A DNA stretch of 64,000 bases from Lytechinus pictus. Its lineage: Eukaryota. Below the pieces are notes generated by a model. The model did not search any database and had not been told where the DNA came from. It saw nothing but the letters and a program-made list of their open reading frames with translations. The DNA lies in contig NC_087245.1 in NCBI RefSeq assembly GCF_037042905.1, positions 21,330,001 through 21,394,000 of the forward strand, written 5' to 3'. The position numbers and the translations under genes were made by a program. Positions 1-64,000 of this stretch are shown here, piece after piece (the first letter of the stretch is position 1; each line of letters opens with the position of its first letter).

Positions 1-89
1 GAATTAAGGTTGTGAATTTTATTAGCGCGACCATCAAGCTTCCTTTTATTTCCGTGGAAGAGACATGCGAAACCACTTTCCAAGCCGAG
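1..89 (+). other. Candidate non-coding first exon (5'UTR) of UBE2F; 5' boundary unknown
   Basis: The ATG exon starts at a splice acceptor (838), so an upstream exon must exist. A plausible donor GAG|gtaggc is at 89/90 in a CpG-containing region. Confidence 0.35.
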
Positions 90-841
90 GTAGGCAATTT
101 TGCTCTGTTTTGTGTGTTTTTGATATATAAAAATGGTAAAAAAATTAAAATAGTATAGCGACTCACTGGGAAGAGCCCCGGTACGTAGCAAAAAGAAGTT
201 TCGGCAAACATTACTTCTGTAATGAAGCGATGTTTGCCAACTTCTTAAAAATCCACACCCAAACACGGGTGTGCAAGGTTAGTCTAGCATACTAACCTTG
301 CAATACGTGTGAGTGGATATGGCGTATCGACTTTCGCGTAAAAGTTATAAAAAGTTGCGAGCGAGCAAAGTGAGTGAGCCAAAATTTTGACATTTTATCA
401 AAAACCCAATTATGTGATAGATCTTTTTACATGATATTCAGAAAATTATATATTCCACTCTTCTCTCTTTCCTTTTCTTTTATTTTTCTATTTTTGCCCC
501 TTGCCTTAGTCATGATTTTTTTTTTGGCAAGAGCTAGAGCCCTCCCAAGCCCCCCCCCCCCCCCATCTGACTTGCCATGACTTAACCATATAGATCTACA
601 TGCACTCTTTGAATATGGCATTAAAAATATCAAGGTACTTTCTTCTTTTATGTCCTTATTGACAAGTCCAACTGAATGTAAGATATATAGCCCAAAATAC
701 CATGTACTTGTATATGGTGCCACTAAACTACCCGAAACACAAAATATTCCAATATCATATGCATAATGAGGATATTTCTTTATTTTTTGCAAGCAGCTCT
801 GTTTATCGTTTTGAAATGAATTTCTTGTATCTTTACAGTTA

Positions 842-1001
842 ATGATGATTACTCTGTCAAAGAAATTAAAGGAAGATGCAGCCAGGAAGTCAACTGGTTC
901 AAACTCCAAATCCACAGACCTTAACAATTCAACAAAGCGAGTTTCCATACGAGACAGATTGCTTGTTAAAGAAGTGCCTGAAATGACATCCAGCTTACCA
1001 A
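842..1001 (+). CDS. UBE2F: UBE2F coding exon 1
   Basis: Acceptor tttacag ends 838, ATG at 842, [14 protein letters not shown]...[12 protein letters not shown], donor gtaagg at 1002 (phase 1). Confidence 0.93.
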
Positions 1002-4000
1002 GTAAGGAAATAAGTTTATAGCAAACAAACTACAAAAAAAAACAAGATAAAATAAAAAGAAAAGCTAGGAGAGATTTACTTGTAATATTCTCTTTCAAAG
1101 CTATCCTAAATCTTGCACATGTGATGGTCACTATTTCAGTTTGTAATATATATCTTTAAACTGATGGTAAGACTGATAGGAATAATTCAATAAAAACATG
1201 TTTGAGTGAGATTATTTTGGCAATTTTTTGATATATGTCAAGTTGTTATGCGTGGGATCTTGACCAAATATTTGTTTGTACGTTGCACTGGCTATCTGAT
1301 ATGTAATCTTTAAATTTTGTTCCAATTAATTAAAGAAAAAGGAAAACATTATAAAGAACTTGAGCTTAATATCCAGAAATCTGAATTTCAAATTTCACAG
1401 GTGAATAAATATTTTACAGGCACTACACTTATCATAAGCTTGGAATGTGAGGTGGTACTCAAATATAATTCACATTATTGAAACCTTTGCTAAAACTATA
1501 CATGTAAGTGCAAAATCTTATAGTACTTAAAAAAAAAAAAAGTTAGATGAAGTATTAACCCTTTCCACGCGTACTTTGCACCAATGCACACTCGGTGCCG
1601 TGCGAACTTCGCATTTCACACTCAACAAACAATGGATTGTTTCCCTCCCTGAAAATAATTCAGTACAGATGGGTTCATGGTCCAGCGCACAAAGAGTTAA
1701 GTACTGAACGTATGATGCTTACATGTACTGTACATTAAGAAAATAAACTGTTATGAGCCAGATCCCTTTGATTTTCAGAATTTGTGCATATTGTGCATTA
1801 AGTGATTGAAGAAATGTTAAAATGTTCCTTCTGTGTGTTTTGAAAATATGACTGAATTATGTATTTTCATATTTAATTCTTGCAGAGACCTGTAAAGTGC
1901 ATTTTCCTGATGTTCATAAGCTCCACCACAGTGTGTTAACAATATCTCCAGAAGAGGGCTTTTGGAAGGGTGGAAAATTTGACTTTGAAATCATACTATC
2001 AGAAGAATACAATATAGCGGTAAGAATACCAAAATTGTGTTTTTATACACAATGGCCAAGGAAATAGAAGAGTGGTTAAAGATATTTAGTTTTTGTTATG
2101 ATTTTTCATATGGGAGGGAATGAAACTGTTTGAAAGGTATAATAATCTCGGAAATTATGTTTATCATTTTAGAAATGGCCAGATTCATTACACAAAGAAA
2201 AGCATGTGCTATGACACAAATAGTCGGCCTTACATTTTCAGAGCTGTTCAATGATGTGAGGGCATTGGAAGAGTACTCCTTTGCAGTGAAACAATGTTAT
2301 TCCCTAGAAATATCATGAAAACAATATCATACCTTATTTGTATTTCCAACTTTCCCACAGCTTTACATGTACATGTACATGTACATGTATAACTGTTGAT
2401 TGAAAATTGGAGTACTACAATACAACAAGGAATCAAGTTCCAGTTCAAAAGCTATATTAAATGAAACTTGCAGAGTATTTTGCATGATTTGGAATTACCA
2501 AACTCATAGTTATTTCAATACTTTTCTTTTTTTTATTATTCATTTTCAAAGTATATCACCTTCATGTTGGTGATATGGTCTTGAAGCTCAATAATTTTAT
2601 CTGAATTATATGAAAAACAAGTTAATTGGTCATGTTGTGTATGAGATTTTCCAAATGGATCTCTCCATGAACTAGTTAATTTGTCTTTTTAATGAAGTCC
2701 CTGCTAATCAGCAATTTTTTATTTGTTTTGTCTCACCAGCCTCCAAAAGTTCGATGTAAAACAAGGATATGGCATCCCAACATATCAGAAGAGGGTCAAA
2801 TTTGTCTCAGGTGAGATTTAATGTAGAATATTCTTAGTAAATATTTTGATCTTTTTTTTATTTAGCTCATCTTGCATGAATGGGCAAATAAACTTAGGCA
2901 ATGATGTGATGCCTGTCTTTTGCCTTATGCCGTCTCCCATTCATCCACAGTGCTACAAATAAGTGCAAACCCAAGAATTTAGCTATACAATATCAGTTAA
3001 GATGTCATATTTTATAAGAACATGATAACTTTTTCTCTCTATAATTACATTGTTTCAGATGTGGAATGTAAAGCAAATAGCTTTCCTTTTGTTTTAGTAA
3101 ATTTGTTGTATATCAAGTCAAAATATTCTTTTCTCTGCTTCACTTTGGAAAGATAGATAACATCCAAATTGGATAGAAAATTATAGCTGAGTAATTACTT
3201 TTACCAACAGTAATTTTTAGTTCATTTTCCTTGAAAATTGATGAAATGTCTACACTGTAGATGTATATAGAGAAGAGAGAAGGGGGGGGGGGGCAATGGG
3301 ATAAGATTGATATATATGTACATGATTGGCATACAAAAATATCAGAGATTATTTGTTTTGAGAACATTGTACAAGTCAGAAAATCATGTTTTGTTATTTA
3401 TGCACATGAATGTGAATCGTGAAATAATTGAAATGAAATGAAACCAACTCAGAAGGAATTCAATGAATAACTACTTGATGTTGGTTATTATTGATATCTA
3501 TCATGTCCCAATATGCTATGGATCCCTCAAGAGAAAATTATTATCAATGTTTTCTCTTATATTGTTTAAAGTCTTCTACGTGAGCATTCAATGGATGGGA
3601 CTGGCTGGGCACCAACAAGAACACTGAAAGATGTAATGTGGGGACTAAATTCTTTATTTACAGTAAGTGCATGTAGACAGTAGATTTATAATGTTATTAT
3701 CAGGTTAAAATATAAATCAGCTGGGAGAATTGTTTATGCCTCAGAAGGTGGTTGTTTAGGACATTGTGTTTTAGTGTTATCTGTTCCTAAAATTTTTATT
3801 CTTGAGTGAACTTAAAACTTGTTGAAGGGTCAACTTAAATCTTGGATGTGTATACTTGCATATATAGGAGTTATGGTGAGTTGATGAGTTAGGGAGGCAT
3901 CAAGGTCAAAGTTCATAGAGGTTGGTATATGCCTGAAAATGGCTTGTTCTCAGCATTGAAGAACCATTTGCTGAATAAACTTTAAATATGACTTTATATA

Positions 4001-4668
4001 GGTACATGTATATGCATAATTATACAAGTAGGAGATTCCCTGGTCTAAGGCCAGTGCATAAATAGTATTAAAATAAAGGAATCATTTACAAATAAAGTTA
4101 TAAATATATGTATTCAAAATAAATTTTTGAAATTCATTAAATTCTTATTCTTAATACAGTCAGAGACTTGTTTCATTTTGGAATTTATGGTTAAGGTAGC
4201 TACCCTGCTGGAAACTTTATTTTGATATAGCTGATTAGCAGTGTTAGCAAAATGGCAAACTTACCATTTATTGTAAGTGCATTATGCCTGTCGGTTGAAA
4301 CAGGCCCTGTATATGGGTGTCATCCTCTTACAATCCAATTTATTGCTGATTGGTTGCATAATCTAAACTTTTATTTTATCTTCTAAAAATCAGTAAAGTA
4401 TTAGACCCATAATACACATATTAAATTGCATGAAAGGCATAATGTTCACTTTAAACTGGAAGAATTAGAATATGAGAATCTTCAAATTTGTTTTTACTTC
4501 ATACATACTGATTTTTTTTCTTTACATGCTCTTTTCCTTTATATCTAAATGAAGGATCTTCTCAATTTTGACGACCCGCTTAACATCGAAGCAGCTGAAC
4601 ATTATCTCCGGGACAAACGAGACTTTGAGATGAAAGTCCACAAATATGTGATGAACTACGCAAGATGA
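842..4668 (+). CDS. UBE2F: NEDD8-conjugating enzyme UBE2F (spliced, 5 coding exons, 189 aa)
   Basis: Exons 842-1001, 1886-2019, 2740-2810, 3572-3662 and 4555-4668 join via GT-AG introns with consistent phases into 570 nt: [10 protein letters not shown]...[13 protein letters not shown]...[75 protein letters not shown]...YAR*. It has the HPN motif, the catalytic Cys (TGT 2803-2805) and the [21 protein letters not shown] segment I recognise from UBE2F. Confidence 0.96.
1559..1696. mobile_element. piggyBac-like MITE in a UBE2F intron
   Basis: TTAA on both sides (1555-1558, 1697-1700); termini CCCTTT...AAAGAG; GC-richer than the flanks. Confidence 0.5.
1886..2019 (+). CDS. UBE2F: UBE2F coding exon 2
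   Basis: ttgcag acceptor; [44 protein letters not shown]; gtaaga donor at 2020. Confidence 0.95.
2740..2810 (+). CDS. UBE2F: UBE2F coding exon 3 (HPN motif, catalytic Cys)
   Basis: caccag acceptor; [23 protein letters not shown]; gtgaga donor at 2811. Confidence 0.96.
3572..3662 (+). CDS. UBE2F: UBE2F coding exon 4
   Basis: tttaaag acceptor; [30 protein letters not shown]; gtaagt donor at 3663. Confidence 0.96.
4555..4668 (+). CDS. UBE2F: UBE2F last coding exon
   Basis: Pyrimidine tract then atgaag acceptor; [40 protein letters not shown] at 4666-4668. Confidence 0.95.
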
Positions 4669-4709
4669 CATGCGCCCCTGCTCCTAGGAACCTCTCTTAG
4701 ATAGCTGTA

Positions 4710-4769
4710 AATAAAGATGCACATTACGGTCGTGAAGGATAGTCAGGTCATTCAGATGTATCTAATAAA
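4710..4769 (+). terminator. Candidate UBE2F polyadenylation signals
   Basis: AATAAA at 4710-4715 and 4764-4769, just downstream of the stop codon. Confidence 0.4.
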
Positions 4770-5288
4770 CAAATATATCAGGCTTTGAGAAAGTATAGTG
4801 GAATTATTTATCCGAGGTTGGTCTGGCAATTACTATTTTTTCCCGAGGGGCGAAGCCCCGAGGGAAATATAGTAGTTTTGCCAGTCCAACCTAGGATTAA
4901 TAATTCCCACTATGCTTTCGAATGAAACACCTGATATATTTGCTTTATATCCTACTTTTAATAATTTATAACCAAAATCAAAATCTATGCGCTGAGCATG
5001 CAAAGTCCTGTTGAATTACCTACTTTTCTCCGAGCCACCGCGCCCAGCGGAACGCAGATTAGTGTCTGCGCTGACGCATCGCGCTGGACTTGCGCGCCCG
5101 GGAGAGAGAGCGCGCAAGCCGGTGCGCCGAGATATCCAGTTTTGTGAAATAATGACGTCAGAATATTGGTATATCCAAAAATATATCGAGGTCTGACGTC
5201 ACGCAACATCATAGTTGAAATATATTCGGTCACATGATGCTACTTGAACCAATCACTATACAGGATTTACTCTATGTAGGATATAATA
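4762..5288. mobile_element. Palindromic interspersed element (long hairpin plus GC-rich body)
   Basis: Arms 4767-4851 and 4855-4946 are inverted copies around GGGGC-GAA-GCCCC. The internal TTATATCCTAC (~4945-4955) is complementary to the terminal GTAGGATATAA (~5276-5286). Confidence 0.6.
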
Positions 5289-5538
5289 TTTATTGTAGAC
5301 TAAAACGTGTGCGAGTGTTTCTCTTGAAAAACCATGTGCTTCTGATTTAGAATTTTTTTTCCGCCTGCAAGAAGGTCGTAACTGCAAGTAGTTTATCTCA
5401 CAAGTGTAGTTACCATATGCAACCGTGTGTGGATGTTGCCGTCTTGAGGGTTTTTGCAAATGCACACTCTATGGGATGAAAGCACAATTTCACAAGGATG
5501 ATATTGTTATCATGTCAGTGCCATTTGGAAAAAAAAGA

Positions 5539-5803
5539 TAATAATATCATATTTTACCCGGGGTAGCCACTTCAGTTCCGAAAGCTGTTCTCCCAGTGGG
5601 CCCTGCTTAACATGATTATGTTATTATTACCCCTGCTTAAACATGGCTACCTTCATTAGCGCTCGAGCATGAACCTCACCTGGGTTGGGTGCAGCACAAT
5701 GTTGGTAAATGTCTTGCTGAAGGAAAACACGCCATGGCTGGGAATCAAATCCTCATCCCTCAGATTGAAAGACGAGTCTTAACCACTAGACCACGACACC
5801 CCC
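5539..5803 (-). mobile_element. tRNA-derived SINE (near full length)
   Basis: Minus strand: A-box TGGTCTAGTGG, degenerate B-box GATTTGATTCC, core tgtgctgcacccaacccaggtgagg and an AT-rich tail. Homologous to the copy at 62969-63188. Confidence 0.8.
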
Positions 5804-6090
5804 AACAAGATCACAATATAGGATGTCTCTTTAGTAGACCTATTGAAATTTTCATGAGGATTTTATTAAATCTTAACAGTAATTTTATATGATGATTTAT
5901 ATGTGCATGGGTATACATGTACATTGTCTGTGGATTCTGGAGAACCATTGTCAAATTGCTTCTCCATATCGTACGTTATCCTGACATGAGCTGTGATGTA
6001 CATTTAGGGGGGGGGGGGTAAATGATCCCTGATGGCGATTGAACATCATAATTGTTGTAGGGGGAAACACTAAATAGCCTAACAGACCTT

Positions 6091-6344
6091 CTTGCCGGCC
6101 AGCGAAGAAATACTTATTTTCATCATTTATTATTATTATTTGTACTGCACTTTTCCCCATAAGGCTGGAAGTGCTTACAATCGGTCTTAGTACATGTACT
6201 CTTGTATCCATGTCCAACTTGCCGGCCAGCCAAGAAATACTTATTTTCATCATTCATTATTATTATTACTTGTACTGCGCTTTTCCCCATAAGGCCGGAA
6301 GTGCTTACAATCGGTCTTAGTACTCTTGTATCCATATCCAACTT
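6091..6344. repeat. Tandem duplication (~127 bp x2) containing an L2-like retroelement 3' end (minus strand)
   Basis: Units 6091-6217 and 6218-6341 are nearly identical. The minus strand reads ttgtaagcacttccggccttatggggaaaagcgcagtacaa(taa)n, resembling LINE/SINE 3' stem-loop tails. Confidence 0.75.
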
Positions 6345-8238
6345 CTTTCTTGCTCTCTTCAGTAGCTTGCTGCTTAAATAGTTATTACAATCCTCACTGG
6401 CTAAGATTGCGCAATCTGTATGATATCCATCCTTGGCTCTTGTGTGCAGTTCAAGTTTTCTTCCATTGAATGTAGTTTGGGGTCTCTGGGGTTGTGCAAC
6501 TAACTGGGAATATTTTATATGTACTTTTATTAGGTGTTTTGCATAATATACACTTTAGAAGCAGGTATGATGTTATTTGAAAGTAAATCTCAGTTGATAG
6601 GTTATGTAGGAAGGAGTTTGGTTGATTTGGTGCATGTATGTTTAAAGAATCTGCAGTGCTTATGCAGCATGAAATATATTGACTGACATGTACTACAATA
6701 CATGTATACTGAGATACCTCAGAAATAGGTTCATGTTTCATGTCATAATTTGACTCTGATGTTTATAAGGAAGGGGAGCTAGGACTATGAAGGTTGTTTC
6801 ACAGGAGCAAGATGTATTGCTTTATTGAAATGAGGATGATTTTTGACTTGTAACCAATGGTTAGATCTGTAAGCAGAGATGCCAGTCAGTCAGTTTGGAA
6901 GCATTTTATATTTTATATTGCCAAATGGCATTTGAAATAACACAGATTTCTTAAAGATATATGCAAACTACAAGAAACTGTATGGTAACAACAGGCCTAC
7001 AATACTTGTACATGTCTCCCTTTTATGTTTTATTACCCCTAAACTAAAGCATCCTGACTTTATGAGACAATGATGATCAGCAGCAATTACATGCAGACAT
7101 GGTGAAGGGAATCACCCTACTTATGCTAATAATTATGCATTATTCGCTTCAACAAAACGAGATTATTCAACGAATGTGCGGACAAATTTGAGGCATGATC
7201 TCATAAATCGACCACCTCATGATTCATCTTAAACAATGTCACGAGTTCCAATGCAAACTCTGGCATAAAAATCTTTCGAGTACACTACCTTGCAATGCCT
7301 TGAGTCAATTGAGCCCGTATTTAATTCTTTAAATAATGATTACTCTTTTCCTAGACATTCAATAAAAACATTTAACTTTTTGAAAACTATTGATGATTGA
7401 AATAAAAACATCTTCTAGTTTGCTTATGCATCGGTCTTCCACTCTCAGTATGGTGGAGGAGAACGGAGGGATTGAGGTCAAAGAATGTGCAACACAGTGA
7501 ATCCTGCAGATAAGACTAGACATGCTCTATGGAAAAACAGGTTATTTTTAAACACAGTAACATATCAGATAGGCATGTAGGCAGTTAGATGTTAAAGATC
7601 TAGTCTGCACACATTTTAATGTTTTAGTTGATATCATAAGACAAGGCACCAAAGTTTTTTTTGACAGCTTTCCAAGCTTACCACTTGGAGTTTTCATACT
7701 CCCAGATTAAATCTAAAAGTCCAAATTCACAAGGGATTTTAACCAGAAAGAGGTTTAAACCATATAATATGGAGATCTTGAGTAGCCTGGGTGTAATTTG
7801 CTCAATTCAGTGCATTCACCAAAAATGTTCTAATCATAAATATGTATTTTTTACAAAGAGCACTAAATCCAAATGGTTTGTTGCCATGGTGTAGTCCTTG
7901 GTGTTTTTAGATTAAATTCTATAAAAGCATGATCTGAAATCATAGCAACCAAATTGCTTGTTACCAAAGCGCACATTTATTACTGGATCTTTCCTTGTCT
8001 GTGTGCTGAATTAAACACCACATGCTACAAAGTCCATGGTTCAAATCCTCCCTCGGGAAATTAAATCCTAATTAATGATTGAGGGCCAATAGCTCATCTT
8101 GTTAGCATTGGTAGGAGTGAGGCAGTTGGTGATTTCAAGGTCTGTCTCAAAAATATTCAAATGTTAGGGTTTCTTTTGTACAGATAACTTGTGGCATCTC
8201 AGGAATCCTGTACATTGTTCATGATTAAATGTAATCTG

Positions 8239-8509
8239 GGCCCCGTCTTACAAAGAGTTACGATTGATCCGATCAATCGTAACTATGGACGGCCAGCAAC
8301 ATCAACATCTATTATGCATGTTTGTTCAAAATATTTTCTAGCTATGATGTATATTCATGCATTTTTTGTTTTCTTGAAAATTCACTGTGCTTCTCTTTGC
8401 ATTCAAAGGACATTGTGCAAATTTTTCGTAGAAAAAAATTATGACACTGATGGATTTCCATAGAGTTATGATTGATCAGATCAATCGTAACTCTGTGTAA
8501 GACGGGGCC
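8239..8509. mobile_element. MITE with GGCCCC termini
   Basis: ~47-bp near-perfect TIRs GGCCCCGTCTTACAAAGAGTTACGATTGATCCGATCAATCGTAACT; flanked by CTG / CAG. Confidence 0.8.
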
Positions 8510-8686
8510 CAGTGATTAAGTGATTTTAGTGTGTAGTAGACTTCATATATAGATAGGAGAGTTGCTGGAGAACCATTGTTGATATGAGCCACACTATATA
8601 TCCCCAATGGATAAGCTTGCCATTCGTGTCATGTGCAGAGACAGACGGAAAGAGAAAGGGAGGGGGGGGGGGGGGGAATGCTTTGA

Positions 8687-9276
8687 AGGGGAATCCAACC
8701 TTGGTCATAAAAAGTTGTGTGGGAAATGAGAGAAAAAAAAACCAGAATGGCAAAAGTTTGAAAGAAATGGGATGAGCAATAAAGAAAGTTATGGCTGTTT
8801 TAAAATTGAGATCCCCAAGGCTATGCAAATTTCAAATTGGCAACTGGATAAGAAAATTATGACAAGGGGCAAGGATAACTTTCCCATAGGCCATGTACTT
8901 ATTTGTCAGGGATTTGTGATTTCCTTCCAATTACCTATTCCCCTGGGGCAGTAATAACAAATAACCCAGGTAGTATATTGTTTTATATCCTCATGAATGA
9001 AAAATAAAATTTGAAGAAATTTTTTGAAAAAATGACATTCTAGCAATTATTTGTATCGGAGTACATGGAAGAGTAGTCCTTACTTCATGACATGACAAAT
9101 GCGGCCAATTTGAAGTCGCCATTGGTGTAGTGATTACCAATTTGTACAACCTTTTTAAATTCATAACTTTATTATTATTTGTCCGATTTGGTTCAAACTT
9201 TCACCTATCAACTTGTCTGATTTTTCTTTTTTCTTTTTCTTCTAAAAACAACTTTTTATTTGGAATGGATTTCCCT
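8687..9276. mobile_element. Kolobok-like non-autonomous element
   Basis: Termini AGGGGAATCC ... GGATTTCCCT, flanked by TTGA (degenerate) and TTAA; subterminal inverted motifs aaagttatg / cataacttt. Confidence 0.55.
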
Positions 9277-9638
9277 TTAATAGGAATACATGTATTACTG
9301 CATGCCTAAATGTTTTTGTATTATTGTAGTGGTTGTATAAAAATGAACAGAACATTGAAAAAAAATCTTGGAGAGTACTTGTGCTAGCAATTAGAATATC
9401 CCATCGCAAACATATTTCAGTGCAAATCTGCAAAGTAGCGCAATATTTATAGATTATGTAGGTCTTAATTTTGCGGGATATCAACTCATATTTTATAATT
9501 GTTAACAGGGATTTTGTTGACGTGAAGAGAAAGTAATCACATGTAATGTGTATACATGTAATTTGTTATCGTTTCCCAGAGTTATTCTTGAATAAATACA
9601 ATTTTCAACTGAATTTTTGTGGTTAAATTTGTGTTCCG

Positions 9639-9760
9639 GGCCCCGTTGCATAAAGGTTACCATTATGGTAACTTTGCCATCCAATGGTATCTTGCCTGGA
9701 ATCCTTGATTTTGATGGGATGGCAAAGTCACCATAATAGTAACCTTTATGCAATGGGGCC
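9639..9760. mobile_element. Short hairpin MITE with GGCCCC termini
   Basis: GGCCCCGTTGCATAAAGGTTACCATTATGGTAACTTTGCCATCC pairs with GGATGGCAAAGTCACCATAATAGTAACCTTTATGCAATGGGGCC. Confidence 0.75.
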
Positions 9761-11559
9761 CTGGTGTCTGGGTTTTGATATGATGCTCTGGGTTCTGTGA
9801 TTGATCTTATGCTTGATTTTTATGATTGATTGTACATTATAGTCAATGGAATCAATCGTAGAACAATGTTCTACGATCATTGCTAAGCTTTGTGTTACAG
9901 GCCCCAGTACTGTACATGTACTTGATCAAACAGCGCCTGCTGCTGGTAAGGCGCTATTTGCACGGCGATCTTAATTTTATGTGACAAAAGTGCATAAAAC
10001 ATGTGTTTAATGTCCAGATGCTTTCTAATTGTTCATTAGGTTGCTTAGAGTAGCTCTTTGTTCAGAAGAAGTTTTAAAAAACTTTTAAATTACTTGTGAC
10101 TCTAAGCGACCCCTTCAAACCAGTGGAGAAGATTCCAAACATTAAAGCACAGGTTTTGCTTACTTTTGTCTCATGCTGACATTTTTTCATTTGCATCCTT
10201 GCAAAACCTTCACAAAATGTTTGTGGCCCCTTAACAACTGCATGTAAAGGGACTGTTCTTTTGTTTGATAGTTTTGAAATTAATATCCTATTTATCTTTA
10301 TCAGCAGCAGCATCATTGTCAACAACATAAATATCATTTTTTGTATATCTTTCATTTTCTTCTATGTATTATTCCTCTTATTCGTTCTCCCTATCTTTCT
10401 CTTCGTCTTCTTTTATTCTCCTATTCATCCTGTTCACTCTGCTTCACTTCTTGCTCCTCATTTTCCTGCCCCCCATGATTGCCTAATACCGTAATGATTA
10501 TTCCCCATTTCCATTTTTATATTCCCCACCCTCTACCCTTCCTTCATTTTCACTTATTCTATTATTTTCTTTTTTCTTGTCAATTTTCTCTTTCCCATTT
10601 CTCGAGCGCTCTTTCATTTCTTGTGAAGAACCCTTAACCACAGCGGCCCCATTTTCTCCCCATCCTTTATATTCCTTACAATATACACATAGGTTTGTAT
10701 TGAAGTAATGATTCAAGACATAAACTTGTACATGTACATACCAACTGTCCGTAGTTAAATTATATATGCAGGAAATCATATGAAGCACAGCAGATCCCTT
10801 AATTTTTTGGGAAATGTTTTATCTGATTACTTGTCAATTTGATTGGCAGCATTGACTACTGGTGAATTTTGATGACATTGGTCATTACAATCTTCATCAT
10901 TTAAGGCCATGCCATCCAAGGCGTTATGATTGGTTGAATTTCAGAATGAGATCGATCTTGATTCCATCTCTCAATTACTGAATTTGTTTAAATCAATGTT
11001 TGAATCAATTATAACTCTGTAAGCCAGATACAGGTGACCTCAACAAAAGGCATCAACCATGGAATCAGCACCTCTGGTTATATATCAATCAATTCATCTA
11101 TCCATCTACCTTCTATCCACCCAGTCATCCATATGACTTCCCACCCAAACATCTCTCCCTTTAATTATCAATGAAACCGTCTTCACATTCATTTATCCAC
11201 CTATCTAACCATTTGTTCCTCCAGCTATCAATCTGTCCAAACATATCTTTGCCCTTACCTCTATCGTCTTTTTGTCAATTAGCCATCCATATGTATCTTT
11301 CCCAACTGTGCTCGCCACACAGACATGTTTTTAGTACTAACAGAGGACCAGTCACCCAGTGGAAGTCATGTGTTTTGGATTGCGATATCAAATGATGATC
11401 CATAATGTAAATAACGTGCTGTGACATCAGGCATCACCGTGACATTACTGGTTGTAACAGGGCCTCTGTTAGCGCATTTAAGTGATAACTTTTGTGCGGC
11501 CAGTACAAATGTCGTCTCATCCATCCACTTATCACACTTTCAATCCAATTCTTCACCAA

Positions 11560-12070
11560 GCTTTCCACCCATCCAAATATCTCTCCTTCCATCCATCCAT
11601 CCATCCATCTACCTATCCCTCCATCCTCCTTTTGACTCATCCATACATTATATATACATCCTTCCCTGTCCTGTCCACTGTACATCCAACCAAAAGTTCA
11701 TCAGTAGTGCAACTTGCACAGTATCAATATAACCTGCTTCTCCATTTTACATGCAGTCCCCTAACCCAAGTTAAACGCAAAACAAATAATAACACATCCT
11801 TCTATTGACTCAGTCATACATTATATATACATGTATATCCATCCATCCATCCATCTATCCCTGTCCACTGAGCAATCTCCTATCATTCATAAGTTCATCA
11901 CTCCATCCCATCTGTCTATCTACCAAAGTCCCAATCCTTCTCTCACTTCATTATCTTTCCATCCATCACCCATCCAGTAGTGCAACTTGCACAGAATACT
12001 CTTAGCCTACTTCTCCGTTTTACATGCATAGTCCCTTGACCTCAGTTAAACACACAAATAAACAAAACAC
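11560..12070. repeat. Imperfect direct duplication with (CCAT)n
   Basis: Blocks ~11633-11795 and ~11806-12070 share tgactca..catacattatatatacat, cctgtccactg, cagtagtgcaacttgcacag, cttctcc.ttttacatgca. Confidence 0.7.
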
Positions 12071-12105
12071 CAGCTCATGTTTTTTGTAGGCATATAATGT
12101 TTATT
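12050..12105 (-). terminator. Candidate distal poly(A) site of CACNB
   Basis: Minus-strand AATAAA at 12100-12105 (another at 12137-12142), followed ~30 nt downstream by a GU/U-rich element (gtgttttgtttatttgtgtg, 12051-12070). Confidence 0.5.
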
Positions 12106-15100
12106 TGTAAAAGAAATCACTACATTCCGTCCATAATTTATTCATGAGAATCAAATGCTGTGCCGTACGTTATATACCTAGGATAATGATAAACTTGCCA
12201 TATCATGGTACTAATGTACACAACACTGTATCATTCAGCGTCAGTGTGTTTACATATTTATAATAGTATCAATGATATTGATATAATGTTAATAATAATA
12301 CATAGCATAGTTAATATAACAATGATACAGTATACTTTCAGTCCATCTCACCGAGTCAAAACTACATGTACTTGTCTTATAGAATATGTCGATTTTGTTA
12401 GCATACTTAACATCCGTTCAGCATGCTACTACATCTGTTTCTTGTCTTTTATCTACTGCTTCGTGATAACATGGTTAATAAATGACGTTACACTGGAAAC
12501 ACGTAGGAATGAACTCACAAAAGACGTGACACATCAACAATAAAGGGAGAGCTCTAACAGTCGACGTTCAAAATACTCGACCAAAATGAGCGCAGGACTT
12601 GCGCACACATTGTCATGTGGAATCGTAACGTGCAAAGAGAATACAAAAATTAATAACTAATGGTGCACTTTGACTATTTAAAAGCATACAAGTTTAATCA
12701 AAATTATAAATGACTTACATGACCATTTTGTAAATAACATGCTCTGTACCTTGAGTAATAAGAATATTGTCTATTTTACATTTCATGACTGCAAGAAATC
12801 ATCACCATGTATTCTTATTACCAATTAATTTTACATTTTCTTTTCATCCCCATATTAATAAGGTGCGATCAGTTAATGAAAAAAACCCTGTCAAGTATTC
12901 TGTTGATTTAATTTTGATTCATCAAAATAACATTATGTTTTGGTGAATCCATTTCATTCCAATCTTAAATGTTTCATTGAAAATTCACGTACATCATGTA
13001 CTTCTGTTCACAGATTGGTAATTAACTACAAAATAAAATAAATATGTATTCAGTCCATTTGAATTATGACCCGATGACTTACAGGGAATCATACTGGACT
13101 AAATGTTCTGTAATATTTAATTTTTAAGGGAGTTATGTTGCCTCTATACCTTTGCAATTCTTGTTGAATGTAAACTTCAGAAATTGAATTTACATGTAAT
13201 AGATTAGTTTTAGGAAGTTGCTTTATATATTGAAGCACGGGGGGGGGGGGGGGGGGGGGAGATACAAGAATATAGCTTTCAATTCCAGATTGATGGTGCC
13301 ACCAATATCTAATGAAAAAAAGAGCAAAGTTTACTTCCATTAATGGAGGGGGGGGGGGAAGGGGGTAGGAATACCAACAAAACAAGCCAAGAAAGGGGGT
13401 ATTGTACACAAATATGCCAAGTGGGTATTATCCGCTGTTTTAAAATGAAATTTTTGAAGACCGTGGTAACCCCAGCAAAATTCCAATCCAGGCACTGTTG
13501 GCTACTTTTTGGCCTTGTTTTGAAGAAAAAAATAAAATAAACAAAGAAAAACAAGAAACAAACATAAAACATAACAAAAACATCAAGTTACTTTTTGTTC
13601 TCACCTTAAAGAGTGAATTGATCACATAAATACTGATCAATGATTTTTTTCAAAGGAACTATTGCACCCTAAGCAAAGATATTGAGGTTCATGGCCCACT
13701 TGACTACTATTACTTGCCAGTTTATGAGTTAAGAATACACATCTTGGCAGTTTAATAGAATACATGTCACAGGATTAGGGTCGGGTTAGGGACAAGGGAA
13801 CAGTGTCATCATTCTACAACAAAAGTCAACAACTGGAGGAAAAACAATATTTCCCTTCAAATTTCTCCTGAAAAACTCACACACAGAACAAAAAATAATT
13901 GAAAAGAAAAAAAAATACCTTGCTGAAAACAATCCGTAATGGTATGGCTTGTAAAAGTCCGGTGTTTGGCAAAAAAAAAATGACACACTTCATTCTATAC
14001 CCCGAGTGGCTTCTCGGTGAAGTGACGTCCGCAAAGAGTCATATCGGAGAGGAACCCTCCCCACAAATTTAGCATTTGCACAATGTTATAACATACAATA
14101 GGGTGTCAAAGGCACAAGCTTTTAGCCGCAGTCTTCTCTTGAATAAAAAGGAAGATAATAACTACAAATAACTAATATGACTGACCCAGTTTTTGTAGCT
14201 TTGATGTCAAAACAGTAAATATAATCAAAATTAAATATTATAGACATTTATCTTATGTATTTAGAAAACAAATTTGCTCAATCATTTGATGTATACATAT
14301 GTATATACACATATATAGCTATATGAATATATATACATATATATAAACTCATACACAAATCAAGCATTAGCAACATCCAGTGTTGAAAGATAAATTGCAT
14401 CAAATTGTAAAAAGAATGAAAAAATACGAGCTATAATTTCTTCTCAAACAGATGCTTCCGGAGAGTGATATCATTCTGTTTTTCCCAAATTAGCAAAATA
14501 AAATGGCACTTAATAGACAGACAGGAATATTGGTGCACTTTTTTTCAGGGGAGGTAAAGGAAGGGAGACTCAAATTGTTTTTTTTTTTTAATACAAAAAT
14601 GTAAATGAGATGACACAGTCTTTTTTTTTCTGTGATATATTCAATATATACACATGCTGGAAGAATATGGCGTAGTGTGTATCTACCCCATTTTCTTAAT
14701 CTTATACAACAAGAACAGCGGAGATTAAAATCACACAGTATGAACGTGTGTTCGGTCATCTCTATCTATCGCAGCACAATACGTACATATAAAATACCTT
14801 CTTCAATCAGCTATGGTTGCCTTTGAGCAAAGTCTTAAATGAAATTCTACATTATTCAATATTTTTACGAGTAGAAATAGTTGTGTCAAAATACAACTTT
14901 TGGGAGCTTGCTTAAAAGAGACAGTGCCACATGTGTATACTAAGCCTATTCATATACAAGCACTACACTGAAATAATGACCAAAAAATCCCTTGATAGCA
15001 TTGATATATATCACACCCATGTCTATATAGTATACAATAACTACCTTCTTCACAAATGCATGTAAATATTTGTGCATTCGTAAATACCATAATCCACTTT

Positions 15101-18100
15101 TATATAATGTATTTACAGTAAAAAAAAAAAAGAAGCTTAAAAGTCCATTCGCCCATGCCTACACAAGTTCAGTACAACCGAGTATATACCATAGTCCACT
15201 TCTGTCAAAGTCAGGAATTGTATATCTTGTAAATTTAGAGGTATAACTGTCACTTTTTTGACAGACAATTAGCATGAGCAGTGTATACAATTGTACTTTT
15301 GAGTAAATATATGATACATATTAACAAACACATGCCTACAATATGTAGAAAGTGAGTGTTGGATATAGTTTATATTGATAATTGTACATTATGCTTTATC
15401 ACAAGAATACTAATCTACTACATCGTACACAGAACTACATTGGACTTTCTACTTAGATGGGCATTTGGTATTAGTCCACTCATATTCACCACCTTATCCT
15501 GATTTCTAGAATATATTATCAGTTTAATATATAATGTGAAATAGCGATATATGTTTCTGATTAAACACTTTCCAGTTTATTTGATGATAACGTATATTGA
15601 ATACAAACCGAATCATAATTTTCTTTCATATAGTTAATGTGATAAACAAATCTTTAAAAGTTTTAATGCATAGATTTATGAAAGCATTTTGTATTTCCTA
15701 TATATGCTTCTTAAGAGTACATGAAGAGCGGTACAATGGAACAGTTTCTGACCGACCATACTTTTTTTTTCTCTGATTAGACACTTTAGAAACTCGTAAA
15801 TATTGAAATGTTTGTCTCAAAAAATTGCACATGAACATTTTTCTTGAGCATGATGATATCACTGCTCAGTGGCAATAGTTGTAACATTGATTTAATCCAG
15901 CTAAAATGATCTTTATGGCCAGATTCAATGTTTCAATTAAGAAGAAGCCATTCAATATTTTTATTAGAATATGGATTGCCTACATATATCGTCTCTTCAT
16001 TCAAATGTCTGATAATATGAAAAATATGACGGGTAGTAGGTTGACTTTCTAAAAAAAAATTCTACCCTCCATATCATACTACCATATCGGGCAATATTCA
16101 ATCCCATTAAATGGCTTGGATCTCACTAACATTGATTACAGCTACCATTTTGTGAGACATTTCCCATTTCCTTCATCTCTTTTTTTTTGTATTTTGTAGC
16201 AGATTTCGTAGAAAAGTGTGACAAAATCCAACAAGCACTAGCTACCAGGAAAAAGAGTCTTGTCGTTAAAAGACCATCTTAGAGGCATTACATTCAATTA
16301 CAGAACAAATACATGAAAAGTGACAATTGTAATACATTTACTTCTCCAGTCAACGCAATCTAAATTCATAATTACCGTATACTTATATGTTTACATATGC
16401 ATGTAAATATAGCGAATATGAAGATATGAATATATAAACATATAGATATAAGTATATCCAATAGAGAACTATAATGAAGAGGCAACAACATTGTGGAGGT
16501 GCCGAATCTACATCATGTTAGATAATTTTTTAATAGATAGAAATTTTGTTGGTATTCAATTTACAGGTCTTGCACAGCAAGTTCAAACCAAGTCAAATTG
16601 CAAATTCTTCTGTGATCAGATATATCATAGTATATTTTGGATTGAGTACACTGACCAAGAGAAAGTCCACTCAAAACCACCACAAAGACCCATTAAGAGA
16701 TTTTAAATTTTACCATCAGTCGCAAGAGATTGTCGCTATTTTTAAGAAACAAAATCAATAGTGACAATGTATCTTTTTTCTTTTAACCAGTCAATAGAAT
16801 GTGTATGAAAATTATGGACTTGATCCCCCTTTTTTAGATTTTCATTTATAATTTTCCTATTTTTTTGTGCGGACAAGGTTGGCATTGGCAAGTATATCAG
16901 ATTTTTCTCCATTAACATTTGAAGTTCATCATGATCCTTTAACTAGAAACATTTTCATTTCAAAACTGTTTAACTTTTTTATAATGTGTAATTGTATGAA
17001 ACCAGGAGGTAATATCGATAAAGTATAAACCAAAGAGTTACATGAAGTAAAATATGAAATAATATAATATGTTATTAATGTGTATGTATAATAAGAGAAA
17101 GGAATATTATTATGACTATATGAAATTAATAAGAATGAAAACCAAATAAATAGGTAGTTATAAACGAATGAAGGAATTAATAAATCAATCAATAAATAAA
17201 CAAATAGTGGGGAAAAGGAGTGAATAAAAAAAATCTTTGTTCTACAATAAAACGGGCTATGACTTTGTGACATCCGAAATCAGGATTCCAATTGTATGTT
17301 GCATTTTAAAAGGCATTGTAGTGGGGATCAGGTTCACGGTGGCCCAAGGAATGACCATACAAATGCTCAATTCATCAAAGATATTCATTCATGTATGACC
17401 ATATTTTGGGGCCCCTGCAAACTGATTCTCATCAAATTTTGGATTTCATCATGCTCCACCGAGACATGGTATACAAAAATGCTGATAAGCAAAAGGAAAG
17501 TATTTTGAGACATCATCATTTCAGTACTTCACCCTTCCTCACAATTTAGTTTTTTTTAATTAATTTGGGACAGACCAGATCAAAACCCACACCCATTCAG
17601 ATGAGATTAAGTTGAGTTTGAAAGAACAAATCCTAGAGCTCTGATCACCTGTAAAGTGGTAGAAGTCTTGCAATCTGGAACCCGGGGTTCTAAACCAAGT
17701 TGGTTGTTAAGGTATTAATCCTCATTACCTGGTCTCTCTAAGGACCTTAACCACTGGACTTGTGGTATGTAGCTTATGAACCAGGGTTAATACTTTTTCG
17801 CAATTGGTGGAATTATCATAAAATTTTGGAAAGAGAATTACAAAATATGGAGAAAAAAAGGGTTTGAAAATGTTGGTTCACAAGCATCAAGCATTTATTC
17901 TTCACATGATCTCTTAAAACTCAGCAGTTTGGGAAGAAATGGCCTTTAAGAATGCTTTCATAAATTTTTCATTTGATCTAAAGACTTCATATTTTAGCAA
18001 AATGGTAGAGGAAGATTCACTCTTTCAGAGAGGCACATTCTATGAAGTTTCAATATGCAGCTCAAATGACTGATTTGGTACGGTATATGCCTTCCAATGA

Positions 18101-20391
18101 GGTTTTTCACTGAATGGACACATTTTTTAAATCAATTTTGAAAATGGTTCAATAAACTACTCATGGGATAAGTCTATGTGCAGAGATAAGTCAGTGGGGC
18201 AGAGATTTTTAATCCTGTTAAGTAATTTAAAGTTACCAATGCATGATCCATGGTACTGTCATGATTATAGTATGCCTCTTTTTGTGATGGAATGAATTAC
18301 AAAACTTTGAGAATACAATATTTTCAAAATTGTCCTCCTTACCCCCTTCCATTGTTAATGATTTAATAAACTCTTAATCGCTTTGCATTATTAGAGTCTT
18401 AAAATGGAAAGTAAATTGGTTCTTCAGACTGGCTGGGTAAAAACTTTGCATAACCTACAAAATATGGGTCATGAGATGATGTGGTGAAACTTATCTCTTG
18501 ATCTTTAATTATGTCATTTAGTCCTCCATTGGATAATAATATTATACTGTTCAGAAGTTGAAGAGAGACTCAATCTCATAGAGCTATTTCAAACAGGTTA
18601 TCCATCTGAATAGCAAAAGGCCTCACTTTGGAGGCAAGCATTCAAAACATCTAAACCATCTCTCTAATAGTTTGTCTTTTACTGTTTAGTTAATCACCCA
18701 AACCATTGATAAAACTGATATATTTCACTAGCGATGATATAATAAATGTTATATGTATATATATTTATATATATGATTCTTGTCTCTACTATGCACACAC
18801 TGTTTTAACGATAAAATTGTAATTTTTATCATGCAAAGATACACCAATCCTGGACCTCTTATCTCAACCATATTATGAATGTTTTAGAACACTGTCGTAG
18901 GTATGGAAGAATCTTGTGCTTTCTACTAAACGACCATGGCACAAACATGTATAATATTATAAACATGTACAATTCTTCTGTGTTTATGAATGTTTCGCAG
19001 GAAAATATTTGAAGACAGATAGGGCAGAAATACATGACAACCACAAAAAAGAAACAGGATACAAAAAGGATAAGAATTGATCAATGGGAACAGACAGAAA
19101 TCAGACCAAAAAAAAATTAAATTCAAGAAGTGGAAAATAGTTACAAAACACACACAAGTGTGATTTTATACGGTGAAATCGTAGGGGAAAAACGACAAAG
19201 ATTTGTTCTACATTTTTGAGATACAAGCTCAAGCAAAACAAATTTGTTTCTATAGCATGCATTTCTCACACATCTATACAAAAGTTACAAAGCTTGCGGA
19301 CCAACCGTGGAAAAAAATGGAATTGATACAGACTGGTCATGTGACCACTGTGTACTGATCATGTGATCACCGCATCATAAATCATGTGATACAAAGAACC
19401 CTGCCTGCAGAGGTTAATTATAACACCCACAGGATGGTCTGTCAAATCTCAACCAATCGTCAAATATTTTGACGATGTGGTGGTTCAAAACCCCTTCTCC
19501 AAATACATTCACTTCCTTCTAATTCAGTGAATTACAATTCTGTCGTTTACTCCTTTTTTTTCTGTGTATACTACACATAGCCACTGTGTGCTGACTTATC
19601 TTCATGATATTCAAAACACTTTCAAAGTATTGTTAGTTTGTCAAACACTACCTAACATGAGCTCTGTCCAAGTAGTCAAGTCATGATATATGTCTAAATG
19701 TCAGAAGTATAGAAATTTGATCACCCCAAAAATATGCTGAATAAATCTTTAAAAACTTGGAAACAACAAAATGATAGAGAAAAGAGAGAATGAGAGAGAT
19801 AGATCACAAACTTCCCATTTCACCAGAACTTCTTTAGAATTCTATTGAGGTGAATCATCTTCTTTTCAAAAATCCATCAAAAGTTTGACACCGTTGGTTA
19901 GTAAATAGATGTCATTTGGTTGCAGTGGTCACTTGGATAATAAACCGATCTCTTTCCTAACTCTTATCAAGTGGTTCTCAAATGACCACTGGTTGATACT
20001 GTCAAGACCCAACACCAAGCTGCTGCCACCAAAAATGCTTTCTTTAGCAATTCAATGCGCTACCTCTCTCGATCACGCGATACCATATGCAGAATGCTCT
20101 GATTCAAAAGATCTGAAGTTATAGAGAAGCGTAAAAAAAAAACTATCAGAAATCAGGCAACTCCAACATACACAGCCATTTTTTTCATAGAAAAAAGTAG
20201 TAGAAAGAAGGCTGGACTACTACAACTGCTGCAGGAACTGTGTTGAGAGTACAACTTGGCTGGAACACATAAATTCAATGCTCGCAGTACGAGATATCAA
20301 CTCCACGTGGAGTTAGGTTGCTCTACTGGCATTGATGAAACTTCCAAAATAAAATGAGACCACCGTGATAGGCGGAAGCAGGAGGTCAGCG

Positions 20392-21234
20392 TCAGGGACG
20401 CCCCATGCGCTGGCGAGGACCCGGTGAGGCATCGCGCCGTACCCTTTCTCTAGAGTCCTGGTACCGTTGATGGTACTGCTCAGGGTATGTTGGACCCTCG
20501 CGACCTCGTCTGCCAAACATCTCCTCCATCTCGATCTCGTGCTCCCGACTGTGTCCACCGCGAGAGCTGGACCCCCTCTCCGGCGGATACCGCCCACGCT
20601 CGCTGACCTGACCTGACCTATCATCATAGCGATCACGTTCTCTGTCTGCATAGCGATTTCTCTGTTCTTGTCTACTCGGGTATTCACTCTCGTACCTGAC
20701 CGCATCTCTTTCGGTATAATGCCTATCCCGGGGTCCTCTATCATGAGGACCTCGTTCGACATCACGAGTCCTGTCTCCCTTCACATGTTTCCTTCCTCCA
20801 TGGGAATCATAGTCTCTATCCTTGTCACGATCCCTCCGATCATTATCAAAATATCCTCTACCGTCTGTGGGCGAGACGGGCCTCTGGTTATAGCGAGCGT
20901 CCCTGTCATCCCTTATGTAATCGCTTGGATGCTCACGGGAATCACTGCGGTATCCGCTCTCGTAAGGCTCGTTGGGGTCGCTTCCGTCGTTCTCGTCCTT
21001 GCCCCGTTTATGATGGTGGTAGTCCGCTTTCTTGTCCTGCTTCTCTGAATGACTGCGGTGCGAGCCTACCCGCTGTAGAATGTTATGCATTGGTGAGTTG
21101 TGTTGGGGGCCTGCCTTGGCGGGGACCTCTACCTCTGGCCCATGGGTGGCCCGCCAGTATGCTTCTAGGTATTCAGCCATGTGCTCACAAGCATCTTCTA
21201 ATTGATTCTCATCCAATATCACATCAAAGAGGTC
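20392..21234 (-). CDS. CACNB: CACNB last coding exon (GK end plus long charged C-terminal tail)
   Basis: [31 protein letters not shown] followed by ~250 aa rich in R/D/E/Y/H; stop at 20392-20394; matches ORF 20392..21252. Confidence 0.94.
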
Positions 21235-24200
21235 CTTCAACAAAAACAACAAATACAGGATGTGAGATATCGGGTCAATGAAACCAATTCAATCAAAGAT
21301 TCATCAATAAAAGAGATTCATGTCATTTGTTAAAATTTAAAAAAAAAAAAAAAATCATAATTAAGAAAAGTAGGTCCTAAACTGGTGGGATTTTACATCA
21401 ATTGCTGTAGGCTTCAATAACCATCTGAAAAAGCCTTCACCGCAATGTCGATGCAATATCGTGGGAGAAATTATACCCAACTTTCTTAATAATGTAGAAA
21501 AGAAAGATCTTGAGATGTTCATTGATTTTTTCAAATCATTATTGAAGAACTTTAACTTCATATTCATTACAACCAATGTGCTTCAAATATGGGAAATCCT
21601 ATCATCATTTAGACCATTGAAAGTAATTGTTTCTTTTTTCTTCAATATATCCTGCATGAATGGACTTAATTTCATAACACTTTATTCAAAATGACAAAAT
21701 ATATAATGAGGAATATAAAATTAATGACACATGTTATAAAATAAAACATGAATAACTGTTTCTTTAATAATTAATTTGTAGTGATTTTCTTTCGCCTATG
21801 TACAATATCCAAATAGGAATAAATTTCAACAATTTTTTGCATTTTTCTTTTCTTCTAACCTGAAATCAAAACAGGGATTTTAATGGGAAAGAATACTTCA
21901 ACCTCACATTCATGAAAAGGATACTGAATCTCAAAATCTTCACAAGAATAAAGACTAGAAATACTTACAGGAGGGCACTGAGCTAGTTTGTCGGATGCTA
22001 CTAGCTGTACATTCATGTTTCTACTCTGAGATTTTGAGCGGGATTTTATTAGCCGTTGTAGTACCTGAAATATAAAAAACCAGACACATACATAATATTT
22101 ATAGGCCTATATAGCATTTATAATGCTCCATTTATCTAGCTGCTTACTCAAAAGAGCAAATTACTTGGCTTTAGCTCCAGCTACTGCTTTCCAGCAATCA
22201 GTGCTTTCAAGGAATATATTCCACCATTCATAATCAGAAGTTTGGAATTTACTTGTCCCCTTGCAATGAAAAAAAAAATATGTATGACCTCTACAACAAT
22301 ATTCTGATACCCCATGTCCCATAGACATTGTACACAATAATATTGTCAAGTTTTGTTGCTGAATTTTGTTCCTGGGCTCTGCTGTGCCATGAATGAATGA
22401 GTGTTAATATTGGCTACAATCTCATACTTATATCCAACAATTTTTATCCCAACAGGAAAAACACTAGCAAAAAAAGTGATAATGGAAAAAAAGTTCATTT
22501 TTTTTGTATTAAAGATATTACATATCTCTTGTTTTTATTAAAACTTGCAAATCATGCCAAATATCCTGATTAACCCCCCCCCCCTAAATTTGAATAATTA
22601 CTGTTATGAATAGACTATAGGCAGCCTGAAAAATTCAATGTTTCACACTATAACAACACTTGCACATTTTAGGCATGGCAAATGTGCATGAATTCAGTTC
22701 ATTCTGAATCGACTAAAATCATATTCAACGTTTGTATTTAAGTTATGTGATTGCTGCTGCTCATGGAAACTAATAATTGATCAAATTTCAATTTTTAAAG
22801 AATAATCAACATCTACATAAAACTAAGCAAAACAGATAATACTTCTGAAACTCTCAGCTTATGATACCACCTGCTACAGTGAAAGGATATAATTTCACAT
22901 AATTGCATACTGAATCAATCTTCTGATTCACAGTCAATGAACTTATAATCTAAATGAGCTCATGTGTTTCATTTGATACGATCTCATTGACCTTTGAAGA
23001 CAGACAGCAATTAAGCTCAGTACAACAATACACTTGAAGCCCAGGCTAACATCCTCATTTTGAAGTACAATGAATATTAAATCAATCAAGGGCTAAAAGG
23101 GCAATAATCTTTCAGGTCAATATTCAGTTTTTATTCAATCACATTTTAATCTTTGAATTGACAATAAGATTGATAGCTTTAACAGTGCATCATTAAAAGA
23201 TTACAATATCTCAAGGAACGTTTTATTCTGTTTTCTAATCCTGCTTTGTTGTTTATCAATTCAGGGTGTAAAAACTGATTTTCCTTCATGGTGCTATAAA
23301 ATGCAAGCTATTAAGCACCTACATGTAACAAATAGAAAGATCAACTTGTATATATTTTTTTCAGAGTTCTTGATCAAGAGTGAAGATAAAATCGGGAAGT
23401 ACTTATGTCAATTTGCACTTAATTTATTTTCCTTACACTTATTTTGCATTATATGTAAATTTCTGTAATTAAAATATGTAAGTTCAATTGTGAATTTATT
23501 TAAAAAATCATAACAAATTAAAGCAAGAGGTAGCGTATCCCCCTCCATAATAATTCATAATGAATCAAATCAGCTCAATTGACATGTGCATGTCTCTTGT
23601 TTTATGTCTGTTTCTGTTTATTACCGTACTGTATTCATTTTATGTTATCCTATGTCATATTGGTTTAGAAGAGGTAACCTGCGCTTATTGTTATGATGGT
23701 TTCCCTTTTAAATAATAAATTATGAAAAAAAAGGTTTTGTCATAAATATGTACCTTTGGAGAAGAGATTTTGACATAGACAATGATAGGGGCAAGAGACG
23801 TCTTAGCAAGTTGACTAGGGTGATTGATGGTGTCGCAATCCAGGATGACAAGCTGCATGCTACGCGCTAACTCAAATATTCTATCTATCTCCGCCTGCAC
23901 TTCAGCTGGAAAAACAAAATAGAAAGAAAAGAATTGAGAAATGGATGACAAAAATGTGAAGAAAATGATTCTGAATGTCATAAATTAAAACATACCTATC
24001 ATGTATTGTATTAGAGATGGATTAAATTTCTGAATATATCAGGAAAAGCAAAATAATTTCTATTTCCTAATTGTAATGCAGTAAATGGTTGACATAAATT
24101 AAAACAAATGTACGATGGTGTATGAAAAGCAGCAATATGCTAATGAAACACCTGCGGCTTATTCCTCATTAAAACTCTCCCACTTTTTTTTCTCCAAAAT

Positions 24201-27200
24201 TAGAACAAAAATGGTTTCCTAATTAATTTCTCTCATCAACACACTGTAATTAATTACAATCAACTGAGCGCCTTTGAGCTAATCCACAAATTGTATACTC
24301 TAGCAATCAAAGCATTCATAATGCAATCCACATGCCATTTAATATAAGCAGCTCTCTATGGAATGGTACTGACATAGGACAATATTACTGAGGGGGAGGA
24401 TCCCTAAATTTTGGATAATATATTACCATTTTAATAATGAGTGAGTTGTGCTTATAGGAAGTTAATTAAATATATTCCAGTATACCATGACACATATGCA
24501 TGGAAATATTAGATTCACAATATAAACAATATGTAAACATGTATACTAAAATATTCCTATATTAAATGGCATATATTTCAAACAGAGTGACCTACATATA
24601 GGTTGAACTGGAAAATTCCACATGTGCCTCCTTTCTTCCATGGACTTTAATATCGCATACATGTACACAGCTTTGGATCTTGATTATACATGTAGTATTA
24701 CACATGCATATCATAGAAAAGCTGACATAATTAATAATCATACATACCGGTACATGTATGCTTAAGGGGCTGGTGAACGGCAACCATAAACATGTAATTA
24801 CTAGATTCAACATGTTGTTTTAATGCAGAAAAGCTTGAATTTTTCACTCTCTTTTGCAAATCACATGATATTCAATCTTATCATATTGAAATAAGTAAAA
24901 AAACAGCATGGCAATTGGTGATATATGTTTGTATCTGTTTCCCAGGCAAATAATTAACAATAATATAAAAGGTAGGAGTTCTCACACAAAAATCCCCTGG
25001 ACATCAAATAAAAATCGAATGAATAGGAACCCTTTTTTCCAAATGTTAAATTACAACTTAACCATTACATAACCGATTTGAAATGGCCTTTTTTCTGACT
25101 ATCTCCACTCCAATATGCAGATATAGAATATATACTGTACATGTATCTTGGAAAATTGAATGAATATGTGCCATCATTTTCAAAATAAAATTACAAAGAT
25201 AAGCTTTCATTATTTTTATTGCTATTCACCAATGTTCTTTTGCATCCCATTCTGAAATGTAAATACATCTTCTTTCGACCTCAAAGAGGACCTCCTATCA
25301 CACTCAACCAGCCAAATATCTCTCTTTTAACAGTATATCAAATTTGACTAATTGGACCTGCTATGGCATTGTGCATTGGTATCCCTCACTGGTTATGGCC
25401 TTGCGTTATTCATTTTACAATTAGAAATAAGAGCCCGTGAAATCAAGAGGCCGTTAAGCGATAATGGAAATAAAATGACGCTCCAAATAGGTGGCGAGTG
25501 AAGGGCATCTTTTCCGTTTATTTTATTTGAAATTGTTAAGAGGGAAAAGGAAAGACACAGGGAGGGGTATCTCTGTTAATTTTGATATGCATTGGGTATG
25601 ATGCCATTTTTTTCTACCCGACTAGCGTTCCCTCATTTATTCATTACATTTTCACACGTTATTCACTCTCCCTGGCAGCACTCAATAAATACTCAACAAA
25701 ATGCATGAACTGTGAAGATCAACCCTGGCATGTACTATGCATACACCTCAATATTTCCCCCAACCGTTTGTCTATCTACTTCCAAAGACATCATAAATCA
25801 TTTTGTACATAATAAATATCAAATTGAAGTGGTATATTTTGAATGCCTTCCTACATAATCATTTGCTTACAGCATGATAACTTTTTGGTTCCGCCCCCAC
25901 TCTAGGGTAGGACCTCATTTTCATTTCTTTTACTTTTCATCTTGACATTTCCTCTAAAAGGGGTCGTTATTCTCTGTCTTTCTTTGAACTACTGATAATT
26001 CTAGTGGGGGCAACACAATCTTGAATATCATCAAAAAATGGCCAAGCTATGATAAATTATTGTTTTCATGCCTTGGTGCACCAATTTGCTTTTCACTGGT
26101 GTTAACCTCCATTGTGACATCATCATGGAAGCAGGAGAAAAGCTGGCACTTTTTTTTCTCTCAAAGGCCTTACCTATACTGGATGAGCGACTATTAGACC
26201 GTTCAATGATCTGCCGACTTTTAGGATTGTTGAGAACTGACCGCTTGGCAAGGGCAATGTCTGCTGTCACACGTGTGATGCAAATCCTTGATGATCAAAG
26301 AAATACAAAAAACAATACATATAAAATAAACAAAATAACATGTGATCAGAGTTCATATGCAACTTTGTCAAATTTCCCTGACCGCTGATGACATTCCATG
26401 ACCTATGCAAAGACTTTCTATGCACCTGTGGTTATCATAATAAAGTTTATCACATAACATAAGACGAAATAATGCTTCAAAAACTGTTCATTGATAGATT
26501 ACATCACACACTGATTACATCATATGGCTAGGTAGTACTCAATGCATATTTTTTATGTGTAACACTGTAATCACACTGACAAAACTAATTCAAAACCAAC
26601 TGATCATATATCATTGAAAATAACATACCAGGTATAAGCTTTTGTCTATCTAAAGTCAGTTTTGCTGGTACGAATGAAGCATCCATGCCTGTTTCATTCC
26701 CTAAATACAAAGCAGGTAGTATGGTATTTCATTTCAGCTATCATATTATCATTTCATGATTTTATTATTTTATCATTGAAGTATTGACAAGGGGCCTGTA
26801 TGTTGCACAAAACTTTTGCCATAATAAAAGAACTCTGGCAAACAAAATTACGCCATTGAGTTTTTCTTTTATACAACAGACCCCAGGAGGTAAGGTGCGT
26901 AGAAAGGGGACATAACTTACCTTCCTTCAAACTTTCTTTTCAAGTAATCAAAGAGTGCTTTCTGCATCATATCAGTGACCTCATAACCCTTGAGGGAGGG
27001 GCCGACCAGTACAACAGGTCGCATTGATGGCACCACATCATATGGAGGAACATTTTCCGTCTGAAAGAAATACCATAGATAAATGTTATAGGATGACGAA
27101 GTGAATTCTAATGAAATAATGCGCTAAAAACAATAATATATATCGCAATGAAAATTATAAATAATCTTTTAACAAAAGTCTGATAAAAATCATAGTGGAC

Positions 27201-29218
27201 TACTGAACTCTTCTCAACTTTTACAAGAAAAAAAATGGTATCAACCCCATTTGAATTTCACATTTTATGAAACATTATCTGGAGTACACCTGCACAAAAT
27301 GACAGAGTAAGCACTCGCAAATCAAGCCTCCTCGAATAATACTCCACTTATAATTATGTAGACAAAACAGTTTCCTGACTGCTTCATGAGCAGTACTTTA
27401 TAGAATGTAAAGATTTGTTCGCTTTATCATATATCTGTAAAATTTTAGTAATAATTTTACAATTTACATTCCCTCATTTCTATAGCCACATCGGGTCAGG
27501 CGCAATTGATGACAGCTATAACAGTAATGAAGTGGGACACCATTTATATCATCCAAGGGTAGAGGGGTCTATTTGTTGTAAAACTGCCCCGGTGTTTTGA
27601 ATAATTGTTATTTTCATTTCTTTTTGCATAAATCCTCAGAACAATGCAAAATGATCTCGGACACGTGCCTTTATTCTCAAGGTGGATAATTTGACATATT
27701 TACATGTATTTAATTTGGTTCCGATAACTTTTCAGTTCTTTCTAAAACTGGAGATAAAAGATACTTAGAATTTATAAGTATACGGTAATAACAATCATTA
27801 TTTGGTATCAATTAACCATGATACCTTAAAATTAATTTTAATAAGGTGATACCTAACTGAGATGTAAAACCCCATAGAAAGATTAATGTTGAAAACCTTG
27901 TGAAGTTAATAAATTGAGGTGTCTTTTGACATTCATAGAATAGTGCATTTAAAAAGGTGCCAGCAATAGGTTCAGGAATGGCATAAAGCTACTGAAGTTT
28001 TACAAAAAAATCTGACTTTTTTATACATTCCTTTAGAGTTGCCAAATATATAATTCACATGACTTTCACAATTATTCCCCTGAATGTTGACAAAAATTGC
28101 TAAGATCATATTTGAATTGTGATGCAAAACACAGGTCCCGATTTCCCGAAAATATATTACAAATTTGGCATGACACACCTATAGTGCTCTTACAGGTGCC
28201 TTGTTTAAATTCCAAGCACAATGAATAAAAAAACACCAGAGAGATTCATGGAAAGGATACAAACCTTCTTGAAGAATGGTTTACGCTTCTCCTTAGGCTG
28301 TGGCGAAATCGTGCTTCCTCTTGACCGACTTAGCGTATCGCCTGTGTCCTCTTCTAGCCCGTTCTGGTCCCCATCTGTAAAAAAGAGAATAACTTCATTA
28401 CTATATCGATTTACATGTCATACCTCTGGAAGGATATACCTACGGTGTCCCACAGGGATGTTACTGTTCCACTGCTTTATTCATTTAACTGGCAAGGGTG
28501 GACATTGCCAACATACAAAATACTCTTTTTTTTTACTTCAGGTTCTAGCTAGTACCTATTCGATTTCTATAATTGTACTGTTGGTGAAGCTTAATTAATG
28601 GATGCAGATAGCAATATTCAGAGTGATATTAATTACTTTTGTATGATTGATGAAATATGACATTTTCACATTCTTTATATATTTAGAAATAATTCTTTAT
28701 GTTACCATACAGGCATGGGTCCCCAATTTTTAATGCAAAAAATTTCTCAATATATCATGCAATATGCAGTTAGTGTCGCTTTAACTGATCTTTGAATGTT
28801 CTTGTCAAGTTATTCTAAAAGTTTGGAATCCTTGCATCATTTGCATTCATCTGCTCTCCCTGACAGCCCAAGGAAAAACAAGAAACCAGAGAAAGCCAAA
28901 ATGGTAAAATCAAGAAGGGTGGAAAGAAGACCTGACATTCTTTTCCAATGAGTATCCATGTTCTTATAATGTCTTGCTTTACCCCAGGAGGCTCTGCTAA
29001 TCTGCTGCTTTCTAGTCACTCTTATAACTGACATTTCAGAAATGTCACCACAGGAAAAACAGTTTTTGAAAATATTTTAGAGAGAAAAGAAAGGGTAAAA
29101 ATGGAAGGATTGTGTAAATGTCATGAAGGATCATTAAACTGCTAATCAATCCATTGTGTGTGCTTTGAGTGGATACATTTTGCAGTTTAAGTATTTTTAT
29201 ATTCCCCATCGGAAGCAA

Positions 29219-29250
<32 letters not shown>

Positions 29251-32200
29251 TCATCACAGTCATCATGACTCAATATCATTTCCAGTATTATTTATTTTTC
29301 ACCACTGTCAATTTCCAGAAAACATTTTTCCTTCCGTATGTGTTTTGCTAAGGTTTTAAAGGCTAATCAAGATTAGCAGAAACAGGTTTGGAACTGACAT
29401 TTATTGAAGCCTTGAACGAAACTTATTTATGCTAATTCATTGCGCAAGAAAAGATATTAGGATGGGAAAATCCCCTTTTAAAGATTTGAATCTTCTTTAA
29501 CCTTTCATATCTTGTGCAAGCTTGACAGCAATGCCTGCATGTTTATTCTGCCGAAGAATCCATCCAAACTAAAAGCAGCTTTTGCCTTCATGAATTATTC
29601 AGTCATGCTTCTAGAGTCTTTAGGTGTCTGACATGAGATTGGAATAGCTGTAAAGTGTGGAAACCTTTACTAAAATGTATTCATGTATGATATGCACACA
29701 AATGATAAAGGTCTTCTGCATAGCTGTGAAGCAAGGTTGTCTTGCTTTTTCCCCCAATTTTTAACAGCTACAGTGAGTCTCATCAATCACCTGCTGATGA
29801 TTTCATTCCGTTTTCATAAAATGCCCAAAAGATTTTTTTTTCCCACGATATCTTCAGTCTTAAAAATGCTAAGCTAATTCCTAAAGGTGAAGTTGAAAAG
29901 GGGAGTTAGATATCTAAAATAATTGACATTTCTAGTTATAGTGGCATAAAAAGAGATCAATGAGCACCTTACCAGAGGCATTGCCATCTTTTCATTCATT
30001 ATATCATTATAGACAAAAAAATGGGAGATTCCGGAGAAAGCCGCTGTGAAAATGTTAAGTGCCTTAGCAGCAGGAATGTCTGAAGATTTGACTAATATAA
30101 AATGTTGCAAGGAATTGTACCCTAATTCTTTTAGCACTAAAGATTCCCAACACTGTAAACCTTTAGCTTTTAATATATTTGACTCTGCTGTTTGAACACA
30201 TAATGTTAAAGTAACCAAATGTGTCATAATGACATCAATTGATAGGTGTTCAACTGACACCATAAATTGAACACTGGAGCAAGATGCTTAAGTAGTGATC
30301 ACACCGCCAGAACAGTAGGGAGAGGGGGTCGCATTTCGACAACGCTCATCACCGCGCACGAAATGGAGAAAAAAAATTGAAAACACGGGCGTTGCCTTAG
30401 CGGTGCACCGCTGAAGCCGGTTGCGAGCGTTGGTTTAGCGGTGACACCTCTATACCTTAACCACCACCAAACCAAACAATAGTTCATCATCGAAATGGAT
30501 CGCTGCCTCAACGCCAGACACCGTTCCAGCAATCCTGTGTACCCTCGTAAAACGCATACAACCGCTCTACCAAAGTTTGTGCAACATTTAATCACCGCAG
30601 CGGTGGTCCAGCTTGCAAGATTTCAGTTGGCCTAGCGGACCCAAGCGTCCAGGAACTTGCGTCTAGCGGTGCCAAACTTTGACTGGGCGTTGTTGGAGTG
30701 GGGGTGACTTTTACGGGAGTGGAAAATTGCCCGCAATATTTTGTGCAGCTCAAATCTTTTGGAGCGGTAGGAGGGACAATCAGCATTGGCCGAGCGTATA
30801 CCGCGTTGCTGTAACGGTGGCCAACTTCTGTTAAACGGTGGTGAACGATAAGCAGCGGTGATGATTTTTTTAACCGCTCCAGCAAAGTTCTGGCGTGTGA
30901 CCACTACTTTAACGATGTCCTCTGGAAACCAGTGGTGTACTTTTAAAATTTCAGTTTTATCAGTGAACTTGGTTTGAAAGAATAGCTCACCTGGAGTTGG
31001 GGGAGTAGAACCTCTTGAATTGGATGACTTTGAGTTAGGTAGTCCGGTCGGGAAGTCGCCGAGGTTAGAGCTGGAACTGAGACCACTGGTGGACCTGCTG
31101 TGACGGGGGGAAGCCAAATGATGGTTGGTCTTACTAGCGTTAAGGGGGAGTGTGGCGGCCTTGTTCTGGAGGAACGACAGGCCCGGGAAGCTGGAAAGGC
31201 TTCCCTTGCTACTGGGGGAGGAAGGGATCGTCATGGTGGTACTGCTACTCAGGGGTAACATAGAGTGTATAATGGGGTATGGTATGACCGGTATCCCGTG
31301 TGATGGGGGGTAAGCATATCACACACACGATGAGTATAATGACCATGTCATGTGAGAATAGGTTAAATGGGGTTAAGGTATGATCAGGTTAATTACATTT
31401 TAGTTAATTTAATAAAAGGTAAAATGATCAGTGTATTTTTCAAAATTAGATTTGGGTAAAATGTAAGGATGGATGAGAGTATAAGTGGGTTAACACACGT
31501 TAAATAAAAGGGGGTTGGTAAATAAGAATGGATGGGTCAAAATTTAGTGTTACCACAGGGTTCCAGCCGTAAAAACAAAACACAGATCGGTAAGGTTCGC
31601 GAGGGCAAGCACAAGGGAAGAAATTATATGTTTAAGTAAGTGGAGATAACACGTCAGAAAAAAAGCAGACAGCAAAGAGAGAAAAGAGAAATAGGAAAAG
31701 AAATGTAGGAAATAGATAGATGATAGCGATATTATTAGAATAAATTAGAATTAAGGATATCAGGAAAAGTTAAGGGATGAGTTGGGGCGTGCAAAAAAAT
31801 AACACGCAAGATTCATTTTCACAGCAATATAAAAATTGACGTTAGTACGAGTTACACGTAAAGTCAATTAAACATGGCAAATGGAAGGAAAAGGCAAAAT
31901 CGTCTCATTAAAAAATAATGATTTCATGAAAGTTTTGTATAAAATGTAAAATAAAAAAAGTTAATTGACAAAATTGATCAAAGGGAAAAGCGTTGATTTT
32001 TATGAAATCGTAAGTTTTGTTAAAAAAAAATAATTTTTAAACATATACGGTAACAGAAAATTTGTGTTCAAACAAAAGGGTTTTGTTATGAAATGATAAT
32101 AGGATGGAAAGTAATTGGAATATTGTTGGTGTATTGAGAGAAATTATGTAAATTATTCCAAGATAGAGGAAGATAGCAAGGAAATTATTAATAGTTGGGA

Positions 32201-35200
32201 GGTAGTGGGTTCATTGGGGTAAAATTTCAAGGTGGATGGGTAGGAGAGGGGGTGTAGACGACCCCAGACAGCCCCAATCAAGTAGCAAATAAGGTCAATC
32301 ATTCCAGAACAAGGCAGTCAAAACATCAAATAATGATCAATTCATTTATGAGTTTGAATATGTCATGAGATCAGTGATAATGATAGGAATTTTCAAAACA
32401 GACAAAGACATAGTGCATACGAGATAATGTTTTCATCAAACAACATCATAATCAAGCAATGTTGATTGTGTCCAGTGACAGAAGATAGTTATTTAAAAAT
32501 ATGAAAATGAAACATGCATTACCAAACACATATCACAATAGAAAGCAATTGCAAAATCATCAAGGCAGCGAAAAACCATAAATCCAATTTTTTCAGTCAA
32601 AACATGCAGATTCAATACAAAGGTTTAGCAGGTGGGGTGAAAACAAAAGAACAAAAAGGGTGTGGGAGAAGAAAGGATTGTAAAAAAATAAATCAGTTAG
32701 TTATCATCAAGATGATAAACCAAATTCTGTCAATATGCCAGAAAACAAAATCTAGAGTAAATCAACAAAATTATAGCACCACACATAAATATGGTTGGTT
32801 TATTTCTTAAAATAAAACCAAATCAAATGTAATTAGGGTTAAAAGCAAATAAAACGAAAGAAATCAACCTATTTCTATAAATCATTAAAAATCTAAGAAA
32901 CGAATGCTTTGAACAATAGGAGTTAGAAAGCAATATACTCCAAAGTGAATCCTTGAAAAAAAAAAAAATTAATAACCAATTTATTGTAACATGCTTGACA
33001 TCAAGTAATCCACTTGGGTAGCAATATCCTCTGTAACCTTTAGTTCATATATATATATATATATATATATACTTTGTGTGTGTGTGGGGGGGGGGGGCTT
33101 TTACATATTAAATATCTTTAAAAAGTAAAAAACAATGTTTAACCAATAGTTTTAACTGGAAACTGTCCAGGAATGCCTCATTCGAATGAACTGTGTATAC
33201 ATGTATTGGCAACATAAATGTAAGTGCATGTATTGTGGTCAAATGGGATTCCTAGGGCTGTGAAAAAATCAGTCACGCTTCAGGAGGAAGGAGGAATTTG
33301 AAATGGGCAAATTCAATAATAAACATACATTGAATAAAATTTTTACAGAAAAATAAGCCCTGTTTATTCCCCCAAGATTACTTCCATTCAAATCTGAATC
33401 GGCACTTCTACATGTAATCATGGCAGAAAACAGCATCACCCCCCCCCCCCATTTCTATTAAGGCTAAAATGAAATGAACATGATAGGAGACTATTTGTCA
33501 AGTCTGCATTGATTGTCAAGTCAAATAAAAGATCTTCCACTTTTTCATGGCCATGTATGTTGCCTACACATTTACCTTACATACATTAAAACTAAACTGA
33601 TCATTTAATTTTGTAATTTATATCAATCACATATTGACTGTATGAAATTGATCAAATGCATGATGTGAAGAGGTATACAAATAAATGTTCTTATATCATG
33701 TGAAGGTAAATAATTTCAAATGTCACAGTGTACAGATGCATGCTGTGTTTTTCAAGATGATGATGATGATGACAATAATTTAAAGTAGTGTGGAAATACT
33801 AATAATCTAGCTATAAAACAAATAATCATTATTTGTTTAAAAATCTAACTTTAAGGAACAATGTTTAAAAAAGATTTGGTAGAAAAGGGATAACCCCTTA
33901 ATGGAAAATACAATCAAATCTGTTGGAAAAACAAAACCCTGAAAATTTTCACATTTCAAAATCATTAATGCAGAGGAATATGACATGAACTTTTAGCCAT
34001 AATGGTCAGGGAATTCATTGAAAAAACCTGTATAGTGTGCGATTCCTATGAATGTAAAACAAATATAAAAACAATGTGGATGTATTCTAGGTATCCATAC
34101 TGAAGATATGAGCTCGGTAAAAACCTTCTTGAATGAATGAGAGTAGTATGGAAAACCCATCAGGACAATGCATAAATTAGAATTGGTATAAATATATCCC
34201 ATCCAATATTTATACTCCCACTCAAGCTAAAAGCATTTCTCAGAGAACGGACACTCCCGCTGCGCCTTTTAAGATCCGAACAGTCCCATGCACTCATTAA
34301 TATGTCTGTATTCCATAAACGGTGCACTGTATGACGTTTGCAGTGCAATGCACAGAAACAATCGTGCATAATGCAATAATATTGCATTGAGCATCTGTGT
34401 CCAGTGTCCGTAGCTTATGAAATGAATATAAAGCTTACTCTCAGCTTGAAGAGGAAGAAAGTATAATGGACATCAGACCTTTTATTTGGTTTCCAGCAAG
34501 CAATGAGGCACAGACAACTAGTGAACTCATTGATTCTATAAAATCATAAGCTTCTGAACCCTATTGAGTTTCATCAAAGTGATTCAGTTGAATACTTTGA
34601 TTCATAAATATGGTATAGTGACCATCTTCCATGAATTCAATCAAATTCTTGTTACTTAAAAGCAGAGGTATAATCAAGAGTCTATATCAATCCTTATACT
34701 TTATTTCGATTTTTACAAATGAACTGCGGCATTCTAAACTATTTGATTAAATCCATAGGGTTATGAAGCTATAAGTGTTCAATCATAGAGTAAATTTTAA
34801 TGAATTTTAGTCTTATAATTGGAGAATTCATTTCCATGACAATGATTCAATATGTTTCAGTTATTAACATCACCTGGTATTTTACTTAATAACTTTGTGT
34901 TTTAGATAGCAAATCTGGAAAAATATGCAGTAAACAATCAAACTATCACTTTGCATCATGCCATTTATATGCAAAGAAAAGGGTAAGTGCATGCAGATTC
35001 TGGAATCAAGAAAAACAGAACAATAGTTTACATCTAAAGAATTACCCGTATGCAAACAATTGTTTTTTTAATTATATTTTTTTACTTCCAACTTAAAGAA
35101 AGCGTGGGGGAAATACAATGGAAATAAGAAACTGGAAGAGGGAAACAGACTTTCACCAACCTGTTTAACTTGCAATTTGAATTTGGAAAAGCAGGTCGAA

Positions 35201-38200
35201 TGGGGAATACATATTTCAAATGACTTTTGAAAGGTACATTTGGTAACTTAAAGATACAGCAAACTGGAATCAAAATAAACAAAAACATATGACAACTGGG
35301 AGCATTTGGCACCATTTTTACTTTTCTCTTATTTACTTGCAACCACCACAGCGCTGAAAAGAGACCATAGTATTTCATAAGGGTTGGGGCAAGGGGGAGG
35401 GGGGGGGGGTGACTCCAAAGGGGCAATTTGTCACATTCACACGCCATAGGAACCAATGAAGCAAATTTCCCTTTTCTCCATTAAAATTTGCAGTTTTTAC
35501 TCTATTTCAAAGTCAGAAAGAGTCAAATTACTGATGAGGAAAAAGTCCTACCTCCTCATGTAATCTGTATGCAAATATTCCCTTGTGGTACAAAAAATAG
35601 GGAAAAAAGTGGAAATTCTTGTTAGGGAATATCATGGTTGGGAATGATAATGGCTGTTTCAATGTACCTACATATCTCTTTCATCAAAACCCTAAAACTG
35701 ACAGAGTAATATCAGCAGAAAAATCCTAATAGCTTTTCATTTGGATATTTATACAATTCCTCTATCTGTCCTTTCAGATATTTGTATATGGTTGGTAGCT
35801 ATTATGCATGAGTTCATCAAATAATTTCATTTTTTGAAAACCCTAACGAAAAAAGATGTGGACCAAAATATACTTCAGACAATACAGAAACACATTTCAC
35901 AATGCACAGAGTAAAAGGGACAATGACATCACAGAAAAAAATTATACAGATAAACAAACACAAATAGACAAACACCTACATAAATATAAATATAATATAT
36001 TGATAATGAAACATGTATTTTGTGTATAGCTTAATAAATATAGGACACAAAAAGGAATAATTTTGATACAAATCGCTTTTTCCTCTATTGAATTATAATT
36101 ATGGTAACTATGGTAGCAGGGCTCAGCAGCCAATCAGAATCAAAGTTTCCATGGTAGTTAACAAAATTGCAAATTTACAATGATTATAAGCCTTTATGGA
36201 ATGGGCCCCAGGTGAATATCCCCATTTAAAAATAGGGTGGGTCTTACAGAGAATATTAGTATTGCTGATTAAAATTGAACGTTGCTATGGAAACCAATTA
36301 ATGCCAGAATAAGCTATCTGTCCTTATCATTGCAAATCAAGACAATTGCTTTTTCAGAGTTGATTAAAAATACCCCAAACCTACATTTACTGCAAGAGCA
36401 GTACGTTAGTGAAAACATCAAGAACCTGGCATTAACTACATGTCATCTGTCAGGGCTATTGTTACCCCCCCCCCCCCACTTTTGAATATAAGACAAACTT
36501 ATGAGCTAATTGCAGTCCCATCCCTCAATACATATATCATACCTACAATAACCTATAATTTCTTTCAAGTATTTTTTTTTACAAGAAAATATTTGTCTCC
36601 AATTCACTTCACTAGTAGAATCAGACAGTGAAAGCCAATAGTGTGAGACCATAGGAACTGTCAATTTCATAAAAATTGTAACTTCCTTTATGTTTTTTTT
36701 TCAATCGGGATGATAGTAAAGAACATAGATAAAATCATTGTGATCATGAACGCTACTCACTTTCCAAGTCTATTTCTTGTCCCTGAAGCCTGTAACCTCA
36801 TGTTCTCTAGCTTGGCTGGACTAGGAATGAAGCCTATATCGGCTCCTTCTTTTACTAATTTACCAATCCACCAGTCATTGTTGTATTTCTATGTAGTAAG
36901 AAAAGACAATCAAGCATATAAATATATTTGTCCTCAGGGTTTTGTCCTCAGAACAACTCTTATTCAACTTCAAAACTACAATTCATATTTTAATATTTGG
37001 CTTGGAGCTGTACGTTTCTTTCGCTCCATGAGATAATTCACCCTTTGAATAGTTATACATGTATTTTAATACTTTAAAGGACCTAAATGAAAACTAGAAT
37101 GATTATAATTAATATCATCACTCTGAGGAAATAAAGAATGCAGGCAGTCCAGCAGAAGATATTCAACACAAAACAATTTTCAAACATTCACATTCCATAT
37201 TTGTTTGTTTTAAAAATGTTATATCAATTTGATGAAACAAAATTATGTTCTTTACGGGACTTATTGTTAATAATAGTTCATTGCAAATAATAATTTCATT
37301 TCTAAAAATAAAAATAAAGTAAAATAGATTATACTTAAAGGATAATCCAACCTACCTCTTTTATATGTAGGAAGTCTTTTACTTCAAAAGATATTGCGCA
37401 TCCTTGCACAGGGGAGTCGTCATCTATAGAACCGTCATAATTTACATTTGTTCGTACCGCAAAGGCAACTGGCTTTGTCTAAAAGAAAGAAAGACACATA
37501 TACATAAATAACAAAATTCACTATGCACAATTACTAATTACTGATGTTACATGAATATAGGCATGTTACCCAGTTTCCCTTAATTTGAAGAAAAAAAATA
37601 ATCATAGAACATGAACCTTAAATGAATTGGATTTTTTGTTTAATTCCTTCCGTACATATTTCAAAGAATAACATTTAAAAAACTTGGAGAAAAGAGTTCT
37701 TAGAAATAAGAAGAAACATTCAATTATGCAAGACATTTGGTATCATATATGATACACTAAAGCACAGTTGCATCTCAGCTCTCATGAACAAATTGGACAT
37801 AATGTCTATTTGGGATAACTTGGTTTATAAAGCTGAGCCTTATGCATGATTTGAAACTACAGCATACTCTTGTTAACTCTTTTGCACATATTTCTTTCCT
37901 CAAAATTTTCCCTCCAAGCCATAAAAATTAAGACAAAGATAATGCACAAAATGCATTAAATTTTCATTCATGCATACGTCACAAATGTCAAGAATTGAAT
38001 AGAAAATTAACCTTAATCTTAATCCTTAAAATTAGAAAAACATTAAAAGAAGCAATAAAGTTATTAAGATCATAAGATCAATACTGGCAATTGCTCCTAC
38101 TGCTGGATATATGTTTTTATGTGTCAGAGCTATATACAGATTCAAACATGTTACATGTAGGTAACCTACCCTAGCTTTTTCTAATTGTGCTAATGCTTGT

Positions 38201-38289
38201 CTTTCGGTCTCTCTTCTTAAAGCTTCTCTCTCCTCATCCAATGACAGGTCTGAATCAGAGGGCCGGCCGTAGTTTGAATCCTCAGAACC
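20392..38289 (-). CDS. CACNB: Voltage-dependent calcium channel beta subunit (CaVbeta; SH3-HOOK-GK), 5'-partial, 10 exons, 642 aa from the first identified exon
   Basis: Exons 38170-38289, 37356-37478, 36761-36888, 30991-31094, 28265-28374, 26921-27060, 26174-26286, 23754-23905, 21969-22064 and 20392-21234 splice in frame with GT-AG boundaries. Hallmark motifs: [39 protein letters not shown]...[64 protein letters not shown]. Confidence 0.96.
21969..22064 (-). CDS. CACNB: CACNB exon (GK)
   Basis: [32 protein letters not shown]; tttcag acceptor, gtaagt donor. Confidence 0.96.
23754..23905 (-). CDS. CACNB: CACNB exon (GK)
   Basis: [51 protein letters not shown]. Confidence 0.96.
26174..26286 (-). 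CDS. CACNB: CACNB exon (GK)
   Basis: [38 protein letters not shown]; aag acceptor, gtaagg donor. Confidence 0.95.
26921..27060 (-). CDS. CACNB: CACNB exon (last SH3 strand / GK start)
   Basis: [46 protein letters not shown]; gtaagt donor. Confidence 0.97.
28265..28374 (-). CDS. CACNB: CACNB HOOK exon 2
   Basis: [37 protein letters not shown], ending in the conserved KEKRxPFFKK; phases 1/0 fit the neighbours. Confidence 0.93.
29225..29267. repeat. (ATC)n microsatellite
   Basis: Visible tcatcatcatc array. Confidence 0.9.
30291..30908. mobile_element. PIF/Harbinger-like MITE
   Basis: TTA direct duplication (30288-30290, 30909-30911); TIRs AGTAGTGATCACACCGCCAGAAC / GTTCTGGCGTGTGACCACTACT; GC-rich interior with many ACCGC/GCGGT motifs. 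Confidence 0.8.
30991..31094 (-). CDS. CACNB: CACNB HOOK exon (short form; longer in-frame forms possible)
   Basis: [34 protein letters not shown], resembling the SSSSxLG...STPP HOOK segment of CaVbeta. Acceptor ccgtcacagcag (phase 2), donor gtgagc (phase 1). The 5' boundary is ambiguous. Confidence 0.85.
31251..32726 (-). promoter_or_regulatory. Extended AG-exclusion zone with distal branch point and polypyrimidine tract, upstream of the CACNB HOOK exon
   Basis: Only one + strand CT (= sense AG, in a GAG context, 31904-31905) in 1476 nt. Sense AACTAAC at 32696-32702 is followed by a pyrimidine tract at 32641-32690. Confidence 0.7.
33047..33098. repeat. (AT)n-(TG)n-poly-G compound simple repeat
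   Basis: Visible runs. Confidence 0.85.
36761..36888 (-). CDS. CACNB: CACNB exon (SH3 into HOOK)
   Basis: [42 protein letters not shown]; gtgagt donor, phase 2. Confidence 0.96.
37356..37478 (-). CDS. CACNB: CACNB exon (SH3, first part)
   Basis: [41 protein letters not shown]; canonical splice sites. Confidence 0.96.
38170..38289 (-). CDS. CACNB: CACNB exon (N-terminal helix)
   Basis: [40 protein letters not shown]; tttcag acceptor, gtaggt donor, phase 0/0. Confidence 0.95.
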
Positions 38290-38630
38290 CTGAAAAATAT
38301 AACCATATAAGTACAATTTAGGAAAATATATGACAAGTAGAGAGTGGTATGCTTAACTTTCAGAATTACAAAATTGAGCAAAATACATAAAATATCTTGA
38401 TTTAAATTTTTTGAACAATTTCGTGGAGGCACAAGTGATGAAATATTGATACCATATAAAGATGAAGATTATTCCATTATCATAACTGAATATCACTAGT
38501 TACAGGGATTTAAATCAAGTCTTGATTGACAGTGGAGGATTTCAATTTACTTTAATATTTTAATATTTAATATTCAAATTCAAATCTGTATATAAGACTT
38601 TGACACAAGTATGGTCAATATTCACTCCAG

Positions 38631-38786
38631 GGGCCCGTAACACAAAGTTTAGCGATTAATCGCTAAATGACATGGCCTATCAATATCATCCTTGCATGCA
38701 CATTTTGATCAGTAGACTGACTAGGAACCAATCAGAATCGCTCTTTCAAATTAGCGATTCATTGATAATCTTTGTGTTACGGAGCC
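38631..38786. mobile_element. Short MITE with GGGCCC-type termini
   Basis: GGGCCCGTAACACAAAG ... CTTTGTGTTACGGAGCC, flanked by CAG / CTG. Related right ends occur at ~9888-9907 and ~36190-36211. Confidence 0.7.
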
Positions 38787-41700
38787 CTGGTCTTTGTTTT
38801 CTTTTTATATACATGACATCTAGAGTGAATTGACAAGCTGGAAACAAGAAACTTAAATAAACCATTATAAGGACAAAAAGACGAACCTCTAGAGTAAAAA
38901 ACAAGATACGTAAGTCAAATAATAGCAACTATTTCATTTTTACTACAAGCTGAGGATTTTCAGCTCTTGAAAATATCACCTTCACCATTAAAAACTAATT
39001 CATTAATAATTTGTCATTAAGGAAATGAGTAAAATGAAATTCTAACCCCTAGACAGTATATATCTATTTAAGTACCCCTTATTCACCGAAGTAGACCACC
39101 ACTTCAGTCAACGGCATAAAATATTATATGACTTTGTGAAAGCCTCGGTATTTTACCACCACCGAGGATGGAAATGCTTGAAACAAATGGAACATAATGT
39201 TCGTAATCACCCATTAAGAAGCCTTTCAGGCGCAGAGTCTGTTTTCTATAAGCCGGAAGATCAGAACAATGACCTTTTCTGGCATTTGAAAATGCCAGAA
39301 TGGAGTCTCAATTGTGAGTATCATACCCAAATGCATGCCTTTCCCCTCGTTGCCTTGCACGTTAATTGGCTGACTGACATTATGGGATCTTATTGGATGA
39401 GTGAAAGCCTATATATCATCAAGTGGTTGCTGTATAAACCATTAAAGTCAATAAAAATACTAGGTCTTCTTAATTTTTTCATTTAGTATTTTGACCAAGA
39501 AGTTTGACATTCTAAATATAAAATACATTTATTTGGGAAAAGCAGTAGATCGATGTCACTGATGAAACGTGAATTAAATGTATAGGGGGAAGAAGTAGAA
39601 GTTGGCCTCAACCCTGTGTGGGCAGAAATATAAGAATAAAAATCTTATGTGAAGAATTAAGTATATGTTATATTGATGGCATCAGGGTCAAAATTTTCCA
39701 TGACATTTGATCCTGCAACAATTTAACCTATAATAATCCCACATATGATTGCAGCCAAACATAAACCCAAACTTATAACCTTAATCCTAATCCTCACATC
39801 ACTCAGAACCAGAAACCCCATCACAACCCTATAACTCTCATCAATAAGAGAAATTAACAGAGTAGCATTAGCTGCAGTAGCAAATGTCGTGTTACAAGAA
39901 AAACAATGCAAAAATGTTAAATAAACCTGTAACTAATGGCATGTTCTTTGGAAAACATTCCACTTCAGAGATTCATTAACTTTCAAGCATGGCACTGAAG
40001 AGCCTGGAATAATGCTTGAAATCTAAATCTCCTGTATTCAGCACGATCACATTATCCCCCAGCCCTCCTGGCCTCTACTGATTAAACCTAAGTTTAGAAC
40101 TATCCCTCCAAGCATTCAAAATGTTTTATAATGAAATGCTTAAAAAAAAACAGAAATTGAACTGTTATAGGATGGTGTCATGCATGGGACACACAGTTTT
40201 GCAGCAACGTGTTGTTTTTGTCTCCAGACGAAAGTCAGATGCGTAGGAGGAAATATTAGATTTGGTGGAAGTTAAAAATAGCCGAGGCTAAAAACTGAGT
40301 GGGACTTAGGATGAGAGGGGCGGAAGGGGTCACGAGGGATGGTTTCACAAGCAGTAGCCTTCCAATGACAATTTGTTGAATAATGAAGAGCTGTATTTCT
40401 GCAAGGGTAATGATAGCCTCTAGGATCAAATATAGGCTTTGCCTTACAGAGGGAGGACAATCTATCTTCACTTGAATAATGTCCTCCTCTTTCCCCTTCA
40501 TCTCATCCTGCCAAGTACTTGAAAAACGCCTTTTTAACATTAGACCAACCTAAATATATTTCTTCTTGTTAGTGTCTGATGCATCTTTTACTCTTCCTGC
40601 TTCTATTTGCCATTTCCTACTTACTCTCTCTATTTCCATCTCTTGCTCTTTCATTTACCCCTTCTTACCCCCCCCCCCCTCTCCATCTCTGTTTCATTTC
40701 GGGCTTGCCACAATAAAAAGGGGTTGAGTTTGACTGAAATGTAAATGCTTTGGATGGGTGGAAAATTCTTTTTAGCATTTGATATCATTTGAACTGGAAA
40801 ATTGTTTACCTCTCTCACTCTCCCACACATACACCCAATCTAACCTCCACCCACGCACTAAAACACCCCCACAAATCCCACACACACTCTTGTACACATG
40901 CACCTTCTCAGTTTTGATATTGAGTAATAACATTTATCTTCCGTGTTATCGGTAATGATAATTAATATTTAATTACCAATGAAAGGTTAATCTTCATCTG
41001 ACTTTCTGAAGTTCAAGTCGTTATTCGATTGAATACATGTACATAACAACGATGCAATGGCTTGCTTTCAATATTTGGGTACTAGTATGAATTTCAATGT
41101 GAAACATTGTGTACTGACAGTTCTGTGACTCTGTTGCTGCTGGATACATCTGGTACATGTAAGGATACCTAACTTCGAATGAAAAGAAAGAGTGTTTTGT
41201 TCAATTTGGAGGGAAAGGGGCACATATCCCATGTAGCAAATTCATCAAGAAAAATGAAAAAAAAATCGCAAGTTGGAACGGTTGAGGTTCATTCTTCTAA
41301 ATGACTGAGAGATCAGGGTCTCTTTAGGTGTGTAAAATGAGATCTTGGTAGGAATTAAGGGGGGGGGGGCAAAACTGGGGTATGAAGTCCAAAGTCCTTT
41401 GGAAAAGCATCATCACATGGAAAAATTAGTTCATGTACAGAGAGGATTCTTTAGTTCCAGTTTTCTATTTATTTCATATTGTAATCTAATAATATATTTC
41501 AAACAATCTTCTGTGTTAAATGCAATCTAAATTTAAAGAAGTTATTTTGCAACTTAGGGGGAGATACTACTTTGGACATCTCTGGGGCTCAATTGCCCAC
41601 AACACCTGAGTATATATATATTTTTTTTGCTACTGCATTACAAGATGATAAACATCATAATAAGAAATAGGATATCCTTATCATCAAGTACCACAAGCAA

Positions 41701-44253
41701 GAGGCAAGATATGTACGCCTACATGTATGTGTGCTCCAGCACAAGAACAGGGTATCATAATCGTCATTAGAGCTACATGTACAAGCAAGAGACGAGGAAT
41801 GCTGGTACCCCTTATCACTTTATCATGTAAATGGCATCCTAAGCAAAACCGGAAGGCCTCCTATATCATTTTAAAATATTTCAAAATAAATAGACAACAG
41901 AAGAGTTGACCAACCCTATTGGATTTAGGCCTGACCATTACTACATTGTACCTGCATATATGAGTGCATTATCTTGTACATGTATGCATCTTCAGGGATA
42001 TAAGGGGATTAACTGAGCTATAATATATGCTTTTACAACCTTACGACTTTAAAAGATGTTACAGAGTTAACAATCTCCTTGCCCTACGAACAGAACATGT
42101 GCTAGGCATGTGGTCTTCATTGAGATCAATCTGAAAATATAATCACAATTAGCCATGCTATAACCACCAATTATTACATGGTCATATACTGCATTAGAAT
42201 TAGAAACTTATGTGATGATCATTTATTGTGAGAAACACTATTGATTTCTAAGTAATAAGATGAATAATATAAATAAAATCAAGAATATTGAATGAATGAG
42301 TAATTTGGACTTTGGTTGAATTACTTTGTATCATACCCTGGGCACAACTCAATTAAACTGAAGTTGAATGGAATTGAATGGCGATCTTGCAGTAGGTGAA
42401 TAACAGTAGCACATACCAATCGGGATATATACATGTATGTATCAGAATAATGCAAACAAAAAAGATACTTATTTGCCTTGCTAAGACAACAGACAAAAAT
42501 CTCAGAGAATATTTTCTTTTTCTGTAGAAGGAAAGACAATATTACCAACATCAACATCACTGCCATCAGTGGTATGAAAACAGTGTGTTATGTTCACAAA
42601 AGAGAATAGGATGCACAGACACACATTAATTGTGTCTGGGAGGCATTTTCTTTGTATCTTCTTCTAATCAAATTCACAGTCCATAAACACATTTGGTTTT
42701 CAAAAAAAGATGTAATGATTACTAGCTATAAAACAGAGGCTTAACTTGGTTTTTTTTTATATACAAAGAATACTTACAGGGAAGATTTGTCTTCTTGTTT
42801 ATCTCAGTACCATTAAAAAAACAGTTTAAAAAGAGAGCACAACACCCACATGTCAAGGCTGATATGTAATCAAATACGTCAACTAGAAAATTTCACTCCT
42901 TTAAATGTATGTCAGTAGGAATTAAGAGAAGAGAATTAAGAGAATATTCAAAAGGAAACCTTTCATTCCTAATATATTTCTTAGTAAAATATATATCTTT
43001 GTTTACATACTCGTGTTATTGATATACAATTTTTTACATTAAGTATCTGTTTTTCCCTCTTTACTTTTAGAAGCTTGGGGAAAGGATAAAATTACAAAAC
43101 AAGGGAATCGGATAAAGGGTACTACACACATCACAAAAAACACACATTTTCTTGAAAATATCTGTTTCAACTTATAGAATTAAATATCAAATATCAAATT
43201 ATTCTAAACTGTATAAAGATTTTTAAGCTTGATGATAAAGAATGCTTTACCGTGTACCAGAATGTATTCAAAACGTACATTCAAGTCTGCCAATCACTGT
43301 TTTGCTCTGTTTGTAAATCGAGAGGGGGAAATGTAAGTTTTACAGAAAAGAATATTCATTTAAATACTACACAGGATTAACTTAGCGCCATATCGCAGTA
43401 CACCCTACATCCTTTTGAACAAATTGCACTTGTTGGCAAACAAAACAATGGCTAGAAATTAGGATGCATGAGGTGATAAAAGGGCTTGTTTTCCTCATGT
43501 TAGAGTCCCTAGGCTCATCTATTTTGTGACCTATATTCTAAATATATCACCACTCTTCCAAAATAATGGGTTTAAATAATGGTTACCAACGAGGCAGGAG
43601 GTGAATACAGATTAAATCAAATTGCCCAAGGACCGCCTAAAATATCAATAGCAAGAGCAAAGACTAGGCCCTCTTTGGCAGCCCTTCATGCACTCTGGTC
43701 AAAACACTTCCTTTTCTCCCGCAACTTATTTTGAGCTACCTGAGACGGCGAAGACGTCACCTCCGCTTTTAGGGAGAGGCTTCAATTTTGTATGACATCC
43801 TTTTCGTATCTGTGTATCTCTGCTGTTGGGGGAAAACAGATGTCAGTTAATGCTGGCTTGATTTCCAGTTAATGAAACTTGTGAACTGATATATTTTGTT
43901 GATATCGTATCACCTTATCAACACAGTAGTGAAGGGTGGCCTACATCAACAAAAAAGCTCCCCAACCTTAATTAGAGTTCCCTTAAAAAAATGACAGTAT
44001 TACCTGCACTACCTAAGTAATAAAAAGTAGCAAATATTCTTATTTTTACAGTCAATATTCCATGATGTACTTGATAGATCAATTGATCTCATTTTGTAAC
44101 TAGTTAATAAATATGTTTCAAGAGTGCAAAGGAACAAAATAAAATGCTCAAGTCAAATACTATAATTTGGCAATCGTGCTAAACATCAAATCAGTCGTAT
44201 AACATGTAAATCATCTTCATTGTGATAGATATAAGTTTTATTACCACAATATG

Positions 44254-44413
44254 CAGTGGCGGATACAGGATTTTGAAAATGAGGAACAAATAGCAAATTT
44301 GTAAATACAGGGGGCGCAGATGACAATTTACCTATATTTGGCTGTTTAAGAGGCAAATCTCAAAATACTGAGGGGGCGTATGCCCCTTTTGCCTCTGCCT
44401 GGATTCGCCATTG
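44254..44413. mobile_element. hAT-like MITE (degenerate)
   Basis: TIRs CAGTGGCGGATACAGG / CCTGGATTCGCCATTG; no clear 8-bp TSD. Confidence 0.5.
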
Positions 44414-47400
44414 ATTTAAAATCAATTTTCAAGTAGCACTGTGTTTGCTCCCAGCCACATAGACGGTACATTGGTGTAAAACCATTACAGGTTAACACTA
44501 TCATGGCTCCTTCAAATTCACATTTATTATATTCACAAGCTATCGGTCGTACAGCTGCAAGAGGAAGAATATAAAGGGTTTAAAGGGTTATTTATATCAT
44601 AGGAAATCTGAATATCAAGTGTTATTTTTCTCCTATCAATGAACTTTAAGATCATAATGGGCCAAGCTTGACTGTCACGTTTTTATCTGGCTCGTTCATT
44701 TCATATATGATAGTCAATTCAAAATTAACATTTTACTTTTGCTTGTTGTAAACTCATTTTTTCCATTAATTAAATGTAAACTTAATTTTTCTCCATAGAT
44801 ATAGACTGCCACACCAAAAATGAAACCTAGTGACTGCTAGTTACTTTGTTTCCTTTGTTCTATGCTTCATTATCTTTCTCTAATCTCCTAATTTGCTTTG
44901 CTTTGTTTTGTAGATATTGTTTTTAATTTTTCCAGATAATATGCAAGTGTATTTCTGGCTACTGCCATGTATAAAAATACATTTACTAAGTCATAAAAAA
45001 TAAGTAAACTCATCTGTATAGACATTAAAAAACTTAAATCGAATACTGACATTAATGTGAATAGAACTGAATAGAGTAATTCATTCAACCTCGTATGTTC
45101 CTAGAATTTAAAGTTATCAAGGGTAGATGTGAACTTAGTCATGAAAATTTCTGTCATTAATAAAAAAATATATACCACTATGATACTAAAAATACAAGGG
45201 AAATACGTGGAACAAAGCCTTATCAATCTCTTGCGAGGGCTCAATCAACTATCAAAATACAAAAAGCCAGTTGAATAACAGTTTTGTGTAAAAATAATGA
45301 GGAAGAAAATCACTTTTACAAAAGGGTATTACTAATTCTAACCGCTCATGCCAGTTGCAATTAAATAGATGAATAATATCAAATTCATCTTAATTTGTAA
45401 TTGCTAATATGACATATATTACTGTACTGTTCCATTTTAGTTACAATGTATCTTTTTTTAAAGGCCCCTTCGTTGTTCATTTTGATTGGGTTAATCATGT
45501 AAGGAACATCATGTAAAGAAACCTTGCAATTGTGTACATTTTTACCAAAGCTATGCCTACATACATGTATGAGTTTTTAAACTCTGTAAATGAATGATGA
45601 AAAAATATATTGGCACTCTGCAAATTGAATGATTTACTTTAACTAAAAGAAACTTGTGTACCTCTCCATTGGTACATGTATATCAATAGTAGATGTAGAC
45701 TTGTTGATAAAAATAGAATCAAAATATTGCTATCATATAATTACTGGTCATTATGAAATGCTTCATATATTTATGGCTTCATGAGAAAATTATAAATCTG
45801 CAGATTTTGTGATAATGAAGACAGATTATTCTTCTTTATACATTTATTATGAATTAGAAGTACATGTAAATGAATGTATGAATTACACTGGCTGTTCACC
45901 TAAAACAACATTTAGATTATAAGTTGCCTTCTAATTAAAAGGCAGTCAATACACGCAGGGACCAATTGATAAATCTGTAAAATAAATCAAAGAAATAAAA
46001 TGGGGTAAATATGTAAATATTTTGAAAATCTAAGATTTAATAAATAAAGTCTTGTCTACCAGGGACATTAACTTCGAATCAAACACTTTCTCGACCATCT
46101 GTACCATCAAGAGTTTCAATCCACAATAAATATAGTCATTAATATACTGTTTTGCAGTAATAAAAGGGAGCCTGGAGATTAGATGACGCACATTGCAAGA
46201 GGGAAATCGAGAGACAGAGTGACAAATTCAAGAATCAAGAGACATAGAGCGAGAGAGAAAAGGGGAGAGGAGGCCAAGCTGAGAGAAAGAACCCAGCGAA
46301 TAGAGCAGCTAAATATAGCATGCAAATAGAGTCAAAGAAAATGGCGGACAGTGTGAGGTACAAGTACACAGTGTTTTTCTATACGCATAGTCAGACCACT
46401 ATATTGAGTGTGTGCACGAGTGTGTATGGTAGTGAGTGGAAGTATATAAAAGCTGGATTGTTCCCCGGCTGCAGAGGGGGAGAGTGTGGCTATGAAAAAA
46501 GTGTGTTCGACACAGGGGGAGTCTACAGATGAGCCGTCTACCACCGTGGTGAGGCAGTGAATAAATTGGCAGCCAGGCAACGATTTCACACAAATAATCA
46601 GAACTTGCACGTTGGCTGGGCTGTGCTTGCTCCCTGTAAACCTCGGCATGGAATTTGGTAACGGTGCTGTAATAACCCAAACGAATGTTGCCTGCGCCCC
46701 TCGTCTAGCGCATTACAGGGATCATTCATAATGACAGAACACGTCATGTCCGCTCTCTCATAAACAGCGACCATGAATTCATGATGAATTCAGAAGCCAG
46801 GGAGAAAGAGAGAAAGACATAGTAGGTGAAATGAGAAAGATTACGTGCGACATGCATGGCCCAAGGTCTCATGAACAAAATGCTTCTATATACAGCAGAA
46901 AATCAATGCACTGTATGGTTTATACAAGTTGATCTTACTAGGTCAAGTACAAAAAAGGTTATCATGTTTGACATGACTTCGTGCTTTAAAAATGATACAA
47001 TCATTTGAATAGATCACTTCAGAACTGAAAGGCTATGATAAACAGTGTAAGAAAAGATTGTGATTGATTGTAAATAGCGATGGCATCAATTTATGCTACA
47101 AGGCCTAGATGTTAAAATAACTGAAAGATTTTATTATACAAGCCATGCAAATGAAAGAATAACTTCGGTCATTTCATTTAATATCATCTTATCATGACAT
47201 GGCAAGGCAAATCAGAGTTACAGAACCTACACCCTGCCTGCATGGAGGCACTTGTATGGATACCCTCATTAATTCAATGCTGGATATTATAACAATCATG
47301 TGACCATCCTAAACTGGTCACATGTCAACTAAATCACCCATCATAACACATAATATTGCGTAATTTCCTGCTTAGGTAATGTCCTGCTTGGAGATGGCAT

Positions 47401-48343
47401 GGCACAGACAGGTCAATTGCAATGTATGCTGGGTTATATACTTTTTAAATAAAATACCAGTACATGCAGATAGATTTACACTCAGATATATGTTCCATTG
47501 GAGATTCATCTTCACATCCCATTTTCTATAGAAATACATACAAAATAATATTTTCATTTATCATATCATGTGAACAAACCCTAATGGATTTGCTTTTATA
47601 TAGGTCTACACAAATCAATACAAACTATGCGTGTTGATTTAATGAAGCAGTACATGGTGCACGTCCAATGCATAGAAGAGTCATAATTCCCCTTGAGCAG
47701 TGGAGCTGCCAAATTTCCACAACATGCAATTTTAAGAAAGCTTTACATTAAAATATATCAATTAAACTTCACTTTTAATTGTCAGAAGAGCAACACACCA
47801 GATCAATTAACGCACGCTGCGCCGTGAGACATAAATGAATCTCCATCAATGTCTAAGCAATTAATGGCATGGGAAATAAAATGCCCATCTCGCTCACTTG
47901 AATGACACATGCAGAATTTTTAATATTCTATTGCGGAACTGAGAGTCCATTGTGGAAAGGAAAGTAAAATGACATGACAATGAACTGTCTGGTATGTTTG
48001 ATCAAAGCGTGACAGTAATGAATTGACAAATTGATTTTTAAAGAAATATTCCACTGCTGGGTGTTTGCATAGCCTAAAAGGTTTCGTGCAAATTGGTTCA
48101 GATGAACATGATTTCTCCATTCATCCCCCAGTTCCCTGTCTCTGCCAGAAGTCGGAAGCTAGTACTACCAGTTAAACTGGTAAAATCATAGCGACAGTCA
48201 CACCAATGAATCAAGACTCCAAACCAACTGAAGGTAGGTCATTTGAAATAACATAATAGCATTGGTTGGAGTGGAGTCTGGTTTGTCAGTATGACTGCGT
48301 CATAAGCGTTGTGGATAAAGGAGTCGGCACAGGGTATTTTCTA

Positions 48344-50104
48344 CAGTGCGTCCCAAAAAAAACTATACACTTTTGAAATGGCTGCCAAATAAAAAGTATA
48401 TCACTTTGGGGGGAAAGACTTACATACATGGAAGCCTATAAAGTCAACTTTAAAATGACACCAAAAAGTTGGAAAACTTTTCATGCTTGAGCGAGCACTG
48501 CACACTAAAACAAAGGGTATGGAAATTAGGGTGGGCAGGAATTAGCCTTCCAATTTCTTTCAGTTTTTGAGATGCGAGTACCTTGGAACTTGCAAAGTTG
48601 AGGATGTTTTGATAAATCAATGATCAAGCATTATCAATTTAGGTTTTTAGAGCAAATTTTAAGAATTATTAAATTGAAATTTAATGTATGAGTGAACATG
48701 AAATACAATTTTTCACTTTTTAAGTGGATCTCAGCAATGTGTTCATGGAAGTCAGAATATGGATAGGACTTAGGTGGGGGAAGTAGGTTGACGGGATATG
48801 GGTCAACAGAACACTTAACCCCCCCCCCTCTCTCTCTCTCTCTACCCCTTTCACCCCTCCTGAGAGACTAGCCTTTGCTAGGGTGAGCAGGAATTAGCCT
48901 TAATTCCATTTTTTTTTTGAGGTGAGTCCTTTGGAACTTGCAAAGTTAAGGGTGTTATGCTAGATTACTGATAAATGGAGATCCGTTTTGGTTTCTTAAG
49001 CAAATTTCACGAGTTACTAAATTGAAATGTAATGCATGAGTAAACAGGAATTGTAATTTTAGTGTAGCATTTTTCGTTTATTATGTGGATCTTAGCAAGT
49101 GTGCTTGTGAGAGTCAGAGTAATGTGATGATACCTGTTACATGCAAGGGGATGAGATAGGGTAAGACTGGGTTAAAGGGGCATTCTTCTTTGTGTTCTCT
49201 TACAAATTACATGTCATGTACTCACCCCGCCCTCCACCCCTTTCTTTCTCTTGGTTGGTATTTAAAACTTAAAATGCCAAGTGACTGATGGTTGATGGGT
49301 CTTTCTTTTCCATTGAATGATTTATTAAGAACTTGACTAATTATGATAATTTATGAAATCATTTATTGAAAAAGCTGAATGTTTGATTGATAATGTATTG
49401 ATAAAGGTGAATATTTGATTGATGACATTGATTGAGTTTATTTACTAACAGATTGTTGATTGAATGATTGATAGATAAAAGTTGATGATCTAATTTTCAG
49501 AATTTATTATCAAATTGACAGTCCGCTTTGCACTTAATGCGTACATGTAATAGCAATCAGTCTCAATCTCAACAGGAGGGGGGAGGGACGGACCTGTAGG
49601 AGGGAGGCTAAACGTTCTGTTGACCCTTTTCCCATCAGCTTACTTCACACACTGAAGTCATTTCTTACCCCTATTCTCCTGACTCCTATGAACACACTGC
49701 TGAGACCCACATTGTAAGTTAAAATGCTTCACTAAAGATTGCAATTCATGCTCACTCATGCATGGAATTTCAATTTGATAATTCATGAAATTTGCTCTAA
49801 CAATTTAAATTGATAATGAATGACCATCAATTCATCAGAACACCCTCAAGTTTGCAAGTTCCAAGGGACTCGCCTCTCAAAAACTGAAAGAAACCGAAAG
49901 GCTAATTCCTGCCCACCCTAATTTTCATACCCTTTGTTTAAGCGGGTAGTGCTCACTCAAGCATGAATAGTTTTCCAACATTTTGGTGTAATTTGAAAGA
50001 TGACTTTATCGGCTTTCCATATGTATAAGTCTTTCCCCCCAAAGTGATATACTTTTTATTTGGCAGCCATTTCAAAAGTGTATAGTTTTTTTTGGGACGC
50101 ACTG
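48344..50104. mobile_element. Non-autonomous Tc1/mariner-type element with very long TIRs
   Basis: TA on both flanks (48342-43, 50105-06); termini CAGTGCGTCCCAAAAAAAACTATACACTTTTGAAATGGCTGCC and its reverse complement. Inverted similarity extends ~480 bp. No transposase ORF. Confidence 0.9.
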
Positions 50105-53100
50105 TATGGCAATCTATTATCATGTACAACATGTTCTACAGTATCAGTGAAAGAGATAAAGTGAACACAGCAAATAATGTTTTTTTTGCAGTCATTGCTT
50201 TAATGTATTTATGTTTTCTTTTTAAATATAATGTATTAGATATTTCATATTATTATTCTTTCTTCACAATAACAAAATATACAATCCTAAATCTATATGA
50301 TTGATTGATAGCTTCAAAGAAGATGATGCCTTTGGGTATTCAAATTAAATGAAGAGCACTTGCTAACTTACTTAAAACATTAATATTTCAAAATAAGTAA
50401 AAACAAAGCTTTACTCTAATCATTGAGAGTTTGTTTAATGAGATTTGTCAATCCAACTATAGTTTTCAGTAGTGTAATCTCTCATGGGATTATATGCAGT
50501 GAATGAACTTCTAAATTGCTACCAAACTCTGCAACTTTTTATTTTATTTCACCACACAATGACAAATCACAATATGCAGTGTTATAACACTGACAAACCA
50601 CTTCTACATGCTCTCTACATGTGCAAACTGGCTTTTTTTAATGTCAAGGATCCTGCTTTCACAGTTAGATGCCGCAAATCAGCACAATATACTGCCAACT
50701 ATGTTGATTCATCCATTGTCATGGTAACTACATCTTTCATTTTGTATGAGTTTCTACACACCCTCTGTCTTTCAAAATTTGATGACAAGTGTATGATCTA
50801 TTCTCTATAGGTCACAAAAGGTTTTTAAGAGGCAGTCATTATGAATGAATCTTTCCTTACAGTGTATTCAGTGAACACAAAAGATTTTCCTGTTTAGTGA
50901 TGAAAAATTAGAAATTGAATTATTTTCCATTGTTATCATGCTTAAATATATAAGACAGTGTCATTGGTTTTTACATGGCAAAACCAGTGCTTCGTTAAAA
51001 CTGTATATAGTCAAAGATTCCAAGCTCCAGTCAACATTTCCTCTAAGATAACAAGATGTTAGGATAGCAATTCTCATCAGTTTCATGAAAGAAATTCAGG
51101 TGAACATTGATACATTTGGTCAACCTGTTGAAATAGATTTCTTAGTGATACTGAGTGACAAATGAATTGGTTATATTTGGTTTGGTGATATCTCTAAACT
51201 ACTTCATACAATCATACAAGAGTAAAAAAAAAAACATACAACAATATGTATAAAGGATGTGTGTGTATGTGCATGTGTACAAAACAAAACCTTTTACCAT
51301 TTGAATTAAAAGGAATATGTTTATTTTTCACACCTGAATGAAATAGTTTGGTATGTTAGAGCACACAGAACACTGAACCCACATTTTCTCCAGTAAGGTC
51401 AAAGTCCTATTGGTTATTACGTCTGGTCATTGGCTACATATATTTCAGTAGCCACAGTAAGGAAGGTTTACACCTGCAAACCACTGATAGCTGAATAGAA
51501 AGAACTTTATTCATATCATTTCTTCATCTGCATGATGGTGTTGGAGGTGCCAATCTTATATCATGACTCATGCGCTTCGTGATGCTTTCCAAATAACTTG
51601 GGTCACCGGCGTCCAACTTAATTATATGCAATCAAGGACACATCGGCAAGAAATTTTTTCTTCGTTCTGCTAACCGTCTTATCATTACAATAAGAGTAAG
51701 AATATTATGAGGTTAATCCAATGTGGGGTATAAGCTAAACTGATTTTCTTAAGCTTATATCACAAGCATAAACTGCAAATCATAGCATAAACTGCAAATC
51801 ATACCGTAAACACAGAAGAGAGTCACTGCTGGCCAGGGTGAAAGCATTTTTAAAAGCTTATTCTTCCCATTTTCAAGCGAACCCCCTGTGCAGTTTCCAA
51901 AATAAAATACGTTAATATGAATTTTATGCAATGCATATCTAAACCAGTAAAGGACCCATTGTAGAACTATGATTAAGTTCTTGGCCGTGTTAAATTGATT
52001 TTAACATTAATATTTGCCTTTTTCAAAGACAATCAATTTACAACCAATGTAAAGTTGCTTAAATGCAACCACGGTTCAAACCTAAAGTCTTGAAAATAAA
52101 CACATTTCTTTGCTACAAATTAGTGTTCATTGAATGTATCAGACAAGTTGTCCTGGGAAGTGCAAGCCAGTGAATGGGATTAAAATGTTTTAAATGGAGT
52201 GCTTTAAAGATTATGAAGCACACTAAGTGATAATCCTTATATATAATAATTTGGCCAGTTTATTATCGCATTCCTTCATTCCCAAAACTTTGTACAGGAA
52301 CCTTCTGGTTGCAGTAGCCAATTGGTTAAATGTATTGTATGGTCAGTACCCTACTTCAATTCAAGATTCAAAGCCTTGTGTGAAATCAGATAAGCTTATA
52401 CAGAATGAATATGGCCATATGAAAACACAAGCCATCTCCCCTAAAAATAGATTAAAAACAGGTGCAGAAATGGTTTCCTATTTGACACATTTTAGCTTTT
52501 GTTGTTCTAGTAACAGGATTAGGAGACAGATGTGTTGTTATTGAACATATTATTCCCCTATATAATGTACACGGTCATTGTAGGTTAATGGTTTAGATTA
52601 GGAACCGGATCACTTGATTCTTCATGTTTTGTTTAGAAAATGAATTTTAATAAGTAGAACAGTCATTCAAACACATCCCAATTTAACCTGGATGTTAAGA
52701 TTTCCTATGAAATATGAATTACTTTTTTTCATCCAAATCCAATAGTCCTAAAACTAATCCTACAACTCATAAAGGACCTATCTCTCCTTTATTATCCATG
52801 TCAAATGATTTTGCAATTTCATCATTTGAATTTATAGAGATGGATCATAATATTCATGCCCATGAGTTTTTGACTTCAGTGTTTTCATATCAATGACGCC
52901 AATACTTCAAATCTACAAACTAAATACATTTGATAATGGCGTGATGGAACCTGTATCATCTTATCCATAAGTGTTTTAACTTGTATTCATAAATGCTCAT
53001 CATATTCATACCTCTCATGGGCAATCATGTGGGATTACAGTTCTTGTAAATTCATAATTGGTGTTTTCTTTCTAAAGAAACTAGCATTCTTTTCTTTTTC

Positions 53101-53250
53101 AAATTCATTTTGTACATGGACTTTTCACTGTTAGGCACAATGAGACAATTACTAATATCTTTTCCAAGCTTCCCTTCAATATTAGCCATATTCTGATTAC
53201 TTAAGAATTAACATGTTACCTATACATCTATTGCATCTATTCAACAATGA

Positions 53251-53326
53251 AGTCTTAGTTCTACAGATTTTCATATCAAAACCTTATAAAGTCTTACAGT
53301 TCTACAAGATTTTCATATCAAAACCT
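53251..53326. repeat. ~40-bp tandem duplication
   Basis: agtctta(ca)gttctaca(a)gattttcatatcaaaacct occurs twice. Confidence 0.8.
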
Positions 53327-55121
53327 AATGAATAATGGAATAGAAAGTATCTAATGATCATTGATTGAAAATAGAATGGGAACTGGTTTAAAGACAAAAT
53401 AGGACAAGACGAGCCTATGCATAATGGAGATGATGCAAACAATGTAAATAGAAAAATCTTAAAGGATTATGCATACATGTAGTGAAACTTATTTTGCAAC
53501 TAATAGTCAATTTCAGCAAGGTGGAATTAAAAATGTATCAAAATACATTCACTCTAATCCTGACAAATTGAATAATTTGAATAATACATGATGTCTCGAG
53601 TTGAGAGACCGTGAAAGGGAGAATCAGGCATAAACGATTCCCATTCTTAGAAAATTTATTATGAAATGAGGTGGAAAGCAATAATCCAGACAGGAAATAC
53701 TAAATGAGAAAGGAAAAGAATTATAAAGAAGCTTATACATGCAAGAATTTCAGGCTTTTTGATTATGTTTAATTTCAAACTTCTAACTCTAATCTTTAAG
53801 AGTGAAAAATGGATAAATCAACAAAACACAATTTTACATCTAAGAAATCAATAGCACAAATATGATCTGGAAAGTGAAACCTTCTGTACATCCACACTAT
53901 TTAATGTTACCAGGTATTATCAGAAATGAAAGATATTATTTTGAAACAATTTGAAACTATGGCCGTTTATCAATACAATAACCTAAATGTATAATGTGAT
54001 TACTGCTTGATCAGAGGGTAATCTGAATATATTGAACAAGATTTGATCAATCTTATTTCTGACATCAATAAGGTAAAAAGGGTTTGGGCATCAGCAATCA
54101 AAACAATAATAATTAAAATGAAAATAATAGCAATATTACCATAATAACAACTATTATCCAGCTATGTCATTGGTAATTTCACAAACCGGCATAAATCGGT
54201 AAAATTGTCGGTCAATATTAAAAATTTAGCTTTTTGTATTATGCATGTCTTCAACTCTAATGACTTACCAAATTTCAAATAAGAATTAATATTAAGGAAA
54301 GGAGAGGAATATAATTTTTTTCAAATTGGATTATCCCCTCCTTTGATTTTACAAAGCCTCCTAAACCATTGTTTCTACACTACAGTAATTTCCTGAAGAT
54401 ATGCAGTTTAATAATGTGACCTAAACCCGTATTTTCATAAAAATAAATAGTTTCTAGAATGCCTACCTCCACTTCAATTTAGATATAGAAAAAAGTAAAT
54501 CTGAATTATGAACAAAATATTGCATATTATAAAAAGATGGAATTTATGCTTGGTAGGAATAATTACTCAGCTTCCTTTTAAACATAAAGTTATGGGTGTC
54601 TTAAAAACATCCAAACCTTGAACACGATTATCTGAAAATCGTGTCTTGGAGACCAGCCAAGGTTTAGGCTGGTTTGTAGAATCACCGACAATATGAGGTG
54701 CTATGCACTCGAGTATTATTATTACTACCCTGGTCAACTGATTCATTTAGTCTTGGCAACATATATATATATTTACATGCACATTTTCCATTCCCTGGGG
54801 AATAAATCAGTTAGTCGTTATAAAAAGGGAACTGACCACACCTTAGCATGCTCTAGCTCAACTTCGCAATCACCCAATAAAACTCTTGATGGAAAAAATG
54901 ACAGGAGACTACATGTGACTCAGACACGTGCAAGTAGTCTGTTGAACCCACTCATCACGCATCACAGAGTTAGTCTTGACATCATTATGCAAATTCTTTC
55001 AATTACATTGGTATTCATCTTCTAATATTGGTTTGCCAAGCTTGCTTTCAATGTCTCCGCTAATTGTCAGAAATTTACTCCGAATAAACAAAGTTTCATA
55101 GTCTCTTGTTGCTCTCTATCC

Positions 55122-55156
<35 letters not shown>

Positions 55157-55157
55157 T
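55122..55157. repeat. (CT)n(CA)n compound microsatellite
   Basis: Visible dinucleotide runs. Confidence 0.9.
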
Positions 55158-56416
55158 GATTTCCTAATTTCAACATTTTAATACTTTATCAGTAACTACA
55201 TGTATATATAGCCATATATTTCTTAGGCATGCAGTAGCCAGGTAATAGAAAGGTGATAAGAAAAGATGTAATGAAATCGGAAATTGTGTTTGTAGCATAA
55301 TTGGCGGAGAAATGATAAAGAAATGTAAAAAAGTAAATTACATTACTAACAGATTTTGTTTGTAGTTTTAAAGAAATACTGATGGAAGAAGAAGAGAAAG
55401 ATTCACATTTCAGAAAACATGGTGAAATATGGACGTTGTTTCATATCTTCATAAGATAATCTTCTATAATTGATTATGCATGCAGATGAGGATTAAAACC
55501 TGAATTAGCACTCTCATTGCTATCAAGGCCTTGTTTAATTCTTGAAGGGAATATTTACAACCTGAGAATATGTCCAAAATACCAGCTACCTAATATTTAT
55601 TTACTAGTCCCCTTTGGGGTCTGCACATGGGCAAACTTTACAAAAAATTGTTAATTTACTGCTGATAGACTGAAATTGATTGTGCTAAACATGGAGATAA
55701 GTTGCCCAAAATCAAAGCACAACAATGTAGTGAAAAAACCCCAGAAATATAACACAATAGAGTTATTAGAAGTACCACTACACATGTAAATTTCTTTAAC
55801 ACACTAGCAGCAAAAAATAATCATGAGTAATGCTTGAGTTGACTGTGTAATTTTCTTTTAATCCTGGATACGGGAAGAGGTAATGGCAATACAAGACTTG
55901 CCGCTATGTTAATCATGAGTGTACTGTCCCATTATATGGGGAGTCTGAATTCAGTCTCTGCGGCCCATCCCTCGCCATTAGATTGGATGTGATGATAATT
56001 AAACATTGTGGTCGGATTCAAGGATACCTGCATCAGAGCTTACCCTTCGTATACTGTCAGCCAATATTAGTGGATATAACAGAGGCGTAACCAGAATCAG
56101 ACATTACCATCGCCTCATGTTTCTAGCTAATGTTACTTTGCATGCATTCTTGACTGAACTGAAGGTGATCTACACATATTGCGCAGCTTGCATAGACCCT
56201 GGAATGACATTTGATCATACCCTCAACTCTTTCATTTTACTACCTGCTGGAAATACTGCATTATATTACATCTAAAAAGATAAAATGTGCCTCTATGTTA
56301 TTATCTTTTTTCTTCTTTAACAACCACCATTATGCCATCTTATTCCATGGATCATACAATTGTCTGTATGTCATTTAATGGTGACTTTCCACCTGAAATT
56401 ATAGAGGTAATATGTA

Positions 56417-57132
56417 CAGTCTGACCTCTCTTATCAGGACACGTTGGACCCAGCACCAATCCGGATAAGGGATCTATCCAGATCTGGGCGAACCAATATT
56501 AATAAATACATCTAGCTGCCTCCCCAATGGTACAAGTAATTTATTGTTAGTGGGCATACACAGACAGTATTGCACTGCAGTCAGTGCAAATTATAGGCGG
56601 TTCTTTTTACAATAATGTAATTGATTGGTTGCCAAAACTCGTGGATAATTTACCTGCTGAAATGATTGAGGAATACATCGAGCATACCTTGAAAGAAAGA
56701 GAATGACTCAATGAAGTTGAGTTTAAAAATTAGATCATCACAGCTTCGCAAAGTCAGCCATTGTTTATGTTGACTGTAGGCTCAAACATGATAGATTGCG
56801 CTTTCAAAATGTAAGACCAGGCCTGAGCGAGACGTGTTGATTTCTTTTTCCCAAAAAAATCCGCTGTGCATGTGCCCTGATTTACTGGAAAATTATCCTG
56901 TCTATTTTCTTTTGGTGATTTGGATAAGATATTTTCATAAAAAATAATGTGGTTGTAGACTATATTGGAAAATGCATATAATCAAAATCAGAGTTTGCGT
57001 AGGAATTTTGATTTTAGATTAAGAATTCACTTCCTTACGTACTAGATTGAAAAAAAAGACATCTCTGAAAGTGTGCATCCGGATAATAGAAAGATCCGGA
57101 TAAGGGGAGGCCAAATAAGAGAGGTCAGACTG
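56417..57132. mobile_element. pogo/Tigger-like MITE
   Basis: TA target duplication; TIR CAGTCTGACCTCTCTTAT / ATAAGAGAGGTCAGACTG; subterminal ATCCGGATAA repeats at both ends. Confidence 0.85.
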
Positions 57133-60100
57133 TACTTCAATCAATGCCAATTAAAATGTACTGATCTATGTATTTATAAAATTAAAGTGGATGAAGTATA
57201 CATTACTGCATCAAAAGTCTATGATCATGTTTAGGAGAGGGGGTACATCATCATTTTTACAGCAACGACTGCCACTACTGATTTAATTCGAGGTCATGGA
57301 TTGGTTGAGAAGGATTGGCCTCTGACAATAACCATGACAACCGCCAGAGAATGATTATTTATCAGTGCTGAAAATTTTCATGAAATATTCCACAGATCAG
57401 CTAACAAATTAATACACTAAAACTGCTAAACAAGTAAAATAAAATGAACCAAATATAATTTTAAAAGTCCATCAAATGAACCATCCTTAAAATAACCCCA
57501 TCACCCCCCCCCCCCCAATCAAAAATAAAGACTCTTTGAAAAAAATTAAATCTATATTTTCATGTGAATTTGTAATCTTTCAGAAGGAATTTTATTATAT
57601 CAATTGGTTAAAATTGTTAATTAGATTAAAGCTTTCACGCTGTAAGCCCCTAAATTTTAATAACACCAAAATTAGCGGATGCTCCTGCTACCCACGCACA
57701 CCTACATGTACCCATCCCTTCCTCTTTCAAGTTCCATCTCCATAAGCTGTGTATACATGTCTGAAACCCCATGAGTCAGATTTTCTTTTCCTATCCTAAC
57801 ACCCATGTCACCATAGCAGACACACTCATTATGAATGACGCCATATACCTGACACATACACACAAATGAACTCTTATAATCTCTCCTCACTGTATATATA
57901 TATATATAGTAATTACTCATCTAACACATCTTTTTTTTTGATACACCATTCAGTGCCATAAAATTTTAATAATTCCAACGGCATAAAGTTCCATGAATTC
58001 CAAAAGTTTCCTGCAGTAATCATGACCCATTCCGATTCGCATATTTTTTGTTGTTTAGCGCAAAATTTGGGATGACTGGCTTATCTCAAATTTCTTTGGT
58101 CTGTTAAAGCAATCAGTTCTTGTCATTTTTCCACCCCATTACTCTTTCACCTGGTTTTTAGCTTCGTACGCGAGCTGTCACAAAGCAGACTTTAAACGGA
58201 AATCATCCATGAAGGTAATTACAATCCTTGCTTGGAACAAGTAAGAGTATTCACACACTGGTCTAAGACATTTTCTTCTGCAAAACATTCAGAAAACACC
58301 CCTTGGAACTTTGAGAGAATAAAATAAGAGGAACCAGCATTTTATAGAATCGCCTTATACAGTCGGAAATCTTTTGTATGCTTTGGATAAAAAAATTCTT
58401 AATTTGTAATCTTCATTGAATGCACTAACCACTACAAACAGCATCTGGGTCTGGGATGATATATAGTGCACCTCTAAAATGACAACTACATTGTAGATAG
58501 AAAGTGCTAGATTTTTTGCATCTGCATCACTCCCAATTTTACTAATGAAAGTATTTTTTGTGATCATACATATATATTCCAAACTACTTTTCAAATGTTT
58601 CAGAAATATGTGTGATTAGACACACAATTCACCATCATAAACCTATCCCTAAAATAGTGTGAACAAAAACATAATTCTACAATCAATACTTATTTCTTGT
58701 GTAAATGCTTGGTGTTTACTTTTTGATGATCTTGATTCATGTGTAAATATTACCCTTAAACATATCATGTATAATCTGCAGATGGTTTTTCAAAGAACAA
58801 GCTCAATCTTTTCACATATTATAAATACAAAAAGCCCAAGAATTAGCAGTCAATAAAACAAAACAAAGCACTTGAGTGGTTTCTTTTCTCAAAATTAATT
58901 TAAAGGGTTATTCCGATCTATTGTTTTCATCATACATATGAATGACCTGGTTTTATTGCAAGTTCATGTTCAACCAGCTTTCGTAATGCAAATCAAATAC
59001 AAAAAGCAGCCATTGCAAAGATATCAGCAAAACAATCACAAGCACACACCATGAATACATACTCCCCTTTGTTGATTACAGCCTCATAACTCTAGGCTAT
59101 GGGTGTATCTCCAACAGAAGTGTCGTAATCATTGATTTTCTTTCCTTCATTGGCATAGCTCGTTATTGCCGAAGCAATATTATTGTTTATGTGTAGGAGT
59201 AACTGCACTTACGATTGTGCAATTAATCACGGTATATTCATCATCAACAGAAATGAGGCAGGGGTAAAATTCCATACAGAATTACTCAAATTAGAATAGT
59301 CTGTTGTAAAATGACGGCTTTTAAGCTTAAAATGGTTATTTCAAAAGTAAAACTTCATTAAACCTAAAGCTGATTGATTATTGGGTATTGTAGATTCACA
59401 TACATGTACTTCTACTATGTAACAGCAACAAATTATCTTTTTCTTTTCCTTTTTGCAGACTGCGCTGGATATCAAAATATATGGGGGAGGATTAAGCTTG
59501 ACAATCCCTTCATTACAATACATGAAATTCAAATTCATCGCCTTTCTCATTCCGAATGAAAATTACTGACGATATTTAGTTTCTCCATTCTAACCAATAA
59601 AAGTTTACAAAGATAACTTGTTACAATATTTAGTGCTGAATGCAAAATATCATTGTTTGCGAATAAAAAAGAGAATATGCAAGTTATTTGTCTTGTAATA
59701 TGTGCTGTTGTAAAATTAATGGAAGGGGAAAAAAAGATAGATTCAGGGCAGTCAAACTCCAACTCAAGTGATTTCTTAAACATAACATTCAGTGTCAGTG
59801 ATGTTTAAAAGAAATAAATACAGTATTCAGTTTAAGCAGAACAATGCATTATTGAATTTGTTTTAAGTATAGAAGAACATACCTCGTCCGTCGACATGTG
59901 GTAATCGGGATCAAACTGACTGACAGATGAATACGATCCACGGTCTCGCTTTGCCCATGTCATTGTGATGTACACAACCAGAATATTGTTTTGGAATGTC
60001 TCCTTATTCCAGCATAGATGTATCACTTTCCATATCTACTAGATTAGATGAATAATCCAGAACCTTACAGAGTCAAACTGATCCAAACGGCTTTAAAGCC

Positions 60101-62765
60101 TAAAGTATAGTTTTTGAAGAGCTTCCAGAAAACTCTGAGGAATCAGTGTTCAGAGTTATTTTCCAGCGAGTTCACAGGTGTCTGCAATTTGTGCATGTAT
60201 GCAAAGAGTTCTCTGGGCACTTTACTCAGAATGATGAACATGAAATAGTGCAGTTTGCAAAATTAATGGAACTTAAGTTCTGGATTGGTGTGATTACGTG
60301 CATCATTTACATGTAAGCCACAGTCTTTGTTTATGAGAAGATATACATATCAACTCAAATGCAAAACCTAATGATTTGCTTCAGTGGAAGATTAACAAAG
60401 ACATCAACAAGCAGCAGAGTAAAATTATAATAATTGTTTCTTTTTTTCAAAATCAATCCCTATTAAAAGAAATATATATATATCATGAGGCACCAAAAAA
60501 TGTTTTTTTTCTCAAAATTAAAAAATACACGCAAATTTCTTTAATAAAAAGAAACAAACATAAATTGCATAGGCAAAAACTTTGGAAGTAAATTCAAAAT
60601 GAATATCTATATACAATTGTAAAAGAAATCTGTTGCTTGCTTTTCTATAGTGTATATAACTTAAATGCATTCAATTGCACTTCTTTATCTCTCGATAAGA
60701 TGCACTTGTGTCATGAAAGCTTCTTTGGAGGATGTGCAATATAATTTACTAATGCCTTTTTTTCTTGAAAAGTATCTACTGGAATATGAGGCCTTCTACA
60801 TGTATATTCACTTCTTAGGTTCAGGTTAGTTCACTGCTGTCTGGGAGATGACATGTCACAGGTAGTGTGGTCAATATCCGTCATATGTTATTTCACTTTG
60901 AAATAATTAATCAAGCTGCAGACATGTCACGAGAGAGAGATGTTCTGCAAAATATGTTCATGTAAGGTAACCTCCTAAATGTAATCTCCATAAAATGAAA
61001 GTCTTTTCCACTAACGCTGTAGCACATTTCAAAATAAAAATGTAATATCTTCTGGAATGGTACAGTCAGAATAAAAGAGAAAAGAATGTTGCGCTTGAGT
61101 TCACCTTGTTGACAAGATCTCAAAAATGCCGGCAACGGTTACAAGGAATTTGTTGGAGGATGATGATGATAAATTACTAATGTCACAAGCAGTAGGTGTA
61201 CACCTGGGATTAGGAAATTATGTGTCTTTGAGCTGAAGACCCTGTTGCAAGACTGAGCCCACAATCGCATCAAATTATCTGTAGAAGATGTGAATGTATT
61301 CTTCATGCCAGAGCTGTTCGTAGGCAGTGTCACTCCATTCATTATACATGCACATGTCAGCTAGCACCAGTAGGCTTCCAATTCCCCTTGGGTTTTCCAA
61401 TGCGCAGGTATCGTCCTCTTGCGAGTGATTCGTGAGGAACCACGACGGGGTACTCCTATCTCATATGCCATGCCCATGAGGCACACTTGCCCCCCAATCT
61501 ACCACCTTTCCCCCGAAGAGGCGGTTCCCTCGTTCTGATACAGAATCTTGTGGACAGAAATTCCAAGCCAAAAACAACTTTCACACAGTGGAATTGGATA
61601 TCATTCCAAAAAGTGGCATCAGCAATATCTTCTTTTCTATGAATTTAATCATGTCAACAGCTTTCTCCCGATGATGGCACATAGCAATGGAGATCCAATG
61701 TGTGCACCAAGTTATCATCGATGCCCCATGTATGAGACAGACAGTATGCGTTCGAGTGTACGAGAGAGAGGGAGAGCATGAGAGGAACCGGCAGAAAATG
61801 AGAAAACGTGGGAGAAAGGGATAGAGAATTGAAAGGGTGGTGCATGAGTGTGTGTGTGTGTGTATTGTGTGTGTGTTGAATGCATACAGAATTACTGAGC
61901 ATCACATAGTGGAGGTAATGAGGAATTGCAGCGGCTGATAACGTGCATACTAAGTGGGTTTGTGGAGATGAATTGAGGCCTGTCTCACTGAGGCAGTACC
62001 ATTTCATACAATGGGGGTGTTGCAAAGAACAATGTGATTACATTTTATGCAAACAAAATGTTCTGGCTATATGCATCTCTAAATCTGAATATCTGATTTT
62101 GAAAGCTATTATATCCTGCATCAATTTTAAGAGACAATTAAATATACTTGAAAAAGAAATTTTCAAATATCTATATATTTCATCCTTGAAAGAATTGGGA
62201 CTTTAAATGAAATCATTAGGGCTTTAACATGCCTTTCAAACCACTTCAAATGATAATTAGTCAATAAGCTATTTTCGTGTAATTATAGAAATCAGACACC
62301 ATGACTTAATAAATGTGATATTTCAGAGATATATATTATTACAGATTTAAGTTTTGCAATTTAGTAGGTTCAGCATATTTCTGCATTTCAACTGTTGCAT
62401 GGCTTATGACAACTCTTTGTTTCAGAGTAGATAAAAGGTATTCAGAAAGAAGGTTTAGGCCCTATACATCTACACTCCATGTTTTAAGCAGATAGAAAAA
62501 TTATGTACACATACTTGTATTATTTTAGCAATTTTCTATGTAAGCGACTAGTGCTCAACCTAGAATTACTGTTTTCATCAGACATAAGAACTTGATCATG
62601 TTCAAAACATGACTTTATATCATAGCTCAGATGCATTTAAGGATTTTTTTTTCCAAATAAGACAATTTTTCCCCTTTTGAATCAGTTGATTTTCAGTGAC
62701 AAAAAACAGAAGACAAGATGGTTGTCACTTTGGGGTGGGGCCTTGTACCTTTTTGACAAAATACC

Positions 62766-63302
62766 ATCATCATCACATAATCATCATCATCATCATCATC
62801 ATCACATAATCATCATCATCATCATCATCATCATCACCATCACCATCACCATCATCATCACCACCATCATAATCATCATCATCACATAATCATCATCATC
62901 ATCATCATCATCACATAATCATCATCATCACATAATCATCATCACCATCATCATCACCACCATCATAATTTCCTTCAGCAAGAAACTCATCCACATTGTG
63001 CTGCACTCAACCCAGGTGAGGTGAATGGGTACCCGGTAGGAAGAAATTCCTTGAATGCTTGAGCGCCTAGGCAGCTCAGCTAAAGCCGGGGTAATAATAA
63101 TAGCAGGGCCCGCTGGTAGAACAGTTTTTGAAACTGAAGTGGCTACCCTGGGTAAATATACCTATATTATTATTATTATTATTATTATAATCATCATCAT
63201 CACATAATCATCATCACCATCATCACCATCACCATCATCATCGCCATCATCATCATCACCATCATCACCATCATCATCATCATCACCAACATCATCGTCG
63301 TC
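62766..63302. repeat. (ATC)n/(ACC)n microsatellite interrupted by a SINE
   Basis: Trinucleotide arrays at 62766-62967 and 63189-63302. Confidence 0.95.
62969..63188 (+). mobile_element. 5'-truncated copy of the same SINE with an (ATT)n tail
   Basis: tttccttcagcaaga...cattgtgctgcactcaacccaggtgagg...gcagggccc...aactgaagtggctacc is the reverse complement of ~5553-5727. Confidence 0.8.
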
Positions 63303-64000
63303 AACATTTTGTGAATACTTATTTCTTAATGGGTGAATCATTGGTAGCGTGCACCATAAACGCTCCATTTTCGTGTTAGGGAACATGCTGTATTATGCTT
63401 GTAGACATACGCCCAATGATTAGGTGTCACCCTTTTATGTGCCCCCCTAGTCTGCCTTCTCTATGAAATTAACCTTGCTATACACAGCAGATTCATGTAT
63501 GTGTTTACAAACTATCCTTCATGTTAATTTAATGGCCAATGAATTGGATCAAATTACATACCGAGAGTACCGGCAGAAAACGAAAGACCTCTAAACCGAA
63601 TGGGTACAGAAAAATGAAGGTGGACAGTTGGGGGGGGGGGCTGATACATCATAAACACACTGTTCTTCGATCTTGTTCATTGTGAGAGATTTAACTTTCT
63701 ACTAACTGTAGTAAGTATTTACACCATAAGAGGACAAGTGCAAAAGTCAGGATTTTGTGAAAAGAGTTCTGATCAAATTCTGATCAATCCATATATATTG
63801 AGATTCCTTAAAATAATATGGTAAAATGCTGACTCTTACAAGGCTCACAAAATAAGTCACCGAACATGGAACCTTGTATACTCTTCCAATTTCCACCTTT
63901 TCTCTTTTTCTTCTCTCAAGCTTTTAAATTACTCTTATCAAATTTTAGTTAGTAGTAATCATACGTATGTACATTTCCACTTGTAAGCGGATGAAGGAAC

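Follow-up and report, generated by a model that had tools for sequence, protein, structure and literature searches.

Verified classic distances between a branch point and its AG stop at about 350-400 nt, and in vitro substrates cannot be made long enough; it is a long-standing question how far from the branch the spliceosome can seek its 3´ AG. The closest described systems are vertebrate exons preceded by AG-exclusion zones (AGEZs). In the portion of Gooding et al. (2006, PMC1431707) available to us, distant branch points lie at the 5´ ends of such zones and go together with alternatively spliced exons. That portion lists PTBP1 exon 11 (AGEZ of 381 nt, verified branch point at -351), nPTB (438 nt, predicted branch point at -389) and GABBR1 exon 23 (288 nt, branch point at -275), places HTR4 exons 3-5 and alpha-tropomyosin exon 3 in the same vertebrate class, and reports that alternative 3´ splice sites are not in excess among large AGEZs. 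A related arrangement, dBP/megaPPT, is described for OGDH intron 4a in the accessible part of Kralovicova et al. (2021, PMC7969005). There the AGEZ measures about 280 nt, the branch points adjoin the upstream 5´ splice site and thereby enforce mutual exclusion, and a GAG "AGEZ spoiler", with no YAG, is tolerated in one species; the authors link the arrangement to Ca2+-regulated gene products.

Here we describe a much longer AG-poor stretch in Lytechinus pictus, found in a 64-kb piece of genomic DNA (the window). By homology, the minus strand here carries an echinoderm CaV-beta (CACNB-type) gene, with the stretch inside its HOOK region; the initial annotation of this DNA had likewise placed it in the HOOK part of a CaV-beta gene. 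PF12052 (VGCC_beta4Aa_N) matches at 38170-38289 with 74 bits, PF00625 matches at 26926-27027 and 23751-23906 cover the guanylate-kinase-like part, and eleven exons share 79-100% identity with Diadema CaV-beta proteins. The order on one strand is VGCC_beta4Aa_N, SH3, HOOK region and guanylate-kinase-like part. In vertebrates, the HOOK region affects channel inactivation. The relevant features are as follows.

36761..36888, minus strand: exon preceding the intron, carrying the end of SH3; its donor is GTGAGT at 36760-36755
36760-31095 or 36760-31242, minus strand: 5.5-kb intron with the zone at its 3´ end
32727..32728, minus strand: first AG upstream of the zone and its 5´ border, with normal AG density above
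31250..32726, minus strand: AG-exclusion zone, a 1,477-nt intron segment whose transcribed strand has one AG
31904..31905, minus strand: lone AG of the zone in GAG context (aatgAGacg), splitting the zone into 823 and 656 nt; a short U-run precedes it
31242..31249, minus strand: long-form tandem acceptors GAG-TAG-CAG, spaced 3 nt in frame, with which AG reappears downstream of the zone
31095..31241, minus strand: 147-nt 5´ extension found only in the long form of the HOOK exon, 49 codons, 12 AGs
31095..31099, minus strand: short-form tandem acceptor cAGcAG, exon start 31094 (..RLG-K-STSG) or 31097 (..RLG-NR-STSG)
30991..31094, minus strand: common part of the HOOK exon, with donor GT at 30990-30989

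The zone contains a single + strand CT (AG on the minus strand of the gene), against 39.8 expected from its mononucleotide content (observed/expected 0.03; Poisson P(<=1) = 2e-16 on the basis of its own composition). This CT, at 31904-31905, is the only one between 31248 and 32727. Elsewhere in this intron, 4,000 nt contain 181 minus-strand AGs, or 3-13 per 200-nt bin, at which rate approximately 67 would be expected in 1,477 nt; along these bins the density changes sharply at both borders of the zone. Other dinucleotides on the minus strand are not depleted (AA 116 versus 96 expected, GA 51 versus 40, GG 20 versus 16.5), therefore the deficit is specific to AG. The initial annotation, which had called for AG counts in windows across the intron, had reported one CT in place of dozens, a lone AG in GAG context, and AACTAAC with a pyrimidine tract at the upstream border, and was accurate on these three points.

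Within the window, the next largest CT gap on the + strand is 230 nt and the largest AG gap 296 nt. When 200 kb of flank is added and both strands are considered (264 kb), the two halves of the zone are still the longest CT-free runs. AG- or CT-free runs of similar length are represented there only by two, of 640 and 436 nt, both in low-complexity T/C-rich DNA (4-mer complexity 0.30-0.35, compared with 0.66-0.67 in the zone). The zone is single-copy in the 811-Mb assembly, and searches for dispersed or internal copies and for tandem repeats found none. Its + strand consists of 614 A, 377 T, 330 G and 156 C, i.e. its minus strand is 42% T, 22% C, 26% A and 11% (10.6%) G, with 64% pyrimidines. 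Of all possible substitutions in the zone, 11-12% would create an AG, and neutral decay would bring in about 6 AGs for every 3.5% of divergence. Because the deficit is also far beyond chance, it must be maintained by selection, which the initial annotation had likewise proposed.

Gooding et al. (2006) define an AG-exclusion zone as AG-free from beyond -12 to at least 100-150 nt upstream, in excess of what composition predicts. The urchin zone shows this AG-free length, the specificity for AG, and a branch-site match with a pyrimidine tract near its 5´ end. The AG-free stretch at the long-form acceptor measures 662 nt in the strict sense and 1,485 nt if the GAG is ignored; at the gene's 10 remaining acceptors it measures 18-142 nt. 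The values of the long-form acceptor are 1.5-3.4 times the largest one cited in the available portion of PMC1431707. By its sequence features, this kilobase-scale AG-poor stretch is a very long variant of the known arrangement, with distant branching the likely counterpart; at 1.5 kb, it is about three to four times as long as classic vertebrate zones, and its branching is predicted from sequence.

Further likenesses to the vertebrate exons are the position of the AG-free stretch upstream of a 3´ splice site and the consensus-like branch site with adjacent pyrimidine tract at the 5´ end; weak conventional signals beside the acceptor (here a weak local tract, but one yUnAy at -69) and alternative splicing (here presumed) would be two more. 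The differences are the echinoderm host, branch sites that are read from sequence, the lack of UCUU enrichment, and the type of event, which is an alternative 3´ splice site here and a cassette or mutually exclusive exon there. With OGDH, as far as the accessible part of that report goes, the locus shares distant (here candidate) branch points followed by a long, single-stranded (here predicted) pyrimidine-rich tract without YAG, and a GAG spoiler. However, the first urchin candidate is located about 4 kb from the upstream donor, and the steric mechanism of the OGDH type is therefore inapplicable. Both urchin 3´ splice sites also resemble NAGNAG/tandem acceptors (for example PMC3250501), since they are in-frame AG clusters 3 nt apart (GAG-TAG-CAG and CAG-CAG). 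The tandem AGs are nevertheless a side feature and do not explain the AG-free zone.

The 3´ border of the zone coincides exactly with the first acceptor cluster of the long form. The CAG of this cluster (exon start 31241) gives a long form of the same length as Diadema antillarum X1, and the extension encodes a segment ending in SPRHS that is conserved in echinoderm long isoforms. RNA evidence consists of assembled contigs, not raw reads. Spliced contigs join 36761 to 31094, the short form, in 3/3 runs that have one (X1, X2, X10); among the 15 joints listed of 22, those across this intron are all short-form and none is long-form, in assemblies from which rare variants are dropped. Long-acceptor use in L. 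pictus is thus presumed from homology alone. The initial annotation held that an apparent ultra-distant branch point controls the HOOK exon. The long-form acceptor of that exon does end the zone, but control of the exon as a whole needs correction, as the contigs use the short-form acceptor 147 nt and 12 AGs further downstream. A cassette exon was considered and rejected: the HOOK exon can begin at either of two 3´ splice sites, of which the upstream one closes the zone. Accordingly placed, the zone would serve an alternative 3´ splice site, namely the upstream long-form acceptor.

Several motifs within the intron might act as branch sites or support them.

32696..32702, minus strand: branch-site candidate 1, AACTAAC, 6/7 to TACTAAC, putative branch A 32697
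32634..32693, minus strand: pyrimidine tract 1, directly after candidate 1, 83% pyrimidines over 60 nt, ranking second in the 5.5-kb intron
31841..31847, minus strand: branch-site candidate 2, perfect TACTAAC, putative branch A 31842
31657..31716, minus strand: pyrimidine tract 2, 88% pyrimidines over 60 nt, the best of the intron
31139..31145, minus strand: CCTTAAC, likely short-form branch site by sequence match only, with its A (31140) 45 nt upstream of the short acceptor
32608-32603 and 32518-32513, minus strand: two UGCAUG hexamers, 90-185 nt downstream of candidate 1

The putative branch A of candidate 1 lies 31 nt inside the 5´ border, i.e. 31 nt from the first upstream AG, and 1,448 nt from the AG at 31249. 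Of the 8 heptamers that match TACTAAC in at least 6/7 positions, only AACTAAC is followed by 50 nt with at least 80% pyrimidines. Candidate 2 follows the lone GAG at a distance of 57-63 nt, and 593 nt separate it from the AG at 31249. Both of the intron's top two 60-nt pyrimidine windows fall inside the zone. The local tract of the long-form acceptor is poor (U 0.30, longest U run 2), and the only yUnAy within 90 nt is GCTTACC, with its A at 31311, at -69. The initial annotation had proposed one branch point about 1450 nt away. A candidate does exist at 1,448 nt, but the better match TACTAAC at 593 nt, in the company of the strongest tract, had been missed; a single branch point at approximately 1,450 nt is therefore not the sole reading.

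We suggest that the 1.48-kb zone is a real AG-exclusion zone under purifying selection that serves the long-form acceptor by deep branching, and we assign this reading a probability of about 0.58. U2 snRNP would branch at sites deep in the intron, provided by two modules of branch site and pyrimidine tract, AACTAAC (32697) and TACTAAC (31842), and possibly by weaker sites. After the first step, the spliceosome would scan downstream to the nearest usable AG, passing over the weak GAG at 31905 and ending at the GAG/TAG/CAG cluster (31249-31242), which would result in the long isoform with 49 extra codons. Any new YAG in the zone would present a premature 3´ splice site and would be purged. In the case of the short isoform, the conventional CCTTAAC (A at 31140) inside the extension would be used with the acceptor at 31094 or 31097. 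The choice of branch site would then decide the isoform. Use of the distant branch sites, the scanning step and any regulation are what the arrangement of signals suggests.

A complex 1.5-kb AG-poor sequence between a branch-site match and an acceptor represents a natural experiment at a defined locus. If branching more than 1 kb upstream is true, it extends the accepted reach of second-step AG selection several fold. In such introns, a variant that creates one AG, at a great distance from the exon, could be deleterious, and tools that look for branch points only in the last 100 nt would miss such signals, which concerns gene annotation. More tentatively, and without regarding it as probable yet, we propose that sea-urchin spliceosomes branch more than 1 kb upstream and find the correct AG, and that kilobase zones are recurrent and selected for alternative 3´ splice sites or exons.

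Selection on splicing might also operate with the nearer branch sites only (TACTAAC at -593 or GCTTACC at -69) serving the long acceptor, with no productive 1.45-kb search. The upstream 823 nt would then be AG-free since any AG close to the strong module of AACTAAC and its tract would act as a decoy or cryptic 3´ splice site. The downstream sub-zone contains both the perfect TACTAAC and the best pyrimidine tract, each of the two units divided by the lone GAG opens with a branch-site match, and distal branch points are used productively less often as distance grows, according to the part of Taggart et al. (PMC5378181) at hand. A decoy effect should nevertheless fade with distance, yet the whole 823 nt are AG-free where composition predicts about 22 AGs, and branching at 32697 under the first-AG rule predicts the same constraint as deep branching does. 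Moreover, this reading still calls for a branch about 590 nt away; if the -69 site alone were sufficient, nothing would explain the 656-nt sub-zone. We regard this alternative as unlikely.

A constraint unrelated to splice sites would be, for example, a single-stranded, pyrimidine-rich protein-binding platform disturbed by AG, or a + strand feature that avoids CT. Folding predictions make the zone far less structured than the remaining intron (folding energy -13.7 versus -24.6 kcal/mol per 150 nt, Mann-Whitney p = 1.6e-6, equal G+C). This counts in favour of deep branching as well, and together with the high pyrimidine content across it and the two UGCAUG hexamers would suit a platform. MegaPPTs are indeed described as binding platforms in the excerpt of PMC7969005. 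On the other hand, AG alone is lost while AA, GA and GG are normal, and the borders coincide with the acceptor cluster and the branch site. To our knowledge, no protein-binding model predicts the loss of one dinucleotide with those three at normal level. Comparison of the zone with Rfam gave no RNA family, and its ORFs, + strand ones included, contained no Pfam domain. Such a constraint is very unlikely to account for the zone.

We give little credence to the lone GAG at 31905 being a weak real acceptor, of an unannotated exon or an unproductive splice, that would divide the region into two zones of 792 nt (site 1 to GAG) and 593 nt (site 2 to exon). Each sub-zone does start with a branch-site match and a pyrimidine tract, and the U-run before the GAG would be fitting, but no joint at 31904 is found among the 15 listed of 22. 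GTRAG was counted 0 times on the minus strand of the zone, no good donor was seen downstream of the GAG by eye (unscored), no protein homology was found around it, and GAG is the poorest acceptor context in the accessible part of PMC7969005. Chance, base composition, mutational bias or repeat-derived sequence without selection has next to no chance of being right: skewed composition and long AG-free runs in nearby low-complexity DNA (640 and 436 nt) speak for it, yet P is ~2e-16 given that very composition, the zone is complex, single-copy and non-repetitive, the effect is confined to one strand and one dinucleotide and breaks off sharply at splicing signals, and neutral decay is fast.

UGCAUG, the RBFOX motif, is seen twice in the zone, a number reached in 7/500 mononucleotide shuffles. 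As a point against deep branching, the preferred reading, the PTB-type UCUU is not enriched in the zone (13 versus 23.5 in shuffles), and the classic picture of PTB repression is thus unsupported.

At 19/19 non-echinoderm homologous loci, there is no AG gap of at least 150 nt next to the exon, and the matches there are without the long-form segment too. Among 13 named echinoderm gene models, 8 are long and 5 short; the 8 long models come from 7 echinoderm species other than L. pictus. In echinoderm CaV-beta, long and short HOOK isoforms are probably a regulated pair, and it is this pair that the zone singles out. Finally, the K and NR variants in echinoderm gene models fit the use of both short-form AGs.

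The AG-exclusion zone (AGEZ; window 31250-32726, minus strand) forms the 3´-terminal part of an intron of 5.5 kb in a sea-urchin CaV-beta gene. The initial annotation had assigned it to the HOOK region of such a gene, and Pfam domains, tblastn exons and exon matches all agree with this placement. When two Diadema proteins were used in tblastn, eleven exons were recovered at 79-100% identity. A protein search with the exon below the zone gave 15 matches at E <= 0.01 among 853 candidates, namely 13 named echinoderm CaV-beta gene models and 2 unnamed unspliced ORFs. The landmarks of the gene are as follows.

38170-38289, minus strand: Pfam match to PF12052 (VGCC_beta4Aa_N)
36761, minus strand: end of the exon upstream of the zone (..RNRLG + AA), donor GTGAGT
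30991, minus strand: end of the HOOK exon, downstream of the zone
26926-27027 and 23751-23906, minus strand: Pfam matches to PF00625 (guanylate kinase)

An alternative first coding exon, MTWAKRDRGSYSSVSQFDPDYHMSTDE, lies at 59883-59963 (minus strand), about 21.6 kb upstream of the exon for the N-terminal domain; it matches the Diadema setosum X2 model with 100% identity.

The AG-free stretch reported in the initial annotation is real. CT on the plus strand occurs at 31248, next at 31904 and then at 32727, which leaves one minus-strand AG (a lone GAG, 31904-31905) in 1,477 nt by dinucleotide count, against 39.8 predicted from the base content of the zone itself (Poisson P(<=1) = 2e-16). The same intron outside the zone contains 181 AGs in 4,000 nt, or 3-13 per 200-nt bin, a rate equal to about 67 per zone length; 200-nt bins wholly within the zone have none, except for the bin with the lone GAG. 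The deficit is specific for AG, as AA, GA and GG on the minus strand are found at or above their expected number. On the RNA strand the zone is 64% pyrimidine and 10.6% G. Run lengths were ranked against 264 kb of the chromosome (window and flank, both strands), where the two halves of the zone, 823 nt upstream and 656 nt downstream of the lone GAG, are the longest CT-free runs. The sole near-rivals are AG-/CT-free runs of 640 nt (L009:4612-5252) and 436 nt (L006:4420-4856) in pieces flanking the window, both of low-complexity T/C-rich sequence; remaining AG-/CT-free runs in complex sequence reach at most 263 nt. Separately, runs of 208-261 nt at window 62640-63390 are due to long triplet-type simple repeats, which read as poly-His, poly-Ile or poly-Asp according to frame.

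The AG-free state has to be maintained. Of the 4,431 possible point changes in the zone, 531 would create an AG (11-12%, with transition:transversion weights of 1 to 4). Organism B, a related organism among the sequencing runs compared, differs at 20 positions of one 716-nt piece of the zone and at 26 of a second, 682-nt piece, i.e. by about 3-4%. Since 5.5-6.2 new AGs are expected in the zone per 3.5% divergence (P(<=1) = 0.015-0.027), an old neutral relic is ruled out. Only one copy of the zone is present in the 811-Mb assembly. Neither tandem repeats within it nor dispersed copies within 262 kb were found, and self-similarity gave no significant sign of an internally duplicated branch-site module (best E = 0.004 over 57 nt). 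Origin by editing or deamination (AG to GG) was rejected, as minus-strand GG is not enriched.

We suggest that branching would take place deep in the intron and that the first suitable downstream AG would then be taken as 3´ splice site. Any YAG between the most upstream used branch site and the true acceptor would be harmful. This is the best-supported reading, with steps deduced from genomic sequence, and it would explain the dinucleotide specificity, the strand, both borders of the zone and the weak local signals. Further, the lone GAG could survive because GAG is the poorest acceptor context. Candidate signals are listed below.

32697 (branch A), minus strand: AACTAAC, 31 nt below the border AG (32728-32727), directly followed by a 60-nt tract with 83% pyrimidine
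31842 (branch A), minus strand: perfect TACTAAC, 57-63 nt below the lone GAG, followed by the tract 31716-31657
31249-31242, minus strand: long-form acceptor cluster ctgAG-tAG-cAG, the first AGs after the zone
-45 from the short-form acceptor, minus strand: CCTTAAC, sequence match
31095-31099, minus strand: short-form acceptor cacAG-cAG, exon start 31097 or 31094

With the branch A fixed, eight intronic heptamers agree with TACTAAC at six or more of the seven positions. The zone contains three of these; from each of the other five an AG is reached within 12-48 nt. The tract at 31716-31657 (minus strand) is the best of the intron, with 88% pyrimidine. Next to the long-form acceptor the tract is poor, with a U content of 0.30 and no U run longer than 2, and one yUnAy is present in the nearest 90 nt, at -69. 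At the other ten acceptors of the gene, the AG-free stretches measure 18-142 nt.

Only the nearer branch sites might be productive, upstream AGs being avoided as decoys. We consider this unlikely, because the upstream 823 nt are free of AG where about 22 are expected, which implies use of AACTAAC or a nearby site besides TACTAAC at -593. A constraint other than splicing might also keep the zone free of AG, which appears improbable; a search of the zone against Rfam returned no match and its ORFs contained no Pfam domain. That the lone GAG is itself a real, weak acceptor is slightly harder still to accept. Chance origin of a run with one AG for 39.8 expected is hardly credible. A branch point 0.6-1.45 kb away is the most likely, if unproven, cause of the zone. 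The proposal of one ultra-distant branch point in the initial annotation holds in part: a selected AGEZ does precede the HOOK exon, with AACTAAC and its tract at the border, but TACTAAC at -593 is a second candidate and the zone ends at the long-form acceptor, while spliced contigs use 31094.

As for RNA structure, predicted local folding energy is -13.7 kcal/mol per 150 nt in the zone versus -24.6 in the rest of the intron at equal G+C (p = 1.6e-6), and by this prediction the zone RNA should be largely single-stranded. Long-range pairing that would join branch site and acceptor was rejected; the search gave just four short inverted repeats, 13-21 nt long and 80-88% complementary, none of which links the zone ends. 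A PTB platform was rejected as well, with UCUU being rarer than in shuffled sequences (13 vs 23.5). UGU-type motifs are more common (30 vs 13.9, a number reached in 0 of 500 shuffles), which probably reflects the TG excess. UGCAUG, which we take to be an RBFOX-type motif, occurs twice (32603-32608 and 32513-32518, minus strand), 90-185 nt downstream of AACTAAC; two copies were reached in 7 of 500 shuffles.

By comparison with echinoderm gene models, the HOOK exon has two alternative 3´ splice sites, both in-frame tandem AG clusters: GAG-TAG-CAG (31242-31249) for a long form with 49 extra codons and CAG-CAG (31095-31099) for a short form. The short-form acceptor is located 147 nt beyond the long-form site, behind 12 more AGs. 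With the CAG of the long-form cluster (exon start 31241), the length equals that of the Diadema X1 model. The CAG-CAG pair accounts for the ..RLG-K-STSG and ..RLG-NR-STSG variants of echinoderm models. The insert of the long form (35-50 residues after ..RLG/..KLM, conserved in part) is present in 8 of the 13 named models; in the other 5, K/NR comes straight after the upstream exon. Three species have both forms.

Long-form models: Diadema antillarum X1, Apostichopus X3, Asterias X3, Acanthaster X2 and X3, Antedon X2, Anneissia X2, Amphiura X2
Short-form models: Diadema setosum X2, D. antillarum X6, Acanthaster X4, Antedon X7, eukprot record XP_011661602.1

The short form would branch below the long-form acceptor cluster, probably at CCTTAAC, and the isoform would depend on the choice of branch site.

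Four sequencing runs were compared as contigs, their kind (RNA or DNA) being guessed. The joints 36761-to-31094 and 30991-to-28374 are present in all three runs with spliced contigs (X1, X2 and X10; two organism labels), which use the K form (31094), and both are absent from the DNA-like run X5. No long-form joint is among the 15 of 22 joints listed, and contigs can attest a variant but not its lack; for Lytechinus pictus, the long form is supported by homology and peptide conservation. In two runs presumed to be RNA, unspliced contigs cover parts of the zone at 32161-32876 (X10, depth 9.6) and 31079-31532 (X2, depth 4.7), compared with depths of 78 (X10) and 53 (X2) for spliced mRNA contigs. 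AACTAAC is spanned by one of them. Their source may equally be pre-mRNA, a separate transcript or carried-over DNA, and the presumed RNA runs leave some parts of the intron uncovered. Over two intronic stretches, 30258-30900 and 35844-36431, the summed contig depth is very high in each of the four runs, with a maximum of about 48,000 in X5, and loose ends and rearranged joints are numerous. Both stretches are repeats of high copy number and probably mobile elements; the former starts below the HOOK exon donor, at a distance of about 90 nt.

Taken as a whole, the zone is a real, selected AGEZ of exceptional length before the long-form acceptor of the HOOK exon, and is a variant of an arrangement already known. 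The excerpted text of Gooding et al. 2006 (PMC1431707) gives AG-free zones of at least 150 nt in 165 of 67,334 human exons, branch points verified at -351 (PTB exon 11, zone 381) and -275 (GABBR1 exon 23), and a quoted 438 nt for nPTB. Passages of Taggart et al. 2017 (PMC5378181) show conservation of distal branch points and suggest that these are a holding state whose productivity falls with distance. Kralovicova et al. 2021 (PMC7969005), as excerpted, describe a dBP/megaPPT arrangement, about 280 nt long, that offers a single-stranded platform for binding, and in OGDH a GAG spoiler is tolerated, with no YAG (PMC7969005). As far as these excerpts go, the zone described here shares with the vertebrate AGEZ family the long AG-free stretch, the AG-specific depletion and a consensus-like branch site with adjoining pyrimidine tract near the 5´ end. 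Its length exceeds the largest one quoted in them by a factor of 1.5 (strict) to 3.4 (with the GAG ignored). Unlike the zones they describe, it precedes an alternative 3´ splice site and shows no UCUU enrichment. Literature searches gave no echinoderm or kilobase-size AGEZ; those directed at sea urchins returned mammalian work and one paper that names sea urchin once, and supplementary tables of the papers cited might list longer zones.

As an outgroup control only, 19 metagenome-derived loci with a homologous exon were used, judged non-echinoderm by their exon sequences. None of the 19 has an AG-free run of at least 150 nt beside that exon, and no long-form segment was seen in their matches; the 10 loci inspected show normal AG density (18-49 AGs in the upstream <=700 nt). 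Within this sample, zone and long form go together, the latter being seen only in the echinoderm sequences. In P0013, an unnamed ORF from a 6.6-kb contig with a brittle-star-like exon, the open frame extends for a further 92 codons above the start of the long-form exon, with 0 K/Q/R and one E. This would fit an intron of a distant echinoderm whose end is rich in pyrimidine and poor in AG, and may be regarded as an indirect hint.
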